Positions 1 through 64,000 of a stretch of DNA of 64,000 bases are shown here, in pieces (position 1 is the stretch's first letter; each line of letters begins with the position of its first letter). The stretch is from assembly GCA_048938895.1 (NCBI GenBank), contig JBHLLU010000001.1:1-64000 (forward strand), given 5' to 3'. Position numbers and translations under genes: made by a program. Source of the stretch: Promethearchaeota archaeon. Its GTDB lineage: Archaea; Asgardarchaeota; Lokiarchaeia; Sigyniarchaeales; SOKP01. The notes beneath the pieces were generated by a model that ran no database searches, was not told where the DNA came from, and was given only the letters and a program-made list of their open reading frames with translations.

Positions 1-90
1 TATTTAATTAATAATGAAAAAGTAATGAGATAAAAAAAAATATTAGTTATGAAATGATAGGTGGAAAAAATAATAGCGATATACCAATAA

Positions 91-351
91 ATATTAAATG
101 AAGGTTATGAATTAACAGACGAAGTAAAAACAAAAATTCACCAAACTCTACGTGAAAAAACTAGCCCAAGACATGTGCATAAACTCATCTTCCAAGCACC
201 TGTAGATGGAATTCCAAATACCTTTAGCAATAAGAAAGTTGAGATTGCAGTCACCAAAATTATTCATGGGATGTCAGTAGCAAATCGAGGTACCCTTAGA
301 AATCCAGAATCTATTGATTTATATATAGAATTGAAGGATAAGCTTCAATAA
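91..351 (+). pseudogene. C-terminal remnant of acetoacetate-CoA ligase-like acyl-CoA synthetase
   Basis: Frame 1 reads ILNEGYELTDEVKTKIHQTLREKTSPRHVH...IPNTFSNKKVEIAV...NRGTLRNPESID, which matches the AMP-binding enzyme C-terminus. An in-frame TAA at 88-90 precedes it and there is no start codon or homologous upstream sequence. Confidence 0.7.
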
Positions 352-378
352 TATATTGTTATTTCTATTAAATATTAC

Positions 379-918
379 CTATTCATCTGAATGGGCTAAA
401 AATATCAGTTTATCCATTATATAGCCCCAAGGATCTGAATGTCCGTTAATTTTATCGGCAGGTGGATTTTCCAAACTGAATCGGATATAGGCTATTTGCC
501 CGAAATGATGAATAGCATGCATTGAGGTCCTGTATATCTTCCATGCAAGAGTCCCTCTTCTTTTCAACTTTTGGTAATTTTCCCCTTCCCACTCTGGGGT
601 TCTCAGTCTTAGATCTTCATCTTCTGCATTTTCAATTAGTTCGAGGATCATAGGCTCATGTTTTTTAAATTTTTTAACTAAATCATCAAAAACTATATCT
701 TTCGAAACATAATCAAATGATTCGTCTTTTATCATTTTATACCAATAAGCCTCCGAATTTAGTAGATGTCTCAAATAACTCTCAATTGATCTTCCCTTGG
801 TGTTTTCAGGGACCCAAATTACTTCATTTTCTTTTAATCCTTCCAACATGCGATTTCCATAAAGCCTGATAGTTTTCACGACTTCTGTTAATTCGTTTTT
901 TGTAATTTTTCTAACCAT
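379..918 (-). CDS. DinB/YfiT-like family protein
   Basis: RSIESYLRHL...EAYW and HAIHHFGQI His motifs typical of DinB four-helix bundles. Confidence 0.75.
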   Translation of the reverse strand: MVRKITKNELTEVVKTIRLYGNRMLEGLKENEVIWVPENTKGRSIESYLRHLLNSEAYWYKMIKDESFDYVSKDIVFDDLVKKFKKHEPMILELIENAEDEDLRLRTPEWEGENYQKLKRRGTLAWKIYRTSMHAIHHFGQIAYIRFSLENPPADKINGHSDPWGYIMDKLIFLAHSDE

Positions 919-1033
919 TTTTAAGCACTAATAAATGTATTAGAATGCAGTTTTTTCATTTTAATAAAGATTATTATAGATTCAAAATTTTGAAGTGTTT
1001 TCTCTTTCATTGAGGTTATGGTTACTTTTAAAT

Positions 1034-1687
1034 TTATGAAAAAAACAATAACCATCCTCCCAAGATTAGTTCATAAAGAAGAATTAGCCCACCTCCAATG
1101 TTCCATAGGACTTTGAAGTCAAGCTTTATAAGAGACATTCCGTCACCGACGCCATAGAGAATGCTTGCAATAATTCCAAACCAACCAATAAATAGTGGTA
1201 CCACATCGTAAATAACAAAAAGGATTGTATATCCAAACGTGCCAATAGAGAAAAAGAGCTGTGCAATTGCAAATCTAAACTTTTTTGTCTCAAAAATGTT
1301 ATTACTTGAATCAATTGACGAATTTTTTTCTGCCTCACTAGTATCTGAGTATTTTGTTGCTAATTTGAGGAGCCCCCAGTAATTTTTTTTGTCGTAAATT
1401 TGGATCAAGGCTTCTATTATACGAGATATACACCAAATAATCCCTAATATTATGTTATATGGACTAAAAGCAAAAAACAAGGTTAACGCAAGAGAGATTA
1501 TTCCAAGATGCTCTATGAGAATTATGACGACTCCAATTTTAAATTTTGTTGGATTTTTGTTAATAAACTGTAGTTGAGCTTCTGCGTCCACATCACCTAA
1601 TGTTTTATACCCAAAAATACCACTAATGATGTTTGTAACAATAATAAATAAAAAGAAAAAACCCGATAATTGTGTTGCTATATTCAA
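1034..1687 (-). CDS. DUF4386-like integral membrane protein
   Basis: Multiple TM segments; VPLFIGWFG and C-terminal ELILGGWLL pattern; paralog of 1716-2396. Confidence 0.7.
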   Translation of the reverse strand: MNIATQLSGFFFLFIIVTNIISGIFGYKTLGDVDAEAQLQFINKNPTKFKIGVVIILIEHLGIISLALTLFFAFSPYNIILGIIWCISRIIEALIQIYDKKNYWGLLKLATKYSDTSEAEKNSSIDSSNNIFETKKFRFAIAQLFFSIGTFGYTILFVIYDVVPLFIGWFGIIASILYGVGDGMSLIKLDFKVLWNIGGGLILLYELILGGWLLFFS

Positions 1688-1715
1688 GGGGAATCATCCA
1701 ATTTAAGGCTCTTAG

Positions 1716-2396
1716 TTAACCATTGATACCAAAAAATAATAACCAACTTCCAATGAGTAATTCAAATAGAATCGCCAATAAACCACTAATAGAGGATAAT
1801 GCTTCATAAGCTTTAACATCAGGTTTTACAAGATTCATTCCATTAGCAAAACCAATTAAAATACCGGCAACAATTCCCATCCATCCAATAAAGAGCGGAA
1901 CTAATCCAAAGGTAACTAATACGATTGAAAAAGCGAGTGTGCCAACAGACCAACCGATCATAGCAAATGTGAATCTGTTGCTTTTAGTTTTAAGAATGCC
2001 GCGATAGGAATCCATTAGAGATTCCTTTTCCATACCACTAGTAATTGAGTATTCATTTGCTATATTAAGAAGTTTCCAGTAGTCTTTTTCAATATAAACC
2101 TGGATTGCACCTTCTGCTACTCGAAAAACCAATAATATGGTTCCAAACAATATATTATATAGGCTAATAACAAAAAACAACATTATAGCAAGTGTAATGA
2201 CGCAAAAATGTTCTATGAGTGCTAATCCAAAACCAATTTTAAATTTTCTCGGATTTTTGTTAAATTTTTGCAGTTTATCGTCTGATTCATAATGCTTTGG
2301 GGTTGGTTCTAATATATATCCAAATATGGCCATCGCAATTTGCAAAACCAAGATAAGCAGAAAAAGAAAACCAGATAACCAAATTTTAATATTCAA
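1716..2396 (-). CDS. DUF4386-like integral membrane protein (tandem paralog)
   Basis: Shares LSGF..L, NKNP.KFKIG, IEH, K.YW.LL, VPLFIGW.G and EL..G.WLLF with the adjacent gene. Confidence 0.7.
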   Translation of the reverse strand: MNIKIWLSGFLFLLILVLQIAMAIFGYILEPTPKHYESDDKLQKFNKNPRKFKIGFGLALIEHFCVITLAIMLFFVISLYNILFGTILLVFRVAEGAIQVYIEKDYWKLLNIANEYSITSGMEKESLMDSYRGILKTKSNRFTFAMIGWSVGTLAFSIVLVTFGLVPLFIGWMGIVAGILIGFANGMNLVKPDVKAYEALSSISGLLAILFELLIGSWLLFFGING

Positions 2397-2479
2397 CGGG
2401 GATCCTCCAATTTATTCTTCATTTGTTCACTTTACAAGTATTGATTTTTTAATTTATATTAAATATTTTCAAATACAAA

Positions 2480-3430
2480 TTATTTTTTACTATGTTCCAC
2501 GGTTATTACAACATTTCCTCTCTTATGCCCCTTCTCAACATACCTATGAGCTTCCACTATTTGTTCCAAGGTGTAACACTTATCTATGGCTGATCTTAGT
2601 CTCCCTTCCTCAATAAGCTCTTTGACAAAGACAAGATCTTCAGCCCTAATTTTAGGGGGGGAATCCCTTATAACGTTAAGATAGATTCCTCTCTCCTTTA
2701 GAGCCTTTTTACCATGTGATGATGCAATTCTAGCCACAGCGTCAAAAATAACATCATAATTTTCACCGACTTCGGTAAAGTCTTCTTTTGTGTAATCGAT
2801 GACTTTATCTGCTCCTAAAGATTTAACCATTTCTAAATTCGTAGTACTACATACCCCGGTAACTTCCGCTCCAAAATACTTAGCAAGTTGTACCGCAAAT
2901 GTACCTACACTTCCTGAAGCTCCATAGATTAAAACTTTTTGCCCCCTCTGGATACTTGCCTTTTTAAGAACTGTTAATGCTGTAATTCCGCCAGAAGCAA
3001 AACCCGCAGCGGCTTCATCAAAGCTTATATTTTGAGGTTTTAATGCCAACACACCATCTTCTGATAGACATTTATACTCAGCATAACCACCGAACTTAAA
3101 CTCAGTAGATGCAAAAATTTGATCACCTCTCTTAAATAAGGAGACATTCTTACCCACTTCTTCAATTTCACCAGCAAGCTCCATACCTAGTATTGCTTTT
3201 TTAGGTTTTCTAAGACCTAACATTAAATGTAGCATAATGGTTTGAAATTTGGATGTTGGGTGTTTACCCCTTCGAACTATTGTGTCTCCAATCGTTACAG
3301 ATGTTGCGTGTATTTTAACTAGTATTTCGTTATCCTCTGGAGTTGGTTTTTCAACTTCTCTCATTTCCAAGACATCAGGAGGACCGTATCTCTCAAATAC
3401 AATTGCTTTCATTTTTTCTTTATTTTCCAT
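2480..3430 (-). CDS. NAD(P)-dependent medium-chain dehydrogenase/reductase (quinone oxidoreductase-like)
   Basis: [20 protein letters not shown] nucleotide-binding motif, GNVVI C-terminus. Confidence 0.9.
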
Positions 3431-3461
3431 TTATATTATTCATCTCAGGTTTTTTCTATAT

Positions 3462-4274
3462 TTACAATGTGTGTTTTTGATTCATTAACTCCTTCACTTT
3501 TATATATGGATGATTATATCTCTCCCTATCCTTAGTATATTCACCCCATTGAATAGCTTTTTGAGGACAATAATGGAGACACCCTGTGCACATTTGACAT
3601 TTATGTTGCCACTCAGGTTTTTCATTTATGAGTTTTATATTATCGACAGGACAGATTTTTTGACAAATTCCACACCCATTACACTTTTCATCGACATCAT
3701 ATTTCTCATCCATAGTATTTACATCTTTTATAAAGGAAGAATATGATTTTTCCATTGGATAAAAAGATACTTTCCTTGCCGTATCTTTTTGATTATTACG
3801 GATTATTTCAGCAATATTTTCTAGTTTTGATACAGCTTTCTGTATTCTCTTTTCTCTTTTTTCTTTTGAGGGAAGTGGATTAATTCGTTTTGATCCCCAT
3901 ATATTATTTGAAAAAACTCTTAAACTATATGCGAAATCGAGGTCTTTGTTTTTTGGTTCTAATAATTTGTTTATTAGTGGTGCTACATACTGCCTGGAAA
4001 AACCACCCATAGAAGTAACAGCAAATATATATTCTGTATTACTCAAATCAATCTTTTCAATAAAATCATAGACAATTTTAGGTAGTGCCCAAGTGTATAC
4101 AGGAAAAACAAAGCCAATTTTTTCCGATATGGCAGTTATAGAATCTTGGTTAATAAGTCCCGCAATTGGTAGAAGTTCACAATTACTTAGTTTTTCTTTA
4201 AGAGCTTTAGCTATATGTAATGAGTTCCCTGTACCTGAAAAATAATATAGTGTTGTGTTGTAATTTTGCATCAT
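3462..4274 (-). CDS. EFR1-family flavodoxin/ferredoxin protein
   Basis: YFSGTGNS flavodoxin-like N-terminus plus two CxxCxxCxxxCP 4Fe-4S motifs. Confidence 0.9.
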   Translation of the reverse strand: MMQNYNTTLYYFSGTGNSLHIAKALKEKLSNCELLPIAGLINQDSITAISEKIGFVFPVYTWALPKIVYDFIEKIDLSNTEYIFAVTSMGGFSRQYVAPLINKLLEPKNKDLDFAYSLRVFSNNIWGSKRINPLPSKEKREKRIQKAVSKLENIAEIIRNNQKDTARKVSFYPMEKSYSSFIKDVNTMDEKYDVDEKCNGCGICQKICPVDNIKLINEKPEWQHKCQMCTGCLHYCPQKAIQWGEYTKDRERYNHPYIKVKELMNQKHTL

Positions 4275-4337
4275 TTTTATCTATATTATTTTTATTGTAT
4301 TTACTATAAATTAAAAATTCTTAATAATAATATTCTT

Positions 4338-5342
4338 TCAGTCTGAAGTGGAATTTTGCACGACATTTATAACTACATTTCCGGTTTTCTGCCCAGTTTC
4401 AACATATTTATGAGCTTCAACCATCTGATCCAACGGATAGCGTCTGTCTATTACCGATATCACCTTTCCAGCTTCAATCAGTTCTTTAAGAAATTCTAAC
4501 TGCTCAGTTCTTTCCTTCGTATTGTCCATATTCCTACTTATTAATGTTATGCCCTTTTTTTTTGCTTCTCTTTTTTGGTGATTAAGTAGTGTCATCTTTG
4601 GATTAGCTAGAAGATAAATCCCATTTTTTTTTAACGATTGTAAACCACTAGAAAACGAAATCTTCCCGATAATATCAAAAATAATATCATAAGTTTCACT
4701 GTTTTGTGTAAAGTCTTCCTTAGTGTAATCAATCACCTTATCTGCTCCTAGAGATTTCATCATTTCCAAACTCTTAGGATTACCAATCGCAGTCACATGA
4801 GCTCCGTAATATTTAGCTAACTGTATCCCAATCGTACCAATACTTCCAGATGCACCAATTAAAAGCATGGTATTACCTTCTTGAATATTAGCTTCTCTCA
4901 GATAATGGACTGCTTCAAGCCCTCCCACAGGAATTGTAGTTGCTTCTTCATAAGTCATGTTGTTAGGTTTAATTAACAAAATCTCACTCTCACGCAGACA
5001 TAGATATTCAGCATAAGATCCAAAATGAAAACTCGTCGTTCCAAAAACGGGGTCACCTTTCTTAAACAATTTTACTTCGCTACCTACTGACTCGATTTCT
5101 CCAGCTAACTCTTGTCCCAATATAGAGAAGCTTTTTCTTGGTCCTCTGAACCCAATTCCTAATCGCATGAGGAACTTTAACCAACCAGAAAATTTTAGAC
5201 TTCGCATCTCACAATCTCCTGTTGTCACAGTTGTTGCATATATTTTTATCAACACTTCATTGTTCTTAGGTATAGGTTTCTCTACTTCTTTGAGCTGGAG
5301 AACCTCAGGAGGTCCGTATTTTATGCATACAATTGCTTTCAT
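4338..5342 (-). CDS. NAD(P)-dependent medium-chain dehydrogenase/reductase
   Basis: MKAIVCIKYGPPEVL start (ATG 5342 preferred over the longer ORF), GSYAEY, GASGSIG, GNVVI; paralog of 2480-3430. Confidence 0.88.
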   Translation of the reverse strand: MKAIVCIKYGPPEVLQLKEVEKPIPKNNEVLIKIYATTVTTGDCEMRSLKFSGWLKFLMRLGIGFRGPRKSFSILGQELAGEIESVGSEVKLFKKGDPVFGTTSFHFGSYAEYLCLRESEILLIKPNNMTYEEATTIPVGGLEAVHYLREANIQEGNTMLLIGASGSIGTIGIQLAKYYGAHVTAIGNPKSLEMMKSLGADKVIDYTKEDFTQNSETYDIIFDIIGKISFSSGLQSLKKNGIYLLANPKMTLLNHQKREAKKKGITLISRNMDNTKERTEQLEFLKELIEAGKVISVIDRRYPLDQMVEAHKYVETGQKTGNVVINVVQNSTSD

Positions 5343-5362
5343 AATCAAATCATAAAAAAATT

Positions 5363-5725
5363 TTATAATTGAGTCCACGCACACAAAACAATAAGCGTAT
5401 TGAATACAAAACTTACAATTAGTAAAAAAACATCATATGCTTTATAGCTCTTTATCCCAACGAGGTTAAAAACGAAAAAGACAATTGCTACTATTATGTT
5501 TACCCAACTATTAACAGGAAATTCTAGTATAAGAGATAAAATGACCATAATAATAGGAACAACCATTATAATTGCTATCCCAAATGTCATACTCTGAGTC
5601 ATTGGTTTACCATCTATTTCCCCTGGTTTGAAATCTCCAGCAAATATTCGCAGCACATCACCTAGTAAATAACATAACATTGTAGCTATCCATATGAATG
5701 AAAGTATTATTTTCACATCGTTCAT
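5363..5725 (-). CDS. Small membrane protein (DUF6326-like)
   Basis: LSFIWIATMLCYLLGDVL N-terminus, four hydrophobic segments, GGAGTG SD-like site upstream. Confidence 0.65.
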   Translation of the reverse strand: MNDVKIILSFIWIATMLCYLLGDVLRIFAGDFKPGEIDGKPMTQSMTFGIAIIMVVPIIMVILSLILEFPVNSWVNIIVAIVFFVFNLVGIKSYKAYDVFLLIVSFVFNTLIVLCAWTQL

Positions 5726-5732
5726 ATTTCAA

Positions 5733-5955
5733 TCACTCCACAACATTTATTACAACATTTCCCTTTTTATGGCTTGGAATCAGGGTGCCTACCACTTCGA
5801 GCTAATTGCGTTGCTGCATTTACAGTTGTTGCATATACTTTTACCAGTATTTCATTATCCTTAGGAGCAGGCTTTTCAACCTCTTTTAATTCAAAAACAT
5901 CTGGTCCTCCATATCTAGTGTATATCATTGCTTTCATTTTTTCTTTATTTTCCAT
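5733..5955 (-). pseudogene. Internally deleted MDR oxidoreductase pseudogene
   Basis: The N-terminal ~60 codons ([20 protein letters not shown]...GRHPDSK) join out of frame directly to the extreme C-terminus [12 protein letters not shown], compared with paralog 2480-3430. Confidence 0.85.
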
Positions 5956-6390
5956 TTCATTCCTCTGTTTTGGCTATAAAAATAGATTAGTAATACATTC
6001 TAATTCATTGAGAGTTATTAAACCTTTTTAATTTGGTTCGATATTTAAAAAAAAGGAAATAAACGCATCAGAATAATCTTTAATTATTTCAAGAGCCCCG
6101 TTTTGTATTTCTAATTCTCCCTTATTCAATTCTAAACATAGCATAGGTGGATAAACATTTTCAGAGTTCACATGGTCTTGGACAAATTCCCTTCAAATTG
6201 TTCAACCAAAATATCAGAAAATGCAACAAAATAACCAGAAATCGTTTTAACAATGAAGTTGCTATATTTTGTCATTTCCCCATATTTAGCTAACCAAGTT
6301 GATATTTCTGTACTTGGAATCACAGTACTTACAACATCCCCAATAATCAAAAAATTAATAATAATAAAAAAAAGAGTAAATTTGATTAAT

Positions 6391-6645
6391 TTATTCCTTA
6401 CCTTGAATTAATTTTACAACAAAAATTATAAGAAAAATCGCTCCAATTGTTACACATATAATTGGAATCACCTGAGTAATTATCCCAACAACAAAACCTT
6501 CTACTGTACTAATAGAATCCACAAAATCCTGCCAGCTTGTTATATCAGGATAATGCCAATCTAGTAACGGAGGTAATACAAACATGGTGATTATAAAGAT
6601 CACAACTAGAATTATACCAATAATAAATGCCGTCCATTTTTTCAT
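6391..6645 (-). CDS. Small hypothetical membrane protein (2 TM)
   Basis: ATG start, two hydrophobic helices. Confidence 0.6.
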   Translation of the reverse strand: MKKWTAFIIGIILVVIFIITMFVLPPLLDWHYPDITSWQDFVDSISTVEGFVVGIITQVIPIICVTIGAIFLIIFVVKLIQGKE

Positions 6646-7127
6646 TAAGTTCTACACCAATTTTTTAAAATTGAATGATAATAATAATTTAGATGGGATT
6701 TTTAATAAAATTATATCACCTATTATGGAATAGTAACTTTTGTGTTGAGAGCAATATACTTATTTTGCCCTAAGTAATTGGTTTTATGTTTTTAGTATAA
6801 TAATATACGCATTTTTCTTTTTAAATGAAAATATAATGGAAGTTTAGGTACCAAAATATTTTCTCTTTAGTTGAAATTTGGGAATAAAAAAAAAATGTGT
6901 CTTAATCAAAAACCATAAATTACATATGTAATATCAAACTATCTTTAATGATTGTAAATAGCATAATTGATAGTATTTTATTCTTGAAATATTAATTCGC
7001 TTACCGCGAAGTTCTATACAATATTTATTGCCAATTTTCGAGAAGAAATCAATTGGTTTATATTTGAATTTTGGTATTATAAGGAAATTGGGTTTACAAT
7101 TTAAATTTAAAAAGGTGGATATTATCT

Positions 7128-7517
7128 ATGCCTAAAATGAAAAAAAAACAAGTAAAAAAAGGAAGAAGAACCTACGGTCCAAATCCCCAACCAGAAATAA
7201 CGCGAGTAAAAATGCCTTATAGGAAAAATGGAGAAATGTTTGCTCGAGTTACAGATATCTATGGTCAAGAGCGGATGGGAGTTTATTGCGAAGATGGAAA
7301 ACATCGTATAGGACGTATACGAGGCAAAATAAAAAAGCGAGTTTGGATAAGAAAAGGTGATTTAGTAGTAATTAATCCCTGGGAATTTGAAACCTTAGTA
7401 AAAAATCAAAAAGAAAAATGTGAAATATCCTGGAGATATTTGAAACATGAAATTTCTTGGTTAGAACGTAGGAAATTAGTGCCTGAAAATCTAGATCTAA
7501 ATAATATTACGTTTTAA
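7128..7517 (+). CDS. eif1a: Archaeal translation initiation factor aIF-1A
   Basis: CEDGKHRIGRIRGKIKKRVWIRKGDLVVINPWE signature; AGGTGG SD upstream. Confidence 0.93.
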   Translation: MPKMKKKQVKKGRRTYGPNPQPEITRVKMPYRKNGEMFARVTDIYGQERMGVYCEDGKHRIGRIRGKIKKRVWIRKGDLVVINPWEFETLVKNQKEKCEISWRYLKHEISWLERRKLVPENLDLNNITF

Positions 7518-7606
7518 TCTAATTTTTATTATTTATTATTTAAGTGTTTAATTTCTCTATAGTATATAGAGAGTTATTTTAAAAGTCAGTGTTTTAAATC
7601 ATTATT

Positions 7607-8224
7607 ATGGATTCATATGATAAATTACCAGATGCTGAAATAACACCTAAAGGGGAAATATCAAAGAAATTTCTGGGACTTGGAGTGAAATCATTCAAGG
7701 AAGCATGTGAATATGTACACAATATGGAGTATGGTTATAATACAACTTATGAAGAGAAGATGATTCTTTTTATTGAAGAATTGGGTACTTGTACTACTAA
7801 ACATGCGATAATTGCTGGTCTTGCTGAAGAATTAGGTATACCTCTTTATAAACATGTGGGCATTTATAAGTTTACAGAGGAGATTTCAACGGGAGCAAAT
7901 GATATAATGACAAAATATAACATTCCTTACATACCCATGACTCATTGCTTCTTAGTGTATAATGAAAACCGCTTTGATCTGACAGAGGGTAATTGCAATG
8001 GAAAAAATACCGCTATCAAGAACTTTATATATGAACAAGAAGTTGAACCGTTTATCAGCAGAAAAGATGAATATTTATTGTATAAAAGTGTATTAAAAGA
8101 AACAGTTCTCCCTTCAGAAGAAATGGAAGGAATTAAAGAAAGGTCTCTCCTAAAAGCACGTGAAGAAGCAATAATTCTATTGAAAGAAAACGTGAAAAAA
8201 CAGAAACAACTTTTAACTACATAA
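7607..8224 (+). CDS. Hypothetical protein, possible transglutaminase-like fold
   Basis: GTCTTKH, THCFL and FDLT give a Cys-His-Asp spacing. Confidence 0.55.
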   Translation: MDSYDKLPDAEITPKGEISKKFLGLGVKSFKEACEYVHNMEYGYNTTYEEKMILFIEELGTCTTKHAIIAGLAEELGIPLYKHVGIYKFTEEISTGANDIMTKYNIPYIPMTHCFLVYNENRFDLTEGNCNGKNTAIKNFIYEQEVEPFISRKDEYLLYKSVLKETVLPSEEMEGIKERSLLKAREEAIILLKENVKKQKQLLTT

Positions 8225-8247
8225 ATATTTTCTATTTTTATAATATA

Positions 8248-8871
8248 TTATTTCTTTTCCATGAACACATAATTTGCTATATGAGGTTTAGGTTTTCCTC
8301 TAATTTCAATTGTTTTTAATTCAATTATCTTGAAGAATGGTTCAAATAGTTCCTTCATTTCTAGTTTTGATGAGAAATGTAATAGAGTACCTAATGGTGT
8401 TTCTCTATACTTCCCTATGCCACCAAAACTAGGATCTTTTTCGCTAAAACTAACCGAGAGGTATTTTCCACCAGGATTTAATAATTTATATACATTTTCT
8501 ACAAATTTTTTCCTTTCTTCTGGAAAAATATGGTGTAATAACTCCCAATCAAAAGCAAATTCAAATTTTTCGTTAAAATCTTCTAATTCACCTAAAAGAT
8601 CTTTAACTAAAAACCTACACTCCACTTTTTGTTCCCTTGCTTTCCTCCTCGCAATCGATATTGCTAAATCAGAAATATCAATTCCAGTCATACTAAAACC
8701 TTCATTGGCTAAATATATAGAATAATTACCAATACCACATCCTAAGTCAATAGCAGTGCAAGGTTTAACTTTCTGGTTTTTAACTAGCTCGACTAATGAT
8801 TCGGGAGGAGTATCATAATTCCAAGGGATCTTATCTTCCGGTGTATCTCTGTATATATTATCTATATCCAT
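8248..8871 (-). CDS. Class I SAM-dependent methyltransferase
   Basis: IDLGCGIG motif I, GIDIS, LLNPGG. Confidence 0.9.
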   Translation of the reverse strand: MDIDNIYRDTPEDKIPWNYDTPPESLVELVKNQKVKPCTAIDLGCGIGNYSIYLANEGFSMTGIDISDLAISIARRKAREQKVECRFLVKDLLGELEDFNEKFEFAFDWELLHHIFPEERKKFVENVYKLLNPGGKYLSVSFSEKDPSFGGIGKYRETPLGTLLHFSSKLEMKELFEPFFKIIELKTIEIRGKPKPHIANYVFMEKK

Positions 8872-9062
8872 TTATATCATTCATAATTGCTTTAATTACT
8901 TAAATTTAAAAAAGAACCTCAATATTAGGATTTTGCATTTTTTTTAAAAAATAAAAAAAAGAGAAGATTCGATAATAACCGCAAATACAGATTTTTTACT
9001 AATTATTATTAACTTCTTATATTATATTTTATTTACTTGTTGATTTACTTAAATTCATTCGA

Positions 9063-9335
9063 TTAAAAGCGAAAATCTCTTCTACCGCCTCTATTATAAG
9101 GGTTGGGCGGAGCTTTTTCGGTAACAACGACATTGCTCGCTTGAGGTCCTTTTTGGCCCTCAGTAACTTCAAATTCAACCTTGTCATTTTCATTTAAGGT
9201 CTTATATTCATCATCTCTACCGCTTAATGCGGTATAATGAACAAATACATCGTTACCATCTTCAGAACTTATAAATCCATAGCCTTTTCGGCTATTAAAC
9301 CATTTTACTGTTCCTTTAACCAATTTTAAAACCAA
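9063..9335 (-). CDS. cspA: Cold-shock domain protein
   Basis: [15 protein letters not shown] (RNP1), DVFVHY (RNP2), [10 protein letters not shown]. Confidence 0.95.
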
Positions 9336-9490
9336 TTTTAAATTTTCTTTTCAAATACTTTAATTACTAAAGTATCAATTAGAAAAAAGTACCTTAAAGT
9401 AATAAACTTTGACTTTTTTAAGAATAATCTAATGATCTTTTTAAAAAATCGAAAAAATTTGGAATTTTTTTCAACTATCATCAATTTAAA

Positions 9491-11860
9491 TTAATTTTGA
9501 ATTATTGGCAGTGAGAAATAAAACGTAGAACCCATTTTTCTCCCCTTTGATTCCAACCACATTTCTCCACCGTGTAATTCTATAATTTTTTTAGAAATAA
9601 ACAAGCCAAATCCTGAACCCTCGGCAATTATATCAAGACCTTGACCATATCTCTCTATCTTGCCGAACTGTTTAAATATTCTTGATTTTTCTTCTTCTGT
9701 GAAACCAATCCCATTGTCTTTTATTGAAAGAACTATGAAATCATCAATTATTTCTGATTTGATTTCTATAACACCACCAGGAGGAGTATATTTGACTGCA
9801 TTAGTTAAAACATTACTAATTACCTGATGAATTTGCTCCTTTTCAAACTGAGTTATTAAATTCTTTTGCACATTCAAATTTATTGTGTGATTCCTCAATG
9901 TTGAAAAACCTTTAATTTCGTTTACACAAACATTTACTAGAAATGATAGATCTTCTTCGTTTTTATTCAATCGAATTGCTCCTGACTCTAATTCTGCTGT
10001 TTTTAGAATATCAGAAATAAGAGTTTCAAGCCGTAGGCATCCTTGCTTGATTTCGTTTAAAGTAGATATCACCATCGCATCTAGTTTATCTCTATGCACA
10101 TTCAATAAGAGATCAGTAAATCCTTTAATAGAGACTAATGGTGTTTTCAATTCATGAGACGTTCTTCTGAGTAATTCCGATTTCAATTGATTTAATTTAA
10201 TTAACTCTTGTTGTGCATTTTTTCGTTCAGTAATTTCGATAAATGCTACAAAATCAGCGAGTTTCCCTTCAAACATCATAGTTTTAGTAAAATTCTCAAT
10301 CCAGATAATCTCCCCGGACTTTCTTACACCTCGAAACTGATAATTCTCTAGATAATCTTCAAAACCAGATTGTTTCTTTTTTACCTGGTCAAGAACAAAC
10401 TCCTTATCTTCGGGGTGAACAGTTATCATGAATTCCTCAGGTGACCAGCTTAACATTTCTTCTACTTTATATCCAAAAATATCAGCAAACTTCTTATTAA
10501 CGTATTTTACTAGATTGTCTTGAATAATTCCAATTCCAATTAAGGATTGTTCGGAAATATTTCTGAATTTCTCTTCAGATTCTCTTAATTTTTCCTCCAC
10601 CTTCTTTTGCTCCGTAATATCCTGCATAATGACTTGGATAAACACGTCCTTATTAATTTCGATTATAGAACTGTTCCAATATAACCAGATACGTTGTCCT
10701 TGTTTAGTATTAAAATATAATTCGACAGCTCCAGGATTTTCTCCTTTACTTACTATCTCAAATCTTTCTGTAAATAATTTAAAAAGTTGTCCAGTGTTTT
10801 GGAAGTACGGAATTATTTCAAGAAAATTTTTCCCTGTAAATTCGATATTAGCATATTCTGAGAGTCTTTTTAAGATTACGTTATTACTTTCAATCAAATT
10901 CCCCTTTGAATCAAATATAGAAATACCAATAGGAAGATTATAGAATAGATGACGATATTTATATTCTGATTCTTTTAATTTATGCTCAGATTGAATTCTG
11001 CTAGAAATGTCTATTAATGTCACCATACTTGCAAATTTGCCTTGAAATTTGATTCTTTTATTATATTCTTCAACCCATTTGATATCTCCACTTTTAGTAA
11101 CTAATCGAAACACTGAACTTGACTGTTCATCAAGATCGCCAATTTCACTTCTTTTCAAACGATTCATGATACTCTCTAAATCTTCGCTAAAAATTGTTTT
11201 TACTAAATCGAATCCTGTCCACTGTAACATTTCATCAACCGAATAACCTATGATATCTGAAACACCCTGGTTAATATACTTAAAGATACCATCTTGAATT
11301 ATAAAAATGCCAAATAAAGATTGCTCTGTGAGCATCCTGTATTTCTCTTCTGATTCTATTAATTTTTGTTCTACTATTTTTTTTTCAGTAATATCTATTA
11401 TTATTTCAAGTACTTTATCAAAAGTTCCGTCAAAATTAGGATAAGGAGCAGATATTATTTCATATATTCTATTATCAACTGCTTTTAATTCATTCCTATT
11501 AACTTCCTTTGTTTCTAATGTTTCTTCCATTTGACAGAAACTACATTTACTTTCTTCACCCATATATTTTTCATAGCAAATTTTACCTTCGCAATCTCCA
11601 AAAGTATCTCTCAATACCTCATTTTGATATAAGATTTTAAAATCTTTTGAAATTATATCAATACCAAATCCTATATTAGTTAGAACGGTTATAAGAGAGT
11701 GATATTTTTCCTCCGAACCTTTAATGATTAATGTTCTTTTTTCAACCTTCTTTTCTAATAATGAAATAATTGTTTGAAAATCATCTTCTGGATTTTTTAA
11801 CAGATTCTTTAGTTCTTCACATTCAGATAAAGAAAAAACACTTGATTCTAAATCGATCAT
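9491..11860 (-). CDS. Multi-PAS sensor histidine kinase
   Basis: PAS/PAC repeats ending DITE, H-box SHELKTPL, NAVKY, DNGIG, GFGLFI. Confidence 0.93.
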   Translation of the reverse strand: MIDLESSVFSLSECEELKNLLKNPEDDFQTIISLLEKKVEKRTLIIKGSEEKYHSLITVLTNIGFGIDIISKDFKILYQNEVLRDTFGDCEGKICYEKYMGEESKCSFCQMEETLETKEVNRNELKAVDNRIYEIISAPYPNFDGTFDKVLEIIIDITEKKIVEQKLIESEEKYRMLTEQSLFGIFIIQDGIFKYINQGVSDIIGYSVDEMLQWTGFDLVKTIFSEDLESIMNRLKRSEIGDLDEQSSSVFRLVTKSGDIKWVEEYNKRIKFQGKFASMVTLIDISSRIQSEHKLKESEYKYRHLFYNLPIGISIFDSKGNLIESNNVILKRLSEYANIEFTGKNFLEIIPYFQNTGQLFKLFTERFEIVSKGENPGAVELYFNTKQGQRIWLYWNSSIIEINKDVFIQVIMQDITEQKKVEEKLRESEEKFRNISEQSLIGIGIIQDNLVKYVNKKFADIFGYKVEEMLSWSPEEFMITVHPEDKEFVLDQVKKKQSGFEDYLENYQFRGVRKSGEIIWIENFTKTMMFEGKLADFVAFIEITERKNAQQELIKLNQLKSELLRRTSHELKTPLVSIKGFTDLLLNVHRDKLDAMVISTLNEIKQGCLRLETLISDILKTAELESGAIRLNKNEEDLSFLVNVCVNEIKGFSTLRNHTINLNVQKNLITQFEKEQIHQVISNVLTNAVKYTPPGGVIEIKSEIIDDFIVLSIKDNGIGFTEEEKSRIFKQFGKIERYGQGLDIIAEGSGFGLFISKKIIELHGGEMWLESKGRKMGSTFYFSLPIIQN

Positions 11861-12069
11861 AGTTCATCATTTACATAAAGAGTAAGTAAATAATTTCTAC
11901 CAAAATTGTACAATGATAATATTAGAAATTATTTTTATAATTTAGTAAAAAAATATATAAAGTTTTTTTTAAAATCATTTATAATATGGAACTTTTCAAA
12001 TTAATTAGAGAAGTATTTTTACAATAAGTCATTAATTTTATCCAATCCTCGGAATATCTTAGTTTTCAA

Positions 12070-13014
12070 ATGAGAAAATCTGGATTTTATGATATTGTTC
12101 GAACTGAATATTTACATATTTCATTACCAGAAACAGGTCATTTCAGTATAGGAACATCACCTTATTATGCACATCAGCATGGACTTGCTATAGACATTTA
12201 TCAGAATCTATCTTTAGAAAACTATGAAGTGTTAAGTCCTGTTGCAGGTAAAGTATTGAAAATTAAACCTTTGATCGCTCCAAAACCTAAGTTTATTGGT
12301 GGAATTGCTAAAGATTTCTTGATTTTAATTAATAATCCATCTAATCCAAAATTAATTTGGAAATTAATGCATGTAAAACCATCCATTCGAGTTGGGGACG
12401 AGATAAATATTGCAGATCCATTAGGAAAAACAATTCGAAATGGCTATTTTGCTTACTGGTCAAGTCCACACCTACACCTAGAAGTAAGGCCATCTGATGA
12501 TGCTATCCGAGCTCGAGGTGGGAAAAATTTCACTTTAATATCTGAAACAGAAGAAAACCAAGGAGATGTAAAAAAAAAGTTAGACTATAGGGATGTTCCA
12601 GTAGAAATTGTAGAAGTTCATCCTGAGTTTTTACTCGTTAGATTTCCAGAATCGTTCTACTATAAGATAACCCCTATTCATGGAATTAGGGTAGTTGTTA
12701 ATCAAGATTATTGTTTATTAGATGGAGGAATCCCTCATTACAAAGTCGGGACTGTTATTTCGGATCAATATCATCTTTTTAAAGTAAATAATTCAGTATA
12801 TCTAGGTACTAAAAAAATAGGAACATTACATGAAACTAAGGAGCAATTTGGGTTTCTCAAATTTAATTCTATAAAGTTTTTCATTAATGATAAAGAAATT
12901 AGGGGAATTTCACTTTATCTAGCTAAATTCTTACCATTAGTTAAGATAATTCCCTACGAGAAGAAACAATTCTCTTTTAAACCAAATTCTATTCAATGTT
13001 TAAGTATCTCTTGA
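12070..13014 (+). CDS. M23 peptidase-like (LytM fold) protein
   Basis: HGLAID (HxxxD), SPVAGKV and PHLHLEV (HxH) motifs. Confidence 0.65.
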   Translation: MRKSGFYDIVRTEYLHISLPETGHFSIGTSPYYAHQHGLAIDIYQNLSLENYEVLSPVAGKVLKIKPLIAPKPKFIGGIAKDFLILINNPSNPKLIWKLMHVKPSIRVGDEINIADPLGKTIRNGYFAYWSSPHLHLEVRPSDDAIRARGGKNFTLISETEENQGDVKKKLDYRDVPVEIVEVHPEFLLVRFPESFYYKITPIHGIRVVVNQDYCLLDGGIPHYKVGTVISDQYHLFKVNNSVYLGTKKIGTLHETKEQFGFLKFNSIKFFINDKEIRGISLYLAKFLPLVKIIPYEKKQFSFKPNSIQCLSIS

Positions 13015-13024
13015 GATTATTCAT

Positions 13025-13897
13025 TTAGATGTGTTCTTTAGGAGGTCCGTATCGTATTCTTTCAATCATTTTTTCGGTAGAATTCTTAAACCTAAGAAGA
13101 TTTATGTTTTCACACCACCATGTAACTCCTACTTCCTTATATGGCTTTATAGCATTATATGCTTCAGAAGGATTATTTGGTGTATTTCCTGCGATAATAA
13201 TATCATATTGGCTAGAATTCATTCGATTTTGATTTATAAAGTTAATGATCTGTTTTACTTCTGCTGGAGTTAATTCTTGAGGCCAGTTTGCATGAATGGG
13301 AAATACTCCATCAAACTTGGATGCCCTGAGAAAGGGTTTTTTATTTGGCCACATTCCAGCAACCCAAATCGGAACTTTATTATTAACTGGTGTAGGTATA
13401 AATTTTACATTTTTAATTTGATAATAATCTCCTTCATAACTAAAATCTTTACCTGATAGGAGTCCAAGTAATACATCCAAACCTTCATCCAATTTTTTCG
13501 CTCGTAATGTATTATCAAATTCTTCACCAAAAGTTACAAAATCATAATCTGGGGCACCCAATCCAACACCGAATATTAATCGTCCGTTAGAGAGCTGGTC
13601 TAATGAAACAACTTCACGAGCTAGTTTCCAAGGGCGTCTTCTCGAGATTGGAGTGATTAATGGACCTATCTTGATTTTTTTTGTTTTCATTGTTATAGCA
13701 GAAAGTAAAATCCAAGGATCGAGGACATTTACATTTAAACCTTCCATAAACACCATATGATCCCACAGAAAAAACCCATCCCACCCATATTTTTCTGCTT
13801 CCTTAGCCATTTCAGCAAAATAAAGTGGATTGTTATAATTGCCAAAATTAGGAGTATATACTGCAAATTTCACGAGCTCACCCTTTCCATAATTCAA
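13025..13897 (-). CDS. LLM-class flavin/F420-dependent oxidoreductase
   Basis: AEKYGWDGFFLWDH, DPW, RRRPWKLARE, LDQLSNGRLIFGVGLG. Confidence 0.9.
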   Translation of the reverse strand: MNYGKGELVKFAVYTPNFGNYNNPLYFAEMAKEAEKYGWDGFFLWDHMVFMEGLNVNVLDPWILLSAITMKTKKIKIGPLITPISRRRPWKLAREVVSLDQLSNGRLIFGVGLGAPDYDFVTFGEEFDNTLRAKKLDEGLDVLLGLLSGKDFSYEGDYYQIKNVKFIPTPVNNKVPIWVAGMWPNKKPFLRASKFDGVFPIHANWPQELTPAEVKQIINFINQNRMNSSQYDIIIAGNTPNNPSEAYNAIKPYKEVGVTWWCENINLLRFKNSTEKMIERIRYGPPKEHI

Positions 13898-15090
13898 TAA
13901 TGTTCATGGATATATCGAATTAAATCACCCATGATTTTTGGATCACATCCTTTTAAGAAAGATTTCAATTTACCAACCGCTTTATTGGGATTAACATCTA
14001 ATAATGTAATTTCACATCCTGTACCGGGAATGTAACTAATTTCTTTTTCAAGTGGCCAATGAGATAATTGCATCAGAATAGTATTTTGGAAAAGAATTCC
14101 GCTCTTTTCTAAAAACATATTTTTATTATTATAGTTACCAATTATTATGGGTAATTTCATCAAACGCTTTGATAAGACTTTCGCAAAATATTCAAGTGAA
14201 ACATCTTCATCAAGGTTAAATGCATCTAAACCTTCTAATCTTGCGAATGGTTTAAATAATTTTGTTGTGTCACCGCAAGCATGGAAAATAACACTTTTAT
14301 TTTGATCTTTAATATTTTTTATCAGTTGATTCATAGGTTTTACTAGAAATTTAGAAAAATGTATACTTTCAATATTCATAGCATGTGGTTCAAGAATACA
14401 GATGATTTCGTAGCCCTCTTCAATCAAGTAGTCTATAAATACATTAATTGCTTTAATAGCATAATCAATCCATTTACTTAAGAGATTCTGCATAGATTTA
14501 TTTACTTCTGACTTACTAGTTTTAGCAAATAACATAATAGCTGCAGGACCAATTAGCTGATTTATTAAAGTGAGAGGTCCTGGAACATATCCCATAAGAA
14601 TTTTTTTTTTGAGGATTGAAGAATTCTTTTTCAATCTACTAAATTTCCCATTTCTTGATAAAATAAAATCCCTCTGAGGATCTGGAAATTCTAAAGAATT
14701 TTTATCTATATCTTCTTGAATTAAAAATGGTTTAATATCCATGGCTCCTGTAGAAGAAAATTGAGTCACATTTCCAAATTGATTTACATTTGCAATTGCT
14801 TGTGCTAGTTCTGTTAAGTCCATAAAAGGAGATAAAATCTGAATATCAGCAACATCGCTAATTTTATTATGAATCCACTCATTAACCTCGATTTGCTTTT
14901 CTGGGTTCGATCTCACATCCAAATAAGAATAATATTGATCTTTCCTCTCGTTAAATAGAGAAATATTAAATGGTTCTAATAAGGCATCAATAGCTAATAT
15001 CGGGAAACATACATTTTTACCACGTCTTCGTTGATTAACTAATTCCCTTATTGACGTCTTGTTCGAATGGAATTTTTGTTTAGAATCCAT
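13894..15090 (-). CDS. Uroporphyrinogen decarboxylase/MtaA-CmuA superfamily protein
   Basis: GYVPGPLT, FHACGDT (HxC), GTGCEI; start probably MDSKQK at 15090 (ORF open to 15147). Confidence 0.75.
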   Translation of the reverse strand: MDSKQKFHSNKTSIRELVNQRRRGKNVCFPILAIDALLEPFNISLFNERKDQYYSYLDVRSNPEKQIEVNEWIHNKISDVADIQILSPFMDLTELAQAIANVNQFGNVTQFSSTGAMDIKPFLIQEDIDKNSLEFPDPQRDFILSRNGKFSRLKKNSSILKKKILMGYVPGPLTLINQLIGPAAIMLFAKTSKSEVNKSMQNLLSKWIDYAIKAINVFIDYLIEEGYEIICILEPHAMNIESIHFSKFLVKPMNQLIKNIKDQNKSVIFHACGDTTKLFKPFARLEGLDAFNLDEDVSLEYFAKVLSKRLMKLPIIIGNYNNKNMFLEKSGILFQNTILMQLSHWPLEKEISYIPGTGCEITLLDVNPNKAVGKLKSFLKGCDPKIMGDLIRYIHEHY

Positions 15091-15139
15091 AATAAATAAA
15101 AATATATCAAGAAATTTATAGAAATTGAAAATATTAAAT

Positions 15140-17407
15140 TTACTCAATAATATTTGAGATTACTGGAAGAGAAAAATAAAAAGTTGAACCTTTACCTCTT
15201 CCTCGTGATTCCAACCATAAATTCCCTCCATGTAATTCAATTATCTTTTTTGAAATAAATAATCCAAGCCCAGATCCTTCAGAGATGATATCAAGGCCTT
15301 GACCATACCTTTCAATCTTTCCAAATTGAGTAAATAATCTTTTCTTTTCTTCATTTGTAACTCCTATCCCACTGTCCTTTATTGATACTACAATAAAATC
15401 ACCCTTAACTTCCGAATCAATTTCGATAGTACCATTTGGAGGAGTATACTTTATAGCATTATTTATAAGATTACTTATAACTCGATGGATTTGCTCTGGT
15501 TCAAAATAAGTTATCATTTTATCTTTAATTTTTAAATTAATCTTATGATTTCTTAAACTAGCCAACCCTCGTAACTCCCTTACACTCAATTTTATAAAAA
15601 AAGATAAATCCTCCTCAACTTTTTTAAGTTGAATTGTTCCCGATTCTAATTCAGCTGTATTTAGGATATCCTGGATAAGGCTTTCAAGACGTTCACATCC
15701 TTGCTTAATTTCAACAATTGAAGCAATAACATAATCATCTAGACTGTCTCTATGTACACTTAATAATAAATCCGCATATCCCTTAATAGACACCAAAGGT
15801 GTTTTCAATTCATGAGAAGTTCTTCGCATCAATTCTGATTTTAAACTATTCAACTTAACCAGTTCCTGTTCTGCTTCTTTTTTTTCTGTAATATCCATAA
15901 TTGTCACTAATTCAGCGGATTTTCCTTTATACATTATTTCTTTTGAGAATTGATCAATCCATTTCTTTTTCTCAGATTTGGTGAAGACTTGATAAGAATA
16001 ATAGGGTTTTGTATTAGGGTCGCCCTGACGTAGTTTATTTCGATAATTCCTTAAGTATTCAAGATCATTTGGCTCAATTAGCTTTATTAAATTATCTTTT
16101 GTCCAGTTTTTGATATCATCTTCTGAAAATTCAAACATATCAAGTAAAGCTTTATTTACATATTCCACTTTATCATCCTGAATTATTAATACACCCATGA
16201 ATGATTGTTCAGCTATTATTCTGAACTTTTCTTCTGATTCTCTTATTTTTTGCTCAGCTTCTATTTTGTCAGTAATGTCAAGCGTCATCACTAAATCAGC
16301 GGGAGAGCCTTCATAAATGATTGTCTTTGAAAAAATATCAAGCCACCTAATTACTCCATCCTTTCGAATTATCCTAAATTCATATTGATTTTCAACATCA
16401 GGATCACCTGCTTGTTTTTTTGTAGCTTGTTCTAAAACAAAATCTTTATCGTTTGGATGTATGATTTTGGCAAACTCATTAGGAGTCCAACTTCTTATTT
16501 CATCCATAGAATAACCGTTGACTTCAGAAATTCTTTTATTAAAATATTTATATAATCCATCTTGAATTACTGCTATTCCCATAAATGACTGATCAGCAAT
16601 ATTTCTGAACTTTTCTTCAGATTCTTTTAATAGTTTCTCCGTTCTCTTTCTTTCAGTTATATCTGAAACAAATGCGATGGTACCTTCATAAATATCATTT
16701 TTCCCAAAGATTGGGGAAGATCGTAACCGTAAATAAACTTTTTTGCCATCTTTATGAATCATTTCAATATCTCGGTCTTCAGAAATACCTTTTTTCCTTC
16801 TTTCAATCGCTATTTCAGTTTTTTTCTTCTCGTTATCCTCCATAAAGGAAAATACACTTTTACCAAGCATTTCATCGACGGAATATCCTAAAATTCTTGC
16901 TATACTTGGATTAACTAAAATTGTATTTGCATTTGGATCTATTGCCCATAATCCTTCCATAGCATTTTCGATAAGGTGATTATATCGCTTTTCTGCTTCT
17001 TTTAACTGTTTTTCTGATCTTTTTTGTTCTGAGATATCTCTAACTATAGCAAAAATTCTGGGTTTCCCATCCATTTCTACTATTCTTCCACTAGCTGCTA
17101 CAGCTATATAATGTCCTTCTTTATGGATTGTCCGATATTCTATATAGATTTTTTTTCTGTGTTTTATTGCTTCTGCTAATACTGCAACTGCTTTTTGTAT
17201 GTCATCAGGATGCATAAAAGTAAAACCACTTTTGCCTATGAGTTCATCTTGCTTAAATCCAGAGATATCATAACTTTGAGGGCTCACATATAAGAAATTT
17301 CCTTTTAAATCTAACACAATAATTATATCCATGAGGTTAGCAATTATATTCTTATACATACCTTCAGAAACGTCTAAAAATTTGTAGTTGTCGTAATTTT
17401 CCTTCAA
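15140..17407 (-). CDS. Multi-PAS sensor histidine kinase
   Basis: Four PAS/PAC units, SHELKTPL, NAIKY, DSGIG, GLGLFI. Confidence 0.93.
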   Translation of the reverse strand: MKENYDNYKFLDVSEGMYKNIIANLMDIIIVLDLKGNFLYVSPQSYDISGFKQDELIGKSGFTFMHPDDIQKAVAVLAEAIKHRKKIYIEYRTIHKEGHYIAVAASGRIVEMDGKPRIFAIVRDISEQKRSEKQLKEAEKRYNHLIENAMEGLWAIDPNANTILVNPSIARILGYSVDEMLGKSVFSFMEDNEKKKTEIAIERRKKGISEDRDIEMIHKDGKKVYLRLRSSPIFGKNDIYEGTIAFVSDITERKRTEKLLKESEEKFRNIADQSFMGIAVIQDGLYKYFNKRISEVNGYSMDEIRSWTPNEFAKIIHPNDKDFVLEQATKKQAGDPDVENQYEFRIIRKDGVIRWLDIFSKTIIYEGSPADLVMTLDITDKIEAEQKIRESEEKFRIIAEQSFMGVLIIQDDKVEYVNKALLDMFEFSEDDIKNWTKDNLIKLIEPNDLEYLRNYRNKLRQGDPNTKPYYSYQVFTKSEKKKWIDQFSKEIMYKGKSAELVTIMDITEKKEAEQELVKLNSLKSELMRRTSHELKTPLVSIKGYADLLLSVHRDSLDDYVIASIVEIKQGCERLESLIQDILNTAELESGTIQLKKVEEDLSFFIKLSVRELRGLASLRNHKINLKIKDKMITYFEPEQIHRVISNLINNAIKYTPPNGTIEIDSEVKGDFIVVSIKDSGIGVTNEEKKRLFTQFGKIERYGQGLDIISEGSGLGLFISKKIIELHGGNLWLESRGRGKGSTFYFSLPVISNIIE

Positions 17408-17649
17408 AATATTCTCAACCGAGTTAGGTTTATTTTATAAAAATTAAATTTACTATGCAAACCTTAGAAAAAAAAAGAAATATTTAACCATTTACATTAT
17501 ATTATTTTTACAGGGATGAGGTATCTAGAAATATTTTAATAAAAAAAAGAATATAAATTCAATAATAATGATGTTAAATAAAACTGTTTTCAGGTATTAT
17601 TTAAAAGAAAAATTACTTTTAGATGAATTACTCACAGTTTTATTACTAT

Positions 17650-17740
17650 AAGCGACACAAATCTCTATGTCCTTATCCTTTTAAAAATACCACAGATTTG
17701 TTCGCTTTGTTGGCATTTTTATAATTACTAGGTCATAGAG
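17650..17740. ncRNA. Candidate structured RNA (pseudoknot-like) upstream of leuS
   Basis: AAGCGA-C-ACAAATCT (17650-17664) pairs with AGATTTGT-TCGCTT (17694-17707); CTCTATGTCCT (17663-17673) pairs 10/11 with AGGTCATAGAG (17730-17740). Confidence 0.35.
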
Positions 17741-17796
17741 TTATAATCTATAAAAAAAAATCAAAAAAGAAAATTAAATTTAACATGTGAAGAAAA

Positions 17797-20697
17797 GTGT
17801 ATCAGCCTCAAAAGATAGAGAAAAAGTGGCAGGATAGATGGGAAAAAGAAAAAATTTTTGAAGGAACCCCAAATCCCAAATTGAGAAAAAAATTTATCAC
17901 ATCTCCATATCCTTATGCCTCTGGACCTTCTCACATTGGGCATGGAAGGAGTTTTGTCAATGGGGATGTATTTGCAAGGTATTATCGAGCTAAAGGTTAT
18001 AATGTTTTATATCCAATGGCGTTCCATATTACAGGAACTCCTGTCTTAGCAATATCATCTTCAATAGAGAGAAAAGATCAAGAAACAATAGATCGAATGA
18101 AAGAATATGTCTACTTACACACAAATGACTCGAAGAAAGTGGAAGAAATTGTAAAATCGTTTAAAGATCCTTGGAATATCGTAAAATATTTTTCTAACAC
18201 AATAAAAATTGATTTTAAATCTATTGGGATGAGTTTGGATTGGAGAAGAGAATTTACTACTGGGGATAAAACATATAATAAATTTATTGAATGGCAATAC
18301 CACCATTTAAATGAGAAGGGGTATATAGAAAAAGGAGAATATCCGATTTTATATTGTCCTCGAGATAAAAACGCAGTTGGGGAAGATGATATATCAAGTG
18401 GAGACGAATTAGATTTAAACATTAATGAGTATATCTGTATTAAATTTCCCTTTAATGATGGATTTTTGGTTGCATCAACGCTAAGACCTGAAACGATATA
18501 TGGGGTCACTAACATTTGGATAAACCCTACAGGTAATTACGTTAAAGCTTCTGTAGATGATGAAATTTGGTTTGTATCTCAAGAAGCTGTTTTTCTATTT
18601 GAAAGCCAGAATAAAAAAATAGAAATTCTAGAACAATTTAGGGGAAATCAAATAATTGGAGAGAATGCAATGGATGTATTTGGCCTAAAAACCATACCAA
18701 TTCTCCCTGGAGATTTTGTTGATACTTCCATAGCGTCAGGGGTAGTATATTCGGTTCCCGCTCACGCACCATACGATTACATAGCCCTTATAGATTTACA
18801 AAAAAATAAGGATTTAATTAAAAAATTTAATTTGAATCAGAGAGAAATTGAGTTAATATACCCAATCGAGATAATTGATTTAAAAGGAATTAAAGATTTC
18901 CCTGCTAAAGTGTATTGTGAAAGGTATAATGTTACCTCCCAAAAGGATGTAGAAAAGTTAGATTTAGCTACTAGTGAGAACTATAAAGACGAATTTTACA
19001 ATGGGGTGTTAAATGAAAAATGTGGAAAATACCAAGGATTGGCAGTAAGCGATGCTGCTAGACAGGTTTCTGAAGATTTAATAAATGAGACTAAAGCAGA
19101 CAAATTATATATTCCGATTACTAAGAACCTGAAATGTAAATGCGGGGAACAAGTGATCGTTTCTATTCTTAAAGACCAATGGTTCTTGAATTTTTTAGCA
19201 TTAGATTGGAAAGAAAAGGCTTTTAAATGCTTAAATAGTATGCAAATTGTACCTAGAAAGTATAGGTTAAATTTCGAACATATATTCAATTGGCTTGAAA
19301 AGCGACCATGTGCTCGCAAGAGAGGATTAGGTACAAAACTACCTTTTGATAAAGAATGGATTATAGAATCTTTAAGTGATTCGACAATCTACATGGCTTT
19401 CTATACCATTATACACAAATTGAAAGAATACAAAATCAACTTAGAACAATTAACTCCAGAATTATTCGACTATATCTTTTTAGAAAAGGGAGAACTAGAA
19501 TTGTTAAGTACCACACTGAAAATAGATAAAAACATACTTCAAGAATTACAAAAAGAGTTCCTTTATTGGTATCCTGTTGATCATCGTCATACAGCAATAA
19601 TGCATATCTCTAACCACCTAAGTTTCTTTATTTTTCATCATGTAGCAATATTTCCAGAGAAACATTGGCCAAAGATGATATCCTTAATTGAGCCATTGAT
19701 AATAGAAGGACAGAAAATGGGTAAATCTAAAGGGAATGTAATTTCTCTCGCAGAAATTCAGAAGAAATATGGTGCTGACTTATTCAGGTTTTATATATCT
19801 CATAGTGCTGACTTTAGTGCTTATATGGATTTTCGAAAGAAGGAAATAGAATCAGTTAGAAATCATATACAAAAATTTTATAACTTTATGTTGAAATATA
19901 TAAAGCTAACCAAGAATCTTGAAGGCAAATTTAAAGATATCAAAACTAAGTATGCCAAAGTATTATTGTCCAAAATTATTACAAAACTTGTTCAAACAGA
20001 TAAAGTCTTGGAAGAATATAATATAAGAAAGTATCTTCAAATCTCATTTTATGAAGTTTTTAATTTACTACAAGAATTTACGAGAGATACTGATGATGCT
20101 GATGATTTTCTTATTGTTTTCAAAATAATATATCCAGATTGGTTGAAAATTCTTTCATTAACAGTTCCTCATATCTGCGAAGAATTATGGGAATTAGCGG
20201 GAAATAAAACTTTTATATCAATGGAAATTTGGGGCGACTTTAATAAAAAATATATTAACATTGACTTTGAAATTGAATTTGAGTACATTACTAATGTAGT
20301 TGAGGATATTTTCAACATAAAAAAGATAATAAAGACTAAGAACATGGAGAATATTTATATCTATACTGCACCTACTTGGCAATATAAAGTATTTAAGGAT
20401 ATTCAATTGATGAATGGTGATTTCAAGTCAATCATTTCCAAAATTAAAGAAGATGCTGAATTAATGAGAAATAAACAACTGATACCTTATATAAAAAGCC
20501 AAATAAATGATCGGACATGGGAGAAAAAATTACCAGAACAGCCAGAAGCAACTTTATTAGAACAATATAGATCTTATATAGAAAAACGGGTAAGTGCTAT
20601 TATTATTATAAACTCTGAATTTGATCCTAAGAAAAGATCAAAAAAAGCAAGGCCATTTAAACCAGGATTGTTCATTGATGCAAAAGATTTAAAATAA
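17797..20697 (+). CDS. leuS: Leucine--tRNA ligase, archaeal/eukaryotic type
   Basis: PYPYASGPSHIGH (HIGH), KMGKS (KMSKS), TLRPET, SVPAHAPYD, IESLSDSTIY. Confidence 0.97.
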   Translation: MYQPQKIEKKWQDRWEKEKIFEGTPNPKLRKKFITSPYPYASGPSHIGHGRSFVNGDVFARYYRAKGYNVLYPMAFHITGTPVLAISSSIERKDQETIDRMKEYVYLHTNDSKKVEEIVKSFKDPWNIVKYFSNTIKIDFKSIGMSLDWRREFTTGDKTYNKFIEWQYHHLNEKGYIEKGEYPILYCPRDKNAVGEDDISSGDELDLNINEYICIKFPFNDGFLVASTLRPETIYGVTNIWINPTGNYVKASVDDEIWFVSQEAVFLFESQNKKIEILEQFRGNQIIGENAMDVFGLKTIPILPGDFVDTSIASGVVYSVPAHAPYDYIALIDLQKNKDLIKKFNLNQREIELIYPIEIIDLKGIKDFPAKVYCERYNVTSQKDVEKLDLATSENYKDEFYNGVLNEKCGKYQGLAVSDAARQVSEDLINETKADKLYIPITKNLKCKCGEQVIVSILKDQWFLNFLALDWKEKAFKCLNSMQIVPRKYRLNFEHIFNWLEKRPCARKRGLGTKLPFDKEWIIESLSDSTIYMAFYTIIHKLKEYKINLEQLTPELFDYIFLEKGELELLSTTLKIDKNILQELQKEFLYWYPVDHRHTAIMHISNHLSFFIFHHVAIFPEKHWPKMISLIEPLIIEGQKMGKSKGNVISLAEIQKKYGADLFRFYISHSADFSAYMDFRKKEIESVRNHIQKFYNFMLKYIKLTKNLEGKFKDIKTKYAKVLLSKIITKLVQTDKVLEEYNIRKYLQISFYEVFNLLQEFTRDTDDADDFLIVFKIIYPDWLKILSLTVPHICEELWELAGNKTFISMEIWGDFNKKYINIDFEIEFEYITNVVEDIFNIKKIIKTKNMENIYIYTAPTWQYKVFKDIQLMNGDFKSIISKIKEDAELMRNKQLIPYIKSQINDRTWEKKLPEQPEATLLEQYRSYIEKRVSAIIIINSEFDPKKRSKKARPFKPGLFIDAKDLK

Positions 20698-20701
20698 TAA
20701 C

Positions 20702-21895
20702 CTATATCTGGTTTTTTTGTATAGCATTAAGGAGATCTAAATATTTTATAATCTCGTTAGTGTCACTTTTTCCAATACAATAATCCAATTGTTTAGAAAA
20801 GTATTGATTCAAAGTTTTTAATTGACGGCTTGAAATAATAAATTTTGTACCTTCCTCAATTTGTTTATCCAGAATAGTATCTTTAACTTCTTCTACCTTC
20901 ATATTAATTATCTGAAGCGCAACCCACTCGAATACATCATCAATATTTTCATTAGTTTTTGCTGAGGTTTCCATGTAATAAACTCCTAAACTCTTTGCTA
21001 ATTCCATCCCTTCTTCCGTAGAAATTTCCCTTGTTTCTGTTAAATCAACTTTGTTTCCTACTAAAATTAAAACAATGTTCTCAAAAGCTACTTCAGTTAT
21101 TATATTAAACCACTTTTTCACATTCTCAAATGATTCTCTGTTGGTAATGTCATATACAATGATCCCTGCTCGTGAATCTGTTAAATAATCTGGCCAAAGA
21201 CGTTGAAATTGACTTTGTCCTGCTAAATCCCAAATCATGAATCTTACAGATGTATTTAATTCATCGAACTCACATTCCTTTTTGGAAATAAAAGTTCCAA
21301 TAGTAGCTTTATAATCTGCTTTAAATATTCCATGCACATATCTTTGTACCATACTAGTCTTTCCTACTCCTCCGTCTCCAATTAAGCTTAATTTATATAC
21401 ATAGCTAGGTGAAAGAGGAACTTTTTGATAATACTCCATTTTATGTCTTAATTTGTCTACTTCTGTCTGTCTTTTGATCTTTGGAATAACAGGACTAACT
21501 GGTAATTCTCCATCGATTATTCGAGCAACTTTATCAGCAGCTAAATACGTATATGGAAAAACATCATCAACATAAGCACTTGGGTGAAGAATGGACACTA
21601 ATACATGATCAGTTCCCGATTCACAAAATATAAACCTAAATTTATCGGTATCAAAAGTACCAGCACCAAAAGTACCAATATCAAAATCCTGAGTGATTTT
21701 TTTAAGTATAACTTCGACTAATGAACTAAAAGCGCCTACAAATTTCTTTTCTTCTATATTTTCCAAGTCTCGTGTTAAGATCTCTACAACTAATCCATCA
21801 TGGCTCACTAACAACACAGATATTAAGGATTCGCCTACTTCTTGCATATACCACTTGAATAGAGTATTTAATTTTTTCTTATCTATATATACCAT
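20702..21895 (-). CDS. Roadblock/longin-like domain fused to Rab-like small GTPase
   Basis: N-terminal VLLVSHDGLVV roadblock-like fold; GDGGVGKT, WDLAGQ, NKVD, ETSAK. Confidence 0.88.
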   Translation of the reverse strand: MVYIDKKKLNTLFKWYMQEVGESLISVLLVSHDGLVVEILTRDLENIEEKKFVGAFSSLVEVILKKITQDFDIGTFGAGTFDTDKFRFIFCESGTDHVLVSILHPSAYVDDVFPYTYLAADKVARIIDGELPVSPVIPKIKRQTEVDKLRHKMEYYQKVPLSPSYVYKLSLIGDGGVGKTSMVQRYVHGIFKADYKATIGTFISKKECEFDELNTSVRFMIWDLAGQSQFQRLWPDYLTDSRAGIIVYDITNRESFENVKKWFNIITEVAFENIVLILVGNKVDLTETREISTEEGMELAKSLGVYYMETSAKTNENIDDVFEWVALQIINMKVEEVKDTILDKQIEEGTKFIISSRQLKTLNQYFSKQLDYCIGKSDTNEIIKYLDLLNAIQKNQI

Positions 21896-22013
21896 TTTAG
21901 ATTAACCTCATTTTATACATTGACAAATCAAGAAATAAAACATTATTATAATACAATAATAGGGTTTGATTATTTGAATCCTTTTGAAAACAAAAAATAT
22001 TAGGAAATTTCCT

Positions 22014-25000
22014 TTAACTCTTCATGATTGGTAATGAGAAATAGAAAGTCGAACCTTTTTTTCTTCCTTCAGATTCTACCCACATATTGCCTCCATGAAG
22101 TTCTATAATTTTTTTTGAAATGTAAAGACCTAAACCTGAACCTTCAGAAATAACGTCTAATCCTTGCCCATACCGCTCGATTTTTCCAAACTTTTTGAAA
22201 ATCTTCCCCTTTTCTTCTTCTGTTAAACCAATACCTGTATCTTGAACAGATATTATATAATTTTTGCCTTGGGTTTTTGACCTAATCAAAATCTTTCCAT
22301 TTTTGGGCGTATATTTTATTGCATTGCTTATTAAATTAATAATTACTTCATAAATCCTTTCTTTTTCAAAATAAGTAATCATATTATTTTCTATATCTAA
22401 AATTAATTCATGGTTTCGAATTTCTACCAGTCCCTTTAAATCTCTAACACAAAATCTAATTAAAAATGCTAAATCCTCTTCAGTTTTAATTAATTCAATT
22501 TCTCCCGATTCAAGTTTTGAAGTTTCTAACAAATCTTTTATTAAGGACTCAAGGCGAGAACAACCTTGCTTGATTTCATGCAATATTGAGATTGTGTAGA
22601 AATCAAGTTCTTCATAATGTTGAGTTAATAACAAATCAGCATATCCTTTGATTGAAACTAGAGGTGTTTTTAGTTCATGGGATGTTCTGCTTAACAATTC
22701 AGTTTTCAATCTGCTTATTTCTTTTAACTCATCTTCTAAATTTTTCTTAGCTGTAATATCTACGAGAGAAGCAAAAATCGCTCTTTTTTTCATGAAAATT
22801 ATTGGTTTAGCAATTATTTCCACCCATTTTAATTTTCTTGTTTTTGTAATAAATCTGCATTCAAATTGCTCAGAAAATTGATCTCCCTTCTGTTCTAGAT
22901 TTTCTAGTTTATTAATGAGGATTGGTAAATCTTCTTCATGAATTATCCTCTTTATATCTTTAAATGACCAATTTTTAATTTTTTCTAATGAATATTCAGT
23001 GATATCTGCTACTGCTGCATTAGCAAATTTGATTAATTTCTCTTGTTGAATTAATAAACCTAGAGAAGATTGTTCGGCGATATTTCTAAATTTCTCTTCT
23101 GATTCCTTTAACCTTTTTTCAGTAACTTTTCTATCTGAAATATCATGATTGATTGCTACGACTCCAATAGGTTTCCCAGTAATATCTTTAACCAAGGAGA
23201 CTGATGCTAATATATTTATCAAAGTACCATCTTTCCGTGGCTGAATTACCTCTCCTTTCCAGGATCCTTGCTCTAGAACTTGTTTTACAACATCTTTTGG
23301 CTCATCATATGGATATTTAATAGTAATAGTTTTCATGACTTTTTTACCTAATATTTCCTCAGCTTTCCAACCATATATGAGTTCAGCAGCTTTGTTCCAG
23401 GACATTATTCTAAAACTTAGGTCTGTAGAAACGATTGCATCAGATACATTTTTTACTAATTGAGCTTGATATTGTAACCTTTCTTCTGATTTCTTGCTCC
23501 AAGTAATATCTGACCATGAACCAACCATCTCAAGAGGATTTCCTTTTTTATCAAAAATTAATTTTGATTCATTGCGTATCCAATGGTATATTCCATCCTT
23601 GAACTTGAACCGATATTCATATCCTAATGATTTTTTCTTCTTTAATTTTGAAAGTTTTGAAAATATGATATTTCTATCATCGGGATAAATATTATTAATC
23701 CAAAATTCAGTATTATTGGTAAATTCTTCTGAGGTATAACCTGTTAAATCTTTCACATTATCACTTATGAAGGTAACCCCATAGTCACCAAATGGTTTAG
23801 CCGTGTATATAACTGCAGGACCAGAAGTTGCTAGATATTTTAGACGTTCAGAAACTTTATCCAATTCTGCTTCAGCAATTACTCTATCTGTAATATCAAT
23901 ATTTACTCCAATAATATTTTTGATTTGATTATCAAAGTAAATTGGTGTAATTATATTATATTGGTATCTTAATTCTCCATTTACTTCGAAACTTACTTCA
24001 CCAGCAACTATTTCCCCAGAAAAGGCTCTTGAATTGTTATTTTCCCAGATTTCCAAAGTATTTTTATTGCTTGCTACATCTTCTGGCCTCATTCCAACTA
24101 TATCACCCCAATTTTTTCTACAAGCATTATTTTGCATTACATAATACCCATCCTCATTAATAATGAACACATCGAAAGGTAAACTTTCAATAGCAGCTCT
24201 TAACCTTGCTTCACTTTCCTGTAGAGCTGTTTCAGCTAATTTATGTTCTGTAACATTAATAAAACTAACCAAGGCAAGATCCTCCCCCTCAATTTTTATT
24301 GGGATGCTAGAAAAAAGAAAATGAATTTCATCAAACTCATTTCTAGGTGTACGATAAAGATTAGCTTCTATATTTATATGAGGAGTTTTAGTTTTAAGCG
24401 TGTCAAGAACAGTATTGCGTATCACACATTCATGACAGTCTTGACTGTAGCCACAACCTAAAGGATGTTTAATTGAATTTAAACATCGGAGTGCTTCACC
24501 ACCGTACATACCTTTAACTTCTTCCTCTTTACGACCAGTTAGATTTAATGCGAATTCATTGATTTTTCTTATTCTTCGTTCATTATCTACAATGATAATT
24601 GCTAAAGGAATATAATCATATATTGCTGCTAGTTCAGATTGACTTTGTTGAATTTTAATTTCAGCTTTTTTACGCTCTGTAATATCTTGAAATGAATTAA
24701 TAAAAGTTTGCTGGTCCCCAAATTTTTGTTCAACAGAACTAAGTAAACACCAAAAAATCGATCCATCAGCACGTTTAAATTGCACTTCAAAATCTTTTAC
24801 AATCCCTTTTTCATGTTGTTCTAAGAAAATATCTCTATCTTTCGGATTACAATAATAATCTATAACCGGTGTTTTCATTAATTCTTCTTTTGTGTTATAC
24901 CCAAACATTTTAATTACTTCTGAATTACACTCGATAATTTTTCCTTCTGGAGTTGTAATGGATATTCCTAAAGGAACTGCTTCTGTAATGACCTTAAATT

Positions 25001-25412
25001 TCTCTTCAGGATTGTTAAAGATATTATCTTCGGATTTTTCAGGTATATCCTTTAATATTAGTAATATATTTTCTTGTTCAGTATATCCTTTAATTAGGCT
25101 AAATTTAGCTTGAAATTGTCTGGGGTTACCATTTTTATGTACTAGTCTCAATTTTTGAGTACTTATTTTACCTCCATTACACACCTCCAGTGATTTAATT
25201 GTAAACAGGAGATCTTCATCGTATACATAATTTAGCCAAGAATTTCCTATTAATTTATCACTATTATAACCCAAAAACTTCATTACAGGAATCTTATTAA
25301 TGTATTCTATTTGATATCTTTTATTTATAACGAAAATTAACTCACTTATATTTTCTGTGATTAATTCATAATTATCTTGAAAAATTTTGGAAGTTACATC
25401 TGATTCAATCAT
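22014..25412 (-). CDS. Large multi-PAS sensor histidine kinase
   Basis: About seven PAS units, SHELKTPL, NAIKY, DTGIG, GLGLYI. Confidence 0.93.
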   Translation of the reverse strand: MIESDVTSKIFQDNYELITENISELIFVINKRYQIEYINKIPVMKFLGYNSDKLIGNSWLNYVYDEDLLFTIKSLEVCNGGKISTQKLRLVHKNGNPRQFQAKFSLIKGYTEQENILLILKDIPEKSEDNIFNNPEEKFKVITEAVPLGISITTPEGKIIECNSEVIKMFGYNTKEELMKTPVIDYYCNPKDRDIFLEQHEKGIVKDFEVQFKRADGSIFWCLLSSVEQKFGDQQTFINSFQDITERKKAEIKIQQSQSELAAIYDYIPLAIIIVDNERRIRKINEFALNLTGRKEEEVKGMYGGEALRCLNSIKHPLGCGYSQDCHECVIRNTVLDTLKTKTPHINIEANLYRTPRNEFDEIHFLFSSIPIKIEGEDLALVSFINVTEHKLAETALQESEARLRAAIESLPFDVFIINEDGYYVMQNNACRKNWGDIVGMRPEDVASNKNTLEIWENNNSRAFSGEIVAGEVSFEVNGELRYQYNIITPIYFDNQIKNIIGVNIDITDRVIAEAELDKVSERLKYLATSGPAVIYTAKPFGDYGVTFISDNVKDLTGYTSEEFTNNTEFWINNIYPDDRNIIFSKLSKLKKKKSLGYEYRFKFKDGIYHWIRNESKLIFDKKGNPLEMVGSWSDITWSKKSEERLQYQAQLVKNVSDAIVSTDLSFRIMSWNKAAELIYGWKAEEILGKKVMKTITIKYPYDEPKDVVKQVLEQGSWKGEVIQPRKDGTLINILASVSLVKDITGKPIGVVAINHDISDRKVTEKRLKESEEKFRNIAEQSSLGLLIQQEKLIKFANAAVADITEYSLEKIKNWSFKDIKRIIHEEDLPILINKLENLEQKGDQFSEQFECRFITKTRKLKWVEIIAKPIIFMKKRAIFASLVDITAKKNLEDELKEISRLKTELLSRTSHELKTPLVSIKGYADLLLTQHYEELDFYTISILHEIKQGCSRLESLIKDLLETSKLESGEIELIKTEEDLAFLIRFCVRDLKGLVEIRNHELILDIENNMITYFEKERIYEVIINLISNAIKYTPKNGKILIRSKTQGKNYIISVQDTGIGLTEEEKGKIFKKFGKIERYGQGLDVISEGSGLGLYISKKIIELHGGNMWVESEGRKKGSTFYFSLPIMKS

Positions 25413-25543
25413 ATATTATCACCATATCATGATTTGAGGAAAAATAGGTAACCAAATCTCTACCAATAAAACACATTAGATTATGTATTTAACATTTTAG
25501 TGTAACACTCCAAAAATGTAAAAAAAAAATTTAGTTCTTTATT

Positions 25544-26440
25544 CTAACCTACTCCATATACTTGTTTTGGAGTAAGATATTCTGGAAATTTATCTAGTAA
25601 ATTTAATCTTGTTAAATAGCAGAGATGGCAGGCATCAACATATTGATCTTTATGCTCAACATCAAATTCACGAATTAGTTGAACAGGGCCCCCCATATCT
25701 AATGCTTTACATATGGGATGTGAATCTGGACTGTAATTTTTAATTAATTTTGATAAAGGTGTTTTCCAAAAGTTACCTATACTTAATCCTTGGCAAATAT
25801 GGGCATTTCCAAATGGATCAACGTGGATCCTTCCAAGACCTTTAAAATCTTCATACGGACATTCTATAAACTTTTCCCATGATCTTGTTGGTAAACTCTG
25901 TATTAATTTCTCAACAGCCCTCCCCTTAAACATTGCTCCACCTCCAATTACAGGCTCTCCCTTCTCTTGAGTTTTATCAATTTCAACGGTTGGTTCTTCA
26001 ATACATATCGTCCCTACCGGTAATTTTAAATTTTTAGATGCCTTCTCAGCAATTTTGGATAAACTTTCATCAATATTTTCATAATGGAATTTATCATTAC
26101 TTACACTTAAATCATCAATCTCTAATTCTACGAGGCTTTTTAACCAAATTTCAGCATCCTCGATACTAGTTGCCCAATAAGAATTTGTAACTATACCTAC
26201 CTTGAATCCCTCTTTCTTTGCGATTCTGATCCCTTCTACCATTATAGGATAATAAAGAAAAGGTTCACCACCTTCAAAATAAATCCACTCTACAGACTCA
26301 ATTTTCTTAGCTTCACTCAATACTTCCCTAATTTGCTTTATGGTAAAGGTTCCTTGAGAATGTGGACCACAATATAAAAAGCAATGGTCACATGTATAAT
26401 TACAGGTGTATGTCAATAAAAAATGGATACCCTTTAACAA
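25544..26440 (-). CDS. Radical SAM protein
   Basis: CNYTCDHC (CxxxCxxC), EGGEPF, C-terminal Cys cluster (ACHLC). Confidence 0.9.
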   Translation of the reverse strand: MLKGIHFLLTYTCNYTCDHCFLYCGPHSQGTFTIKQIREVLSEAKKIESVEWIYFEGGEPFLYYPIMVEGIRIAKKEGFKVGIVTNSYWATSIEDAEIWLKSLVELEIDDLSVSNDKFHYENIDESLSKIAEKASKNLKLPVGTICIEEPTVEIDKTQEKGEPVIGGGAMFKGRAVEKLIQSLPTRSWEKFIECPYEDFKGLGRIHVDPFGNAHICQGLSIGNFWKTPLSKLIKNYSPDSHPICKALDMGGPVQLIREFDVEHKDQYVDACHLCYLTRLNLLDKFPEYLTPKQVYGVG

Positions 26441-26534
26441 AATTTTTCACCATGATGATTAATCTTTTTCAATAATTCAAATTTACTATTTTTCAATGTT
26501 AAACTATTTATAACTATTTATAATCATTGGAGAT

Positions 26535-27020
26535 GTGTTTAAAATTCTAAAAAAAAATCAGTTAATCTTAATATTAACAATTATACTCAGTTTTACTATT
26601 GTTGGGATTTCTATTGGTTTTTATATATCAGAAACCAGGAATGGGAATAGATCTAATTGTGATGGGAGTATATGTGTTTATTTTTCAGTTAATTCTTGTG
26701 ATATAGATGCACCATTGGATACAAAAATTAATATAATTAACAGAACTGTTTTTTTCCATCAGAATCTATCTAGTTACTGTCTTCCACACTTAGATTCCAA
26801 TCATTTTAGAATGGAATTGTTGTTAATTCAAAATACTATAACTATAAAGGAAATTTTTAAGGCGGGATCCGATCCTGTAACCATGTGTGTGCGCCCACAT
26901 GGTATTAATGGAACAATCATTGGTTTAGACCCAGGATACAACAATTTAACCTTCTTATTTGATAATAGGTATGGAGAATCTGTATATGTTTTAAAGACAT
27001 TTAACCTAGTTATTTTATAA
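26535..27020 (+). CDS. Hypothetical N-terminally membrane-anchored protein
   Basis: Basic N-terminus plus hydrophobic helix, then a Cys-containing beta-rich domain. Confidence 0.6.
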   Translation: MFKILKKNQLILILTIILSFTIVGISIGFYISETRNGNRSNCDGSICVYFSVNSCDIDAPLDTKINIINRTVFFHQNLSSYCLPHLDSNHFRMELLLIQNTITIKEIFKAGSDPVTMCVRPHGINGTIIGLDPGYNNLTFLFDNRYGESVYVLKTFNLVIL

Positions 27021-27110
27021 GTTTTTTTTTTTAACATCCTCGTATTTATAAATAAAATTAATTAATTTGATTTCATTTAACTCTAGAAAAATCATAAAAA
27101 TTGAGAAATT

Positions 27111-28457
27111 ATGACAAATCCAATAAGTCTGTATGAAAAATACTTCAAGGATCCTAGTCGAGAGCCGGTTCTTGTAGATTATGTGAGAACACCTATGGGA
27201 AAAAGAAGAGGTACGATTGTATGGCATCGAGGAGATGATTTAGTTGTTCATTGCTACCAAACAATTTTAAACCGTACTAAATTTGATCCAAACTTAATTG
27301 GTGATTCCATTGTTGCTTGTAATAGTCAAATTGGGGATTGTGCCTTGGATATTGGGAGAACAGCTGCTTTAGCTTCCCATTTACCTGTAAGTGTACCGGG
27401 AATGTCTATTAACCGACAATGTGCTAGTGGTGCTCAAGCAGTTATGTCTGCGTGGCAAGCTATTGCCTCCGGAATTCATGATTCTGTTATCTGTGGAGGT
27501 GTAGAGGTCCAAAATAAATATCCTATCATGTCAGATACCTATATTTTTGATAGAGAGCAAAATAAAGCGGTTATGATACCCCTTAATAAAAAAATCCAAT
27601 CGAATCCCGAAGTGGTTGAGAAAGCAAAGGAATATAAAGCCCAAATGGCAGATCAGATCACTGCTGCTCATTATCTTGGTTTAGTCTGGATGGAAAAGTC
27701 TGGAAAATCATTGGAAGATTTTAGAAATGAATTAGATGGATTATCCTTGCATTCTCACAGAAAGTCATGCTCAACCTGGGATGAAAGAGGAACTGAAATT
27801 GAACCAATCTGGTGTCCAAAACTAGATGAGAATGGTAATCCCATGCTAGATGATAAGAACGAAATTGCTCAAGATCCTAGCCTATCAGTACTAACAGAAA
27901 AGGATGAAACTCCCCGTCCTAGTACATCAATGGAAAAACTAGCGAGCTTGAGAACAATCGCGGGAAGAAAGAGCAAGGCATTCCTTACGGCAGGTAATAG
28001 TTGTCCCACAACTGATGGTGCTGCAGCACAATTATGGATGACTAGAGCTTTAGCTGAAGAATATGGTTTTAAAATAAGAGCTAGTATAGTCAATTTTGCA
28101 GTAGTTGGAACAGATCCCGTTTTAATGCTAACTGGGCCAATAAAAGCGATCCCTGAAGTTTTGAAACGTGCAAATATGACATTAGATGATATGTCTTTTA
28201 TAGAAATTAATGAAGCTTTTAGTCCAGTAGTGTATGCAAGTTGTTATGAATTAGGGTTTGAATGGAATGATGAGCGACTTAATCCATGGGGAGGAGCTAT
28301 TGCGCTAGGACATCCCACTGGGATGACTGGATGCCGCTTAATTGGCTCAAATGTTCATCAATTGGAGAAATCCGGTGAGGAATATGCTATATCGTCAATG
28401 TGTGTAGGGCTAGGAATGGGTGGTGCAACCATTGTAAGGAATGAACACCCAAAATAA
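27111..28457 (+). CDS. Acetyl-CoA C-acyltransferase (thiolase)
   Basis: NRQCASG, NEAF, GAIALGHP, CVGLGMG catalytic motifs. Confidence 0.95.
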   Translation: MTNPISLYEKYFKDPSREPVLVDYVRTPMGKRRGTIVWHRGDDLVVHCYQTILNRTKFDPNLIGDSIVACNSQIGDCALDIGRTAALASHLPVSVPGMSINRQCASGAQAVMSAWQAIASGIHDSVICGGVEVQNKYPIMSDTYIFDREQNKAVMIPLNKKIQSNPEVVEKAKEYKAQMADQITAAHYLGLVWMEKSGKSLEDFRNELDGLSLHSHRKSCSTWDERGTEIEPIWCPKLDENGNPMLDDKNEIAQDPSLSVLTEKDETPRPSTSMEKLASLRTIAGRKSKAFLTAGNSCPTTDGAAAQLWMTRALAEEYGFKIRASIVNFAVVGTDPVLMLTGPIKAIPEVLKRANMTLDDMSFIEINEAFSPVVYASCYELGFEWNDERLNPWGGAIALGHPTGMTGCRLIGSNVHQLEKSGEEYAISSMCVGLGMGGATIVRNEHPK

Positions 28458-28576
28458 GAAAAATCAATTCTTTTTATTTTTTCTTTTAGTTTTCAAAATT
28501 AAGTAAGTTTAAAGTTTTAGATTGAATTTTATTCATATTAAACTAGAAAAATAATCAAATTTTAGGTTTAAATCAT

Positions 28577-29767
28577 ATGATAGAATTTACTGAAGAGCAG
28601 GAATTAATCCGAGAAAGTGTAAAAGAATTCGCTCAGAAAAAAATCGCACCAATCGCTCTCGATATGGAGAAAAACAAGGAGATCCCAAAGGATGTTATTA
28701 AAGGGATGGCAGAGTTGGGATTACTTACATGTACAGCTGATCCTGAGTATGGAGGATCTGGGTTGAATGCTGTTACTGCAGGAGTCATAGCTGAAGAATT
28801 AGCTAAAGGAGATTGTACGGGCTCTACTTGCGTGTTTTATCTTGTACAAGCAGCCTGGGGATTCTTATTAAATAAGTATGGAACTGAAGAAGCGAAAAAA
28901 GAGATATTTCCAAAAACATGTGCAGGAGATTGGTTTTTAGGAATTGCTACTACTGAAAGTAGTGGTGGAACTGATGTAATTGGAGGTAAAACCTCAATCA
29001 AGAAAGATGGAGATTCATTTATTGTTAATGGAGAAAAAATGTATATAAGTGGTGTTCGGGAAGCTGCAAATAATGGCGGAGGTCATATTACTATTGCTCA
29101 TCAGTCTACTGATTTAGGTTCGAGGGGGATGACAGTATTTTACTTACCTTTAACAGCAGAGGGGATTACACCTACTTATATTGATGACTTAGGCAGAGAG
29201 GGAATTTCTTGTGGAGGATTTTCGATTGACAATGTAAAAATTCCAAAACATTATATACTTGGGGAGGAAAATAGAGGATTCTATATTATTCATGAAGGCT
29301 ATGAATATGCTAGAGCTTTAATTGCTGTTATTTGTGCAGCCGCAGGTTTAAAATCGCTCGAAAATGGTATGAATTATGTTAAAGAAAGAAAAGTATTTGG
29401 AACACCCTTAGGAAAGTTCCAAGAGATTAATTTCAGGTTAGCTGAACATTATACAAAACTGGAAATGCTAAAACGATTAGGTTATGAAGCACTGAGAGCA
29501 ATAGATTTAGAACAAGAAGGAAAAGGAAACCGATTCGAAACAAGTAAAATTGTAGCTATGTCCAAAATGTTTGCTTCTGATTGGGCTTGTGATGCTATTA
29601 ATGATGTAATTCAATGGCAAGGGGCTTTTGGATATTCTCGAGAATGCCCAGATCAAGCGGCATGGAGAGCAGTAAGATCCTTTTCATTAGCAGAAGGCAC
29701 TCGCGAAGTTATGAAAATGATAGTAGCAAGAGAGCTTCTTGGGAAGGAGTTAACGTCTTATAAGTAA
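28577..29767 (+). CDS. Acyl-CoA dehydrogenase
   Basis: TESSGGTD, NGEKMYI, FGTPLGKFQ, GAFGY, EGTREV. Confidence 0.95.
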   Translation: MIEFTEEQELIRESVKEFAQKKIAPIALDMEKNKEIPKDVIKGMAELGLLTCTADPEYGGSGLNAVTAGVIAEELAKGDCTGSTCVFYLVQAAWGFLLNKYGTEEAKKEIFPKTCAGDWFLGIATTESSGGTDVIGGKTSIKKDGDSFIVNGEKMYISGVREAANNGGGHITIAHQSTDLGSRGMTVFYLPLTAEGITPTYIDDLGREGISCGGFSIDNVKIPKHYILGEENRGFYIIHEGYEYARALIAVICAAAGLKSLENGMNYVKERKVFGTPLGKFQEINFRLAEHYTKLEMLKRLGYEALRAIDLEQEGKGNRFETSKIVAMSKMFASDWACDAINDVIQWQGAFGYSRECPDQAAWRAVRSFSLAEGTREVMKMIVARELLGKELTSYK

Positions 29768-29860
29768 TATCCAATAACTTTTTTTTATATTTTTAATATC
29801 TTTTATATTAATTCGTTTTAGTTTTAATTAGAAACTTAATTTTAACGGTTGTTCACAATC

Positions 29861-30649
29861 ATGAACAAAATTATTGTATGTGTTAAGCAGGTTCCTGATA
29901 CTAATGATCTCAAAATTGATCTAACTACAAATAGAGTTTTGAAGGAGGGGGTTTCAACAATAATAAATCCCTTTGATCAATTCGCTTTAGAGGAAGCTAT
30001 TAAAATAAGAAAGAAGGGTGAAGAGATCATTGCTCTTTCTATAGGAAAACCTGAAACAAAAAGCACACTAATGAGATGCTTAGCTTTGGGTGCGGATAAA
30101 GGAATATTATTGAACGATGAGGAATTTGATGATTCTGATGTCTATGCTACCTCTAACATCCTTGCTGCTGCTATAAAAAAGATCAATGCTTATAAAATGA
30201 TTTTTTGTGGGAATTCCTCTTTTGACACGAGTCTAGGGCAAGTTGGACCCGAATTAGCTGCTCTATTAGATATTCCTCAAGTAACATATGTTGAAAATGT
30301 TGAAAAAATAGAGAATGAGAAACTTATTGTAAAAGCTCAAACAGATGATGGTTATAATATAATTGAATCCACATTCCCTTTAGTAGTTACTTGCATCCCT
30401 CCTTCCTCGTTCCAACCTTCCATACCACCCTTACCAAAAATTTTAGCTGCCAATAAAAAACCTTTTGAAATTTGGAATGCAGAAATTATAGGCGGTGACG
30501 TAAATAAATTCGGATCTAACGGATCCCTTATTAAAATTGTAAAACTCTATGAGCCCCCAAAAAGAGAACAAGGAATTATTATAACTGAAGAACCAGAAGT
30601 AGCCGTTGAAAAATTAATGGGTTTGTTATCAAAAGATAAGGTGATTTAA
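29861..30649 (+). CDS. etfB: Electron transfer flavoprotein subunit beta
   Basis: IIVCVKQVPD, INPFD, ALGAD, GQVGP; ATG at 29861. Confidence 0.95.
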   Translation: MNKIIVCVKQVPDTNDLKIDLTTNRVLKEGVSTIINPFDQFALEEAIKIRKKGEEIIALSIGKPETKSTLMRCLALGADKGILLNDEEFDDSDVYATSNILAAAIKKINAYKMIFCGNSSFDTSLGQVGPELAALLDIPQVTYVENVEKIENEKLIVKAQTDDGYNIIESTFPLVVTCIPPSSFQPSIPPLPKILAANKKPFEIWNAEIIGGDVNKFGSNGSLIKIVKLYEPPKREQGIIITEEPEVAVEKLMGLLSKDKVI

Positions 30650-30651
30650 TC

Positions 30652-31653
30652 ATGGCAGAGAATAAAGATATTTGGGTTTTTATTGAGCTTAAGAAGGATG
30701 TTATTAGAGGCGTTTCTTTTGAATTACTAGGAAAAGCAAAGGAACTCGCAACAAAATCAAAGGAAAATGTATGTGCAGTTTTACTCGGAAATAATTTATC
30801 AAAAATCAAAGCAGATTTATGTTCCTATGGTATAGATAAGATATACTTAAGCGATAATGAGATTTTGGGAGAATATCTAACTGAAACATATTCCTTAATT
30901 CTTTTAGATCTGATTGAGCAATATCATCCTAACATCATTTTATTTCCTGCGACTAAAATTGGGAAGGATTTAGCTCCACGACTCGCGGCAAAATTAGAAA
31001 CTGGTTTATCAGCAGATTGTATAGATTTAGACATTCAGCAAGGAAATTTAATTCAAACACGCTCAGTATATGGCGGAAATTACCTAGTTGATTTAATTTG
31101 TCCTGAAACAAGACCTCAACTAGTAACAGTAAGGCCAAATGTTATGGATAAGGCTGAAATACAGGAGAAAAATCAACCTGAGATCATTAAGTTATCCGTT
31201 AATATAGATCCAAATCAACTTAAGACAAAAATAATCGAGAAAGTTGAGACAATGGTTACTGACGTAAAACCTATCGATGAAGCTGATATAATTGTCTCTG
31301 GTGGCAGAGGCATTGGAAGTGAAGAGAATTTTCAAATCATTCATGAATTAGCTAAAGTGTTGAATGCTGCAGTAGGTGCTAGTAGGGCTGCTGTTGATGC
31401 CGGTTGGATTTCGCATTCCTGTCAAGTTGGGCAGAGTGGAACTGTAGTATGCCCGGATATATATATTGCCTGTGGTATATCAGGAACAACTCAACACTTA
31501 GTTGGGATGAAAAGTAGTAAAAAGATTATTGCCATTAATAAAGATCCTAATGCTCCTATATTTGATGTATGCGATTATGGTATAGTAGGTGATTTTAAGA
31601 TAATAGTACCGTTATTGAAACAAGCATTAGAAAAAAAATTATCTCAAATTTAA
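30652..31653 (+). CDS. etfA: Electron transfer flavoprotein subunit alpha
   Basis: SGGRG, GASRAAVDAGW, QVGQSG, GISG..QH, AINKD. Confidence 0.95.
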   Translation: MAENKDIWVFIELKKDVIRGVSFELLGKAKELATKSKENVCAVLLGNNLSKIKADLCSYGIDKIYLSDNEILGEYLTETYSLILLDLIEQYHPNIILFPATKIGKDLAPRLAAKLETGLSADCIDLDIQQGNLIQTRSVYGGNYLVDLICPETRPQLVTVRPNVMDKAEIQEKNQPEIIKLSVNIDPNQLKTKIIEKVETMVTDVKPIDEADIIVSGGRGIGSEENFQIIHELAKVLNAAVGASRAAVDAGWISHSCQVGQSGTVVCPDIYIACGISGTTQHLVGMKSSKKIIAINKDPNAPIFDVCDYGIVGDFKIIVPLLKQALEKKLSQI

Positions 31654-31780
31654 TTTTAACCTCTTAAGTATATCTTAAATTCAGATTTCATAAATATTGA
31701 AGATAGAATTATATTAATTTATCAGAATAATTGAAGCTTAAAGGCCTCTAAGAATGTTTATTAAATACCTATAATTCTTT

Positions 31781-33010
31781 ATGACTATGAATAAAGTGGC
31801 AATTATTGGAGTAGGGCATACTAAATTCGGTAGATTAGAAAATACTGGACTTATGGACCTTTTATGTGAAGCTTCTTTAAAGGCAATTGAAGATGCTAAC
31901 TCCAGCAATAGAGACTTTGATTCGGTTTATGTGGGTGTAATGAGTCCAGAGATTCTCAATAATATATCTGGAGTTGCAAGTGCTCTGGTAGACAAGATAA
32001 GTTTAATTCCTGCTACGGCAGATGATATTAAAAATGGACCTGCGAGTGGAGGTTCAGCTATAAAAGCTGGTTTTCAAGCAATTGCATCTGGGTTGAGTGA
32101 AATTGTCTTAGTAGTTGGCGGTGAAAAAATGACTCATATCACTACTCCTGGTTATATTACTTCTAACATTGCTACTTTAACTCATCCAGAAGCAGAAAGA
32201 CCCCATGGTGTTTCACTTCCTTCTTTTGCAGGATTATTAACGCGAGCCTATCTTGAAAAATATAATGCAAAGATAGATTGGATTTCTGATATTGCTATTA
32301 AAAATCATAAAAATGGAGCATTAAATCCAAACGCTCACTTTCAACGAACAATCGAAGAAATCATGAAAAGCGCTATTCAAAAAGGTAGAGGAAATTGGAA
32401 CAGCATTTATGATTTTCTTGAAGATGATAAAGTGAATCCAATTATTGCAGACCCTTTAAGACTTTTTCACATATGTCCAATTTCAGATGGCGCTGCAGCC
32501 TTGGTTCTTTGTAATGCTGAAAAAGCACGAGAGTTTTGTGATACTCCAATTCAAATTTCGGGTATTGGACAGGCAACAGATACTCATATAGTTTTTGAAC
32601 GTGAAGACCTCACAACACTAAAAGCATTAAGAATATGCTCTGATCAAGCATATAAAATGGCAAAAAAAACTCCTGATAATATAGATGTAGCAGAATTACA
32701 TGATGCTTTCGAAATTCTTGAGGCAGTTCAATCAGAAGATATTGGCTTTTTTAAAAAAGGAGAAGGAGCTAAAGCAGCTCATGAAGGGCAAACTGAAATC
32801 GGAGGAAAAATACCTATAAATCCCTCTGGGGGATTGAAGGCAAGAGGACATCCTCTTGGAGCTACAGGGGTTGCACAGGTGGTTGAGCTGGTTTGGCAAT
32901 TACGAGGGGAAGCAGGAAAAAGGCAAGTTAATGGAGCTAATACAGGAATTACCTGTAATTTTGGAGGATTTGGCAATAATATTATTTCAATTTTAGTGGA
33001 ACAAATGTAG
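31781..33010 (+). CDS. SCP-x/archaeal-type thiolase-family protein lacking the N-terminal catalytic Cys
   Basis: GGEKM, ELHDAF, NPSGGLKARGHPLGATG; NGPASG replaces the usual NACASG. Confidence 0.88.
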   Translation: MTMNKVAIIGVGHTKFGRLENTGLMDLLCEASLKAIEDANSSNRDFDSVYVGVMSPEILNNISGVASALVDKISLIPATADDIKNGPASGGSAIKAGFQAIASGLSEIVLVVGGEKMTHITTPGYITSNIATLTHPEAERPHGVSLPSFAGLLTRAYLEKYNAKIDWISDIAIKNHKNGALNPNAHFQRTIEEIMKSAIQKGRGNWNSIYDFLEDDKVNPIIADPLRLFHICPISDGAAALVLCNAEKAREFCDTPIQISGIGQATDTHIVFEREDLTTLKALRICSDQAYKMAKKTPDNIDVAELHDAFEILEAVQSEDIGFFKKGEGAKAAHEGQTEIGGKIPINPSGGLKARGHPLGATGVAQVVELVWQLRGEAGKRQVNGANTGITCNFGGFGNNIISILVEQM

Positions 33011-33137
33011 TGGAAGATATCAATTTAATTATCAAATTAAAGCTATATTCTAGAATAGAAATCACTTTTTCTAATATTTCATATTTCTAAATCAATTCAC
33101 GAAAAATTCAAATAAAGTTAGCCTTTTTATCTGTATT

Positions 33138-34928
33138 ATGGATGAAGATCTCATTAAGTGGGATTTAAGCGATTTATATAAAGATATTAATGATCCTCAA
33201 ATTGATAGAGATAGTGAAGCTATAAATAATGCTACTGAAGAATTTAATAGAAACGTAAAAGGTAAGTTAAAAAATCCCTCACTTACTTCAAAGCAATTAT
33301 TAAGCTGGTACAAAGAATATGAAAATATCTCTGAGCAGCTATTTAATTTAAATCTATATTCACGTCTAATATATTCAATAAATACATTGGATGATAATAT
33401 TAAATCATTTCGGGCAAAGATCGAGGATTTTGAGGTCAAAATTCGAGAAAAATTATTATTTTTCAATTTAGAATTAAATTTCATTTCAGATGAAAAATTT
33501 AGTGAATTAATGGATGATAAGGAATTAATTAATTATCAGCATGCCCTAAAATTTAATCGACTGAAAAAGCAGCATCAACTTTCAGAAAAAGAAGAGCAAA
33601 TAATATTAATGAAAGATATTACAGGTGCTAGTGGATTTGTTAAGCTTTATAATGAATTGAAAAGCAGTTTCATTTTCGATTTTGAAGTAGACGGGAAGAT
33701 AGAAAAGTTAACAGAAGCAGAATTATTCTCTTTCATGTTTCAGAAGAATAAGGACCTTCGATATAAAGCTTTAAGTCAAATTGTATCTGAATATGAGAAA
33801 AATGAACTAGTTTTTACTCATGTCTTCAATAACACCTTGAAAAGTTGGGATTTAGAATGTAAAAAAAGGAATTATAAATCTCCAGTATCAAGAAGAAACC
33901 TTGAAAATGAAGTAAGTGATAAAAGTGTAGAAATTTTAGGAGAAGTCACCACTAAAAGTTACCATATTGTTGAGAAATACTATAATTTGAAGAAAAGAAT
34001 ACTAAATCTTCCCAAACTGCATATGTCAGACATTTATGTCCCTATAGGTGAAATAACAAAAGAATACTCATATAATGATGCAATTGAACTTATAAAGACA
34101 GCTGATCAGAAATTCTATCCCGAATTTAAGAAAATTATAGAGAAAATGGTTTCGTCTGACCATATAGATGCTACACCCCGAAGAGGTAAAAATAGGGGTG
34201 CGTTTTGTGCTAATGGGAAATTGAAGCACTACCCCTTTGTTTTTGTAAATTTTACTGGTAATGTCGATTCACTAAGGGCATTATCCCATGAACTCGGGCA
34301 CGCATTTCATGCTTATTATAACTTAAAATCGCAGAATTTCATAAACATAGGAATTTCATTGGTTGTGGCTGAAATTGCTTCTGTATTTAATGAAATATTA
34401 GTATTTGACTATTTGATGAGTATGGATCTAACTAAAGAGGAGAAAATTTCCTTATTGTGTAATTTTATCGAATCAAAATTTAGTACTTCCCATAGACAAA
34501 ATGCTTTTTATAGATTTGAGAGAGAAATTCATAGCCTAATAGAGAACAAATTACCCTCAACTGAAGAAATTAGGATCGCATTCGCAAAAGAAATGGAGCT
34601 AATGTTTGGCAATTCAATTAGTAACATTAGAGAAGAATACGCAAGTTATTGTTTTGTTGTTCCCCATTTTCTAGAAGTACCTTTTTATGTTTACGCCTAC
34701 AACATGTCTAATCTTTTAGTGATCTCAATTTATCAGCTATACATTGAGCAAAAAGAGGAATTTATCCCAAAATTTATCAAACTACTTTCTATTGGAGGAT
34801 CAATGACTCCGGAAGAAATGTTAACCGAGATTGGAATTGATCTAAGGGATTCTTCATTTTGGCAAAAAGGAATCAATTTCCTATCTGGTAAAATAGATGA
34901 GTTAGAGCAATTAGTAAAGGAAAATTAA
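33138..34928 (+). CDS. pepF: M3B oligoendopeptidase F
   Basis: WDLSDLY, GKNRGAFC, HELGHAFH, AEIASVFNE, PFYVYAY. Confidence 0.93.
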   Translation: MDEDLIKWDLSDLYKDINDPQIDRDSEAINNATEEFNRNVKGKLKNPSLTSKQLLSWYKEYENISEQLFNLNLYSRLIYSINTLDDNIKSFRAKIEDFEVKIREKLLFFNLELNFISDEKFSELMDDKELINYQHALKFNRLKKQHQLSEKEEQIILMKDITGASGFVKLYNELKSSFIFDFEVDGKIEKLTEAELFSFMFQKNKDLRYKALSQIVSEYEKNELVFTHVFNNTLKSWDLECKKRNYKSPVSRRNLENEVSDKSVEILGEVTTKSYHIVEKYYNLKKRILNLPKLHMSDIYVPIGEITKEYSYNDAIELIKTADQKFYPEFKKIIEKMVSSDHIDATPRRGKNRGAFCANGKLKHYPFVFVNFTGNVDSLRALSHELGHAFHAYYNLKSQNFINIGISLVVAEIASVFNEILVFDYLMSMDLTKEEKISLLCNFIESKFSTSHRQNAFYRFEREIHSLIENKLPSTEEIRIAFAKEMELMFGNSISNIREEYASYCFVVPHFLEVPFYVYAYNMSNLLVISIYQLYIEQKEEFIPKFIKLLSIGGSMTPEEMLTEIGIDLRDSSFWQKGINFLSGKIDELEQLVKEN

Positions 34929-34935
34929 GTCAATA

Positions 34936-35601
34936 TTAATTGATCACTTTAAATTGAAGTTCTGTGCCATCTTTATCAAAACATTTAATATTATTTAACC
35001 TATATGGAAATCCTATGATAAAGTGAAATCTTAATCCTTTAAATATACTATTTAAATCTTGTAGTGAAGGGTGTAAAGTCCCAGAAGGATGTGAATGAAT
35101 AGTTCCTTGATAGTAGCGATTTGTAGGAAGTCTATTTATATAAAATACTCCTGAACTTCTTGATGTAACTGCACCTGGAGGCAATATAAATTCCGTGAAT
35201 ATATTTCTATCCATTTTTAGGATTCCTAAAAATTCTTTTGGATGATGTGCTCGGCATAAAGCTAAAATCCCTTCTAATAAGTCTCTTTTTATATAAACTA
35301 TGTTTGATTGTAGACTCTCTAAAATAAAAATAATTTCGTCAATAACTTTTATGATAGAATAAGTTTTTTCCAGTTTCCAATTGTTTAAAGATGAAACATC
35401 ATTCTTTAACTTTTTATAAACTTTTCCAGATTGATTAATTATCTTTAATTTTGGTCTTTTAGGATAATTAGAATAATCAATTTCTAAAATAATTCCCGTA
35501 ATTAATTCGATTTTAATATGAGTAATTTGGTTATTTACAATTACTGTATTTGGAAAATGTTCTACAATATTTTGATATTGTTTCTCAATTTCTTCACTCA
35601 T
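34936..35601 (-). CDS. UBC/RWD-like domain fused to JAB1/MPN+ (JAMM) metalloprotease
   Basis: IDYSNYPKRPKL (YPxxP of E2/RWD folds); HPKEFLG and HSHPSGTLHPSLQD (E...HxH-x10-D). Confidence 0.8.
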   Translation of the reverse strand: MSEEIEKQYQNIVEHFPNTVIVNNQITHIKIELITGIILEIDYSNYPKRPKLKIINQSGKVYKKLKNDVSSLNNWKLEKTYSIIKVIDEIIFILESLQSNIVYIKRDLLEGILALCRAHHPKEFLGILKMDRNIFTEFILPPGAVTSRSSGVFYINRLPTNRYYQGTIHSHPSGTLHPSLQDLNSIFKGLRFHFIIGFPYRLNNIKCFDKDGTELQFKVIN

Positions 35602-35678
35602 TATAAAGAAAAAAATTCGACTTTAAATGAATTTTTTCTTTTTAGAATACTTTTACGTTAAAAAAATATAAAAATAAA

Positions 35679-36440
35679 TTAAGTTCTTCTATGAATTATC
35701 GTTCTTATTCTTGTTACATCATCTATTGTTAAATTGCGTTTCATATTTTTTTGCTCAAATCGCATATACCCTTTATGATTAATTCCTTGGCATAGATATT
35801 TTTTTGAGTCATCAAGGATAACTTCTTTTCCAAAAATTTGAGAGTGTTCATTGTATTCTTGAATTAAGGTCTTTATCACCATTAAATTATTTTCTGTAAT
35901 TGGAGAATAATATTTATTTGCATAAAAGCATATTTTTTTAGCAAATTTATCAATAGAAACTGGCTTCTTTAGTACATCTTTTATAGATACTGACTTGGAA
36001 CTTAAGCCTTCTGGCATTTTTTTACTTGAATTATTTAAATTTACACCTATACCGATCAAAATATAATTTACTTGAGAGCTTACTATATAATCAATTAATA
36101 TTCCTGCGAGTTTTTTATTTTCATATAAGATATCATTTGGCCACTTAATTTGTGTTTTTAAATTATACTCATTTTCAATAACAAACCTTATTAATGTTGC
36201 AGTAAAAAAATGAAACAATGCTAATTGCGACTTACTCAAAGATGACGTTGATGCTCCAAGAGTAGCCCAAAAACCCCCTTCTGGAGAATACCAATCGTTC
36301 TGCTTTCTTCCACGACCCTTTGATTGTGTTTTTGCAATTAAAAGAAGAGATGAATAATAATCATATTTAAGGTAATCCATTATACTATCTTGGGTAGAAG
36401 TGGTTTGATTAATGTGGATGATCTTTATTTTTTGAAACAT
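35679..36440 (-). CDS. birA: Biotin--[acetyl-CoA carboxylase] ligase (no HTH)
   Basis: STQ, QSKGRGR...W.SP, IKWPND, KLAGIL, GIGVN. Confidence 0.95.
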   Translation of the reverse strand: MFQKIKIIHINQTTSTQDSIMDYLKYDYYSSLLLIAKTQSKGRGRKQNDWYSPEGGFWATLGASTSSLSKSQLALFHFFTATLIRFVIENEYNLKTQIKWPNDILYENKKLAGILIDYIVSSQVNYILIGIGVNLNNSSKKMPEGLSSKSVSIKDVLKKPVSIDKFAKKICFYANKYYSPITENNLMVIKTLIQEYNEHSQIFGKEVILDDSKKYLCQGINHKGYMRFEQKNMKRNLTIDDVTRIRTIIHRRT

Positions 36441-36836
36441 GGGTCAATGTTAAATCCTGCTTAAAAGAGAAATTAATGCAATAAATATGGCGATTAATAT
36501 AAATTGTTTCTATATTAAATTATCTGATTTTTTATCATACAAATTCCCATCTCAATATGAATGCACAGTATGAATATATATAAAATCTATCAACTTTCAA
36601 AATGAAACTTTTAGTGAAAGCTTGTTGAAATTTGAAAATAACGAAAAGATTTAATGATACCTTAATTATCTTCCCATAAAATATTTGATTATTGAATTAT
36701 TAAAAAATTGAAGAATTTTTAACAAAATATGGTTAAATCTGTAATACTATTAATAGTGTGTATTCAAGTATAAATTTTATAAATATACTTTTGATAAAAA
36801 TAATAACTTGTTTATTTAAATAAATATCAGATTATT

Positions 36837-38408
36837 ATGACATTGAAAGATGAGAAATCTAATGATAACTTTGAAATAGCAGAAAAGTTGCAAGAGCTTA
36901 GAAATGAGTCTAAGTTAGGGGGTGGAAAAGATAGAATTGATCTTCAACATAAAAAGGGCAAATTAACTGCCCGAGAAAGAATTGAATTGTTAATAGATTA
37001 CGGTTCGTTTAATGAAATTGACTCATTTGTTAAACATCAATCTAATAATTTTGATTTAGTAGATAAGAAATTTCTCGGGGATGGAGTAATTACCGGTTAT
37101 GGTACAATAGAAGGAAGAAAAGTTTTTATTTATAGTCAAGATTTTACTGTGTTAGGGGGAACCATAGGGAAAGCTCATGCTCAAAAAATATGTAAAGTTA
37201 TGAAATTTGCTCTAAAAATGGGTTGCCCAATTATCGGTTTAATAGATTCGGGAGGAGCACGTATACAAGAAGGAGTAAATGCTTTAGATGGATTAGCAGA
37301 AATTTTTTATCAAAATGTTAGAGCATCTGGGGTCATTCCTCAGATTTCTGTTATATTAGGCATTTCTGCTGGGGGAGCTGCTTATAGCCCCGCATTAACA
37401 GATTTTATAATTATGGGTGGAAAGAATACTTCTATGTTTATTACAGGACCCGAAGTGATAAACTCGGTAACTGGTGAAAATGTCACTTTTTCAGAATTAG
37501 GAGGTTCTAAAATTCATTCGTCTGTCTCTGGTGTGTGTCATAAGGCTCTAGACACTGAAGAGGAAGCAATAGAATTCACAAAAAAATTATTATCATATTT
37601 ACCCTCAAATAATTTAGATGATGTCCCTCATTGTTTAGAAGAAATTCAAGTAGATGATGCCTATTTATTGGATCGATTGGTGCCAGAGGATGAAAATGAA
37701 CCTTATGATATGAAAAAGGTAATAGATGTAATAGTAGATCAAAATTCTTTTTTAGAACTATATCCTGAGTGGGCAAAGAATATTGTAATTGGGTTTGGGA
37801 GAATAGAGAATCAAACTGTGGGTCTAATAGCAAATCAGCCTATGTTCCTTAGTGGTGCTCTAGACTACAATGCCTCAGATAAGGCTACAAGATTTATTAG
37901 GTTTTGTGATGCATTTAACATACCTCTCCTTACATTAGTAGATGTTCCGGGTTTTTTGCCAGGAGTGAAACAAGAATATTCTGGAATTATTAGGCATGGA
38001 GCTAAAATGCTTTTTGCATATTCGGAAGCAACGGTATTAAAAATCACTGTCATTATACGAAAGGCATATGGTGGAGCTTATATTGTGATGAGTTCAAAAC
38101 AATTAGGATCTGATGTTAATATAGCCTGGAAATCAGCTCAAATTGCTGTAATGGGTGCTGAGGGTGCGTGTAAGATTTTATTTCGTAATCATTTGAATGA
38201 AGTTGAAGATCCCGATATTCTATTAAAAGATTTTAGTGAGAAATATAAGAGAGAATTTTCAAATCCTTTCCGAGTCGCAGAAAGAGGACAAGTGGATAAG
38301 GTTATCTTTCCACATGAAACTCGAAATGAAATTATTAAAAGTCTGAAATTTTTTGAATCAAAACGGAAACTGCCTCCTCGAAGAAAACATGGGATTTCTC
38401 CAGTTTAA
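36837..38408 (+). CDS. Acyl-CoA carboxylase carboxyltransferase subunit (AccD/PccB-like)
   Basis: KGKLTARERI, QDFTVLGG, DSGGARIQEG, DVPGFLPG, RKAYGGAY. Confidence 0.95.
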   Translation: MTLKDEKSNDNFEIAEKLQELRNESKLGGGKDRIDLQHKKGKLTARERIELLIDYGSFNEIDSFVKHQSNNFDLVDKKFLGDGVITGYGTIEGRKVFIYSQDFTVLGGTIGKAHAQKICKVMKFALKMGCPIIGLIDSGGARIQEGVNALDGLAEIFYQNVRASGVIPQISVILGISAGGAAYSPALTDFIIMGGKNTSMFITGPEVINSVTGENVTFSELGGSKIHSSVSGVCHKALDTEEEAIEFTKKLLSYLPSNNLDDVPHCLEEIQVDDAYLLDRLVPEDENEPYDMKKVIDVIVDQNSFLELYPEWAKNIVIGFGRIENQTVGLIANQPMFLSGALDYNASDKATRFIRFCDAFNIPLLTLVDVPGFLPGVKQEYSGIIRHGAKMLFAYSEATVLKITVIIRKAYGGAYIVMSSKQLGSDVNIAWKSAQIAVMGAEGACKILFRNHLNEVEDPDILLKDFSEKYKREFSNPFRVAERGQVDKVIFPHETRNEIIKSLKFFESKRKLPPRRKHGISPV

Positions 38409-38428
38409 ATTACAAACAGTCGATACAT

Positions 38429-41400
38429 ATGAAAAAGAAAGAAAACATCCAAAAAATTTTCAAAAACAAAATTCCTGTTTGGGGCTATTCACCTAAAGGA
38501 GTAACTGATCCCTCACTTTCAATTCAATTATGTCAAGCCGGGGGAATTGGATTAATTGATTTGGAAGGTCTTAATCAAGATCAATGTCAAAATCAAATTG
38601 ATAAACTTTTTTCATCTTTGACTTCCGATCATTTATGGGGTATTCGAATTTCTAATCACAACCTTTTAAATACCCTCAACTTTCGAGATGTTATCCCGAT
38701 TATCGTTTGTGCTTTCTCCCCAAATAAAGATGATATTCAAAGTATGCAAAAAAATTCAAAATTACTTCTTTCTGAAGTCTCATACTTAGAAGAAGCTTAT
38801 GAAACTGCAGAATGGTCAGATTTGTTTCTTGTAAAGGGTCACGAGGCGGGAGGGATTGTTGGCACTAAGAATAGTTTTATACTTATTCAAGAATTTCAGA
38901 AAGCTGGCCTTTCCTTCATTATTCAAGGTGGTTTTGGAGTTTATAATGTATGTTCAGCTTTTATTGGGGGTGCTATAGGTGTTGTATTAGAAAGCCAGTT
39001 ATATTTACTCCCTGAATGCCCGTTGAGTCCAGATTTTAAGAATTACATTAAAACTATTGATGAAAATGATTTCTATATTGTGCAAGAAACGTCTCGATAT
39101 AATTACCGTTTAATTGGTAAATTAGCTAATAAATCAATCCGTACAATAAAGAGTTTTGAACAAAAAAACTATTCAAACGTAAATAATGATTTCGATACTA
39201 ATTACTTAACTCGTAAAGATGATTTTCATCAAGTAATTAAGAAGTTTATAGATAAATTTCCTCTTTATTCTGATTCAGATCCAAAGCATTCATTCTTACC
39301 AAGCGATCATGGTATATGTTTTGCTAATTTCATTTTGACTAAATTTCAGAATTTAGAGAATTTCCTTACGAATATAATTAATATTATTACTAATCAAATT
39401 AAAAATTGTATAAACAATTGGCCATTTACCAAGAATTCTGAGTTTGCGACAAAGTTAGGCATAAAATATCCAATTATTCAGGGACCAATGGCAAATATTT
39501 CTGATAATTTGTCTTTTGCGAGAAAAATATCAAATAATGGAGCCCTCCCTATTTTAGCGCTAGGAGGACTATTACCGGACGAAACATCTGAGCTGTTATC
39601 AAACTGTAATGCTGAAAAATTATCAGAGAATCCATATGGTTGTGGTATCATAGGTTTAGATGCCGTGAAACCTCGTAGAGATGAACATCTTAGATGTATT
39701 TCAAAATTTGGTCCTGAAATTATCTTAATTGCTGCGGGTACAATTGATCTTGGCGTTCAGGTTAAAAATTCAGGTAATATAGTTTTAATCCATACACCTG
39801 CATTATCTATGTTTAAAGAGGCATTAAAAAGAAATCTTAATTACATGATATTAGAAGGTAATGAGTGTGGGGGGCATGTTGGAACACTTTCCTCTTTCAC
39901 TCTCTGGGAACATGTTTTAGAATATATGGATATAGAACGAAAGAATTTTATACAGAAAGTAAATATAATTTTTGCAGGGGGGATAATTAATGGGGTAAGT
40001 TCAGCAATGCTAGCAGGAATGATATCTAATCATTTAGATATAATCACTCCAGGTATCCAGATGGGAACTGCTTATCTTTTAAGTGAAGAAATTGTTACAA
40101 CTAAGGCATTATCCCCTGTTTATCAAGAATTACTTTTAAATAATACATTTACAAATGTTATTGGTGTTACTGTAAATACTCGAGCTAGAGTAATCCCTTC
40201 GGAATTTTCGCTTTATACTATTAAAAATGAGTATTTACGTAAATCAAATGGAATTTCTTTATCCCAAAGAAAGAAATTGTATGAAGAAGACAATTTAGGT
40301 GCTCTTAGAATTGCTTCTAGAGCTGAGATTTGGAACGAGAATCATGAAAAAGTGAGTGGGACGTCTCAATTTATACCGATCTCAACTGAAGAACAATTAA
40401 CCAAAGGTGTTTTTATGACAGGTGATTCAATTTCCCTGCAAAAAACAATTAGAAGTATCCCTCAAATTCATTCTGATATAATTGAAGAAGGTTTGAAATT
40501 TATCAGAAAAAACTCAAATTATATTTTAAAAGAGACGTTAGGTCGTGTGCCTATGAATAAAGAAAAATACTTAAAAAAAATACAATCTATCGGAAATAAA
40601 ATAGCTATTGTAGGAATGGGTGGTTTGTTTCCAGATGCCGAAAACATTCCACAATTTTGGGACAACATCATTAGCAAAAAATATTCAATTACGACAGTCC
40701 CAAAAGATAGATGGGATTCTGATATATTTTATGATAGTGATCATTCCATTCCTGATAAAACATATACAAAGATCGGTGGATTTGTGAAAAAATTTGAATT
40801 TAAATCTATTAAGTATAGAATTCCTCCTAAAATGGCGGATAGGATGGATTTAGTTCAGAAGTGGGCAATAATTACTGCAGAAGAAGCTTTAATTGATGCT
40901 GGTTATCCTATTGATGGGAAAAAACGATTATCTATAGCTACTATTGTTGGTAACTCTTCAGGAGGAGATACGCAGCGTATTAGCAACAAACGGATATTAT
41001 TTAACGAAATTAAATATAGATTAAATGAAGCAAGTTCCCAAATGATTTTAAAACCTGAAGAAAAAGAAAATCTTCTTAAATTCCTCGAAAGTAAAATTAT
41101 TAATCATATTCCTGTGATTAATGAGGATACGATGCCTGGTGAATTGGCAAACATAATTGCAGGAAGAGTAGCAAACGTGTTTAATTTAACTGGTAAGAGC
41201 ATGACTACTGATGCTGCATGTGCTTCAAGTTTAGCTGCGATTGACACAGCAGTAAACGGATTATTAGTCAAGGATTATGATACAGTTCTTGTAGGAGGGG
41301 TTGATAGTTCGATGGACCCTCAAACATATATTAAATTCTGTAAGATAGGTGCCTTGTCTGAAGATGGTACTTATCCTTTTGATTCTCGTGCAAATGGATT

Positions 41401-44400
41401 TGTCATGGGCGAGGGTGCAGGATTTATAGTTTTAAAGCGACTTGAAGATGCTTTACATGATAAGAATAAAATCTATGCGATTATTAGTGGATTTGGAGGG
41501 TCTTCAGATGGAAAAGGAAAAGGTATAACTGCACCTAATCCTGAGGGACAAAGATTAGCTATTGAGAGAACCCTGGAAAATACTAATTTAAGCCCTTCAG
41601 ACATTCAATACCTTGAGTGCCATGGAACATCAACTATTGTTGGTGATGCCACCGAATTAAGTGTATTAAGCCAAATTTTTTCTGATCGAAATGTAAATCA
41701 AAAACTTGCATTAGGCTCAATAAAAAGTCAAATAGGGCATCTTAAAAGTGCAGCAGGTATAGCTAGTATTATTAAAACGGTATTAGCGTTATATAATAAA
41801 ATCATACCTCCATCCATTAACGTTTCAAATTTAAATCCCACAATAAATTGGGAAAATGCTCCTTATTATGTGAATACGGAACCAACTAAATGGTCAACAC
41901 CTGAAAATGGAATAAGAAGAGCAGGAGTTTCCTCATTTGGATTTGGAGGTACAAATTATCATGTAATCTTAGAAGAATTTTTACCACATCTATACACAAA
42001 TGTCTTAACTGAAAGAGCTGAGGATTTTCCGTTATGTGAAGAATTAATGTATAAACAATTTGAATCTCATCAAGACAATTCTATTATTCCTTCTTCCACT
42101 GATCTATGTTTTTTATTTAGTGGTCAAGGAAGCCAATATGTTGGGATGACTCGAGAGTTATATGAAAAATATCAAGTGGTTAAAAATACACTTAATAAAG
42201 CAAATGATATATGTAAAGAGTTTGGTAGTTTTAATTTATTAAAAATCATTTTTGGGGATAATAATTTATCTCAAGAAGAAAACTCAGATAAGTTAAAACA
42301 GACAGAATTTACTCAACCAGCTATCTATTCAGTTGAGATGGCTTTAGTTAATCTATTTAAATCAAAAGGGATTACCCCAGGGATTGTTGGAGGGCATAGT
42401 TTAGGAGAATTCGCAGCTTTAGTCACAGCAGGAGTATTAAGTTTTGAGGATGGATTGAAAACAGTAATTAGAAGAGGAATTTCAATGTCTGAATTACCTC
42501 CTGGTGTTCAATGCACCATGGCAGCGATATTTACATCACCAGATATAGTTGAGAAAACCCTTAATGAGTTATCTAATGAAGATGTCTCCATTTCAAATTA
42601 TAACTCTACTTCTCAGACGGTTATATCTGGTGAAATTTCTGCAGTCGAATCTATTATGGATGCATTTTCAAAGAAAGAAATTCGAGCAATAAGATTAAAT
42701 GTTTCGAATGCATTTCATTCTAAGTATGTAGCCCACGCTGAGGAAAAATTAAAAGACTTTTTAAAAACAATTGAATTTAAATCCCCTCAAATTCCAGTCT
42801 TTAGTAACGTGACGGGAAAGGTATATCCTAATGATCCTGATAAGATAAAATCAATCTTACTTAAACAGATAACCTCTCCCGTTAGATGGGTTGACGAAGT
42901 ATTAAATATGTATCAAAAAGGAGGAAGAAAATTCTTAGAATTAGGACCAAAAAAAGCTCTTTTCTTTTTTACCAAAGATATCTTGAAAAAGTATAAAGAT
43001 ATTGAGGTTAATTTTACTCTTTCACCAAAATCTTCAGAGAAAGATCATATTCAAAAAGTTTTTGATAGGTTCTCAGCTTTAGAATCAATCAGTCAAAAAG
43101 AAAGAGTTGAAATTGAGTATCCTTCCATTAAAGATAAGAAAATAAAAATATCGAGACAAGCAGAATCATCCATTATAAAGAGAGATACTTTAAGATCGAA
43201 TGAATATTTATCTAAAATTGTGCAACTTCCATCATTTAAGGATTTTCTAGAAGAACAAAAGGTTTCTCTATCTTCTGCTTTGATGGAAGGATTTTATAAA
43301 TATCTTGAGAAGAATAGTACTTCTATTGATAATCAATTTAATAAGGGTGATATAGATTCTACTCCCATTGTAATCACGGGTGTAGGTATTGGGCTTCCTG
43401 GCAAAAATCGTAAAGTTTTTGATGATAAAAATGTAGATGATATTTTAGATGGAATAAACTTAATCGATTTGGTAAGTACAGAATCTCAAAATCAATTGCT
43501 CCAAAAAAAAATCATACGTTTGGAAAAATCTCCGAATGGTAATGCAAAATTTGTTTCTGTAGATGACATTTCTAATGTAATTCACCTAGCAGGACAACTT
43601 GGAGAATTCAATCCCAATGAAGATTACCATCTAAATCCTAAGTTGTTGAATGCCTTAGATATCACATTTCAAATGGCAATCTGTGCAGGATACGATGCAC
43701 TTAAGGATTCAGGTATTCCATTAGTCCGCAGTACCATTAAAACTTCAACAGGAAAGACTTTGAGTGGAGATTGGATATTACCAGAATCATTACAGGATGA
43801 CACTGGCATAATTTTTGCATCCGCTTTCCCAGGATACGATAATTTTGTTGAAGAATTCCGGAAATATTCTAATTTTGATTGTGATCAGAAAAAGTCTATT
43901 GAAGAAAATGATAAAAATTTTAATCGTTCATTTTTGTTCAGAGTGTTATCTATGGGGCATTCTCAGTTTGCTCAATTAATAAAAGCAAAAGGTCCAAATA
44001 CCTCTACGAATGCTGCATGTGCCTCTACTCCTCAAGCTATAGGTATTGCTGAAGATTGGATACGCAATGGAAGATGTAAACGAGTCATTGTGATTACAGC
44101 AGACAATGTAACAAGTCGTAACCTTTTTCAATGGATAGGTGCAGGTTTTATTGCTAGCGGAGCCGCTACAACTAAAAATCGATGGGAAGATGCTGTACTT
44201 CCATTTGGAGAAGGAAGGAATGGAATTATTTTAGGTGCTGGTGCTAGTGCATTCGTAATCGAACAGCAGATGGAAGCTGAAGCTCGAGGTGTTAAACCAA
44301 TTGTTGAAATATTAGGTTCATATTTCGCAAATAGTGCCTTTCATGGTACCCGATTAGATAAAGATCATATTTCTCAAAAACTCGAAGAATTTATACAAAA

Positions 44401-47400
44401 GATTGAGAGAACATATGATATTACTAGAGAAGAATTGGCAAAGGAAGGAATGTTTGTGAGTCATGAAACTTACTCTCCAGCCCGAGGAGGAAGTGCTGAA
44501 TCGGAATTGATTGCTTTAAGAAACACGTTTGGAAATTATGCTCAAGATATGGTTATTATCAACACGAAAGGATATACTGGTCATGCAATGGGGGCTGGAA
44601 TTGAAGAAGCTGTCGCTATCAAGTCACTTGAAAAAGGGAAAATCCCACCAATAGCAAATTTGAATAGAATTGACCCAAATTATTCAAATTTCAACTTTTC
44701 AGCTGGAATAAATGAAAGGAAGAAATATGCTTTACGTTTTGCTGCAGGATTTGGATCTCAATTAGCAATTGTTCTATTTCGTCTAAAGTCATTCAATAAC
44801 CGTTTTGCAAATCCAAATTACCAAAAATGGCTTCAAAGCATAGGTGGAGACGAAAAATTAATATTTATCGATGGAAGACTTCTAAAAATGAAAACTGAAC
44901 GTGTTCCCCTCAAAAAAGCTACTATCTTTTCTACAGAAACAACTGAAAGTTCCCAGAAAGTAATTCCTTCTGGAACAAGTGAAATTCTGAATGAGATCAA
45001 ATACATAATTAGTTTAAAAACTGGGTATGATCCAGCTGATATTGATGATACATTCGATTTAGAGGAAGATCTAGGAATTGATACTGTAAAACAGGCAGAA
45101 ATATTTGGTGAAATTAAAAAAAAATGGGATATTGAAGTGGATGATTCATTTAATTTAGCAGATTATCGCACAATTAATGAAATTGTCCAAATGTTGAATG
45201 ATTTCTTAAGGGTAGATCTTATAACTGAAAATGATTTTTCTTGTCTCAATGAATTTTCGCTTGAAAAAGAATTAATAAATATAATTTCTGAAAAGACAGG
45301 ATATGATATTGAAGACATCGACATTGAATTTGATTTAGAGGAGGATCTTGGGATTGATACAGTAAAACAAGCTGAGATATTTGGGGCGCTTCGGAGTAAT
45401 TTGAACATCCCAGAGGACACTGAAATCAATCTATTAGGATTAGGAAGTATTAAAAATATAATTCAAAAAATACAAGTATTAATGAGTGACAAGATTATTG
45501 ATGGAAAATTAACTCAAAATATCTATACTCCTATTGAAGTACCTGATGACATAAAACAAATAAATAATTTAGTAAAAAAAATTATTGCAGAAAAAACAGG
45601 GTATGACCTTAATGACATTGATGACTTATATGACTTAGAGGAAGACTTGGGAATTGATACAGTGAAACAGGCCGAAATCTTCGGAGAATTACGTAATCAT
45701 TACAAACTAGAAGATTCCATTGAGATTAACATATCTGAAATTCGCACTCCAAATGATATTACTCAATTTATAATGCAATATTTCAATGAGAAATCCAAAA
45801 TCGTTGAAAAAGACTTAGGAACGACTGGAAGCGTAGATAAAGTTCAAGAAGAGATAAAAGAGGAAAAACAAGATAGTATTTATGTTTCACAAGTTGTCCC
45901 CTCTCAAATTTTTAAATTAGAAACCCCAGAAATAGATTTGAAATATAAAAGTACGGATACTTTACTCCTTAATATTAATTTAGGGTTATCAAATTACGGA
46001 AAATTGATAAAAAGTTTTGAAAACTATGGCTTAAAAATTCAAGTATTAAATGTTAATAGTGATGAAAATTTTTCTAGTGATCTTAACAATAAAAAACATG
46101 ATTCTCTATTCAATACTGATTTTAAAATACTTCTATTGGTCACTCCAGATAATAATCAATACACTATAGATGATAGTTTAAGCATCTTTGATAATCTATT
46201 CCTTATTTTTCAATCATTAAATTTATCAATAATCGAAAGAATATTAGTGCTTTCTCCAGAAACTACTTTTGGTTGGGAAGAAGGAGCCAATCCTCTTTCT
46301 GCTAGTATAAGTGCCTTTATAAAAACAATAAATCGCGAATTTAAAATTCCGATTAAACTAATTTCTTCAAAGAATCTAAGTAAAATTTCTCAGGAGTTTC
46401 TTACTTGGGATACTGTTGAAGAAGTTTCCTATGTAGATAATTTTCGTTATACATTATTAAGACAGAAAATTGAGGTACTCCCAGAACAGAATCCTTTATC
46501 AATAACGGAAGAAGATGTATTATTGGTCACTGGAGGTGCACAAGGAATCACTTTTGCATGCATCGATGAATTAACAAACTATACTAAACCACAGTTAATT
46601 CTTATGGGACTAGCTTCTTACGAAAATTCATTGAACGAATATTTAAATTATACTCCAGAAATGTTGAATGAGAAAAAGCTAGAATTGGTTAACAAGTTGA
46701 AATCTGAACATAAAAGAGTAACTCCTGTCATGATAAATAAAGAATGGAAAAATTTTCTCGACAAACTAGATACTCTAAGAAATATTGAAAAATTGAGAAG
46801 TAAAGGTCTTAAAGTGCAATATTTTGCGGGGGATATTACCGATGATGAATTTGTAAGCACTACACTCCAAAAAAGTTATAAACAAAATAAAAATCCAATA
46901 ACAATTGTTATCCATGGAGCTGGAATTGAAGAATCAAAAAATTTCTTAAATAAAAAATTAAATGTGGCTCATAAAGTTGTTGATGTCAAAGTTGGAGGAT
47001 TTTCAAATATTCTGAAGCATATAAAGCTTCAAGATGTTAAATATTTCATAGCCTTCTGTTCAGTTGCAGGTCGTTATGGAAATCAAGGACAAATAGATTA
47101 TGCTTTTGCAAATTCTTATTTATCTCGGTTAGCTTGGAAATTCAATCAAGATAAAATTCCTTTTCTTATTTTTGATTGGACTGCTTGGGCTGACATTGGA
47201 ATGGCAACTCAGGGTTCGACTCTTCAAATTCTTACTCAAGCAGGTGTTAGGCCTGTCCCATCCAAAACTGGTGTTAAAATATTTACAAAGTTAGTACTAA
47301 ATAATTTTACTGGTGAATACGTCATTGCTGGAGAATTAGGAATATTTGAGGAGAAGCTTCGTATAGAGGAGGTTATTAGCAAGTTAGAATATCCTATGTT

Positions 47401-48973
47401 AGAGAGAATTAATTATCAGTCAGCTCGTATTATTGGATACAACACAATTGATTCTAAATTCGATGTATATCTTCTAGATCACCAAATTCAACGGAAACCA
47501 GTATTTCCAGGAGTAATGGTTTTAGAAACATTTGCAGAATTTTATCATCGAATGTTTGATAAACCATTAACCTCAATCTCTAATGTAAATTTTCTTACGC
47601 CCTTGAAAATCCCAATAGATAAAACTATTAATATAGAACTAATTTTTAATAAATCTAATAACGAAATTTCTTTCCAATCAAAGACTTTTCCCACTATCTT
47701 GAAAGGAAAACCTCTTGTTAAAGAACGTTTCAATGCTAAGTTCAATGAACCTACAAATGAGCTGAAGTGGAAAAAAGAATCTATTTCGGAGCCGTTAATA
47801 TCACTACTCGAGAAAACCGAAATTTATGAGCTTTTCTTTCATGGACCAAAATTTCAGGTTTTAAAAGAAGTTATTCAATTAGAAAAAGAAAAAATTGTTA
47901 CGATGGTTGACTTACCTACAGCCCCTCTTATTAATAATAAGGAGGATCAATTTCAAATTAAACCTTTGATACTTGAAAGTGTTTTTCAAACCGCTGCACT
48001 TTTTGATTTTATAATTAATGGTTATCTTTCACTTCCCTCTAAAATTTCAATCTTGAAAATATTATCAAATCAAAAGCCTAAATATATAGTCGCTAAATTT
48101 TTAAAGAGGGATGATGAGAAATCTTATTACAATTCAGTAGTGCTAAGTGAAGATCAAGAAATAATAGTAATAATGGAAAATTTAGAAATTATCCATGCAC
48201 CAATGGCAAAAAATATCTCTCCTAATCTATCTAATTATTTAGGTACATTAAAGGAGTATTATCACCTTAAAAATAACATAAATAAGCATGAGATTCATGT
48301 CCTTCCTATCACAAAGATACATAATTTATATCAAACCAATCCTAAATTTTTGGATTATTACCTTACTGAACAAGAAATAGATAACTCCAAGCGTTTTAGA
48401 AATTTAAAAAGAAAAATCGAATATTTTTCTGGAATCATCGCAGCAAAAGAATTGTATTTTAGAAATTCGTACAAGCGTGAGTCTTATCACGATATTGAAA
48501 TTCAAAAAGATGATAAAGGTAAACCATTTTATTTTTCAAATAAATTGAATCAAATTATTCCGCTTAATCTTTCAATTAGTCATTCAAACGAATTTTCAGT
48601 TGCAATTAATGGTAAAAATTTGGTTGGTATTGATCTAGAGATAATTGAATTCCGATCATCTTCATTTTACAAAGAGGTATTTACTGAATTAGAGAGAAAT
48701 GCTATTTCAGAAGATAATCAATTAGGAACAATTTACTGGACAGCTAAAGAAGCCTTCTCAAAAGCAATAGGGGAGGGTTTTAATATTAATTTTAAAGATT
48801 TTGAATTGAAATACGAGGAAAAGCACAAAAAATTCACAATATCATTCAAAAATGAAAAATCTGAATTCAATGATAATCTTAGATCTTTACAATTGGGAGT
48901 TGATTATACCAAGAAGTATGTTTTATCATATTGCGAGTTGAAACCATTTAAAGAAATTCCAACAATCCAGTGA
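38429..48973 (+). CDS. Type I FAS/PKS megasynthase: 2x FMN enoyl-reductase-like, KS, AT, second KS, 3x ACP, KR, DH, PPTase
   Basis: KGHEAGG and QGPM/EGNECGGH/GIQMGT (FabK/NMO barrels); DAACASS/HGTST/KSQIGHL (KS); GQGSQ/GHSLG/AFHS (AT); NAACAST/SHET/TGHAMG (KS2); 3x DLGIDTVKQ; TGGAQGI/DYAFAN (KR); DHQ...FPG (DH); SISHS/GIDLE/WTAKEA (PPTase). Confidence 0.95.
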   Translation: MKKKENIQKIFKNKIPVWGYSPKGVTDPSLSIQLCQAGGIGLIDLEGLNQDQCQNQIDKLFSSLTSDHLWGIRISNHNLLNTLNFRDVIPIIVCAFSPNKDDIQSMQKNSKLLLSEVSYLEEAYETAEWSDLFLVKGHEAGGIVGTKNSFILIQEFQKAGLSFIIQGGFGVYNVCSAFIGGAIGVVLESQLYLLPECPLSPDFKNYIKTIDENDFYIVQETSRYNYRLIGKLANKSIRTIKSFEQKNYSNVNNDFDTNYLTRKDDFHQVIKKFIDKFPLYSDSDPKHSFLPSDHGICFANFILTKFQNLENFLTNIINIITNQIKNCINNWPFTKNSEFATKLGIKYPIIQGPMANISDNLSFARKISNNGALPILALGGLLPDETSELLSNCNAEKLSENPYGCGIIGLDAVKPRRDEHLRCISKFGPEIILIAAGTIDLGVQVKNSGNIVLIHTPALSMFKEALKRNLNYMILEGNECGGHVGTLSSFTLWEHVLEYMDIERKNFIQKVNIIFAGGIINGVSSAMLAGMISNHLDIITPGIQMGTAYLLSEEIVTTKALSPVYQELLLNNTFTNVIGVTVNTRARVIPSEFSLYTIKNEYLRKSNGISLSQRKKLYEEDNLGALRIASRAEIWNENHEKVSGTSQFIPISTEEQLTKGVFMTGDSISLQKTIRSIPQIHSDIIEEGLKFIRKNSNYILKETLGRVPMNKEKYLKKIQSIGNKIAIVGMGGLFPDAENIPQFWDNIISKKYSITTVPKDRWDSDIFYDSDHSIPDKTYTKIGGFVKKFEFKSIKYRIPPKMADRMDLVQKWAIITAEEALIDAGYPIDGKKRLSIATIVGNSSGGDTQRISNKRILFNEIKYRLNEASSQMILKPEEKENLLKFLESKIINHIPVINEDTMPGELANIIAGRVANVFNLTGKSMTTDAACASSLAAIDTAVNGLLVKDYDTVLVGGVDSSMDPQTYIKFCKIGALSEDGTYPFDSRANGFVMGEGAGFIVLKRLEDALHDKNKIYAIISGFGGSSDGKGKGITAPNPEGQRLAIERTLENTNLSPSDIQYLECHGTSTIVGDATELSVLSQIFSDRNVNQKLALGSIKSQIGHLKSAAGIASIIKTVLALYNKIIPPSINVSNLNPTINWENAPYYVNTEPTKWSTPENGIRRAGVSSFGFGGTNYHVILEEFLPHLYTNVLTERAEDFPLCEELMYKQFESHQDNSIIPSSTDLCFLFSGQGSQYVGMTRELYEKYQVVKNTLNKANDICKEFGSFNLLKIIFGDNNLSQEENSDKLKQTEFTQPAIYSVEMALVNLFKSKGITPGIVGGHSLGEFAALVTAGVLSFEDGLKTVIRRGISMSELPPGVQCTMAAIFTSPDIVEKTLNELSNEDVSISNYNSTSQTVISGEISAVESIMDAFSKKEIRAIRLNVSNAFHSKYVAHAEEKLKDFLKTIEFKSPQIPVFSNVTGKVYPNDPDKIKSILLKQITSPVRWVDEVLNMYQKGGRKFLELGPKKALFFFTKDILKKYKDIEVNFTLSPKSSEKDHIQKVFDRFSALESISQKERVEIEYPSIKDKKIKISRQAESSIIKRDTLRSNEYLSKIVQLPSFKDFLEEQKVSLSSALMEGFYKYLEKNSTSIDNQFNKGDIDSTPIVITGVGIGLPGKNRKVFDDKNVDDILDGINLIDLVSTESQNQLLQKKIIRLEKSPNGNAKFVSVDDISNVIHLAGQLGEFNPNEDYHLNPKLLNALDITFQMAICAGYDALKDSGIPLVRSTIKTSTGKTLSGDWILPESLQDDTGIIFASAFPGYDNFVEEFRKYSNFDCDQKKSIEENDKNFNRSFLFRVLSMGHSQFAQLIKAKGPNTSTNAACASTPQAIGIAEDWIRNGRCKRVIVITADNVTSRNLFQWIGAGFIASGAATTKNRWEDAVLPFGEGRNGIILGAGASAFVIEQQMEAEARGVKPIVEILGSYFANSAFHGTRLDKDHISQKLEEFIQKIERTYDITREELAKEGMFVSHETYSPARGGSAESELIALRNTFGNYAQDMVIINTKGYTGHAMGAGIEEAVAIKSLEKGKIPPIANLNRIDPNYSNFNFSAGINERKKYALRFAAGFGSQLAIVLFRLKSFNNRFANPNYQKWLQSIGGDEKLIFIDGRLLKMKTERVPLKKATIFSTETTESSQKVIPSGTSEILNEIKYIISLKTGYDPADIDDTFDLEEDLGIDTVKQAEIFGEIKKKWDIEVDDSFNLADYRTINEIVQMLNDFLRVDLITENDFSCLNEFSLEKELINIISEKTGYDIEDIDIEFDLEEDLGIDTVKQAEIFGALRSNLNIPEDTEINLLGLGSIKNIIQKIQVLMSDKIIDGKLTQNIYTPIEVPDDIKQINNLVKKIIAEKTGYDLNDIDDLYDLEEDLGIDTVKQAEIFGELRNHYKLEDSIEINISEIRTPNDITQFIMQYFNEKSKIVEKDLGTTGSVDKVQEEIKEEKQDSIYVSQVVPSQIFKLETPEIDLKYKSTDTLLLNINLGLSNYGKLIKSFENYGLKIQVLNVNSDENFSSDLNNKKHDSLFNTDFKILLLVTPDNNQYTIDDSLSIFDNLFLIFQSLNLSIIERILVLSPETTFGWEEGANPLSASISAFIKTINREFKIPIKLISSKNLSKISQEFLTWDTVEEVSYVDNFRYTLLRQKIEVLPEQNPLSITEEDVLLVTGGAQGITFACIDELTNYTKPQLILMGLASYENSLNEYLNYTPEMLNEKKLELVNKLKSEHKRVTPVMINKEWKNFLDKLDTLRNIEKLRSKGLKVQYFAGDITDDEFVSTTLQKSYKQNKNPITIVIHGAGIEESKNFLNKKLNVAHKVVDVKVGGFSNILKHIKLQDVKYFIAFCSVAGRYGNQGQIDYAFANSYLSRLAWKFNQDKIPFLIFDWTAWADIGMATQGSTLQILTQAGVRPVPSKTGVKIFTKLVLNNFTGEYVIAGELGIFEEKLRIEEVISKLEYPMLERINYQSARIIGYNTIDSKFDVYLLDHQIQRKPVFPGVMVLETFAEFYHRMFDKPLTSISNVNFLTPLKIPIDKTINIELIFNKSNNEISFQSKTFPTILKGKPLVKERFNAKFNEPTNELKWKKESISEPLISLLEKTEIYELFFHGPKFQVLKEVIQLEKEKIVTMVDLPTAPLINNKEDQFQIKPLILESVFQTAALFDFIINGYLSLPSKISILKILSNQKPKYIVAKFLKRDDEKSYYNSVVLSEDQEIIVIMENLEIIHAPMAKNISPNLSNYLGTLKEYYHLKNNINKHEIHVLPITKIHNLYQTNPKFLDYYLTEQEIDNSKRFRNLKRKIEYFSGIIAAKELYFRNSYKRESYHDIEIQKDDKGKPFYFSNKLNQIIPLNLSISHSNEFSVAINGKNLVGIDLEIIEFRSSSFYKEVFTELERNAISEDNQLGTIYWTAKEAFSKAIGEGFNINFKDFELKYEEKHKKFTISFKNEKSEFNDNLRSLQLGVDYTKKYVLSYCELKPFKEIPTIQ
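44980..45785 (+). repeat. Three tandem ACP-domain repeats within the megasynthase
   Basis: KTGYD...DLEEDLGIDTVKQAEIFG repeated three times; Thr codons at 45083, 45359 and 45659. Confidence 0.9.
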
Positions 48974-49761
48974 TAGTAATGAGAAAAGAAGTGATTGAAG
49001 TAGAAGTTCGATCTGAAATTCTGCAAGGAGTACTCTATTTACCTGATGAAAAAGATCCAAAAATTAGTGAATGTAATCCATTTCCAATCGTGATTCGTGT
49101 TAATGGAATGCCTGGTAAATCTCCCGAAGAAGATGAAACGAGATTTGCCCATCTTTTTGTTAACAATGAATTTGCTTATTTCACTTATGATCACCAAGGT
49201 GTGAGGAAAAGTACCGGTATTTTTACTTATTATGACGCTCAAGCAAATATCGAAAATGTAATAAATCAGTTAGTGCATCATCCTGAGATGAATCCTATTA
49301 AAATTGGCCTGTTAGGAGAAAGTTTTGGGGGTGCAATGGCTTTTTGCCATACTGTAAGAGATAAACGTGTTAAATGTCTTGCTATACGTTCTCCTGTTTT
49401 TGATACAGAAATTATTCCAAAGAATCCTCTTTTTAAATTTTTCATCAAAGCATTAACACGTAATAAAAAAATGCGATTTCCCGAAGGAGATCTCAAAAAA
49501 AAGTATGCTGAACAAACAAGACAATATAATCCCAATAGATTAGCGGATAAATTAGCAAAACCTTTCTATCTGATTGCAGGAAATAAGGATGTTTTATTTC
49601 CAGAATCTGGTTTTCATCAACTCTTTAATAAAGTCAAGTCTGAAAATAAAAAAATTGAAATAATTGATGGAGCTGATCATAACTTTACAGATAAAAATCA
49701 TTTTCACCTAATGCGTAAAAATATTATTGATTTCTTTAGATTTCATCTTATAGTAAATTAA
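48970..49761 (+). CDS. Alpha/beta hydrolase, putative standalone thioesterase
   Basis: GESFG nucleophile elbow, GNKD, GADHNF triad; start overlaps the synthase stop (GTGA). Confidence 0.8.
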   Translation: MIVMRKEVIEVEVRSEILQGVLYLPDEKDPKISECNPFPIVIRVNGMPGKSPEEDETRFAHLFVNNEFAYFTYDHQGVRKSTGIFTYYDAQANIENVINQLVHHPEMNPIKIGLLGESFGGAMAFCHTVRDKRVKCLAIRSPVFDTEIIPKNPLFKFFIKALTRNKKMRFPEGDLKKKYAEQTRQYNPNRLADKLAKPFYLIAGNKDVLFPESGFHQLFNKVKSENKKIEIIDGADHNFTDKNHFHLMRKNIIDFFRFHLIVN

Positions 49762-49773
49762 ATTGAAATTAGG

Positions 49774-50271
49774 ATGCCGAAAAAAGTTAAATTTCGAGGA
49801 AGGAATTATATAGTTACTCCATTAGATAATGGGAAAATAAAAGTAGATGACCATATTTATGCCCCGGTAGTCATTCAAGAAACAGAGAATTTATTTCGAG
49901 TAACATTTGAAGATTGTCAGTTTAATTTGGAATTTATAAACGGGGTTTTATATTTAGAGGGTGAAGAAATCGATATTGAAATTAAACCATATTTAAAATC
50001 AGTAGATAATAACTATGAAAGCCCACAAATCACGGACGTAATTATAAAAGCTCCTATTCCAGGGAAAATATTAGAAATCCACGTCGAAGAGGAGGAATAT
50101 ATCGAAAAGGAACAGTTATTATTAATTTTAGAAGCAATGAAAATGAAAAATCGAATATTGTCTCCAAGAAAAGGGAAGATAATCCAAATATTAGTGAATG
50201 AAGGGGATATCGTTGGACAAGATCAAAAGTTAATTAAAATTGAAAGTAGAAATAATGTAAAGGGTATATAA
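49774..50271 (+). CDS. accB: Biotin carboxyl carrier protein
   Basis: APIPGKI, LEAMKM biotinylation motif, GDIV. Confidence 0.93.
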   Translation: MPKKVKFRGRNYIVTPLDNGKIKVDDHIYAPVVIQETENLFRVTFEDCQFNLEFINGVLYLEGEEIDIEIKPYLKSVDNNYESPQITDVIIKAPIPGKILEIHVEEEEYIEKEQLLLILEAMKMKNRILSPRKGKIIQILVNEGDIVGQDQKLIKIESRNNVKGI

Positions 50272-50292
50272 TCATTGATTTATTATTTTTTT

Positions 50293-51783
50293 TTAACGTA
50301 TTTGCTCTATTTTAGCGACATCTCGCCATTTATTTGATTTTTTCTTTTGTGTTTCTTCAGGTTGAGTTGATAATTTAAATTGCTTAAATAATTGAAAAAC
50401 TGCTGCCAATTTTTTTCTTTCTAAATCTTTTAAATTATTAGCAATGTTTGTTTTATTTAAGAAATCAGTTGATAAATCTCCCTTTCTAAATTCACGAGAA
50501 TCTACTATTACTTTATGTAAATCTAAATTCGTTTTTATTCCTGAAATAACTAATTCTTTTAGGGTATGTTTAGAGAGATTGATTGCCCTTTTTCGATTTC
50601 TACCCCACACCACCAATTTCCCTATCAATGAGTCAAAATCATGAGGAACTACATAATTAGGGTACAAATAACTATCAAAACGCACTTTTGGTCCCCCTGG
50701 TATGATTAAATTTGTAATTTTTCCATGTTGGGGAAAGAATGAATTATATGGATCTTCAGCATTTATCCTATATTCTATAGCATGTCCATGTAATGAGATT
50801 TCCTCTTGAATATAATTTAATGGTTTATTTGAGGCAATGCTTATTTGTTCCTCAACCAAATCTATTCCTGTTACCATTTCTGTAACAACATGTTCTACTT
50901 GGATTCTTGGATTTACTTCATTAAAATAGATATTACCCTCCTTCCATAGAAATTCTGCTGTTCCCACATTTGAATAATTTAATTCACGAGCTAACTGACA
51001 AGTTTTATCTCCTAATTTAGAGATTTCATCCCTTGTTAAAAATGAGGGTGCTTCCTCAATAAGTTTTTGATGAGATCGTTGGATAGTACATTCCCGATCT
51101 CCTAAATATATAATATTACCAAAATTATCTCCAATAAATTGAATTTCTACATGACGAGGTGCCATAATAGACTTTTCAATAAAAACTTCATTGCGACCAA
51201 AAAACTTTGATCCCATTTCTTGACAACCTTGGAGTGCAATGCCCATTTCTTCTTCAGATTCAACAATTTCCATTCCTCGACCACCACCTCCAAAGGCTGC
51301 TTTTATTATTACAGGATATCCGATCTTATCTGCTATTAATTTAGCTTCCTCTAAACTACGAATAAATCCATCTGAACCAGGTAAAACGGGTAAACCGACA
51401 CTTTTTGCTAGGATTTTTGCTTTAATTTTATTACCTAAAAATTCAATGGTATTTGGGCTTGGACCGATAAAAATCTTACCAAGATTAATAATTTGTTTTG
51501 CAAATTCTGCATTTTCGCTCAAAAAACCATATCCTGGATGGATTGCATCTGCATCACACCGTTTAATTATTTCAACTAGTTTTGAGATGTTAAGATATGT
51601 ACCCTGAATTGATTCATCTCCTAAATTATATGCCTCATCTGCCATTTTTACGTGAAGAGAGTTTTTGTCTGACTCAGAAAAAATTGCTATTGATTTAATC
51701 TCTTTTGATCGACATGCTCTGATAACTCTAACTGCAATCTCTCCACGATTAGCAATTAAGACAGATTTGATCATACAACACAA
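50293..51783 (-). CDS. accC: Biotin carboxylase
   Basis: LIANRGEIAVR, HPGYGFLSEN, GGGGRGM, RECTIQR, EVNPRIQVEH, RINAEDP. Confidence 0.96.
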   Translation of the reverse strand: MCCMIKSVLIANRGEIAVRVIRACRSKEIKSIAIFSESDKNSLHVKMADEAYNLGDESIQGTYLNISKLVEIIKRCDADAIHPGYGFLSENAEFAKQIINLGKIFIGPSPNTIEFLGNKIKAKILAKSVGLPVLPGSDGFIRSLEEAKLIADKIGYPVIIKAAFGGGGRGMEIVESEEEMGIALQGCQEMGSKFFGRNEVFIEKSIMAPRHVEIQFIGDNFGNIIYLGDRECTIQRSHQKLIEEAPSFLTRDEISKLGDKTCQLARELNYSNVGTAEFLWKEGNIYFNEVNPRIQVEHVVTEMVTGIDLVEEQISIASNKPLNYIQEEISLHGHAIEYRINAEDPYNSFFPQHGKITNLIIPGGPKVRFDSYLYPNYVVPHDFDSLIGKLVVWGRNRKRAINLSKHTLKELVISGIKTNLDLHKVIVDSREFRKGDLSTDFLNKTNIANNLKDLERKKLAAVFQLFKQFKLSTQPEETQKKKSNKWRDVAKIEQIR

Positions 51784-51895
51784 TAATGAAAGCTAATTAT
51801 TATAGCTATGCTATTAATTAAATAAACAAGTATTTTATTAAAAAATATCATTTTTTTTAATATTTGAGGAAACGATTTTAACGATTTTAAATTTT

Positions 51896-52027
51896 AAGTT
51901 ATTTTCTATGGGAGGATCTTTAACATCAGAAGAAATATTATCTGAAATCAGAATCCTTAAAGGTCCCTCATTCTGGTAAAAAGGAATTAATTACTCATCT
52001 GATTAAATATATAATTTAGAACAGTTT
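51896..52027 (+). pseudogene. Decayed copy of the pepF 3' end
   Basis: Translates KLFSMGGSLTSEEILSEIRI-LKGPSFW*KGINYSSD*IYNLEQF versus PepF C-terminus KLLSIGGSMTPEEMLTEIGIDLRDSSFWQKGINFLSGKIDELEQL (from 34779). Confidence 0.85.
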
Positions 52028-53223
52028 TATATTGATTTTCTTATTTGAAGTAATAATAAACCTACTATTAATACTAATGCTCCTGAGCTTATCATGGTGG
52101 AAAATCCCCCATACATATCTATTGACAGACCGAATAACCATATTATTACAGCACCCCCAAATAACCCATTGTGCAGAAAGCTTATAGCAGAAAGAACACT
52201 TGCTCTTTCTAATGAAGAGATGAGTTTGTTAGAGTAACTTTCCTCTAGTAATAATGCAAACTCAGTATTGATTGAAAAGAGAATTAGAAAAATCACTAAT
52301 AGATACCAAATATTCATAAAAGCGATGATAAAGAAAAGACCACCTTGAAATAAAATAATCAAATATAAACTACCAGTAGTTCCTAGTTTTTGTTCAATTT
52401 TACTCACAAAATATGAAGCAAACGCACTGATACCAACTATTATGGTAAATATTATCCCAATAATTGATGGAATTATATCAACTAATTTTAAATGAGCCTG
52501 ACTGAATACATCCCAGTAAGATTCAGCGAAGACATTTGCGATTAAAAAGAAAAATGCTAACCAGAGGAGTTGCTTATTTCTGAATATGTATTGTAAACTT
52601 TTTTTCATATTGCGAGTTAGTATCCTAAAATTGTATTTTTGACTAGATTTAAAAGGCTCTCTAATCATTGCTATAATTAAGAGAGAAAGACTGATTGTTA
52701 TAAACCAAACCCAATAAGGTAATTGAGGTCTAATAACAAATAGAAAACTTCCAAGTGGCATACCTAAAAGATTTGATATTAAAGAAAATGCATTAATACG
52801 TCCACTTATTTTCAAAAATTCATCTTCCCTCTCAAGTTCTTTCATTGTGTCAAATAATAAAGCTGATTTTGCTCCTGATTTAAATGAAAATTCAAGACCA
52901 CTTAAAATTCCTGCTATAACAATAGTTATGATTCCTCCCGAACTCAAATTTAAAAGTAAAATCATTAATAAAGTAAATGAATTTGCAATAAAAACTGTCC
53001 ATTTTCTACCAATCATATCGGCTAAACTACCACTTGGTAAATCTGTTAAAACAATTGCAATTGAGGTACAAGCTTCAAATATTCCAATAGCCGTAAAATT
53101 GAAGCCCAAATACTGAAAAAATAGAATATAAATTGCACTAATTACTCCAAAATTATAGAATACACTAGAAAGTCCAATTTACCAGATATTTGATTTTAAA
53201 TAGATAGAAGAGTCTGAAGACAT
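52027..53223 (-). pseudogene. MFS transporter with an early in-frame stop
   Basis: PSGSLADMIGRK (MFS motif A), SGAKSALLFD. The natural ATG at 53223 (MSSDSSIYLKSNIW*IGLSS...) is interrupted by TAA at 53179-53181. Confidence 0.75.
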
Positions 53224-53244
53224 ATGGCAAGGGATCTTTTTATT

Positions 53245-55140
53245 TTACTCTTCTAATTGTTCAATTTCTAAGATGAAAAGATTCGCAATGGTAATCCATT
53301 TCTGTTTTGTTTCCGTATCTAGAGAACTTTTTTCTATTAACTTCATCCCTTCTGTAAGGTACTCGACTGTTCGTTCTAGATCTTTAAGTTCTTTATAACA
53401 AATTCCAAGTTTAATATAGGTTTGAGGAATATACCATTCCTCACTTGCTAATTCTATTGCTGTTAAAAATTCTTCTATAGCATTTTCATACTCTTCAAAA
53501 TACATCAGGATTTCTCCATAAGTATCATGATACATCCCGTTATTGGGAAAGGTCTCTACAAGTTTCGAAATTATGGCAAGGGATTCATCCTTTCTATCCA
53601 AATATTGGAGCCAATAAGCTTTATAACTGATAAGGTCATTCTTTTTTGGATATTTTTCTATTAATTCATCAATAATTTCTAATCCTGCATTTATCTCCTG
53701 CATTCTTCTCAAAACAGATGCCTTTTTCATCCCAATATCAAGTTCTTCTTCTGGGAAAATTTCTAACATTTCATCTAATAGGCTTAAGACCTCATCGAAT
53801 TGATTATAATAGATCAAAATTCTAATTTTTGAATGATATAAGTCAAGATTCTCAGGATCGGATTTAATTTGTTTATCGATTTTCCTAATCTCTTCTATGT
53901 AGTCTTCCTGTAAATCTTCAATAGTTTTAGTTTGAAAAATATCTATCATATCCTGCCAAATAATTCCTTCTAATTTATCATAAGTCTCTTTTAATTCTAC
54001 TTTTGCTTCAATCTTATACGCTAAATAGTTAATGTACTGAGGTAAGAATTTGCGTAATGACTCCTTTAAGTCCTCATGGAACAATAAGCTACAAATATCT
54101 TCTAATATTTCATTTATAGTATTTCTTATATTAAGTGGTCTCGAAAACAATTTATTCAAATAGGTAAATTTAGTGATATAATCTTCTGTTATAGCTCTTA
54201 ACATTATTTCCAGTCTTTCACCCTCCTGAAAATAATAAATCAAATCTCCTGATGAAATTTTGAAAAATTTAATTGGAAAAATTTGATTTTCAATGATCTC
54301 GTCTATATAATAATTTAATTTCGATTCTTTAATTTTAAAAGTTCTTGAAAAGTCTTCTGGAGAGATATAATCAGGATACTGACTTGGATGGTTAATTGAG
54401 ACAAAGAGTAAAATCTTATCGAAATCCTCTTCATTCGTTAGCATTGATTCAACTCTAGTATAATCTAATTTTAACATATTATTTAAAAAGCGAAATTGTA
54501 CATCCTCATCTGAAATATCATATCGTTCGAAAAATTTGATAGTTTTTATAGTTATCTCTTCAATTCTCTTGCTTTCTTCTTCCAATATCGATTGCTTATC
54601 CAAGTCATAATTTTCTAACATCCTAGAATATTCTAATTTACCCGAACGGGTAATTCTGTATTTCTTTTCCTCTTTCTCTATAATTCCTTTATCAAGTAAC
54701 AAATTTATATTCTTAGATAAAGAGGATTGATTTATAGAAAGTGGTTCTGCCAAGAAATCAGCCCATTTGCAATAATTATTATTATAAACCATCCAAAGAA
54801 TCCAATGATCATAATTTCTTCTTCTTTTAATTATTGTAGGAGGATAGCTTAAGGATCTTTTTTTCCCTTTCGATTGAGAAAGTTCAAGATACCTCTTTCT
54901 GCCCTCTGAAGTAATTTTATAATGACCTCTAGAAATATTTTCTACATGACCCCTTCCCTTTAAAAGAGAGAGATATTTTGATAATGTTGATAATCTAAGC
55001 TCAAGTGGTTCTTGAGTGAAATCGGCCCACTCGCATTCATCATTGTTATACACCATCCATAGAATGATATGCTCAAAATTTTTTTTCTCTATTACTGGAG
55101 GTTTATAAATCTCCTTAGGAGGATAATTTACTTTGCTCAT
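53245..55140 (-). CDS. Tandem winged-HTH plus C-terminal TPR protein (putative regulator)
   Basis: Two repeats of ILWMVYNN..C.WADF..EPL....S.LSK...L...G......Y.IT..G; TPR-like C-terminus (YHDTYGEIL, KLGICYKEL). Confidence 0.8.
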   Translation of the reverse strand: MSKVNYPPKEIYKPPVIEKKNFEHIILWMVYNNDECEWADFTQEPLELRLSTLSKYLSLLKGRGHVENISRGHYKITSEGRKRYLELSQSKGKKRSLSYPPTIIKRRRNYDHWILWMVYNNNYCKWADFLAEPLSINQSSLSKNINLLLDKGIIEKEEKKYRITRSGKLEYSRMLENYDLDKQSILEEESKRIEEITIKTIKFFERYDISDEDVQFRFLNNMLKLDYTRVESMLTNEEDFDKILLFVSINHPSQYPDYISPEDFSRTFKIKESKLNYYIDEIIENQIFPIKFFKISSGDLIYYFQEGERLEIMLRAITEDYITKFTYLNKLFSRPLNIRNTINEILEDICSLLFHEDLKESLRKFLPQYINYLAYKIEAKVELKETYDKLEGIIWQDMIDIFQTKTIEDLQEDYIEEIRKIDKQIKSDPENLDLYHSKIRILIYYNQFDEVLSLLDEMLEIFPEEELDIGMKKASVLRRMQEINAGLEIIDELIEKYPKKNDLISYKAYWLQYLDRKDESLAIISKLVETFPNNGMYHDTYGEILMYFEEYENAIEEFLTAIELASEEWYIPQTYIKLGICYKELKDLERTVEYLTEGMKLIEKSSLDTETKQKWITIANLFILEIEQLEE

Positions 55141-55195
55141 ATATAGTATTAAAACATTTGACTATTTAAATTTCGCGAGCTTTTTTTAAAATTCG

Positions 55196-55234
55196 AACTT
55201 CATTCGAAGTTTTTTTTCTAAAACTAAATATAGA
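55196..55234 (+). promoter_or_regulatory. Palindromic operator plus TATA-like box (copy 1)
   Basis: AACTTC-ATTC-GAAGTT (55196-55211) followed by AAAACTAAATATAG. Confidence 0.65.
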
Positions 55235-55284
55235 ATTTTTGATATGTTATAATTATAAAAAAACCAAAAAAAAGGTATGAAAAA

Positions 55285-55365
55285 ATGACAAATAAGAAAG
55301 AAGAAACATTGGCTGATTATATTTTACATCCAAAGAAATATGCTTATGGATTAAAAGATCTTTAA
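55285..55365 (+). CDS. Microprotein MTNKKEETLADYILHPKKYAYGLKDL (26 aa)
   Basis: AAGGT SD-like site, T-tract after stop, homologous to 60784-60879. Confidence 0.75.
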   Translation: MTNKKEETLADYILHPKKYAYGLKDL

Positions 55366-55418
55366 ATATTTTTTTTTAATTATTATTTTTTAATAAACTC
55401 ATAAAGAGGTAAGAGAAA

Positions 55419-55496
55419 ATGAATAAAAAAGGAAAAAAGACAAATAAAATAATTATTAAATGCAATACACCTCATCAGAGATTTATAATTTTTTAA
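55419..55496 (+). CDS. Putative microprotein MNKKGKKTNKIIIKCNTPHQRFIIF (25 aa)
   Basis: GAGGT SD 8 nt upstream of ATG; in micro-ORF array. Confidence 0.5.
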   Translation: MNKKGKKTNKIIIKCNTPHQRFIIF

Positions 55497-55547
55497 TTTC
55501 ATATTTTTATCAGGCTTACTACCAGATTTTTCATTTCCATATTAAAG

Positions 55548-55575
55548 CCTCCTAGTAGCCTACATTACTAGGAGG
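55548..55575. terminator. GC-rich hairpin (possible terminator/processing signal)
   Basis: CCTCCTAGTA-N8-TACTAGGAGG perfect 10-bp stem. Confidence 0.5.
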
Positions 55576-55616
55576 TAAAATTTTATCAAAAACTTCTATA
55601 CTTCCCCATTGATTCG

Positions 55617-55654
55617 AACTTAGATTGAAGTTAATAGAATAAAACTAAATATAG
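55617..55654 (+). promoter_or_regulatory. Palindromic operator plus TATA-like box (copy 2)
   Basis: AACTTA-GATT-GAAGTT (55617-55632) then AAAACTAAATATAG, identical to the box in copy 1. Confidence 0.65.
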
Positions 55655-55705
55655 GTAACTAACAATACTAATATTAACAAAAAAAAGAAACAAGGTTAGA
55701 AAAAA

Positions 55706-55786
55706 ATGAAAAAAACCGCACAGAAAGGATTAATAAAAATAAATAGTTATGGTCAGAATCATCTTCTGCGAGATTTGCTTAAATAA
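55706..55786 (+). CDS. Putative microprotein MKKTAQKGLIKINSYGQNHLLRDLLK (26 aa)
   Basis: AAGGT SD-like site, follows operator copy 2, T-tract after stop. Confidence 0.55.
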   Translation: MKKTAQKGLIKINSYGQNHLLRDLLK

Positions 55787-55966
55787 TTTTTTTTCAATTC
55801 TAATTTTTATATCTAATTTGTATAATACATGCTCTAAATCCTTATTACATAAATTTGTATAATATTCTTTTTGATAGTATTAAGCTAAAATTTTATATTA
55901 CAGTAAATCTAATCTACTATTAATTAGATAGTGATAATGTATAATATTTTTCTCTAAATAGAAATA

Positions 55967-56521
55967 ATGACCGATGCTCAAAAATTTCGATTTAAAATTT
56001 CAGTAATAGGCGATGGGCAAGTTGGTAAGACATCCTTAATTAAGAAATTTACACAAGGAACGTTTGAAAAAGATTATGTAAAAACAATTGGAGCCCAATT
56101 CTCTAAATTTGATAAAGAAATCGAAGGAGATGAAATACGGTTGATCTTTTGGGATATTGCGGGTCAGGATGATTTTCTTTTCCTAAGACCCTCATTTTAC
56201 AAGGATAGTGGTGCTGCAATTATTGTTTTTAGCCTTGAAGATAATGATCTTGGTAATCGAAGCTTCGAACATGTACTTAATTGGCATGAGAATTTGAAAA
56301 AATTTTGTGGGGATATACCTATCATCTTATTTGCTAATAAAGTGGATCTCATTGATGAGGAAAATTTTAATGACTCTGAAATTCAAGAAATGGTCAAAGA
56401 AAATAATTTTCTCGGATATTATTTAACTTCTGCAAAAACCGGAGAAAATGTTCATGATGCGTTCAATACCCTTATAGAAAAACTATATTATAAATCTAAA
56501 GCATTAACTAAGGACTTATAA
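55967..56521 (+). CDS. Rab-like small GTPase
   Basis: GDGQVGKT, T(G2), WDIAGQ, NKVD, TSAK; no C-terminal prenylation Cys. Confidence 0.93.
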   Translation: MTDAQKFRFKISVIGDGQVGKTSLIKKFTQGTFEKDYVKTIGAQFSKFDKEIEGDEIRLIFWDIAGQDDFLFLRPSFYKDSGAAIIVFSLEDNDLGNRSFEHVLNWHENLKKFCGDIPIILFANKVDLIDEENFNDSEIQEMVKENNFLGYYLTSAKTGENVHDAFNTLIEKLYYKSKALTKDL

Positions 56522-56533
56522 ATCATTTATATG

Positions 56534-59068
56534 TTAAAAATCAACATCTAGTTGAGCAATATCAGCCATGTAAAGATTCACTATAGCTAGCCACCTCTTT
56601 TTTGTGTCTAAATCACAAAAGCATTTATTAGTGTATTCTTGTCCTTTACTGAGATTTTCAAGTGCTAAGTCAAATTTTTCAAGTTCCTTATAACATATTC
56701 CTAACTTAATAAAAGTCTGATTAATATACCATTCATCACCTGCTAATTCTATTGTCTTTAAAAATTCATTAGCCGCTTTTTCATACTCTTCAAAATTCAT
56801 TAATATTTCTCCATATGTGTCATGATATATCCCCATATCAGGATTGTTCTTTATGAGCTCTTCTATTGTATCTAGGACCAATTCCTTCTCATCCAGATAC
56901 TGTAACCAATAAACTTTATTAAGCATAAGATTGTTATCATTCGGATATTTTTCAAGTAAACTATTTATAATTTCTAAACCGGCTTCAATATTTTTCATTT
57001 CTTTAAGTATGTATGCTTTTTTGATTTTAAGGTTTCTTTCTCCCTCAGGAAACTCAGTAATCAATTTATCTAAGATTATAATGATATCATCGAATTGGTC
57101 AAAATATAATAGGATTCGAATTTTAGAATTATGGAAATCTAGATTGCTAGGATTTAATTTTAGTGCCTGTTCAATTGATTCTAACGCTTCATCATATCGA
57201 TCGAGCTCTAGTAGGACTGTAGTTTTTAGGTGATATAAGTGTGCTTTAATAATATTATTTGACTCTAATTCAATCGCTTTCTCAATATAACTTATCCCAT
57301 CTTCTTTTTCTGCTATTTCTTTATTAAAATCATAAATTTTATTATAACCAAGTACAAACCCTTTTAATCCATAAGAGAGAGCACTTTTAAGGAACGTCTC
57401 CGTTGCTTTATCAGCCATTCTCAACGCATTTTCTATATCCCCCAAAACAATATATGAAAATCCTAAAACAAAAAGACCAGAAATATAGATTTCATCTTCT
57501 TCGGAAACAGAGGATAAATCAATCTTACCTTCCAATAATTCTGTTGTTTCATTATTACGATTCAAGTGGCATAGAATTAGACTTTTAATAATATTAAGAT
57601 CTAAGTCTTTTATTTTCGATTTAGAAGTACCAAAAACCTTTTCTAAATCTACTAACCTCAATGATTTATTATATTCTTCAGATTGGATATACTGTTGGAT
57701 CTTGAAATTTAGTTTTTCTAGTTTGAAAAATGGTTTAAAATACGGTTGTAAAACCTCTAATATTGACTTATCTAAATAATAATTCATTTCACTCTCACTT
57801 ATAAATTGGTATTGACTTTTAGAGATATCAGCTTGTAAAATTTCGGGTATATTTTGCCATATAATACCTTCTAATTTGTCAGCAACACCCATTAATTTCT
57901 TTTCCTTTTCAATTTTATATGCCAAATAATTTATATATTCTGGTAGAAATTTTCTTAAAGAGCTTTTTAATCCTTCATTGAATATATTTTGGCATGCTTC
58001 TTCTAGAATCGCATTTACAGTGGAACTCATATTTAATGGAAGTATTAATTCTGACGAACTTTCAAAAAGTTTGTTTAGATATGTAAATTTTGTGATATGT
58101 TCTTCTGTAATAACTTGAAGCATCTTTTCTAATTTTTCATCAGATTGAAAATAATAAAATTTATCAGGAGGAACAGTTAATTTAAAAAATTTTATAGGAT
58201 AGATCTGATTTTCTACTATTTCATCAATATAATAATCAAGTGTTGTTTGCTTAATCCTATATTTTTCTGAGAATTCCTTAGATGAGATATATGCCGGAAA
58301 CTCATTTGGGTGATTAATAGCAAGAAAAAGTAATATTTTCCTAAAGTTGTCTTCATCTTTTAATACAGACTTAATTTTTTCATATTCTAATCTTAAGACA
58401 CTGTTAAGAAATCGGAATTGAATATTCCTCTCTCTGATCTGAAAGCTATCAATAAATTTTGTAGTTTTTTGGGTAATATCAGCAATCCTTTTAATTTCTT
58501 CTTCAAGTATCGATTGTCTATCTAAGTTATAAAAAGTCAACATTTTTGAATACTGTGTTTTACCAGGTCGCGTAATCCTATATTCTTTATTTTCTTTTGT
58601 TACAAATCCTTTATCCATTAACAAGTTCATATTCTTTGATAATGAAGATTGATTTATCGAAAGTGGTTCTTCAAGAAAATCTGCCCATTTACAATAATTA
58701 TTATTATAAACCATCCATAAGATTGTATGATCATAATTTCTTCTTTCAAGAATAACTTTAGGAGGATAACTTAATTTTCTTTTCCCTTTTTTTGTTTGGC
58801 TTAATTCATAATATCTTTCTCTTCCTTTAGATGTAATCTTATATTCATTGAACTGGCTTTTTAAAATATAACCTTCGCGCTTCAGTTTACCCAAATAAAT
58901 TGATAATGTTGATTTATTTATTTTTTCTTTTAAATCTCCCCAGGAACATGCATCATTGTTACTTAATATCCAAAGTACGATGTATTCATAATTGGGCTTA
59001 CCGATAATAGGATTTAAAATCTCCTCCGGGGGATAATTACAAGAAGTACCCAAATCGTTTACCATCAA
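56534..59068 (-). CDS. Tandem winged-HTH plus extended TPR protein (paralog of 53245-55140)
   Basis: Same NY[DE]H.ILWMVYNNNYCKWADFL.EPLSINQSSLSKN repeat and TPR C-terminus, with ~200 extra residues of TPR. Confidence 0.8.
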   Translation of the reverse strand: MMVNDLGTSCNYPPEEILNPIIGKPNYEYIVLWILSNNDACSWGDLKEKINKSTLSIYLGKLKREGYILKSQFNEYKITSKGRERYYELSQTKKGKRKLSYPPKVILERRNYDHTILWMVYNNNYCKWADFLEEPLSINQSSLSKNMNLLMDKGFVTKENKEYRITRPGKTQYSKMLTFYNLDRQSILEEEIKRIADITQKTTKFIDSFQIRERNIQFRFLNSVLRLEYEKIKSVLKDEDNFRKILLFLAINHPNEFPAYISSKEFSEKYRIKQTTLDYYIDEIVENQIYPIKFFKLTVPPDKFYYFQSDEKLEKMLQVITEEHITKFTYLNKLFESSSELILPLNMSSTVNAILEEACQNIFNEGLKSSLRKFLPEYINYLAYKIEKEKKLMGVADKLEGIIWQNIPEILQADISKSQYQFISESEMNYYLDKSILEVLQPYFKPFFKLEKLNFKIQQYIQSEEYNKSLRLVDLEKVFGTSKSKIKDLDLNIIKSLILCHLNRNNETTELLEGKIDLSSVSEEDEIYISGLFVLGFSYIVLGDIENALRMADKATETFLKSALSYGLKGFVLGYNKIYDFNKEIAEKEDGISYIEKAIELESNNIIKAHLYHLKTTVLLELDRYDEALESIEQALKLNPSNLDFHNSKIRILLYFDQFDDIIIILDKLITEFPEGERNLKIKKAYILKEMKNIEAGLEIINSLLEKYPNDNNLMLNKVYWLQYLDEKELVLDTIEELIKNNPDMGIYHDTYGEILMNFEEYEKAANEFLKTIELAGDEWYINQTFIKLGICYKELEKFDLALENLSKGQEYTNKCFCDLDTKKRWLAIVNLYMADIAQLDVDF

Positions 59069-59216
59069 AAAATCTTTTCTTATAATTAGTATATACGACA
59101 GGTTTATTTATATATTTTGATCAAAACTCTAATTAGAGTTAAATAAATGCTACTATTAATGGATTATATAAAAGGGGAATAGAATTAAAATGTGGGTATT
59201 ATCTAAAAAAATCTAG

Positions 59217-59250
59217 AACTTCATTTGGAGTTCCTTTAAATGAACTAAAA
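59217..59250 (+). promoter_or_regulatory. Palindromic operator (copy 3)
   Basis: AACTTC-ATTT-GGAGTT (59217-59232) with AACTAAAA starting 11 nt later, as in copy 2. Confidence 0.55.
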
Positions 59251-59374
59251 AGTAACCGCTAAATTCTTAAAAAAAGCTTAAATTTTAATGTATTTTCAAT
59301 TTTAAGCTGGCCCATATAAAAATCTTCTGTTTTTGAAATCCTTAAAAATAAATTTCACTATAATTTAATTGATA

Positions 59375-59695
59375 ATGGCAAGCTTTACTTCTAGAGCTCA
59401 TTTAAGCGATTTTAAATATGCAGTTAAAATAATATCTGATTGTAGAGATAATTGGCTTCAGGATCAATTTCCAAATATTGACCAATTATTGTATGATTAT
59501 GGTTTAATAGATATTACTGGCAAAATTCAAGATTTTAAATCATATTACCAATTCAGAGATGCTCTTGATCATTTAACAGATTATAATTTCATTCGGATTT
59601 TCATCGATTCTAGATCAATTCCTCGAATTTACCAAGGAGGAAGAGAGATTCCAAATAACTTTACTTTTGATGATTACTGGTCAAGAAATGATTAA
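59375..59695 (+). CDS. Hypothetical protein
   Basis: ATG 59375, 106 aa, protein-like composition; no motif recognised. Confidence 0.6.
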   Translation: MASFTSRAHLSDFKYAVKIISDCRDNWLQDQFPNIDQLLYDYGLIDITGKIQDFKSYYQFRDALDHLTDYNFIRIFIDSRSIPRIYQGGREIPNNFTFDDYWSRND

Positions 59696-59834
59696 TTCTT
59701 AGTTTAACAATTTTTCAAAAATATTGAAATTTTACCTTTTTGTATATAATCCAATTCTACTTCTAAGATCCAAACTCATATTAAACATCAATATCTTAGG
59801 TAATTGGATGTTTAAACATCTAAAACTAATCTTG

Positions 59835-59870
59835 GACTCCTTTTGAACTTCGTGAGCTTAAACTATAAAT
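59835..59870 (+). promoter_or_regulatory. Degenerate operator plus TATA-like box (copy 4)
   Basis: GACTCC-TTTT-GAACTT (59835-59850) with AACTATAAAT starting 11 nt later, ahead of ORF 59924. Confidence 0.45.
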
Positions 59871-59923
59871 GAAACCTTGGGTTAAGTAATCTTAGCAATA
59901 AAAAAAGAGAGTGATAATGAGAA

Positions 59924-60181
59924 ATGACACAAATAATTGCAAAGGAAGATACTCCTGTTGAACTTGAAGATTTACATATAATTCTGGCGAAACGCAAATT
60001 GAAACTTAAAACCAAGATCACTGAAGAAACTAAAAAACAACAATGCGAACTGTATGAATTATTTAAAGAATTTAATCCAAACTACTTTGAAGAAGCAATT
60101 CCAGTCAAAAATGCACTTGATAAGCTTTATACTTCAGATATCAAATTCAGATCTACATTCGATTTTTCTAGGATGTACTAA
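59924..60181 (+). CDS. Hypothetical protein (85 aa)
   Basis: ATG with GAGTGA SD-like site. Confidence 0.65.
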   Translation: MTQIIAKEDTPVELEDLHIILAKRKLKLKTKITEETKKQQCELYELFKEFNPNYFEEAIPVKNALDKLYTSDIKFRSTFDFSRMY

Positions 60182-60215
60182 TATATTTGAATTAAAATTG
60201 AGAGGTGGTTGAAAT

Positions 60216-60479
60216 ATGGTTCAAGTATATATTAAGAAAAATGAATTGGAAAAACCGTATAAAATTGAAGAAATAATAATATATGAAGAACTCCCTGCTG
60301 AAAAGGAAGAGTATAGGGTAACAAGAGTCAAAGCAGAGGAGAAACCAGTTAAAAAAGCTTTGCGTAGGCTCATAGAGAAAGCAAAGTATAATCCGAAATA
60401 TATAGAAGAAACTTTTCTTATGGAAAAATTGAGAAGAGATATTCATAAGAATTATTATCGAAACTACGGAATCTACTAA
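60216..60479 (+). CDS. Hypothetical highly charged protein (87 aa)
   Basis: GAGGTG SD, operon-like spacing from the previous ORF. Confidence 0.7.
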   Translation: MVQVYIKKNELEKPYKIEEIIIYEELPAEKEEYRVTRVKAEEKPVKKALRRLIEKAKYNPKYIEETFLMEKLRRDIHKNYYRNYGIY

Positions 60480-60553
60480 AAATCGTTTTATTCTCATCAC
60501 GCTGATTCAATTCATCCGACAAGCCGAAGTAGTAAAGTCAGGGAGAAATCAGG

Positions 60554-60580
60554 GGAGGGGGATCTTTAAAATCCCCCTCC
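60554..60580. terminator. GC-rich hairpin
   Basis: GGAGGGGGAT-N7-ATCCCCCTCC perfect 10-bp stem. Confidence 0.5.
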
Positions 60581-60625
60581 ATTACAAAAAATTTGATATA
60601 TATTAAAATAAAAAAAGGAGGGCGA

Positions 60626-60724
60626 ATGAAAATGAAAAAGAAAAAATTGGAGAGAATTGAAAGGATTAAGATAAGGAACGATCTTGAAGAGCATAAGCTC
60701 CTAATTAATCGTATAATTAAATGA
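60626..60724 (+). CDS. Putative microprotein MKMKKKKLERIERIKIRNDLEEHKLLINRIIK (32 aa)
   Basis: Strong GGAGG SD; T-tract after stop. Confidence 0.6.
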   Translation: MKMKKKKLERIERIKIRNDLEEHKLLINRIIK

Positions 60725-60783
60725 TTAATTTTTTCACATTTTTGAAAAATTATATATATACATTTAAATTAGAGGTAAAAAAA

Positions 60784-60879
60784 ATGCCAAAAAAGAAAGA
60801 AAAAGCATTGGATGCTACATTAACAGATTTGCTTTTAAATCCAAAGAAATATAAATTTGGATTAAAAGACCTACACTAA
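60784..60879 (+). CDS. Microprotein MPKKKEKALDATLTDLLLNPKKYKFGLKDLH (31 aa)
   Basis: GAGGT SD; homologous to 55285-55365 (TL.D..L.PKKY..GLKDL); long T-tract downstream. Confidence 0.75.
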   Translation: MPKKKEKALDATLTDLLLNPKKYKFGLKDLH

Positions 60880-61149
60880 AAAAATTTTTTTTTTATATTT
60901 ACTTTTAATGAATTAAGGATTAAGTATTTATGACAATCTTGTCAACGTTTAAATATTAGTATAAGGAGGCATAAGCCTAATAAATATTCGGGGAAATTTA
61001 TAGAAATAGAACTTCTTTAACTATTTCTTACAGTTTCCAGTAATAATTCGTTATAAACCAAAATTTTATATTAAAAAATATCTGATCTTAGTTTAATTAC
61101 TTATTTTTTATAAAGAATATATTCCAAGTAATTTTCCCCTAAAAGATCT

Positions 61150-61713
61150 ATGAGTGAAGACGGGCGTAGGTTTAGGTTTAAAATAACGGTAATCGGAGAT
61201 GGTAGAGTAGGAAAGACTACTCTTATTAGGAGGTACACTCAAGGATCATTTAAAAAGGATTATGTTAAGACAATTGGGGCACAATTTTCAGTATATGATA
61301 ATGAAATTGGAGGAGATAAAGTCCGACTAATATTTTGGGATATTGCGGGACAAGATACGTTTCACTTCTTAAGACCTTCATTTTTTAGCAATAGTAAAGG
61401 AGCAATTATTGTATATAGTCTTGAAGACAATAAACACGGACATGATAGTTTTGACCACATCTCAATTTGGGATGAAGATATAAAAAAACACTGTGGTGAG
61501 ATTCCTGTTGTTTTATTTGCAAACAAAGTAGATTTAGTGGATGAATCTAATATAGATCAATCCGTCCTAAAAGAAATTGTCGAGGAGAATGGTTATCTTG
61601 GATATTATATAACTTCAGCAAAAACAGGAAAGGGAGTGTTTACAGCTTTCAATATTTTAATAGAAAATTTGTATAAATCGTCCAAAGCATTATCTCTTGA
61701 ATTACAAGATTAG
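61150..61713 (+). CDS. Rab-like small GTPase
   Basis: GDGRVGKT, WDIAGQ, NKVD, TSAK. Confidence 0.93.
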   Translation: MSEDGRRFRFKITVIGDGRVGKTTLIRRYTQGSFKKDYVKTIGAQFSVYDNEIGGDKVRLIFWDIAGQDTFHFLRPSFFSNSKGAIIVYSLEDNKHGHDSFDHISIWDEDIKKHCGEIPVVLFANKVDLVDESNIDQSVLKEIVEENGYLGYYITSAKTGKGVFTAFNILIENLYKSSKALSLELQD

Positions 61714-61866
61714 AATAGAACCAAAACTATTTCTTTCTTATTTCAAATTGTATATATTAGACTTACTAGACTTTTTATTCAAAAGCTTTATAATGTTTTA
61801 TACCTAGATTATGTTCATAAAATATTTTTTTAAAAACTTCATATTCCGAATTTCCAAGAAAAATTT

Positions 61867-62418
61867 ATGAAGGATATAAGTTTTGTTTTTAAAATTGTTG
61901 TTATAGGGGATGGAAGAGTAGGGAAAACTACACTAATTCAAAAATTTACAAAAAGCACCTTTAAGGAAGAATATATAAAAACAATTGGTGCCGATCTCTC
62001 AAATTACGATTATGTAATTGACAACGACAAAATTAGACTTCAATTCTGGGATATTGCAGGGCAAGATAAGTTTCATTTCTTACGTCCTTCATTTTTTAAC
62101 AAAAGTAGAGCAGGAATTATTGTTTATAGCCTTGAGGACAATAAACTTGGTCAAGAGAGTTTTAAGAATATCCCAAATTGGTATGCTGAAATCAAGAAAT
62201 ATTGTGGGGATATCCCAATTATTATTTTTGCTAATAAGGCAGATTTAGTAGAGTTTTCTCAAGTAGATGAAACCCCTATCCAAGAATTTGTTAAGGAAAA
62301 TAAATTGCTTGGTTATAAAATTACATCAGCTAAAACAGGAGAGGGAGTCATTGATGCTTTTAATACAATTATCAAAAATTTGTATGATAAATTTAAATCT
62401 CTTTCCGAAAATAGTTAA
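61867..62418 (+). CDS. Rab-like small GTPase (tandem paralog)
   Basis: GDGRVGKT, WDIAGQ, NKAD, TSAK. Confidence 0.93.
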   Translation: MKDISFVFKIVVIGDGRVGKTTLIQKFTKSTFKEEYIKTIGADLSNYDYVIDNDKIRLQFWDIAGQDKFHFLRPSFFNKSRAGIIVYSLEDNKLGQESFKNIPNWYAEIKKYCGDIPIIIFANKADLVEFSQVDETPIQEFVKENKLLGYKITSAKTGEGVIDAFNTIIKNLYDKFKSLSENS

Positions 62419-62553
62419 TTTTTTCTTAAATCTTTATCATTTTCATGCATTTTTCCAAAAAATACTATCATCGAATGCAATCCTTTATATATATAAAAAA
62501 ATAATATCAATTAATTTCAAATTAATTTTGTGCGAAATCAAAGAGGTGCTATT

Positions 62554-62784
62554 ATGGTAAATATTGAAATTGACGTCGTTAATAAACCTACAAATAGATT
62601 CAGAATTGAGCAGTATTTTGGGACACCAGTTGCTAATGAAATATTTCAATGTCTTCAACAACATATTGGTTTGTCTGCATCACAAGCAGAAGCACAACTA
62701 AGAGCTTCAATCCAAAGAACAGCAAATGCTATAGCAAAGGAAGATGAAATTATCACAATTATGGGATTTATAACTGTAGGTTAA
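62554..62784 (+). CDS. Small protein, candidate RiPP precursor 1 (ends MGFITVG)
   Basis: GAGGTG SD before ATG 62554; paralog of 62853-63086. Confidence 0.75.
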   Translation: MVNIEIDVVNKPTNRFRIEQYFGTPVANEIFQCLQQHIGLSASQAEAQLRASIQRTANAIAKEDEIITIMGFITVG

Positions 62785-62852
62785 AAATCCTTTATAAAAG
62801 GTTGAAAATATTAATCTAATTAAAATTAAGTACACTTCAATGAGGTGTTGAA

Positions 62853-63086
62853 ATGTCAATCAACGCAGATAAAGTAAAGAAAAAATCAAATAGAAAAAGA
62901 CTTGATAGATTCTTCGGCAGAGATAAAGCACAAACGATTATAGATTGCTTACAAGATTGTGTAAATCAAGGGAAATCAAGTGCTGATATGGGGGATTGTG
63001 TAAAAAATTGTCTTATCCAAAAAGGATTCAGCGCGTCTAAAGCCGATGAAGCAGTCAGTCTCATGGGTTTCATAACAGTAGGTTAA
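62853..63086 (+). CDS. Small protein, candidate RiPP precursor 2 (ends MGFITVG)
   Basis: GAGGTG SD; shares NR.R....FG...A..I..CLQ and DE....MGFITVG with the upstream gene. Confidence 0.75.
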   Translation: MSINADKVKKKSNRKRLDRFFGRDKAQTIIDCLQDCVNQGKSSADMGDCVKNCLIQKGFSASKADEAVSLMGFITVG

Positions 63087-63140
63087 AGGAAGAAGTTATT
63101 ATCTAATTTTTTTCATATAATTTTTCTAAAGTGGCTTATC

Positions 63141-64000
63141 TTGATCCCTGAATCTATAGATTTATTAATGATTTTTCCTTCAGGAGGGGATATTTATCAA
63201 ACAAATTTCAATCACCACCTAGGAACAGCATATATAATAGGTTATGTAAGGAAACATGGATTTAAAGCTAAACAGTTTTTATCAAACACCCAATATAATG
63301 TTAGAGAATGTGTTAAATCAATTTTCCAATACAATCCAAAAGTAATAGGGTTTACTGTTTATGAAAGCAATTATATGCAATCAGTTTTACTGTCGACTTT
63401 CATAAAAAAAGAAAAGCCTAATATTATTATAATTTTTGGGGGTCCTACTCCGACTATTCACTCTGAATACTTATTAAAACAAGTCAACAGTATTGATCTC
63501 TGTGTAAGACAAGAAGGTGAAGAAACTGTACTTGAAATTTTAAAAGAATTACAGAGTGTCAATTATACTATATCAAGAGCCAATTTTACTGAAATTAAAG
63601 GTATAATCTATAGAATTAAAGATCAAATCTTCAAAAATCCTGATAGTGACTACCTTTATTCAAAAAGACATATTAGGAATTACATTGATAAATATCCCTC
63701 TCCATACCTTTCTGAAATTATCCCTAAAAGTAAAGCTTTTCCCATAGGGATACTTACGGGAAGAGGATGTAATCAGTCTTGTACGTATTGTAACTGTGCT
63801 GTTTTAAGTAAAAAGAACATATATTTTCATTCAATAGGGAGAGTAATTGAAGAACTAGAATTTATTAGTCAACAAGAGAAATTTTCACATCCCATTCCTA
63901 TATATGATGATGCTTTTACAATAATTCCTTCACGAGCGAAAAAAATTTGCGAAACTATCATTGAAAAGGACATAAAAATTCCGTTATTATGTATTACTCG
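63141..64000 (+). CDS. Cobalamin-binding radical SAM protein (partial, runs off window)
   Basis: Not in the ORF track. HLGTAYI, VIGFTVY, FGGPTPT and EGEET (B12-binding domain); TGRGCNQSCTYC (CxxxCxxC at 63768-63791); DDAFT. Start is TTG 63141 or ATG 63168. Confidence 0.9.
   Translation, partial: MIPESIDLLMIFPSGGDIYQTNFNHHLGTAYIIGYVRKHGFKAKQFLSNTQYNVRECVKSIFQYNPKVIGFTVYESNYMQSVLLSTFIKKEKPNIIIIFGGPTPTIHSEYLLKQVNSIDLCVRQEGEETVLEILKELQSVNYTISRANFTEIKGIIYRIKDQIFKNPDSDYLYSKRHIRNYIDKYPSPYLSEIIPKSKAFPIGILTGRGCNQSCTYCNCAVLSKKNIYFHSIGRVIEELEFISQQEKFSHPIPIYDDAFTIIPSRAKKICETIIEKDIKIPLLCIT

Follow-up and report, generated by a model that had tools for sequence, protein, structure and literature searches.

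Two paralogous modules with a conserved gene order

The window, a stretch of 64,000 nucleotides from a Promethearchaeota archaeon, contains two paralogous modules (53245-56521 and 56534-62418). In each, a minus-strand gene encodes a protein that combines two winged helices with a TPR array (wHTH-TPR), and the plus strand then carries small genes, a GC hairpin and a gene for a Rab-like GTPase. This duplicated layout had been described in the initial annotation, and all of its named parts were found where it had placed them. We compared the region with five other genomes, all from species of the same genus, and the full order of TPR1, micro-genes, GTP1, TPR2, small genes and GTP2 is intact in every one (G002, G019, G004, G013 and G018). 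The order exceeds chance, it has outlived a synonymous-site divergence of 0.6-0.8, and the duplication that gave rise to the two modules is old. We tentatively favor the reading that this is a lineage-specific regulatory module acting inside the cell. No published description of it was found in our literature search.

As anticipated in the initial annotation, close homologs carry the labels Promethearchaeota, Lokiarchaeota and other Asgard names, and micro-ORFs and GTPases are retained beside homologous regulators. A same-clade GTPase lies within 3 kb of 51 of 120 wHTH-TPR genes (25 genomes), where an estimated two or so would be expected by chance; note that kin genomes are not independent, so that such counts exceed the true number of events. 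No listed GTPase was found within 3 kb of the other 69 of the 120, among them all 16 members of a regulator class of ~1000 aa. Conversely, 91 of 150 GTPases have no nearby regulator, and 94 of 121 regulators have no match to the small protein o87. By family, the regulator is found in all 24 genomes of f1 and the single one of f3, and in none of the 11 of f2 or the four of f4; the corresponding figures for o87 are 20/24, 1/1, 0/11 and 0/4. In a sample of the phylum, the regulator occurred in 31 of 40 f1 genomes and in 1 of 160 elsewhere. Outside a single family of Loki-type Asgard archaea the module is all but absent.

Small proteins, hairpins and GTPases

The tiny ORFs with Shine-Dalgarno (SD) sites that had been proposed in the initial annotation are conserved genes in four cases and doubtful in the fifth. 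mp1a (55285-55365, plus strand; 26 aa) has an SD site and an oligo-T tail and belongs to family A, whose members end in ...PKKYxYGLKDL; its pN/pS is 0.29 (one pair), and that of the last 16 codons of the family is 0.33 (11 members, 55 pairs). Its paralog mp2e (60784-60879, plus strand; 31 aa) also has an SD site and was placed in family A by the family alignment. For mp1c (55706-55786, plus strand; 26 aa; pN/pS 0.31 from six pairs), orthologs of equal length are found in G004, G013 and G002, all with SD site and T-tail, and mp2d (60626-60724, plus strand; 32 aa), with a GGAGG site 6 nt before its ATG, has counterparts in two genomes at 74-83% identity, with a pN/pS of 0.36. The weakest of the micro-genes is mp1b (55419-55496, plus strand; 25 aa), which does have an SD site, but for which homologs were found in G004 and on contig C15 of the same genome only, with a pN/pS of 0.84 from one pair. 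The tiny ORFs retain frame, SD site, stop and oligo-T tail at a pN/pS of about 0.3, and with mp1b as the doubtful case the small ORFs are genuine genes under purifying selection.

Module 2 additionally contains three larger small-protein genes. o108 (59369-59695, plus strand; about 106 aa) is conserved in three genomes at 72-79% identity, with a pN/pS of 0.18; it has no Pfam or NCBIfam match, and its atlas matches are all <0.9. The 85-aa protein o85 (59924-60181, plus strand; pN/pS 0.50) has an NPxYFEE core and orthologs in five genomes, and is homologous to o87 (hhalign probability 91.9%, E 7e-7). o87 itself (60216-60479, plus strand; 87 aa; family alignment A7; pN/pS 0.34) is mostly disordered, with a pLDDT of 51 in the AF2 model. 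Among 29 matches to its family, 27 are divergent from a wHTH-TPR gene and lie at most 4 kb upstream of it. The regulator is most closely tied to this family of 84-aa proteins, not to a micropeptide. For family A, a wHTH-TPR gene lies no more than 4 kb away from 27 of 52 matches. On contig C140, a tandem-GTPase gene with no regulator gene nearby is directly preceded by an o85-like gene together with a GC hairpin.

A 10-bp GC hairpin had been noted in each module, and both are present, but the first has a stem of 12 bp. Hairpin 1 (55547-55576, plus strand; 6-nt loop; -18.4 kcal/mol, z -5.05) was matched by none of 200 shuffles and is found in three of six genomes, its stem bases varying on both sides between genomes. 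Hairpin 2 (60554-60580, plus strand; 10-bp stem; z -3.03) was equaled by two of 200 shuffles and is found in five of six genomes, the sixth locus stopping at its contig end.

The GTPases GTP1 (55967-56521; 184 aa), GTP2 (61150-61713; 187 aa) and GTP3 (61867-62418; 183 aa), all on the plus strand, are mutually 60-65% identical and match Pfam Ras at 135-145 bits (GTP1, 141.6 bits). GTP3 stands in tandem to GTP2 and also follows it in G002 and G013. The G1-G5 residues are invariant, the nucleotide-binding and catalytic motifs are all retained, and pN/pS is 0.18 for GTP1 and 0.25 for GTP2. The closest solved relatives of GTP1 are Rab23 (E 7e-34) and a Thorarchaeota Rab (E 5e-29). These genes carry their own conserved, clade-specific promoter-like element. 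Ahead of GTP1, an A/T-rich TATA-like stretch followed by ATCTAATCT (55883-55929, plus strand) forms the longest near-invariant run in alignment A3, and four of the five matches to its profile in the same genome sit 66-93 nt before GTPases of the same clade. A related element ahead of GTP2 (61057-61090, plus strand; nhmmer E 0.044) is the second-best profile match in the 4.65-Mb genome.

The wHTH-TPR proteins and the palindrome

TPR1 (53245-55140, minus strand; 631 aa) has two winged helices and a third fold that resembles one, with a TPR array at the C-terminus. Its paralog TPR2 (56534-59068, minus strand; 844 aa), 45-49% identical to TPR1 and 66-77% identical to its orthologs in four genomes, has a longer TPR array. 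Above Pfam cut-offs, HTH_45 is found in both proteins (34.8 bits in TPR1, cut-off 25.5) and HTH_34 in TPR2 alone, together with TPR families in both. The AF2 model of TPR1 (mean pLDDT 76.6) places winged helices at residues 22-91 and 110-176, the winged-helix-like fold at 237-305 and the TPR helices at 407-630. For the second winged helix, searches of NCBIfam and PDB sequences ranked Sso10a, Sta1 and Lrs14 highest, which are DNA-binding families of archaea; all these matches are under curated cut-offs (34 bits vs 60; 23.6 vs 80). The helix at residues 134-144 of this winged helix is invariant among aligned paralogs (alignments A2, A4). The wHTH-TPR protein is probably DNA-binding. A neighbor protein on contig C9 gave a weak TPR_MalT match of 35.8 bits, under the cut-off of 45.

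Operator boxes had been proposed as shared between the modules; they are strong in module 1, but only degenerate versions exist in module 2. Box 1 (55191-55233, plus strand; box-profile E 1.4e-8) is a GAACTTC-N-GAAGTT palindrome with a TATA-like AAACTAAATATAG after it. It stands upstream of mp1a, with the TPR1 start codon 51-93 nt away, and is preserved in five of six aligned genomes. It forms a direct repeat with Box 2 (55612-55654, plus strand; E 5.8e-10), which with its TATA-like element stands ahead of mp1c and is 77% alike across 43 nt. TPR1 and mp1a have divergent TATA boxes with the GAACTTC-N3-5-GAAGTTC palindrome between them, and a box-profile match is found upstream of 14 of 19 TPR1 orthologs. 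In module 2, a weak box-like palindrome read by eye at 59213-59233 (plus strand; ~145 nt from the TPR2 start) gave no profile match at E<1, and a second degenerate version is found at 59834-59927 (nhmmer E 0.87). Ten loci of other paralog classes (L029-L038) yielded no match. The whole genome has seven, three of them at most 750 nt upstream of a wHTH-TPR gene, while the remaining four (contigs C41, C152, C137 and C119) stand ahead of small genes that are more than 4 kb away from any wHTH-TPR gene. The palindrome is not exclusive to the module, as unrelated small genes are also preceded by copies.

Function of the module

Our tentative preference is for an intracellular regulator circuit linked to the GTPase clade. 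The wHTH-TPR protein would act as a one-component transcription regulator. By binding the palindrome, which separates the TATA box of its own gene from that of the first small gene, it would control its own expression as well as the small-protein genes. The TPR array of the regulator may receive a protein ligand made by the module, either a small protein of the o85/o87 type or of family A, or the GTP-bound GTPase, and the module would in this way couple the state of a dedicated clade of Rab-like GTPases to the expression of small, largely disordered proteins. The conserved neighbors of these Rab-like GTPases provide a testable set of partners. Action inside the cell is suggested by micro-proteins that have no hydrophobic core and by the lack of a conserved transporter in the module among the compared loci.

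Winged helices sometimes serve as protein-binding rather than DNA-binding modules, and binding of GTP-loaded small GTPases by TPR domains is exemplified by p67phox with Rac and SgmX with MglA. The wHTH-TPR protein might instead be a non-transcriptional scaffold that serves the Rab-like GTPase as effector, adaptor or regulator, with the small proteins as subunits or ligands and the palindrome serving another, general factor. The adjacency of a GTPase to 51 of 120 regulators, the boxes at loci without a regulator and the gene arrangement on C140 are in line with such a role, but the winged helices match DNA-binding families, the recognition-type helix of the second one is invariant across paralogs, and in 13 of 19 orthologs the palindrome is held at 63-106 nt from the start codon, as is typical of an autoregulated factor. 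We consider this explanation rather unlikely.

The micro-genes share the strand of the GTPases and immediately precede them, and the GC hairpins among the micro-genes have SD-like and anti-SD-like arms. This would suit cis-acting leader or upstream ORFs whose translation, not product, tunes read-through into the GTPase, the hairpins being attenuators. Such a role is very unlikely in view of the purifying selection on the amino acid sequence, a TATA-like element and oligo-T tail at each micro-gene, the separate promoter-like element of the GTPases and the 27 of 52 family-A genes without a nearby GTPase.

The initial annotation had instead drawn an analogy to RRNPP quorum sensing. In a circuit of that kind, the micro-proteins would be exported, accumulate outside, re-enter and bind the TPR array to switch the regulator. 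The layout does resemble such a system, with a DNA-binding domain and TPR array beside conserved genes for 24-32-aa peptides whose C-terminal motif and stop position are strictly retained, but the resemblance ends there. As had been noted, the peptides have basic N-termini, rich in lysine, and none has a hydrophobic or signal-like core. No exporter, importer or protease was found to be conserved in the module, and an MFS gene at 52027-53109 is missing from the other loci. The DNA-binding domain is of a different class, no RRNPP receptor was found among the Pfam, PDB-sequence or listed Foldseek matches, and the family-A motif additionally terminates proteins of 75-100 aa, a misfit with a dedicated pro-peptide. 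We regard this mechanism, with the small proteins as secreted signals, as highly improbable.

Least credible is the absence of any functional coupling, with expanded lineage-specific families merely clustering after joint segmental duplication: every family has several copies within the genus (per genome, 2-10 regulators and 3-13 GTPases of the clade) and many members stand alone, but strand orientation never varies (opposite strands for 51 of 51 GTPase pairs, divergence for 27 of 27 nearby o87 genes), the o87-regulator pair is retained in a second family, in G026, and the order persists despite the synonymous divergence.

Comparison with known systems

RRNPP cassettes of Bacillota and phages include Rgg/SHP, PlcR/PapR, NprR/NprX, PrgX and AimR/AimP. 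As in the present module, a single polypeptide has a DNA-binding part at its N-terminus and a TPR-type array at its C-terminus, and is encoded beside genes for very short peptides. However, in place of a single XRE-type HTH the regulator here has two winged helices and a third winged-helix-like fold, with no resemblance to RRNPP receptors in sequence or among the listed folds, its peptides are without an export signal, and the module includes a GTPase and proteins of 84-108 aa, in an archaeal host.

The bacterial MalT and regulators of the SARP/AfsR type likewise join a DNA-binding domain to a TPR-type sensor, but the module regulator is without an NTPase (STAND) domain and its winged helix is of a different type. 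Sso10a, Sta1 and Lrs14, the best matches of the second winged helix, are single-domain factors of about 100 aa without TPR. Regarding the tie to the GTPase, a TPR protein is likewise linked genetically to a Ras-superfamily GTPase in SgmX/MglA (and MglB) of Myxococcus and in p67phox/Rac. By analogy, the TPR array may be able to sense whether the GTPase is GTP-bound, although SgmX and p67phox are effectors without a DNA-binding domain or micro-protein genes.

The closest solved relatives of GTP1, the Thorarchaeota Rab (PDB 7ezb; PMC10933270) and the eukaryotic Rab23/Rab21, have the full G1-G5 motifs in common with it, whereas the module GTPases are without the C-terminal cysteine for prenylation. 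According to the same paper, GTPase genes of MK-D1 generally lie outside operons with roadblock, longin or TRAPPC3 genes, and their partners are therefore hard to predict (PMC10933270). In contrast to these, the GTPase clade of the module has conserved neighbors.

Two copies of a conserved module

The stretch 53245-62418 holds a module that is real, conserved and lineage-restricted, with ordinary parts in an unusual combination. Asgard genomes, to our knowledge, encode dozens of Ras-superfamily GTPases without known partners or roles. According to a structural study (PMC10933270), genome layout gives little help in matching Asgard GTPases to regulators. Here, conserved neighbours accompany one GTPase clade: a TPR protein that probably binds DNA, a disordered family of approximately 84 residues that occurs almost only beside that protein, and three families of 24-32-residue proteins. 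Its value lies mainly in naming candidate partners for this clade. The module thereby offers a limited number of protein pairs and protein-DNA combinations to assay for binding, and it contributes verified archaeal micro-protein genes that share a promoter type.

The initial annotation had described the same layout twice in this stretch, and the ORFs, the hairpins and the GTPases all bear this out. In the first copy, the minus-strand wHTH-TPR gene TPR1 (53245-55140; 631 residues) is accompanied on the plus strand by the tiny ORFs mp1a (55285-55365), mp1b (55419-55496) and mp1c (55706-55786), with a GC hairpin (55547-55576) between the latter two, and by the GTPase gene GTP1 (55967-56521). The second copy comprises TPR2 on the minus strand (56534-59068; 844 residues) and, on the plus strand, the larger small proteins o108 (59369-59695), o85 (59924-60181) and o87 (60216-60479), the micro-protein ORFs mp2d (60626-60724) and mp2e (60784-60879) and the two GTPases GTP2 (61150-61713) and GTP3 (61867-62418), while its GC hairpin is located at 60554-60580. 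TPR1 and TPR2 are 45-49% identical, the three GTPases share 60-65% identity with one another, and mp1a and mp2e are paralogues. The first hairpin has a z score of -5.05, with none of 200 shuffles equally good, and was found in three of six genomes, between which its stem bases vary on both sides; the second has a z score of -3.03 (2/200 shuffles) and was found in five of the six. An Rfam search of 53000-64000 returned no family at E≤1. Among public runs, the 9.2-kb stretch itself was present in 11 DNA runs from five studies, one of which may be its source, and no RNA run was listed.

Two further features adjoin the module. Immediately downstream of TPR1, and in the same orientation, is an MFS transporter gene (52027-53109); it was ruled out as a peptide exporter because it is not conserved, the other loci searched having no counterpart and keeping a biotin-carboxylase-like neighbour instead. 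At 62530-63086, two paralogous small proteins of 84 and 77 residues (34% identity, E 7e-16) share their last seven residues, MGFITVG, and are directly followed by a B12-binding radical-SAM gene (63141-64000) that runs beyond the window; these genes may encode a pair of precursor peptides and the enzyme that modifies them.

Phylogenetic range and gene neighbourhoods

The own genome encodes five wHTH-TPR paralogues. A search with residues 1-400 of TPR1 identified two to ten copies in each of the 24 genomes of the genus, all of which encode the regulator. It was also present in the single genome of family f3, and in none of the 11 and four genomes of families f2 and f4, respectively. In a sample of 201 genomes from the phylum it was found in 31 of 40 members of family f1 and in one of 160 from the remaining families, the latter a 63-residue match at a contig end. 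The adjacency of GTPases and micro-ORFs to homologous regulators, on which the initial annotation depended, is retained, as is the full gene order of the window in five other genomes (G002, G004, G013, G018 and G019).

For a quantitative view of adjacency we used 120 regulators of the genus whose matches cover 328 or more of the 400 query residues (14 shorter matches and one from f3 were left out), and compared them with 150 of 175 GTPase matches at E≤1e-45. Among the GTPase matches listed, at least 51 of the 120 regulators have a clade GTPase within 3 kb, against a chance expectation estimated at about 2/120 from roughly seven clade GTPases per 4-Mb genome, and all 51 pairs lie on opposite strands, 35 divergent and 16 convergent. 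Among these same matches, proximity varies with regulator length, from at least 40/63 for proteins of approximately 640 residues to at least 6/26 (approximately 850 residues), at least 5/15 (below 530 residues) and 0/16 (approximately 1000 residues), and a regulator was found within 3 kb of 59 of the 150 GTPases. The association of the o87 family with the regulator is much tighter: its 29 matches, in 22 of 41 genomes, have the same range as the regulator, and 27 of them are divergent from a regulator gene and within 4 kb upstream of it, so that 27 of 121 regulators have an o87. Family A, the mp1a/mp2e type, was matched 52 times across 24 of 41 genomes; a regulator lies within 4 kb in 27 cases, 24 of which also have a GTPase nearby, and 24 of the 52 are near neither. 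Note that none of these adjacency counts represents independent events, as genomes of one genus are kin. At one own-genome locus (L055; G000:C9:6500-10500) the regulator paralogue faces larger genes rather than micro-genes, namely a 182-residue protein of no family and a 654-residue TPR protein (TPR_12, with a weak TPR_MalT match), followed by a GTPase. Pfam did not bear out a longin domain in this neighbouring TPR protein.

The wHTH-TPR protein

Both TPR1 and TPR2 match winged-helix families above Pfam cut-offs (HTH_45 in both, HTH_34 in TPR2), and MarR is also among the winged-helix families that Pfam gives; both match TPR families as well, and in TPR2 these are TPR_2, TPR_1, TPR_14 and TPR_8, all above cut-off. 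An AlphaFold2 model of TPR1, calculated from an alignment of 23 sequences (mean pLDDT 76.6), contains winged helices at 22-91 and 110-176 (pLDDT mostly 80-93), both helix-helix-helix-hairpin units, then a helical stretch, a winged-helix-like unit at 237-305 and paired TPR helices at 407-630. Only generic TPR proteins appear among the listed Foldseek matches of this model to the PDB (designed CTPR, OGT, APC/C subunits, Tom70, MamA and PEX5). A PDB sequence search with residues 1-400 gave two matches with an E of 0.12 each, including an Lrs14-like regulator, and NCBIfam gave sub-threshold matches to Sso10a, Sta1 and Lrs14. The wHTH-TPR protein is probably a DNA-binding protein. A defence system was also considered and rejected, PADLOC returning only generic winged-helix matches.

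In the second winged helix of TPR1, the helix PLSINQSSLSK (residues 134-144; window about 54709-54741, minus strand) shows no variation in either of the protein alignments, which span the paralogue classes; the corresponding helix of the first winged helix varies. The palindrome of the promoter boxes likewise has an invariant left and a variable right half, a parallel between protein and DNA that we only infer to be a link.

Rab-like GTPases

The three GTPases score 135-145 bits against Pfam Ras and retain G1-G5, including the catalytic Gln of DxxGQ; across 22 sequences, GDGxVGKT, the switch-I Thr, DIAGQ, NKxD and SAK show little or no variation. By overall similarity, the closest solved relatives are Rab23 and a Thorarchaeota Rab. 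The C-terminal cysteine of the eukaryotic Rab prenylation motif is absent from the last 12 residues of all three proteins and of 19 relatives. Many GTPases of the clade, GTP2 and GTP3 among them, have a similar tail, K-x-L-S-x-E/D-L or near it, which ends at least seven of the 19 relatives (loci L039-L050). Some TPR domains take conserved free C-termini as ligands, and the shared tail as a TPR ligand is a lead only. At L056 (G000:C140:45000-48000), a minus-strand gene (632-2185) encodes a 517-residue protein with two tandem Ras-type domains (two stretches of Pfam Ras), the second 55% identical to GTP1 and with Ala in place of the catalytic Gln. This gene is immediately preceded by an o85-like small gene and by a stretch resembling a GC hairpin, in a neighbourhood that lacks a regulator gene.

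Micro-genes and small proteins

As judged from their conservation, the tiny ORFs are genes, with the exception of mp1b, which is doubtful because its pN/pS is 0.84 (one pair) and two relatives were found. Micro-ORF homologues in other genomes keep the frame, the exact stop position, the oligo-T tail and an SD site 6-10 nt before the ATG. For the last 16 codons of 11 family-A genes pN/pS is 0.33 (55 pairs, not independent), with values of 0.31 for mp1c (six pairs), 0.29 for mp1a (one pair) and 0.36 for mp2d (two pairs). The larger small proteins o108, o85 and o87 yielded 0.18 (three pairs), 0.50 (five pairs) and 0.34 (four pairs), in comparison to 0.18 and 0.25 for GTP1 and GTP2 (five pairs each). 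Proteins of 75-100 residues likewise end in the family-A motif, and at five loci (L031, L039, L043, L045 and L047) several conserved frames of family A or related to it have no in-frame ATG and may start at another codon.

By hhalign, o85 is a homologue of o87 (probability 91.9%, E 7e-7), and family A has no significant relation to either (0.7% and 0.04%). An NPx[YF] motif common to all small proteins was rejected as a general claim, because family A is not significantly related to o85 or o87 and mp1b, mp1c and most o87 sequences do not keep the proline. No family was found for o108, o85 or o87 in Pfam, NCBIfam or PADLOC; in the Atlas, o108 had nothing above 0.9 and o87 no usable match. The o87 model, mostly disordered at a pLDDT of 51, is too poor for a structure search. 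The family has 65 representatives in 1.84 billion proteins, all of 31-125 residues; that no longer, fused form was found is weak evidence.

Promoter elements

Box 1 (55191-55233) and box 2 (55612-55654), located before mp1a and mp1c, have 43 nt in common at 77% identity. Each consists of the palindrome GAACTTC, 3-5 nt, GAAGTT(C) and, 8 nt on, AAACTAAATATAG, with an SD site and ATG approximately 50 nt beyond the latter. Box 1 is 51-93 nt from the TPR1 start, between conserved TATA-like stretches facing TPR1 and mp1a. In the 4.65-Mb genome, a profile built from four own-genome copies has seven matches at E<1; three precede a regulator gene by no more than 750 nt (two on contig C125, one on C15), and four have no wHTH-TPR gene within 4 kb (C41, C152, C137 and C119). 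The profile matches 14 of 19 loci with TPR1 orthologues (L010-L028), in 13 cases at 63-106 nt and in one at 250 nt from the start codon, and none of the ten loci L029-L038. A looser profile also finds the promoters of o85, of an o87-like gene on C107, of o85-like genes on C55 and C62 and of a multi-copy 57-residue family. As the box thus also occurs at other small-gene promoters, the element is a type of small-gene promoter and not an operator private to the regulator; a copy of it regularly stands back to back with TPR1 orthologues. Another conserved element belongs to the GTPases, the longest near-invariant run in a six-genome alignment, and four of the five own-genome matches to its profile lie 66-93 nt before clade GTPases (GTP1, GTP2, one on C9 and one on C15).

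Elsewhere in the own genome, a multi-copy family of 57-62-residue proteins shares the palindrome-plus-TATA promoter type of the micro-genes (C137:29633-29721, C119:21946-22031, C53:1167-1275 and C23:10933-11038), with no wHTH-TPR gene within 4 kb. The best box-TATA-SD copy outside regulator loci (C41:3701-3821, minus strand) precedes a 29-residue ORF with an oligo-T tail, 2 kb from a more distant Ras-type gene.

Possible mechanism

The most likely reading is that of an intracellular circuit tied to one GTPase clade, in which the wHTH-TPR protein would be a one-component regulator acting at the palindrome in the divergent promoter, and its TPR array would receive a protein ligand encoded by the module. 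Co-folding of TPR2 residues 180-843 with GTP2, GTP and mp2e as the scored partner gave 0.00 in both runs, which were without controls, so that the score speaks neither for nor against binding. The main rival, in which the wHTH-TPR protein is a non-transcriptional effector or scaffold of the GTPase, is credible at a rather low probability. That the micro-ORFs are leader ORFs is very improbable: the reading fails because their amino acid sequence is conserved and they have separate promoters and terminators. Also very improbable is that the micro-proteins are secreted, a reading that fails on the peptide sequences, as none of the adjacent peptides has a hydrophobic stretch, just as the initial annotation had cautioned, and on the module, in which no conserved transporter gene was found.

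Within the one-component regulator circuit, a more specific version, which we consider unlikely, has the GTP-bound GTPase, alone or with a module-encoded micro-protein or o87-type cofactor, dock on the TPR array of a factor with three winged helices and thereby switch that factor's binding to the GAACTTC palindrome. Asgard archaea are the closest prokaryotic relatives of eukaryotes, and if this version were true, a Rab-like GTPase from that lineage would signal directly to transcription. Such a pathway from small GTPase to gene expression, which is not known to have been described for archaea or bacteria, would consist of dedicated regulator-GTPase pairs diversified by duplication.

Comparison with known systems

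The module had been called probably undescribed, in agreement with our literature search, which found no paper on it, with the qualification that supplementary tables on Asgard GTPases and asCOGs might list such neighbourhoods.

The layout recalls the cassettes of RRNPP systems, the bacterial receptor/peptide quorum-sensing class put forward initially as an analogue, and both RRNPP receptors and the module regulator have C-terminal TPR-type repeats. The analogy does not hold for the other three of four testable defining features. RRNPP receptors carry an N-terminal XRE-type HTH, whereas the module regulator has winged helices instead, and Pfam detected no XRE-type family in TPR1 or TPR2 at E≤0.01. 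The RRNPP pro-peptide has an export signal or a dedicated exporter and is processed, whereas none of the adjacent peptides here has a hydrophobic stretch and the module keeps no transporter. Finally, neither Pfam nor the PDB sequence search of residues 1-400 revealed a sequence or fold relationship to RRNPP receptors, and none is among the approximately 34 matches, with ranks up to 50, that Foldseek listed out of at least 500. The likeness to TPR effectors of small GTPases and to TPR-bearing regulators is a functional analogy only: effectors of the SgmX/p67phox type bind the GTP-loaded GTPase, whereas the pairing seen here is one of gene adjacency, in at least 51 of 120 cases.

Follow-up and report, generated by a model that had tools for sequence, protein, structure and literature searches.

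A class B radical SAM enzyme paired with small proteins in Asgard archaea: a probable undescribed tail-modifying system

Near the end of the stretch of Asgard archaeal DNA analysed here (the window; 64,000 nucleotides, positions 1 to 64,000 of contig JBHLLU010000001.1), two adjacent small genes, pepA and pepB, precede the gene of a 745-aa cobalamin-type radical SAM enzyme. We consider it probable that the cassette is a system, not described before, for the chemical alteration of a small protein's tail. What points to this is that in Loki-type Asgard archaea the small genes and the enzyme gene never occur one without the other, and that some anaerobic bacteria have relatives of the pair. With a probability of about 0.65, pepA and pepB are the substrates of the adjacent enzyme and are modified in their tails. 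The first-pass annotation had described the locus as a RiPP-like peptide-modification system. The dedicated pair, the predicted binding and the lack of a known family favour this description; what does not fit it is that there is no sign of leader removal or export.

Twin small genes and a variable tail

The gene pepA (62554..62784, plus strand; ATG at 62554, stop at 62782-62784 included) encodes 76 aa, comprising a helical leader-like region and the C-terminal tail MGFITVG. Its paralogue pepB (62853..63086, plus strand; ATG at 62853, stop at 63084-63086 included) encodes 77 aa and ends in the same heptapeptide. By direct reading, a GAGGTG Shine-Dalgarno-like hexamer lies 5 nt 5' of each ATG (62543..62548 and 62842..62847, respectively, both on the plus strand), and the leader motif NR.R....FG...A..I..CLQ is common to both proteins. 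The features listed in the first-pass annotation are all present in the sequence. The heptapeptide, which is the presumed modification site, is encoded by ATG GGA TTT ATA ACT GTA GGT in pepA (62761..62781, plus strand) and by ATG GGT TTC ATA ACA GTA GGT in pepB (63063..63083, plus strand), so that the reported use of different synonymous codons holds for three of the seven codons. The two proteins are 34% identical (BLASTP, E 5e-16). In a global alignment, 7 of the final 8 columns are identical, with 23/71 (32%) in the remainder; by crude arithmetic, the chance of seven identical end residues at ~33% identity is ~0.33^7, or ~4e-4. The leader of pepB contains twin CX3C pairs, which are found in many family members and are missing from pepA and several relatives. 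In the 4.65-Mb assembly, no ORF other than pepA and pepB ends in GF[ILV]T[ILV]G.

Judged by sequence comparison, the peptides form a new precursor family: they belong to none of the families in Pfam or NCBIfam, and their Pfam matches are at chance level. None of the 28 family members matches an NCBIfam model of an NHLP-clan or Nif11 leader at E <= 0.05. A word-index protein search with pepB, too insensitive for the family, returned only pepB itself. The peptide-family profile matches pepA at E 4.0e-15, pepA being itself a row of the profile. Among 1.84 billion representative proteins, the profile has 71 matches at E <= 1e-3 and 26 at E <= 1e-10, and 66 of the 71 are 56-117 aa long. The other five are long proteins (295-1316 aa) with several matched stretches each and resemble repeat or Cys-rich proteins.

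The tail had been called invariant. It is identical in both paralogues and in the nearest relative (G004), but across the family it varies, with FITVG, HWVTVG, NYETIGR, FVIVG and others in different genomes. The common pattern is aromatic-x-(T/I/S)-hydrophobic-G at the C-terminus, and the aromatic side chain, fifth from the C-terminal end, is conserved best, being found in 46/53 tails ending in G. MGFITVG is thus a single version of a tail that differs among family members, and not an invariant core; between the paralogues, the tail is the best preserved part. In three archaeal genomes with two peptide paralogues per single enzyme, the tails of the paralogues are 7/8, 7/8 and 6/8 identical versus 32%, 42% and 25% identity elsewhere in the proteins.

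Co-occurrence in archaea and relatives in bacteria

Full-length orthologues of the enzyme are found in 28 of the 400 genomes of the phylum that were surveyed; the next matches (from E 4.5e-59 downwards in strength) are confined to the generic radical SAM part, residues ~23-416. The peptide profile has matches in all of these 28 genomes and in 0/372 others, counts that overstate the number of separate events since related genomes are not independent. Three of the 28 (G232, G271 and G274) had contributed no row to the profile. The peptide gene lies directly upstream of the enzyme gene on the same strand in 27/28 loci; in the 28th (G271), it is also upstream, at a distance of 2.4 kb, and the TPR gene separates it from the enzyme gene. 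The first-pass annotation had proposed that the small proteins should track this radical SAM clade and that homologues lacking it would speak against the idea. The two families do coincide, and there is no true orphan among the 372 enzyme-less genomes. One apparent orphan (G007:C35, E 7.4e-4) was discarded as a low-complexity repeat protein. That the small genes and the class B enzyme behave as a dedicated pair is thus supported. Assignment of the host to Asgard archaea agrees with its nearest named relatives, which are Promethearchaeota MAGs, and a homologue is present in the cultivated Lokiarchaeum ossiferum (record CP104013.1). All six sequencing runs listed for the sequence, which come from two studies, are of DNA.

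The system was initially viewed as specific to Asgard archaea, a view that has to be abandoned given its bacterial relatives. In 10 bacterial loci (Bacteroidales, Aminicenantes and others), the enzymes are 31-41% identical to the archaeal one over most or all of their length, and 8 of these loci have upstream peptides. Profile comparison of the bacterial and archaeal peptide leaders (hhalign probability 96.3%, E 1.8e-9, 50 columns) indicates that leader homology spans both domains of life. One Aminicenantes contig carries three tandem peptide-enzyme pairs. At one Aminicenantes locus, two peptide copies that are 95% identical differ in 2/8 final residues, the opposite of the archaeal pattern. 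In a quick tree, the archaeal sequences form one group among bacterial branches, from which we draw no firm donor or direction.

The radical SAM enzyme and its C-terminal extension

The enzyme ORF starts with TTG at 63141, 54 nt past the pepB stop, and its first 286 of 745 codons lie in the window (63141..64000, plus strand); read further along the contig, the gene ends at position 65378. The earlier assignment of a cobalamin-binding radical SAM gene at this spacing is confirmed, the window part alone matching the B12-binding domain PF02310 (E 2.2e-15) as well as Radical_SAM. The full enzyme has a class B radical SAM body followed by a C-terminal extension of ~300 aa. It matches PF02310 over residues 24-133 (E 8.8e-15, 55 bits vs a cut-off of 32.1) and PF04055 (E 1.9e-16), and its CxxxCxxC cluster motif (C210/C214/C217) is kept in all 38 archaeal and bacterial homologues. 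The AF2 model (pLDDT 81.1, pTM 0.86) has CysS (9n1d) as its best Foldseek match (E 1.8e-16, 482 columns), covering only the first ~480-500 residues; further matches, down to E 4e-12, include TokK, TsrM, MgmA, OxsB and AprD4. Since AprD4 is known to work without cobalamin, the B12-binding domain alone does not settle whether the enzyme uses it. Among the best similarities of the enzyme in NCBIfam are ApyD (NF050148; 98.7 bits vs a cut-off of 750) and TIGR03975 (60.9 bits vs 281.85), both of them RiPP enzymes and both far under their cut-offs; HpnJ, BchE and MCR methylases also appear. No curated NCBIfam family reaches its cut-off on the enzyme, which lies far under every one, so that its class predicts its chemistry only loosely.

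The extension has neither a Pfam nor an NCBIfam family. It contains eight conserved cysteines (C628, C637, C654, C687, C690, C696, C699 and C711), all present in 26/26 archaeal sequences and each in 10-12 of 12 bacterial sequences. They include a CX2CX5CX2C block followed by one more Cys, close to but not the same as the CX2CX5CX3C block of SPASM enzymes, whose seven-Cys pattern serves two auxiliary [4Fe-4S] clusters. From the sequence pattern, the eight extra cysteines suggest auxiliary Fe-S clusters, which class B methylases do not need. No SPASM model of Pfam or NCBIfam matches residues 469-745 or 584-745 at E <= 10, in searches where the HMMER filters drop most matches above ~0.1. For the model of residues 440-745 (pLDDT 88.6, pTM 0.89), Foldseek against PDB gives no match at E <= 0.001 (best E 0.011, TM 0.16), with no SPASM enzyme among the matches listed; the models lack metal clusters, which may blur the fold comparison there. 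A profile search against PDB sequences gives E 0.23 at best. The insensitive word-index search, run with the C-terminal part of the enzyme, returned six proteins, the only sourced name being 'B12-binding domain-containing radical SAM protein'. A match of the extension to McbB (microcin B17 synthetase) as a candidate RRE was rejected as too weak (probability 0.3-0.5, E ~0.03), and no RRE family or fold was found in the enzyme or the downstream genes.

Structure prediction of the complex between pepB and the enzyme supports docking of the leader on the C-terminal domain. The median score is 0.64 versus 0.00 for the best control, the three runs giving 0.64, 0.00 and 0.74; the mark used for such scores is reached by 58/80 solved complexes and by 2/110 mismatched pairs. 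At least 26% of contacts are shared between the runs, with a partner pLDDT of at least 58. In the predicted interface, peptide residues 9-62 lie against enzyme residues 612-620, 631-639 and 724-740, with predicted contacts of peptide residues 9-21 to enzyme residues 612-620 and 729-736; the tail itself has no confident placement.

Gene neighbourhood

The remainder of the cluster had been expected beyond the window. Downstream reading finds only a TPR protein with a longin/roadblock-like end, encoded by the next gene 3' of the enzyme, and no protease, transporter, further maturase or RRE protein in the 20 kb read. The TPR/longin-like orthologue is adjacent in 25/25 archaeal loci having flank sequence. 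Within the genus, a TPR copy of at least 48% identity is present in 22/22 enzyme-bearing genomes, with full-length matches in the other genomes at most 43% identical. In Lokiarchaeum ossiferum, where the genes are ordered differently, the TPR orthologue still accompanies the enzyme. The longin/roadblock-like assignment comes from ESM Atlas, where the last 161 aa of the TPR protein point, as a lead only, to clusters of Roadblock/LAMTOR2 and Fuz_longin (score 0.88); Pfam has no match to this region. Non-homologous TPR proteins are encoded upstream in Bacteroidales loci, some with a possibly TIR-like N-terminus (TIR_2, E 0.065; to be taken as a lead only). The conserved surroundings of the cassette include no gene for a leader protease, for export or for immunity: neither protease nor transporter is found in 28 archaeal loci or in the 10 bacterial loci read, and the 25 archaeal loci with wider flanks, queried with homologues of the window's own neighbours only, likewise contain no protease or exporter.

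On the 5' side, the cassette adjoins two genes for Ras-family small GTPases. The nearer one (61867..62418, plus strand; Pfam Ras E 1.6e-42) is a conserved neighbour of uncertain membership, a homologue lying within ~3 kb in 16/25 archaeal loci; the second (61150..61713, plus strand; E 2.1e-39) is a neighbour. Further upstream, a conserved small ORF of 87 aa that fits no known family (60216..60479, plus strand) is found again 5' of the peptide gene in related loci, and an 844-aa protein with two winged-helix domains and TPRs (56534..59068, minus strand) is part of the surrounding GTPase cassette; both are given as context.

Nature of the modification

Class B radical SAM enzymes methylate unactivated carbons in RiPPs such as polytheonamide and bottromycin, and most characterised members of the class are methylases. 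In the reading we prefer, the folded helical N-terminal two thirds of pepA and pepB would be a recognition (leader) domain docking on the novel C-terminal domain of the enzyme, and the short hydrophobic tail, here MGFITVG, would be fed into the radical SAM active site and covalently modified. The chemistry would most likely be at least one cobalamin-dependent C-methylation at unactivated tail carbons. The product would stay on its leader and act inside the cell, possibly as a ligand of the TPR protein, a view based on the lack of a protease or exporter in the conserved neighbourhood and on the constant presence there of the dedicated TPR-longin/roadblock-like protein. The analysis shows the anatomy of the cassette, its co-occurrence, the leader homology and a predicted interface, and beyond them we infer that a modification occurs, its nature and its target. 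If the small proteins are the substrates, methylation would carry somewhat less than half of the weight and an oxidative crosslink somewhat less than a third, the rest falling to other radical chemistry.

The most serious alternative, which we hold to be unlikely, retains the same pair and replaces methylation by an oxidative intramolecular crosslink of the tail. Such a crosslink could, for instance, be a three-residue cyclophane like those of triceptides and FxSxx-COOH peptides, starting at the conserved aromatic residue and closing two positions further along; auxiliary Fe-S clusters of the Cys-rich domain would take up the electron. The conserved aromatic residue and the SPASM-like block of the extension are in line with this chemistry, as are 27/91 tails that have the aromatic-x-[S/T]-x-x C-terminal shape of FxSxx-COOH peptides (motif from PMC7159879). 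A published B12-dependent radical SAM enzyme of a biphenomycin-like pathway crosslinks aromatic residues in a ribosomal peptide with no obvious role for cobalamin (PMC12257519), so that a B12 domain does not guarantee methylation. Weighing against a crosslink are the lack of a SPASM profile match to the extension at E <= 10 and of a SPASM enzyme among the fold matches listed, the prevalence of methylation among characterised class B enzymes, and one tail type, HIGVG, in which the position two past the aromatic residue is a glycine and has no beta carbon.

It is improbable that the small proteins are accessory subunits (a scaffold, chaperone, or cobalamin or electron carrier) and that the true substrate is the TPR/longin protein, a GTPase, a lipid or a small molecule. 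A long leader that is predicted to be folded and binds the enzyme in the model would suit such a role, the twin CX3C pairs of many members could bind metal, neither protease nor exporter is present, and class B enzymes also modify lipids, cofactors and proteins, as HpnJ, BchE and the MCR methylases among the similarities illustrate. However, the Cys pairs are missing from pepA and several relatives, and the arrangement is that of known precursor peptides, a conserved leader being followed by a tail that ends the chain at its free C-terminus. There are also 2-3 peptide copies per enzyme, with tails that stay constant within an archaeal genome while the leaders drift and that vary between genomes, which is the pattern of a substrate. 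A classical secreted RiPP (antimicrobial or signal) with its protease and exporter elsewhere and with TPR and GTPase genes as neighbours by descent only is very improbable: the similarity to ApyD and TIGR03975, the short hydrophobic core, the patchy spread with an archaeal group among bacterial branches, as for mobile biosynthetic genes, and the tandem Aminicenantes pairs would fit it, but the loci surveyed lack protease and transporter, the TPR orthologue follows the enzyme through the changed gene order of L. ossiferum, and TPR proteins of other ancestry recur in Bacteroidales.

Within the preferred reading of pepA and pepB as substrates, a more speculative and rather doubtful extension is that the modified tail is a ligand of the TPR protein, whose longin/roadblock-like end would switch the neighbouring Ras/Rab-like GTPases; bacteria would couple the peptide to other TPR outputs, for example TIR-like domains.

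Comparison with known systems

The methylases of proteusins and bottromycins are class B RiPP enzymes. The cassette shares with ApyD (aminopyruvatides) and TIGR03975 methylases an N-terminal B12-binding domain and a CxxxCxxC radical SAM barrel, with class B RiPP methylases in general a small co-oriented gene next to the enzyme, the C-terminal part of which is the likely substrate, and with proteusins a long structured leader. It differs from class B RiPP methylases in the ~300-aa, eight-Cys extension of no known family or fold, in a leader that is neither NHLP nor Nif11, in the missing protease and exporter, and in the presence of the TPR/longin partner. MgmA/QCMT, the methyl-coenzyme M reductase glutamine C-methyltransferase, is similarly an archaeal class B enzyme that modifies a protein and not a cleaved peptide. 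Its fold matches the enzyme (PDB 9ccb, E 5.2e-14) and its model TIGR04014 scores 52.4 bits vs a cut-off of 360; unlike the cassette, MgmA has neither the C-terminal extension nor a dedicated small substrate gene.

The biphenomycin-like enzyme is likewise a class B radical SAM protein acting on a short aromatic-rich motif of a ribosomal peptide. Its pathway (PMC12257519) depends on additional components, among them an MNIO hydroxylase, an RRE partner protein and an arginase, that the cassette does not have. FxSxx-COOH systems, as presented by Kaur et al. 2020 (PMC7159879), couple peptide processing to TPR-bearing STAND/AP-ATPase effectors, and these authors propose for the peptide a signalling or toxic function connected with the TPR protein. 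Both systems combine a small fast-diverging protein with a conserved extreme C-terminal aromatic-x-S/T-x-x, a radical SAM enzyme that has additional clusters of Cys and is predicted to modify the tail, and a TPR protein always alongside. The FxSxx-COOH enzyme is, however, a radical SAM-SPASM protein, whereas that of the cassette is class B; the zincin metallopeptidase, vWA/MoxR and AP-ATPase genes named there are absent from the cassette, and its TPR protein ends in a longin/roadblock-like region and sits in a Ras-family GTPase cassette of an archaeal host. The FxSxx_TPR model scores 20.4 bits vs a cut-off of 300. The cassette resembles the FxSxx-COOH system in possible working, not in membership.

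Significance

No peptide- or protein-tail-modifying radical SAM system of Asgard archaea was found described in the literature searched, Pfam or NCBIfam; the compendium of ~15,000 RiPP-linked radical SAM proteins (PMC10288494) may list the enzyme family. The cassette adds a new precursor family and a ~300-aa, eight-Cys enzyme domain that seems to bind the leader. For radical SAM enzymology, it provides a class B enzyme with probable extra clusters. The family is common to both domains of life, and its Bacteroidales and Aminicenantes members offer easier expression hosts; since Lokiarchaeum ossiferum is cultivated and carries a homologue, the idea is also testable in a real organism. For Asgard biology, it links GTPase/TPR-longin cassettes of unknown function to a concrete set of partners. 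If the tail does prove to be the ligand of the TPR protein, a eukaryote-style small-GTPase module in Asgard archaea would be gated by a radical post-translational modification.

Twin small genes and their products

Two small genes of the same orientation, pepA (62554-62784, 76 aa) and pepB (62853-63086, 77 aa), precede the gene for a 745-aa class-B (B12-binding) radical SAM (rSAM) protein, here called the enzyme. In both, GAGGTG stands 5 bases ahead of the ATG, and the two products have in common the pattern NR.R....FG...A..I..CLQ and the end MGFITVG, which is encoded with three differing codons out of seven, all synonymous. In outline, these features had been noted in the first-pass annotation, which proposed a RiPP locus, and all of them are read in the sequence. 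The same is true of the radical SAM gene that it placed 54 nt downstream of the pepB stop: the enzyme gene (contig 63141-65378) starts with TTG at 63141, and the B12-binding region and the radical SAM start are present. PepA and PepB are 34% identical (BLASTP, E 5e-16). In a global alignment, seven of the last eight columns are identical, versus 23 of the remaining 71. The 4.65-Mb assembly contains no further ORF with the same ending.

The first two thirds of the peptide, the presumed leader, form a conserved helical region with the signature [T/S]-x-[R/K]-x-x-L-I-E-x-[F/Y/H]-G...G..I. Twin CX3C pairs are frequent in the leader; those of PepB (62949-63011, codons 33-53) lie on two predicted helices and recur in many relatives. 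They may bind metal. Since PepA has a single cysteine and some relatives have none, the pairs are neither universal nor essential to the family. None of 28 family members matches the NHLP leader profiles.

The C-terminal tail, the presumed site of modification, is short and hydrophobic. Among 91 non-redundant tails, 53 end in glycine and 46 carry an aromatic residue five positions from this terminal glycine (54 if one or two residues are allowed after it); the pattern aromatic-x-[S/T]-x-x fits 27 of the 91 ends. Three archaeal genomes encode two peptides and one enzyme, and in these the paired tails are identical at 7/8, 7/8 and 6/8 positions, the remainder at 32%, 42% and 25%. Such conserved tails on diverged leaders are what would be expected if a common enzyme or receptor exerted selection on both tails. 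Aminicenantes present a mixed case: two 95%-identical peptide copies differ at two of eight tail residues, and peptides with separate enzymes show larger differences.

Co-occurrence of peptide and enzyme

Full-length orthologues of the enzyme (E <= 1e-162 per piece, extending to residue 733 or beyond) are encoded by 28 of 400 genomes of the phylum: 22 from the genus of the window, five from a second genus and one from another family. The next-best matches (E 4.5e-59 and weaker) are confined to residues ~23-416. An ORF of 62-115 aa lies directly upstream of the enzyme gene on the same strand in 27 of the 28 loci, and three genomes have two peptide copies. For a peptide profile we took 28 sequences from 25 genomes and omitted G232 (a near-duplicate), G274 (copy cut by a contig end) and G271. 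The profile matches exactly the 28 enzyme-bearing genomes and has no match in the remaining 372; matches in the 25 source genomes arise by construction, so that the information lies in those 372 negatives and in the three genomes outside the model. Peptide homologues lacking the enzyme, which the first-pass annotation had named as evidence against its proposal, were thus not found by this profile among the 400 genomes. Because related genomes are not independent, the 28 cases represent far fewer than 28 separate co-occurrence events.

Thirty of the 33 profile matches adjoin the enzyme gene. Another is the remaining part of a gene that a contig end interrupts, and one apparent orphan proved to be a low-complexity repeat protein. 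In G271, the peptide lies 2.4 kb upstream of the enzyme, with the TPR gene and a remnant similar to the enzyme N-terminus between them. The gene order at this locus (G271:C100:5500-7700) is peptide, short enzyme-N-terminus-like ORF, TPR gene and intact enzyme, suggesting a past rearrangement or partial duplication.

Relatives in other archaea and in bacteria

Named relatives are found in Promethearchaeota (Loki-type) MAGs and in Candidatus Lokiarchaeum ossiferum B35, whose enzyme is 43% identical and whose peptide ends in IIFVSIG. Bacterial enzymes, 31-42% identical, come from Bacteroidales, Aminicenantes, a Desulfobacteraceae MAG and 'Hebobacterum'. In eight of the ten bacterial loci read, small ORFs that begin similarly lie upstream; in the other two (L083 and L084) no clear peptide counterpart was seen. 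One Aminicenantes locus (WVZO01000533.1, locus coordinates 377-7937) carries the peptide-enzyme pair three times in tandem, all on one strand, and a fourth peptide begins after the third pair; G, F, Y, I, V and P are abundant in its tails.

Profile-profile comparison of 28 archaeal with 11 bacterial peptides gave a probability of 96.3% (E 1.8e-9) over 50 leader columns; judged by sequence, the leader is homologous across two domains of life. A peptide-profile search of 1.84 billion representative proteins, a library that carries no genomic context, returned 71 matches at E <= 1e-3 (26 at E <= 1e-10), 66 of which are 56-117 aa long. In a quick enzyme tree, the 26 archaeal sequences form one group (SH-aLRT 94) and the bacterial ones fall between it and two generic class-B outgroups, with long-branch warnings. 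This topology hints at a single archaeal acquisition from bacteria, which we do not claim.

The enzyme and its C-terminal domain

PF02310 covers residues 24-133 of the enzyme and PF04055 residues 205-384, and the ~300 residues that follow the rSAM part match no Pfam or NCBIfam family. No curated NCBIfam cut-off is reached, the best scores being 102 bits versus 600 for the PhpK family, 98.7 versus 750 for ApyD and 92 versus 577.6 for HpnJ. An AlphaFold model from 26 orthologues (pLDDT 81.1, pTM 0.86) resembles solved class-B enzymes over approximately the first 480-500 residues, namely CysS (E 1.8e-16), TokK, TsrM, MgmA, OxsB and AprD4. The SAM-cluster residues C210, C214 and C217 are invariant in 26 archaeal and 12 bacterial homologues. 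Eight further cysteines (C628, C637, C654, C687, C690, C696, C699 and C711) are conserved in all 26 archaeal and in 10-12 of the 12 bacterial sequences.

The CX2CX5CX2C block among these, together with one further cysteine, recalls the cysteine pattern of SPASM domains. A SPASM domain is not confirmed by the searches made: the Pfam and NCBIfam SPASM profiles do not match the C-terminal part, residues 440-745 modelled on their own (pLDDT 88.6, pTM 0.89) find no PDB fold at E <= 0.001, and a profile search against PDB sequences reaches only E 0.23. Given these results, we regard the C-terminal part as a new domain, probably with bound metal clusters, rather than as SPASM.

Complex prediction with the enzyme and peptide alignments as two chains gave a median score of 0.64 (three runs: 0.64, 0.00, 0.74) versus 0.00 for the best control. 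The runs had at least 26% of contacts in common, with partner pLDDT of at least 58. Among solved complexes, 58 of 80 attain the score mark, as do 2 of 110 mismatched pairs; these counts apply only roughly to our own alignments. In the confident part of the predicted interface, peptide residues 9-62 contact enzyme residues 464-468, 579-581, 612-620, 631-639 and 724-740, all in the new domain; the tail has no confident placement. The modelling supports binding of the peptide to the enzyme and suggests that the new domain grips the leader.

Gene neighbourhood and the TPR/longin-like protein

The window is the first 64000 bases of a 185,936-bp contig, and we read the next 18 kb. Directly after the enzyme gene, on the same strand, lies a gene for a 681-aa TPR/longin-like protein (contig 65482-67527). 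Beyond it, on the opposite strand, are genes whose translations we take to be 2-oxoacid:ferredoxin oxidoreductase-like and fumarate-hydratase-like. The remaining cluster expected by the first-pass annotation did not appear: these 18 kb contain no protease, transporter, RRE (RiPP recognition element) protein or second maturase. Upstream of pepA are two Ras-family GTPase genes (within 61150-62418, forward strand), an 844-aa double winged-helix and TPR protein (56534-59068, reverse strand) and two forward-strand ORFs without a Pfam family, of 87 aa (60216-60479) and 52 aa (60721-60879). Many related loci have both ORFs ahead of the peptide gene as well; the 87-aa product has an acidic middle and a basic, conserved C-terminal part. 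The pair is embedded in a larger cassette with the double winged-helix/TPR protein, the two GTPases and the TPR protein with its longin/roadblock-like end.

The 681-aa protein contains TPRs, including a MalT-like TPR region (58.6 bits versus a cut-off of 45). Its last 160 aa match no Pfam family, and an ESM-Atlas look-up gave a lead only (0.88) to Roadblock/LAMTOR2 and longin clusters. A homologue adjoins the enzyme in all 25 archaeal loci with enough flank, lying upstream rather than downstream in L. ossiferum, and a Ras-family GTPase occurs within ~3 kb in 16 of the 25. The genus shows a strong expansion of the TPR-longin family: a single genome can contain as many as 22 matches (E <= 1e-20), which often form tandem arrays. 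The 22 best matches after the query's own gene are all in enzyme-bearing genomes, most of them immediately next to the enzyme gene; G231 contributes a partial copy from another contig. A copy at least 48% identical is present in all 22 enzyme-bearing genomes of the genus, versus at most 43% for full-length matches elsewhere. The exception is G233, another genome of the genus, in which the GTPases are present but the TPR copy consists of its last 241 aa alone (~61% identical); peptide and 745-aa enzyme are absent, and a different 507-aa rSAM-like ORF and two membrane ORFs are found instead. This locus (G233:C19:4000-16000), where two GTPases and the 87-aa ORF are retained, gives the impression of a module that was remodelled or is in decay. 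Bacteroidales loci encode TPR proteins upstream (TPR repeats by Pfam) that are non-homologous to the archaeal one, which matched none of 12 bacterial loci by tblastn. One of them has a TIR-like start (E 0.065, a lead only).

Possible function

We propose that the C-terminal domain would grip the leader while the enzyme modifies the tail. For such a modification, cobalamin-dependent C-methylation, the usual chemistry of class-B rSAM enzymes, is the leading candidate at slightly under even odds. Second, with clearly lower odds, comes an oxidative crosslink that starts from the conserved aromatic residue; it is favoured by the eight extra cysteines of the enzyme and by a published B12-rSAM enzyme reported to crosslink aromatic residues with cobalamin in no evident role (PMC12257519). 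Other radical chemistry takes the rest of the weight. The product would stay intracellular and retain its leader, possibly to be read by the TPR protein, since a dedicated TPR protein is conserved and no protease or exporter is.

The closest published logic that we found is that of FxSxx-COOH systems, in which a peptide with a C-terminal aromatic-x-S-x-x, an rSAM-SPASM enzyme and TPR-bearing effectors are reported to travel together, the suggested role of the peptide being that of a signal or toxin (PMC7159879). The likeness is one of analogy, not membership. Our literature search found no published description of the present peptide-enzyme family; PMC13635244 concerns other Asgard gene clusters. 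What the analysis establishes is the anatomy of the pair, its co-occurrence, the cross-domain homology of the leaders and a predicted interface. As proposed, the product would belong to the ribosomal peptides or proteins modified by rSAM enzymes, and the system would be set apart by a new family of precursors, a new domain in the enzyme and an unusual partner.
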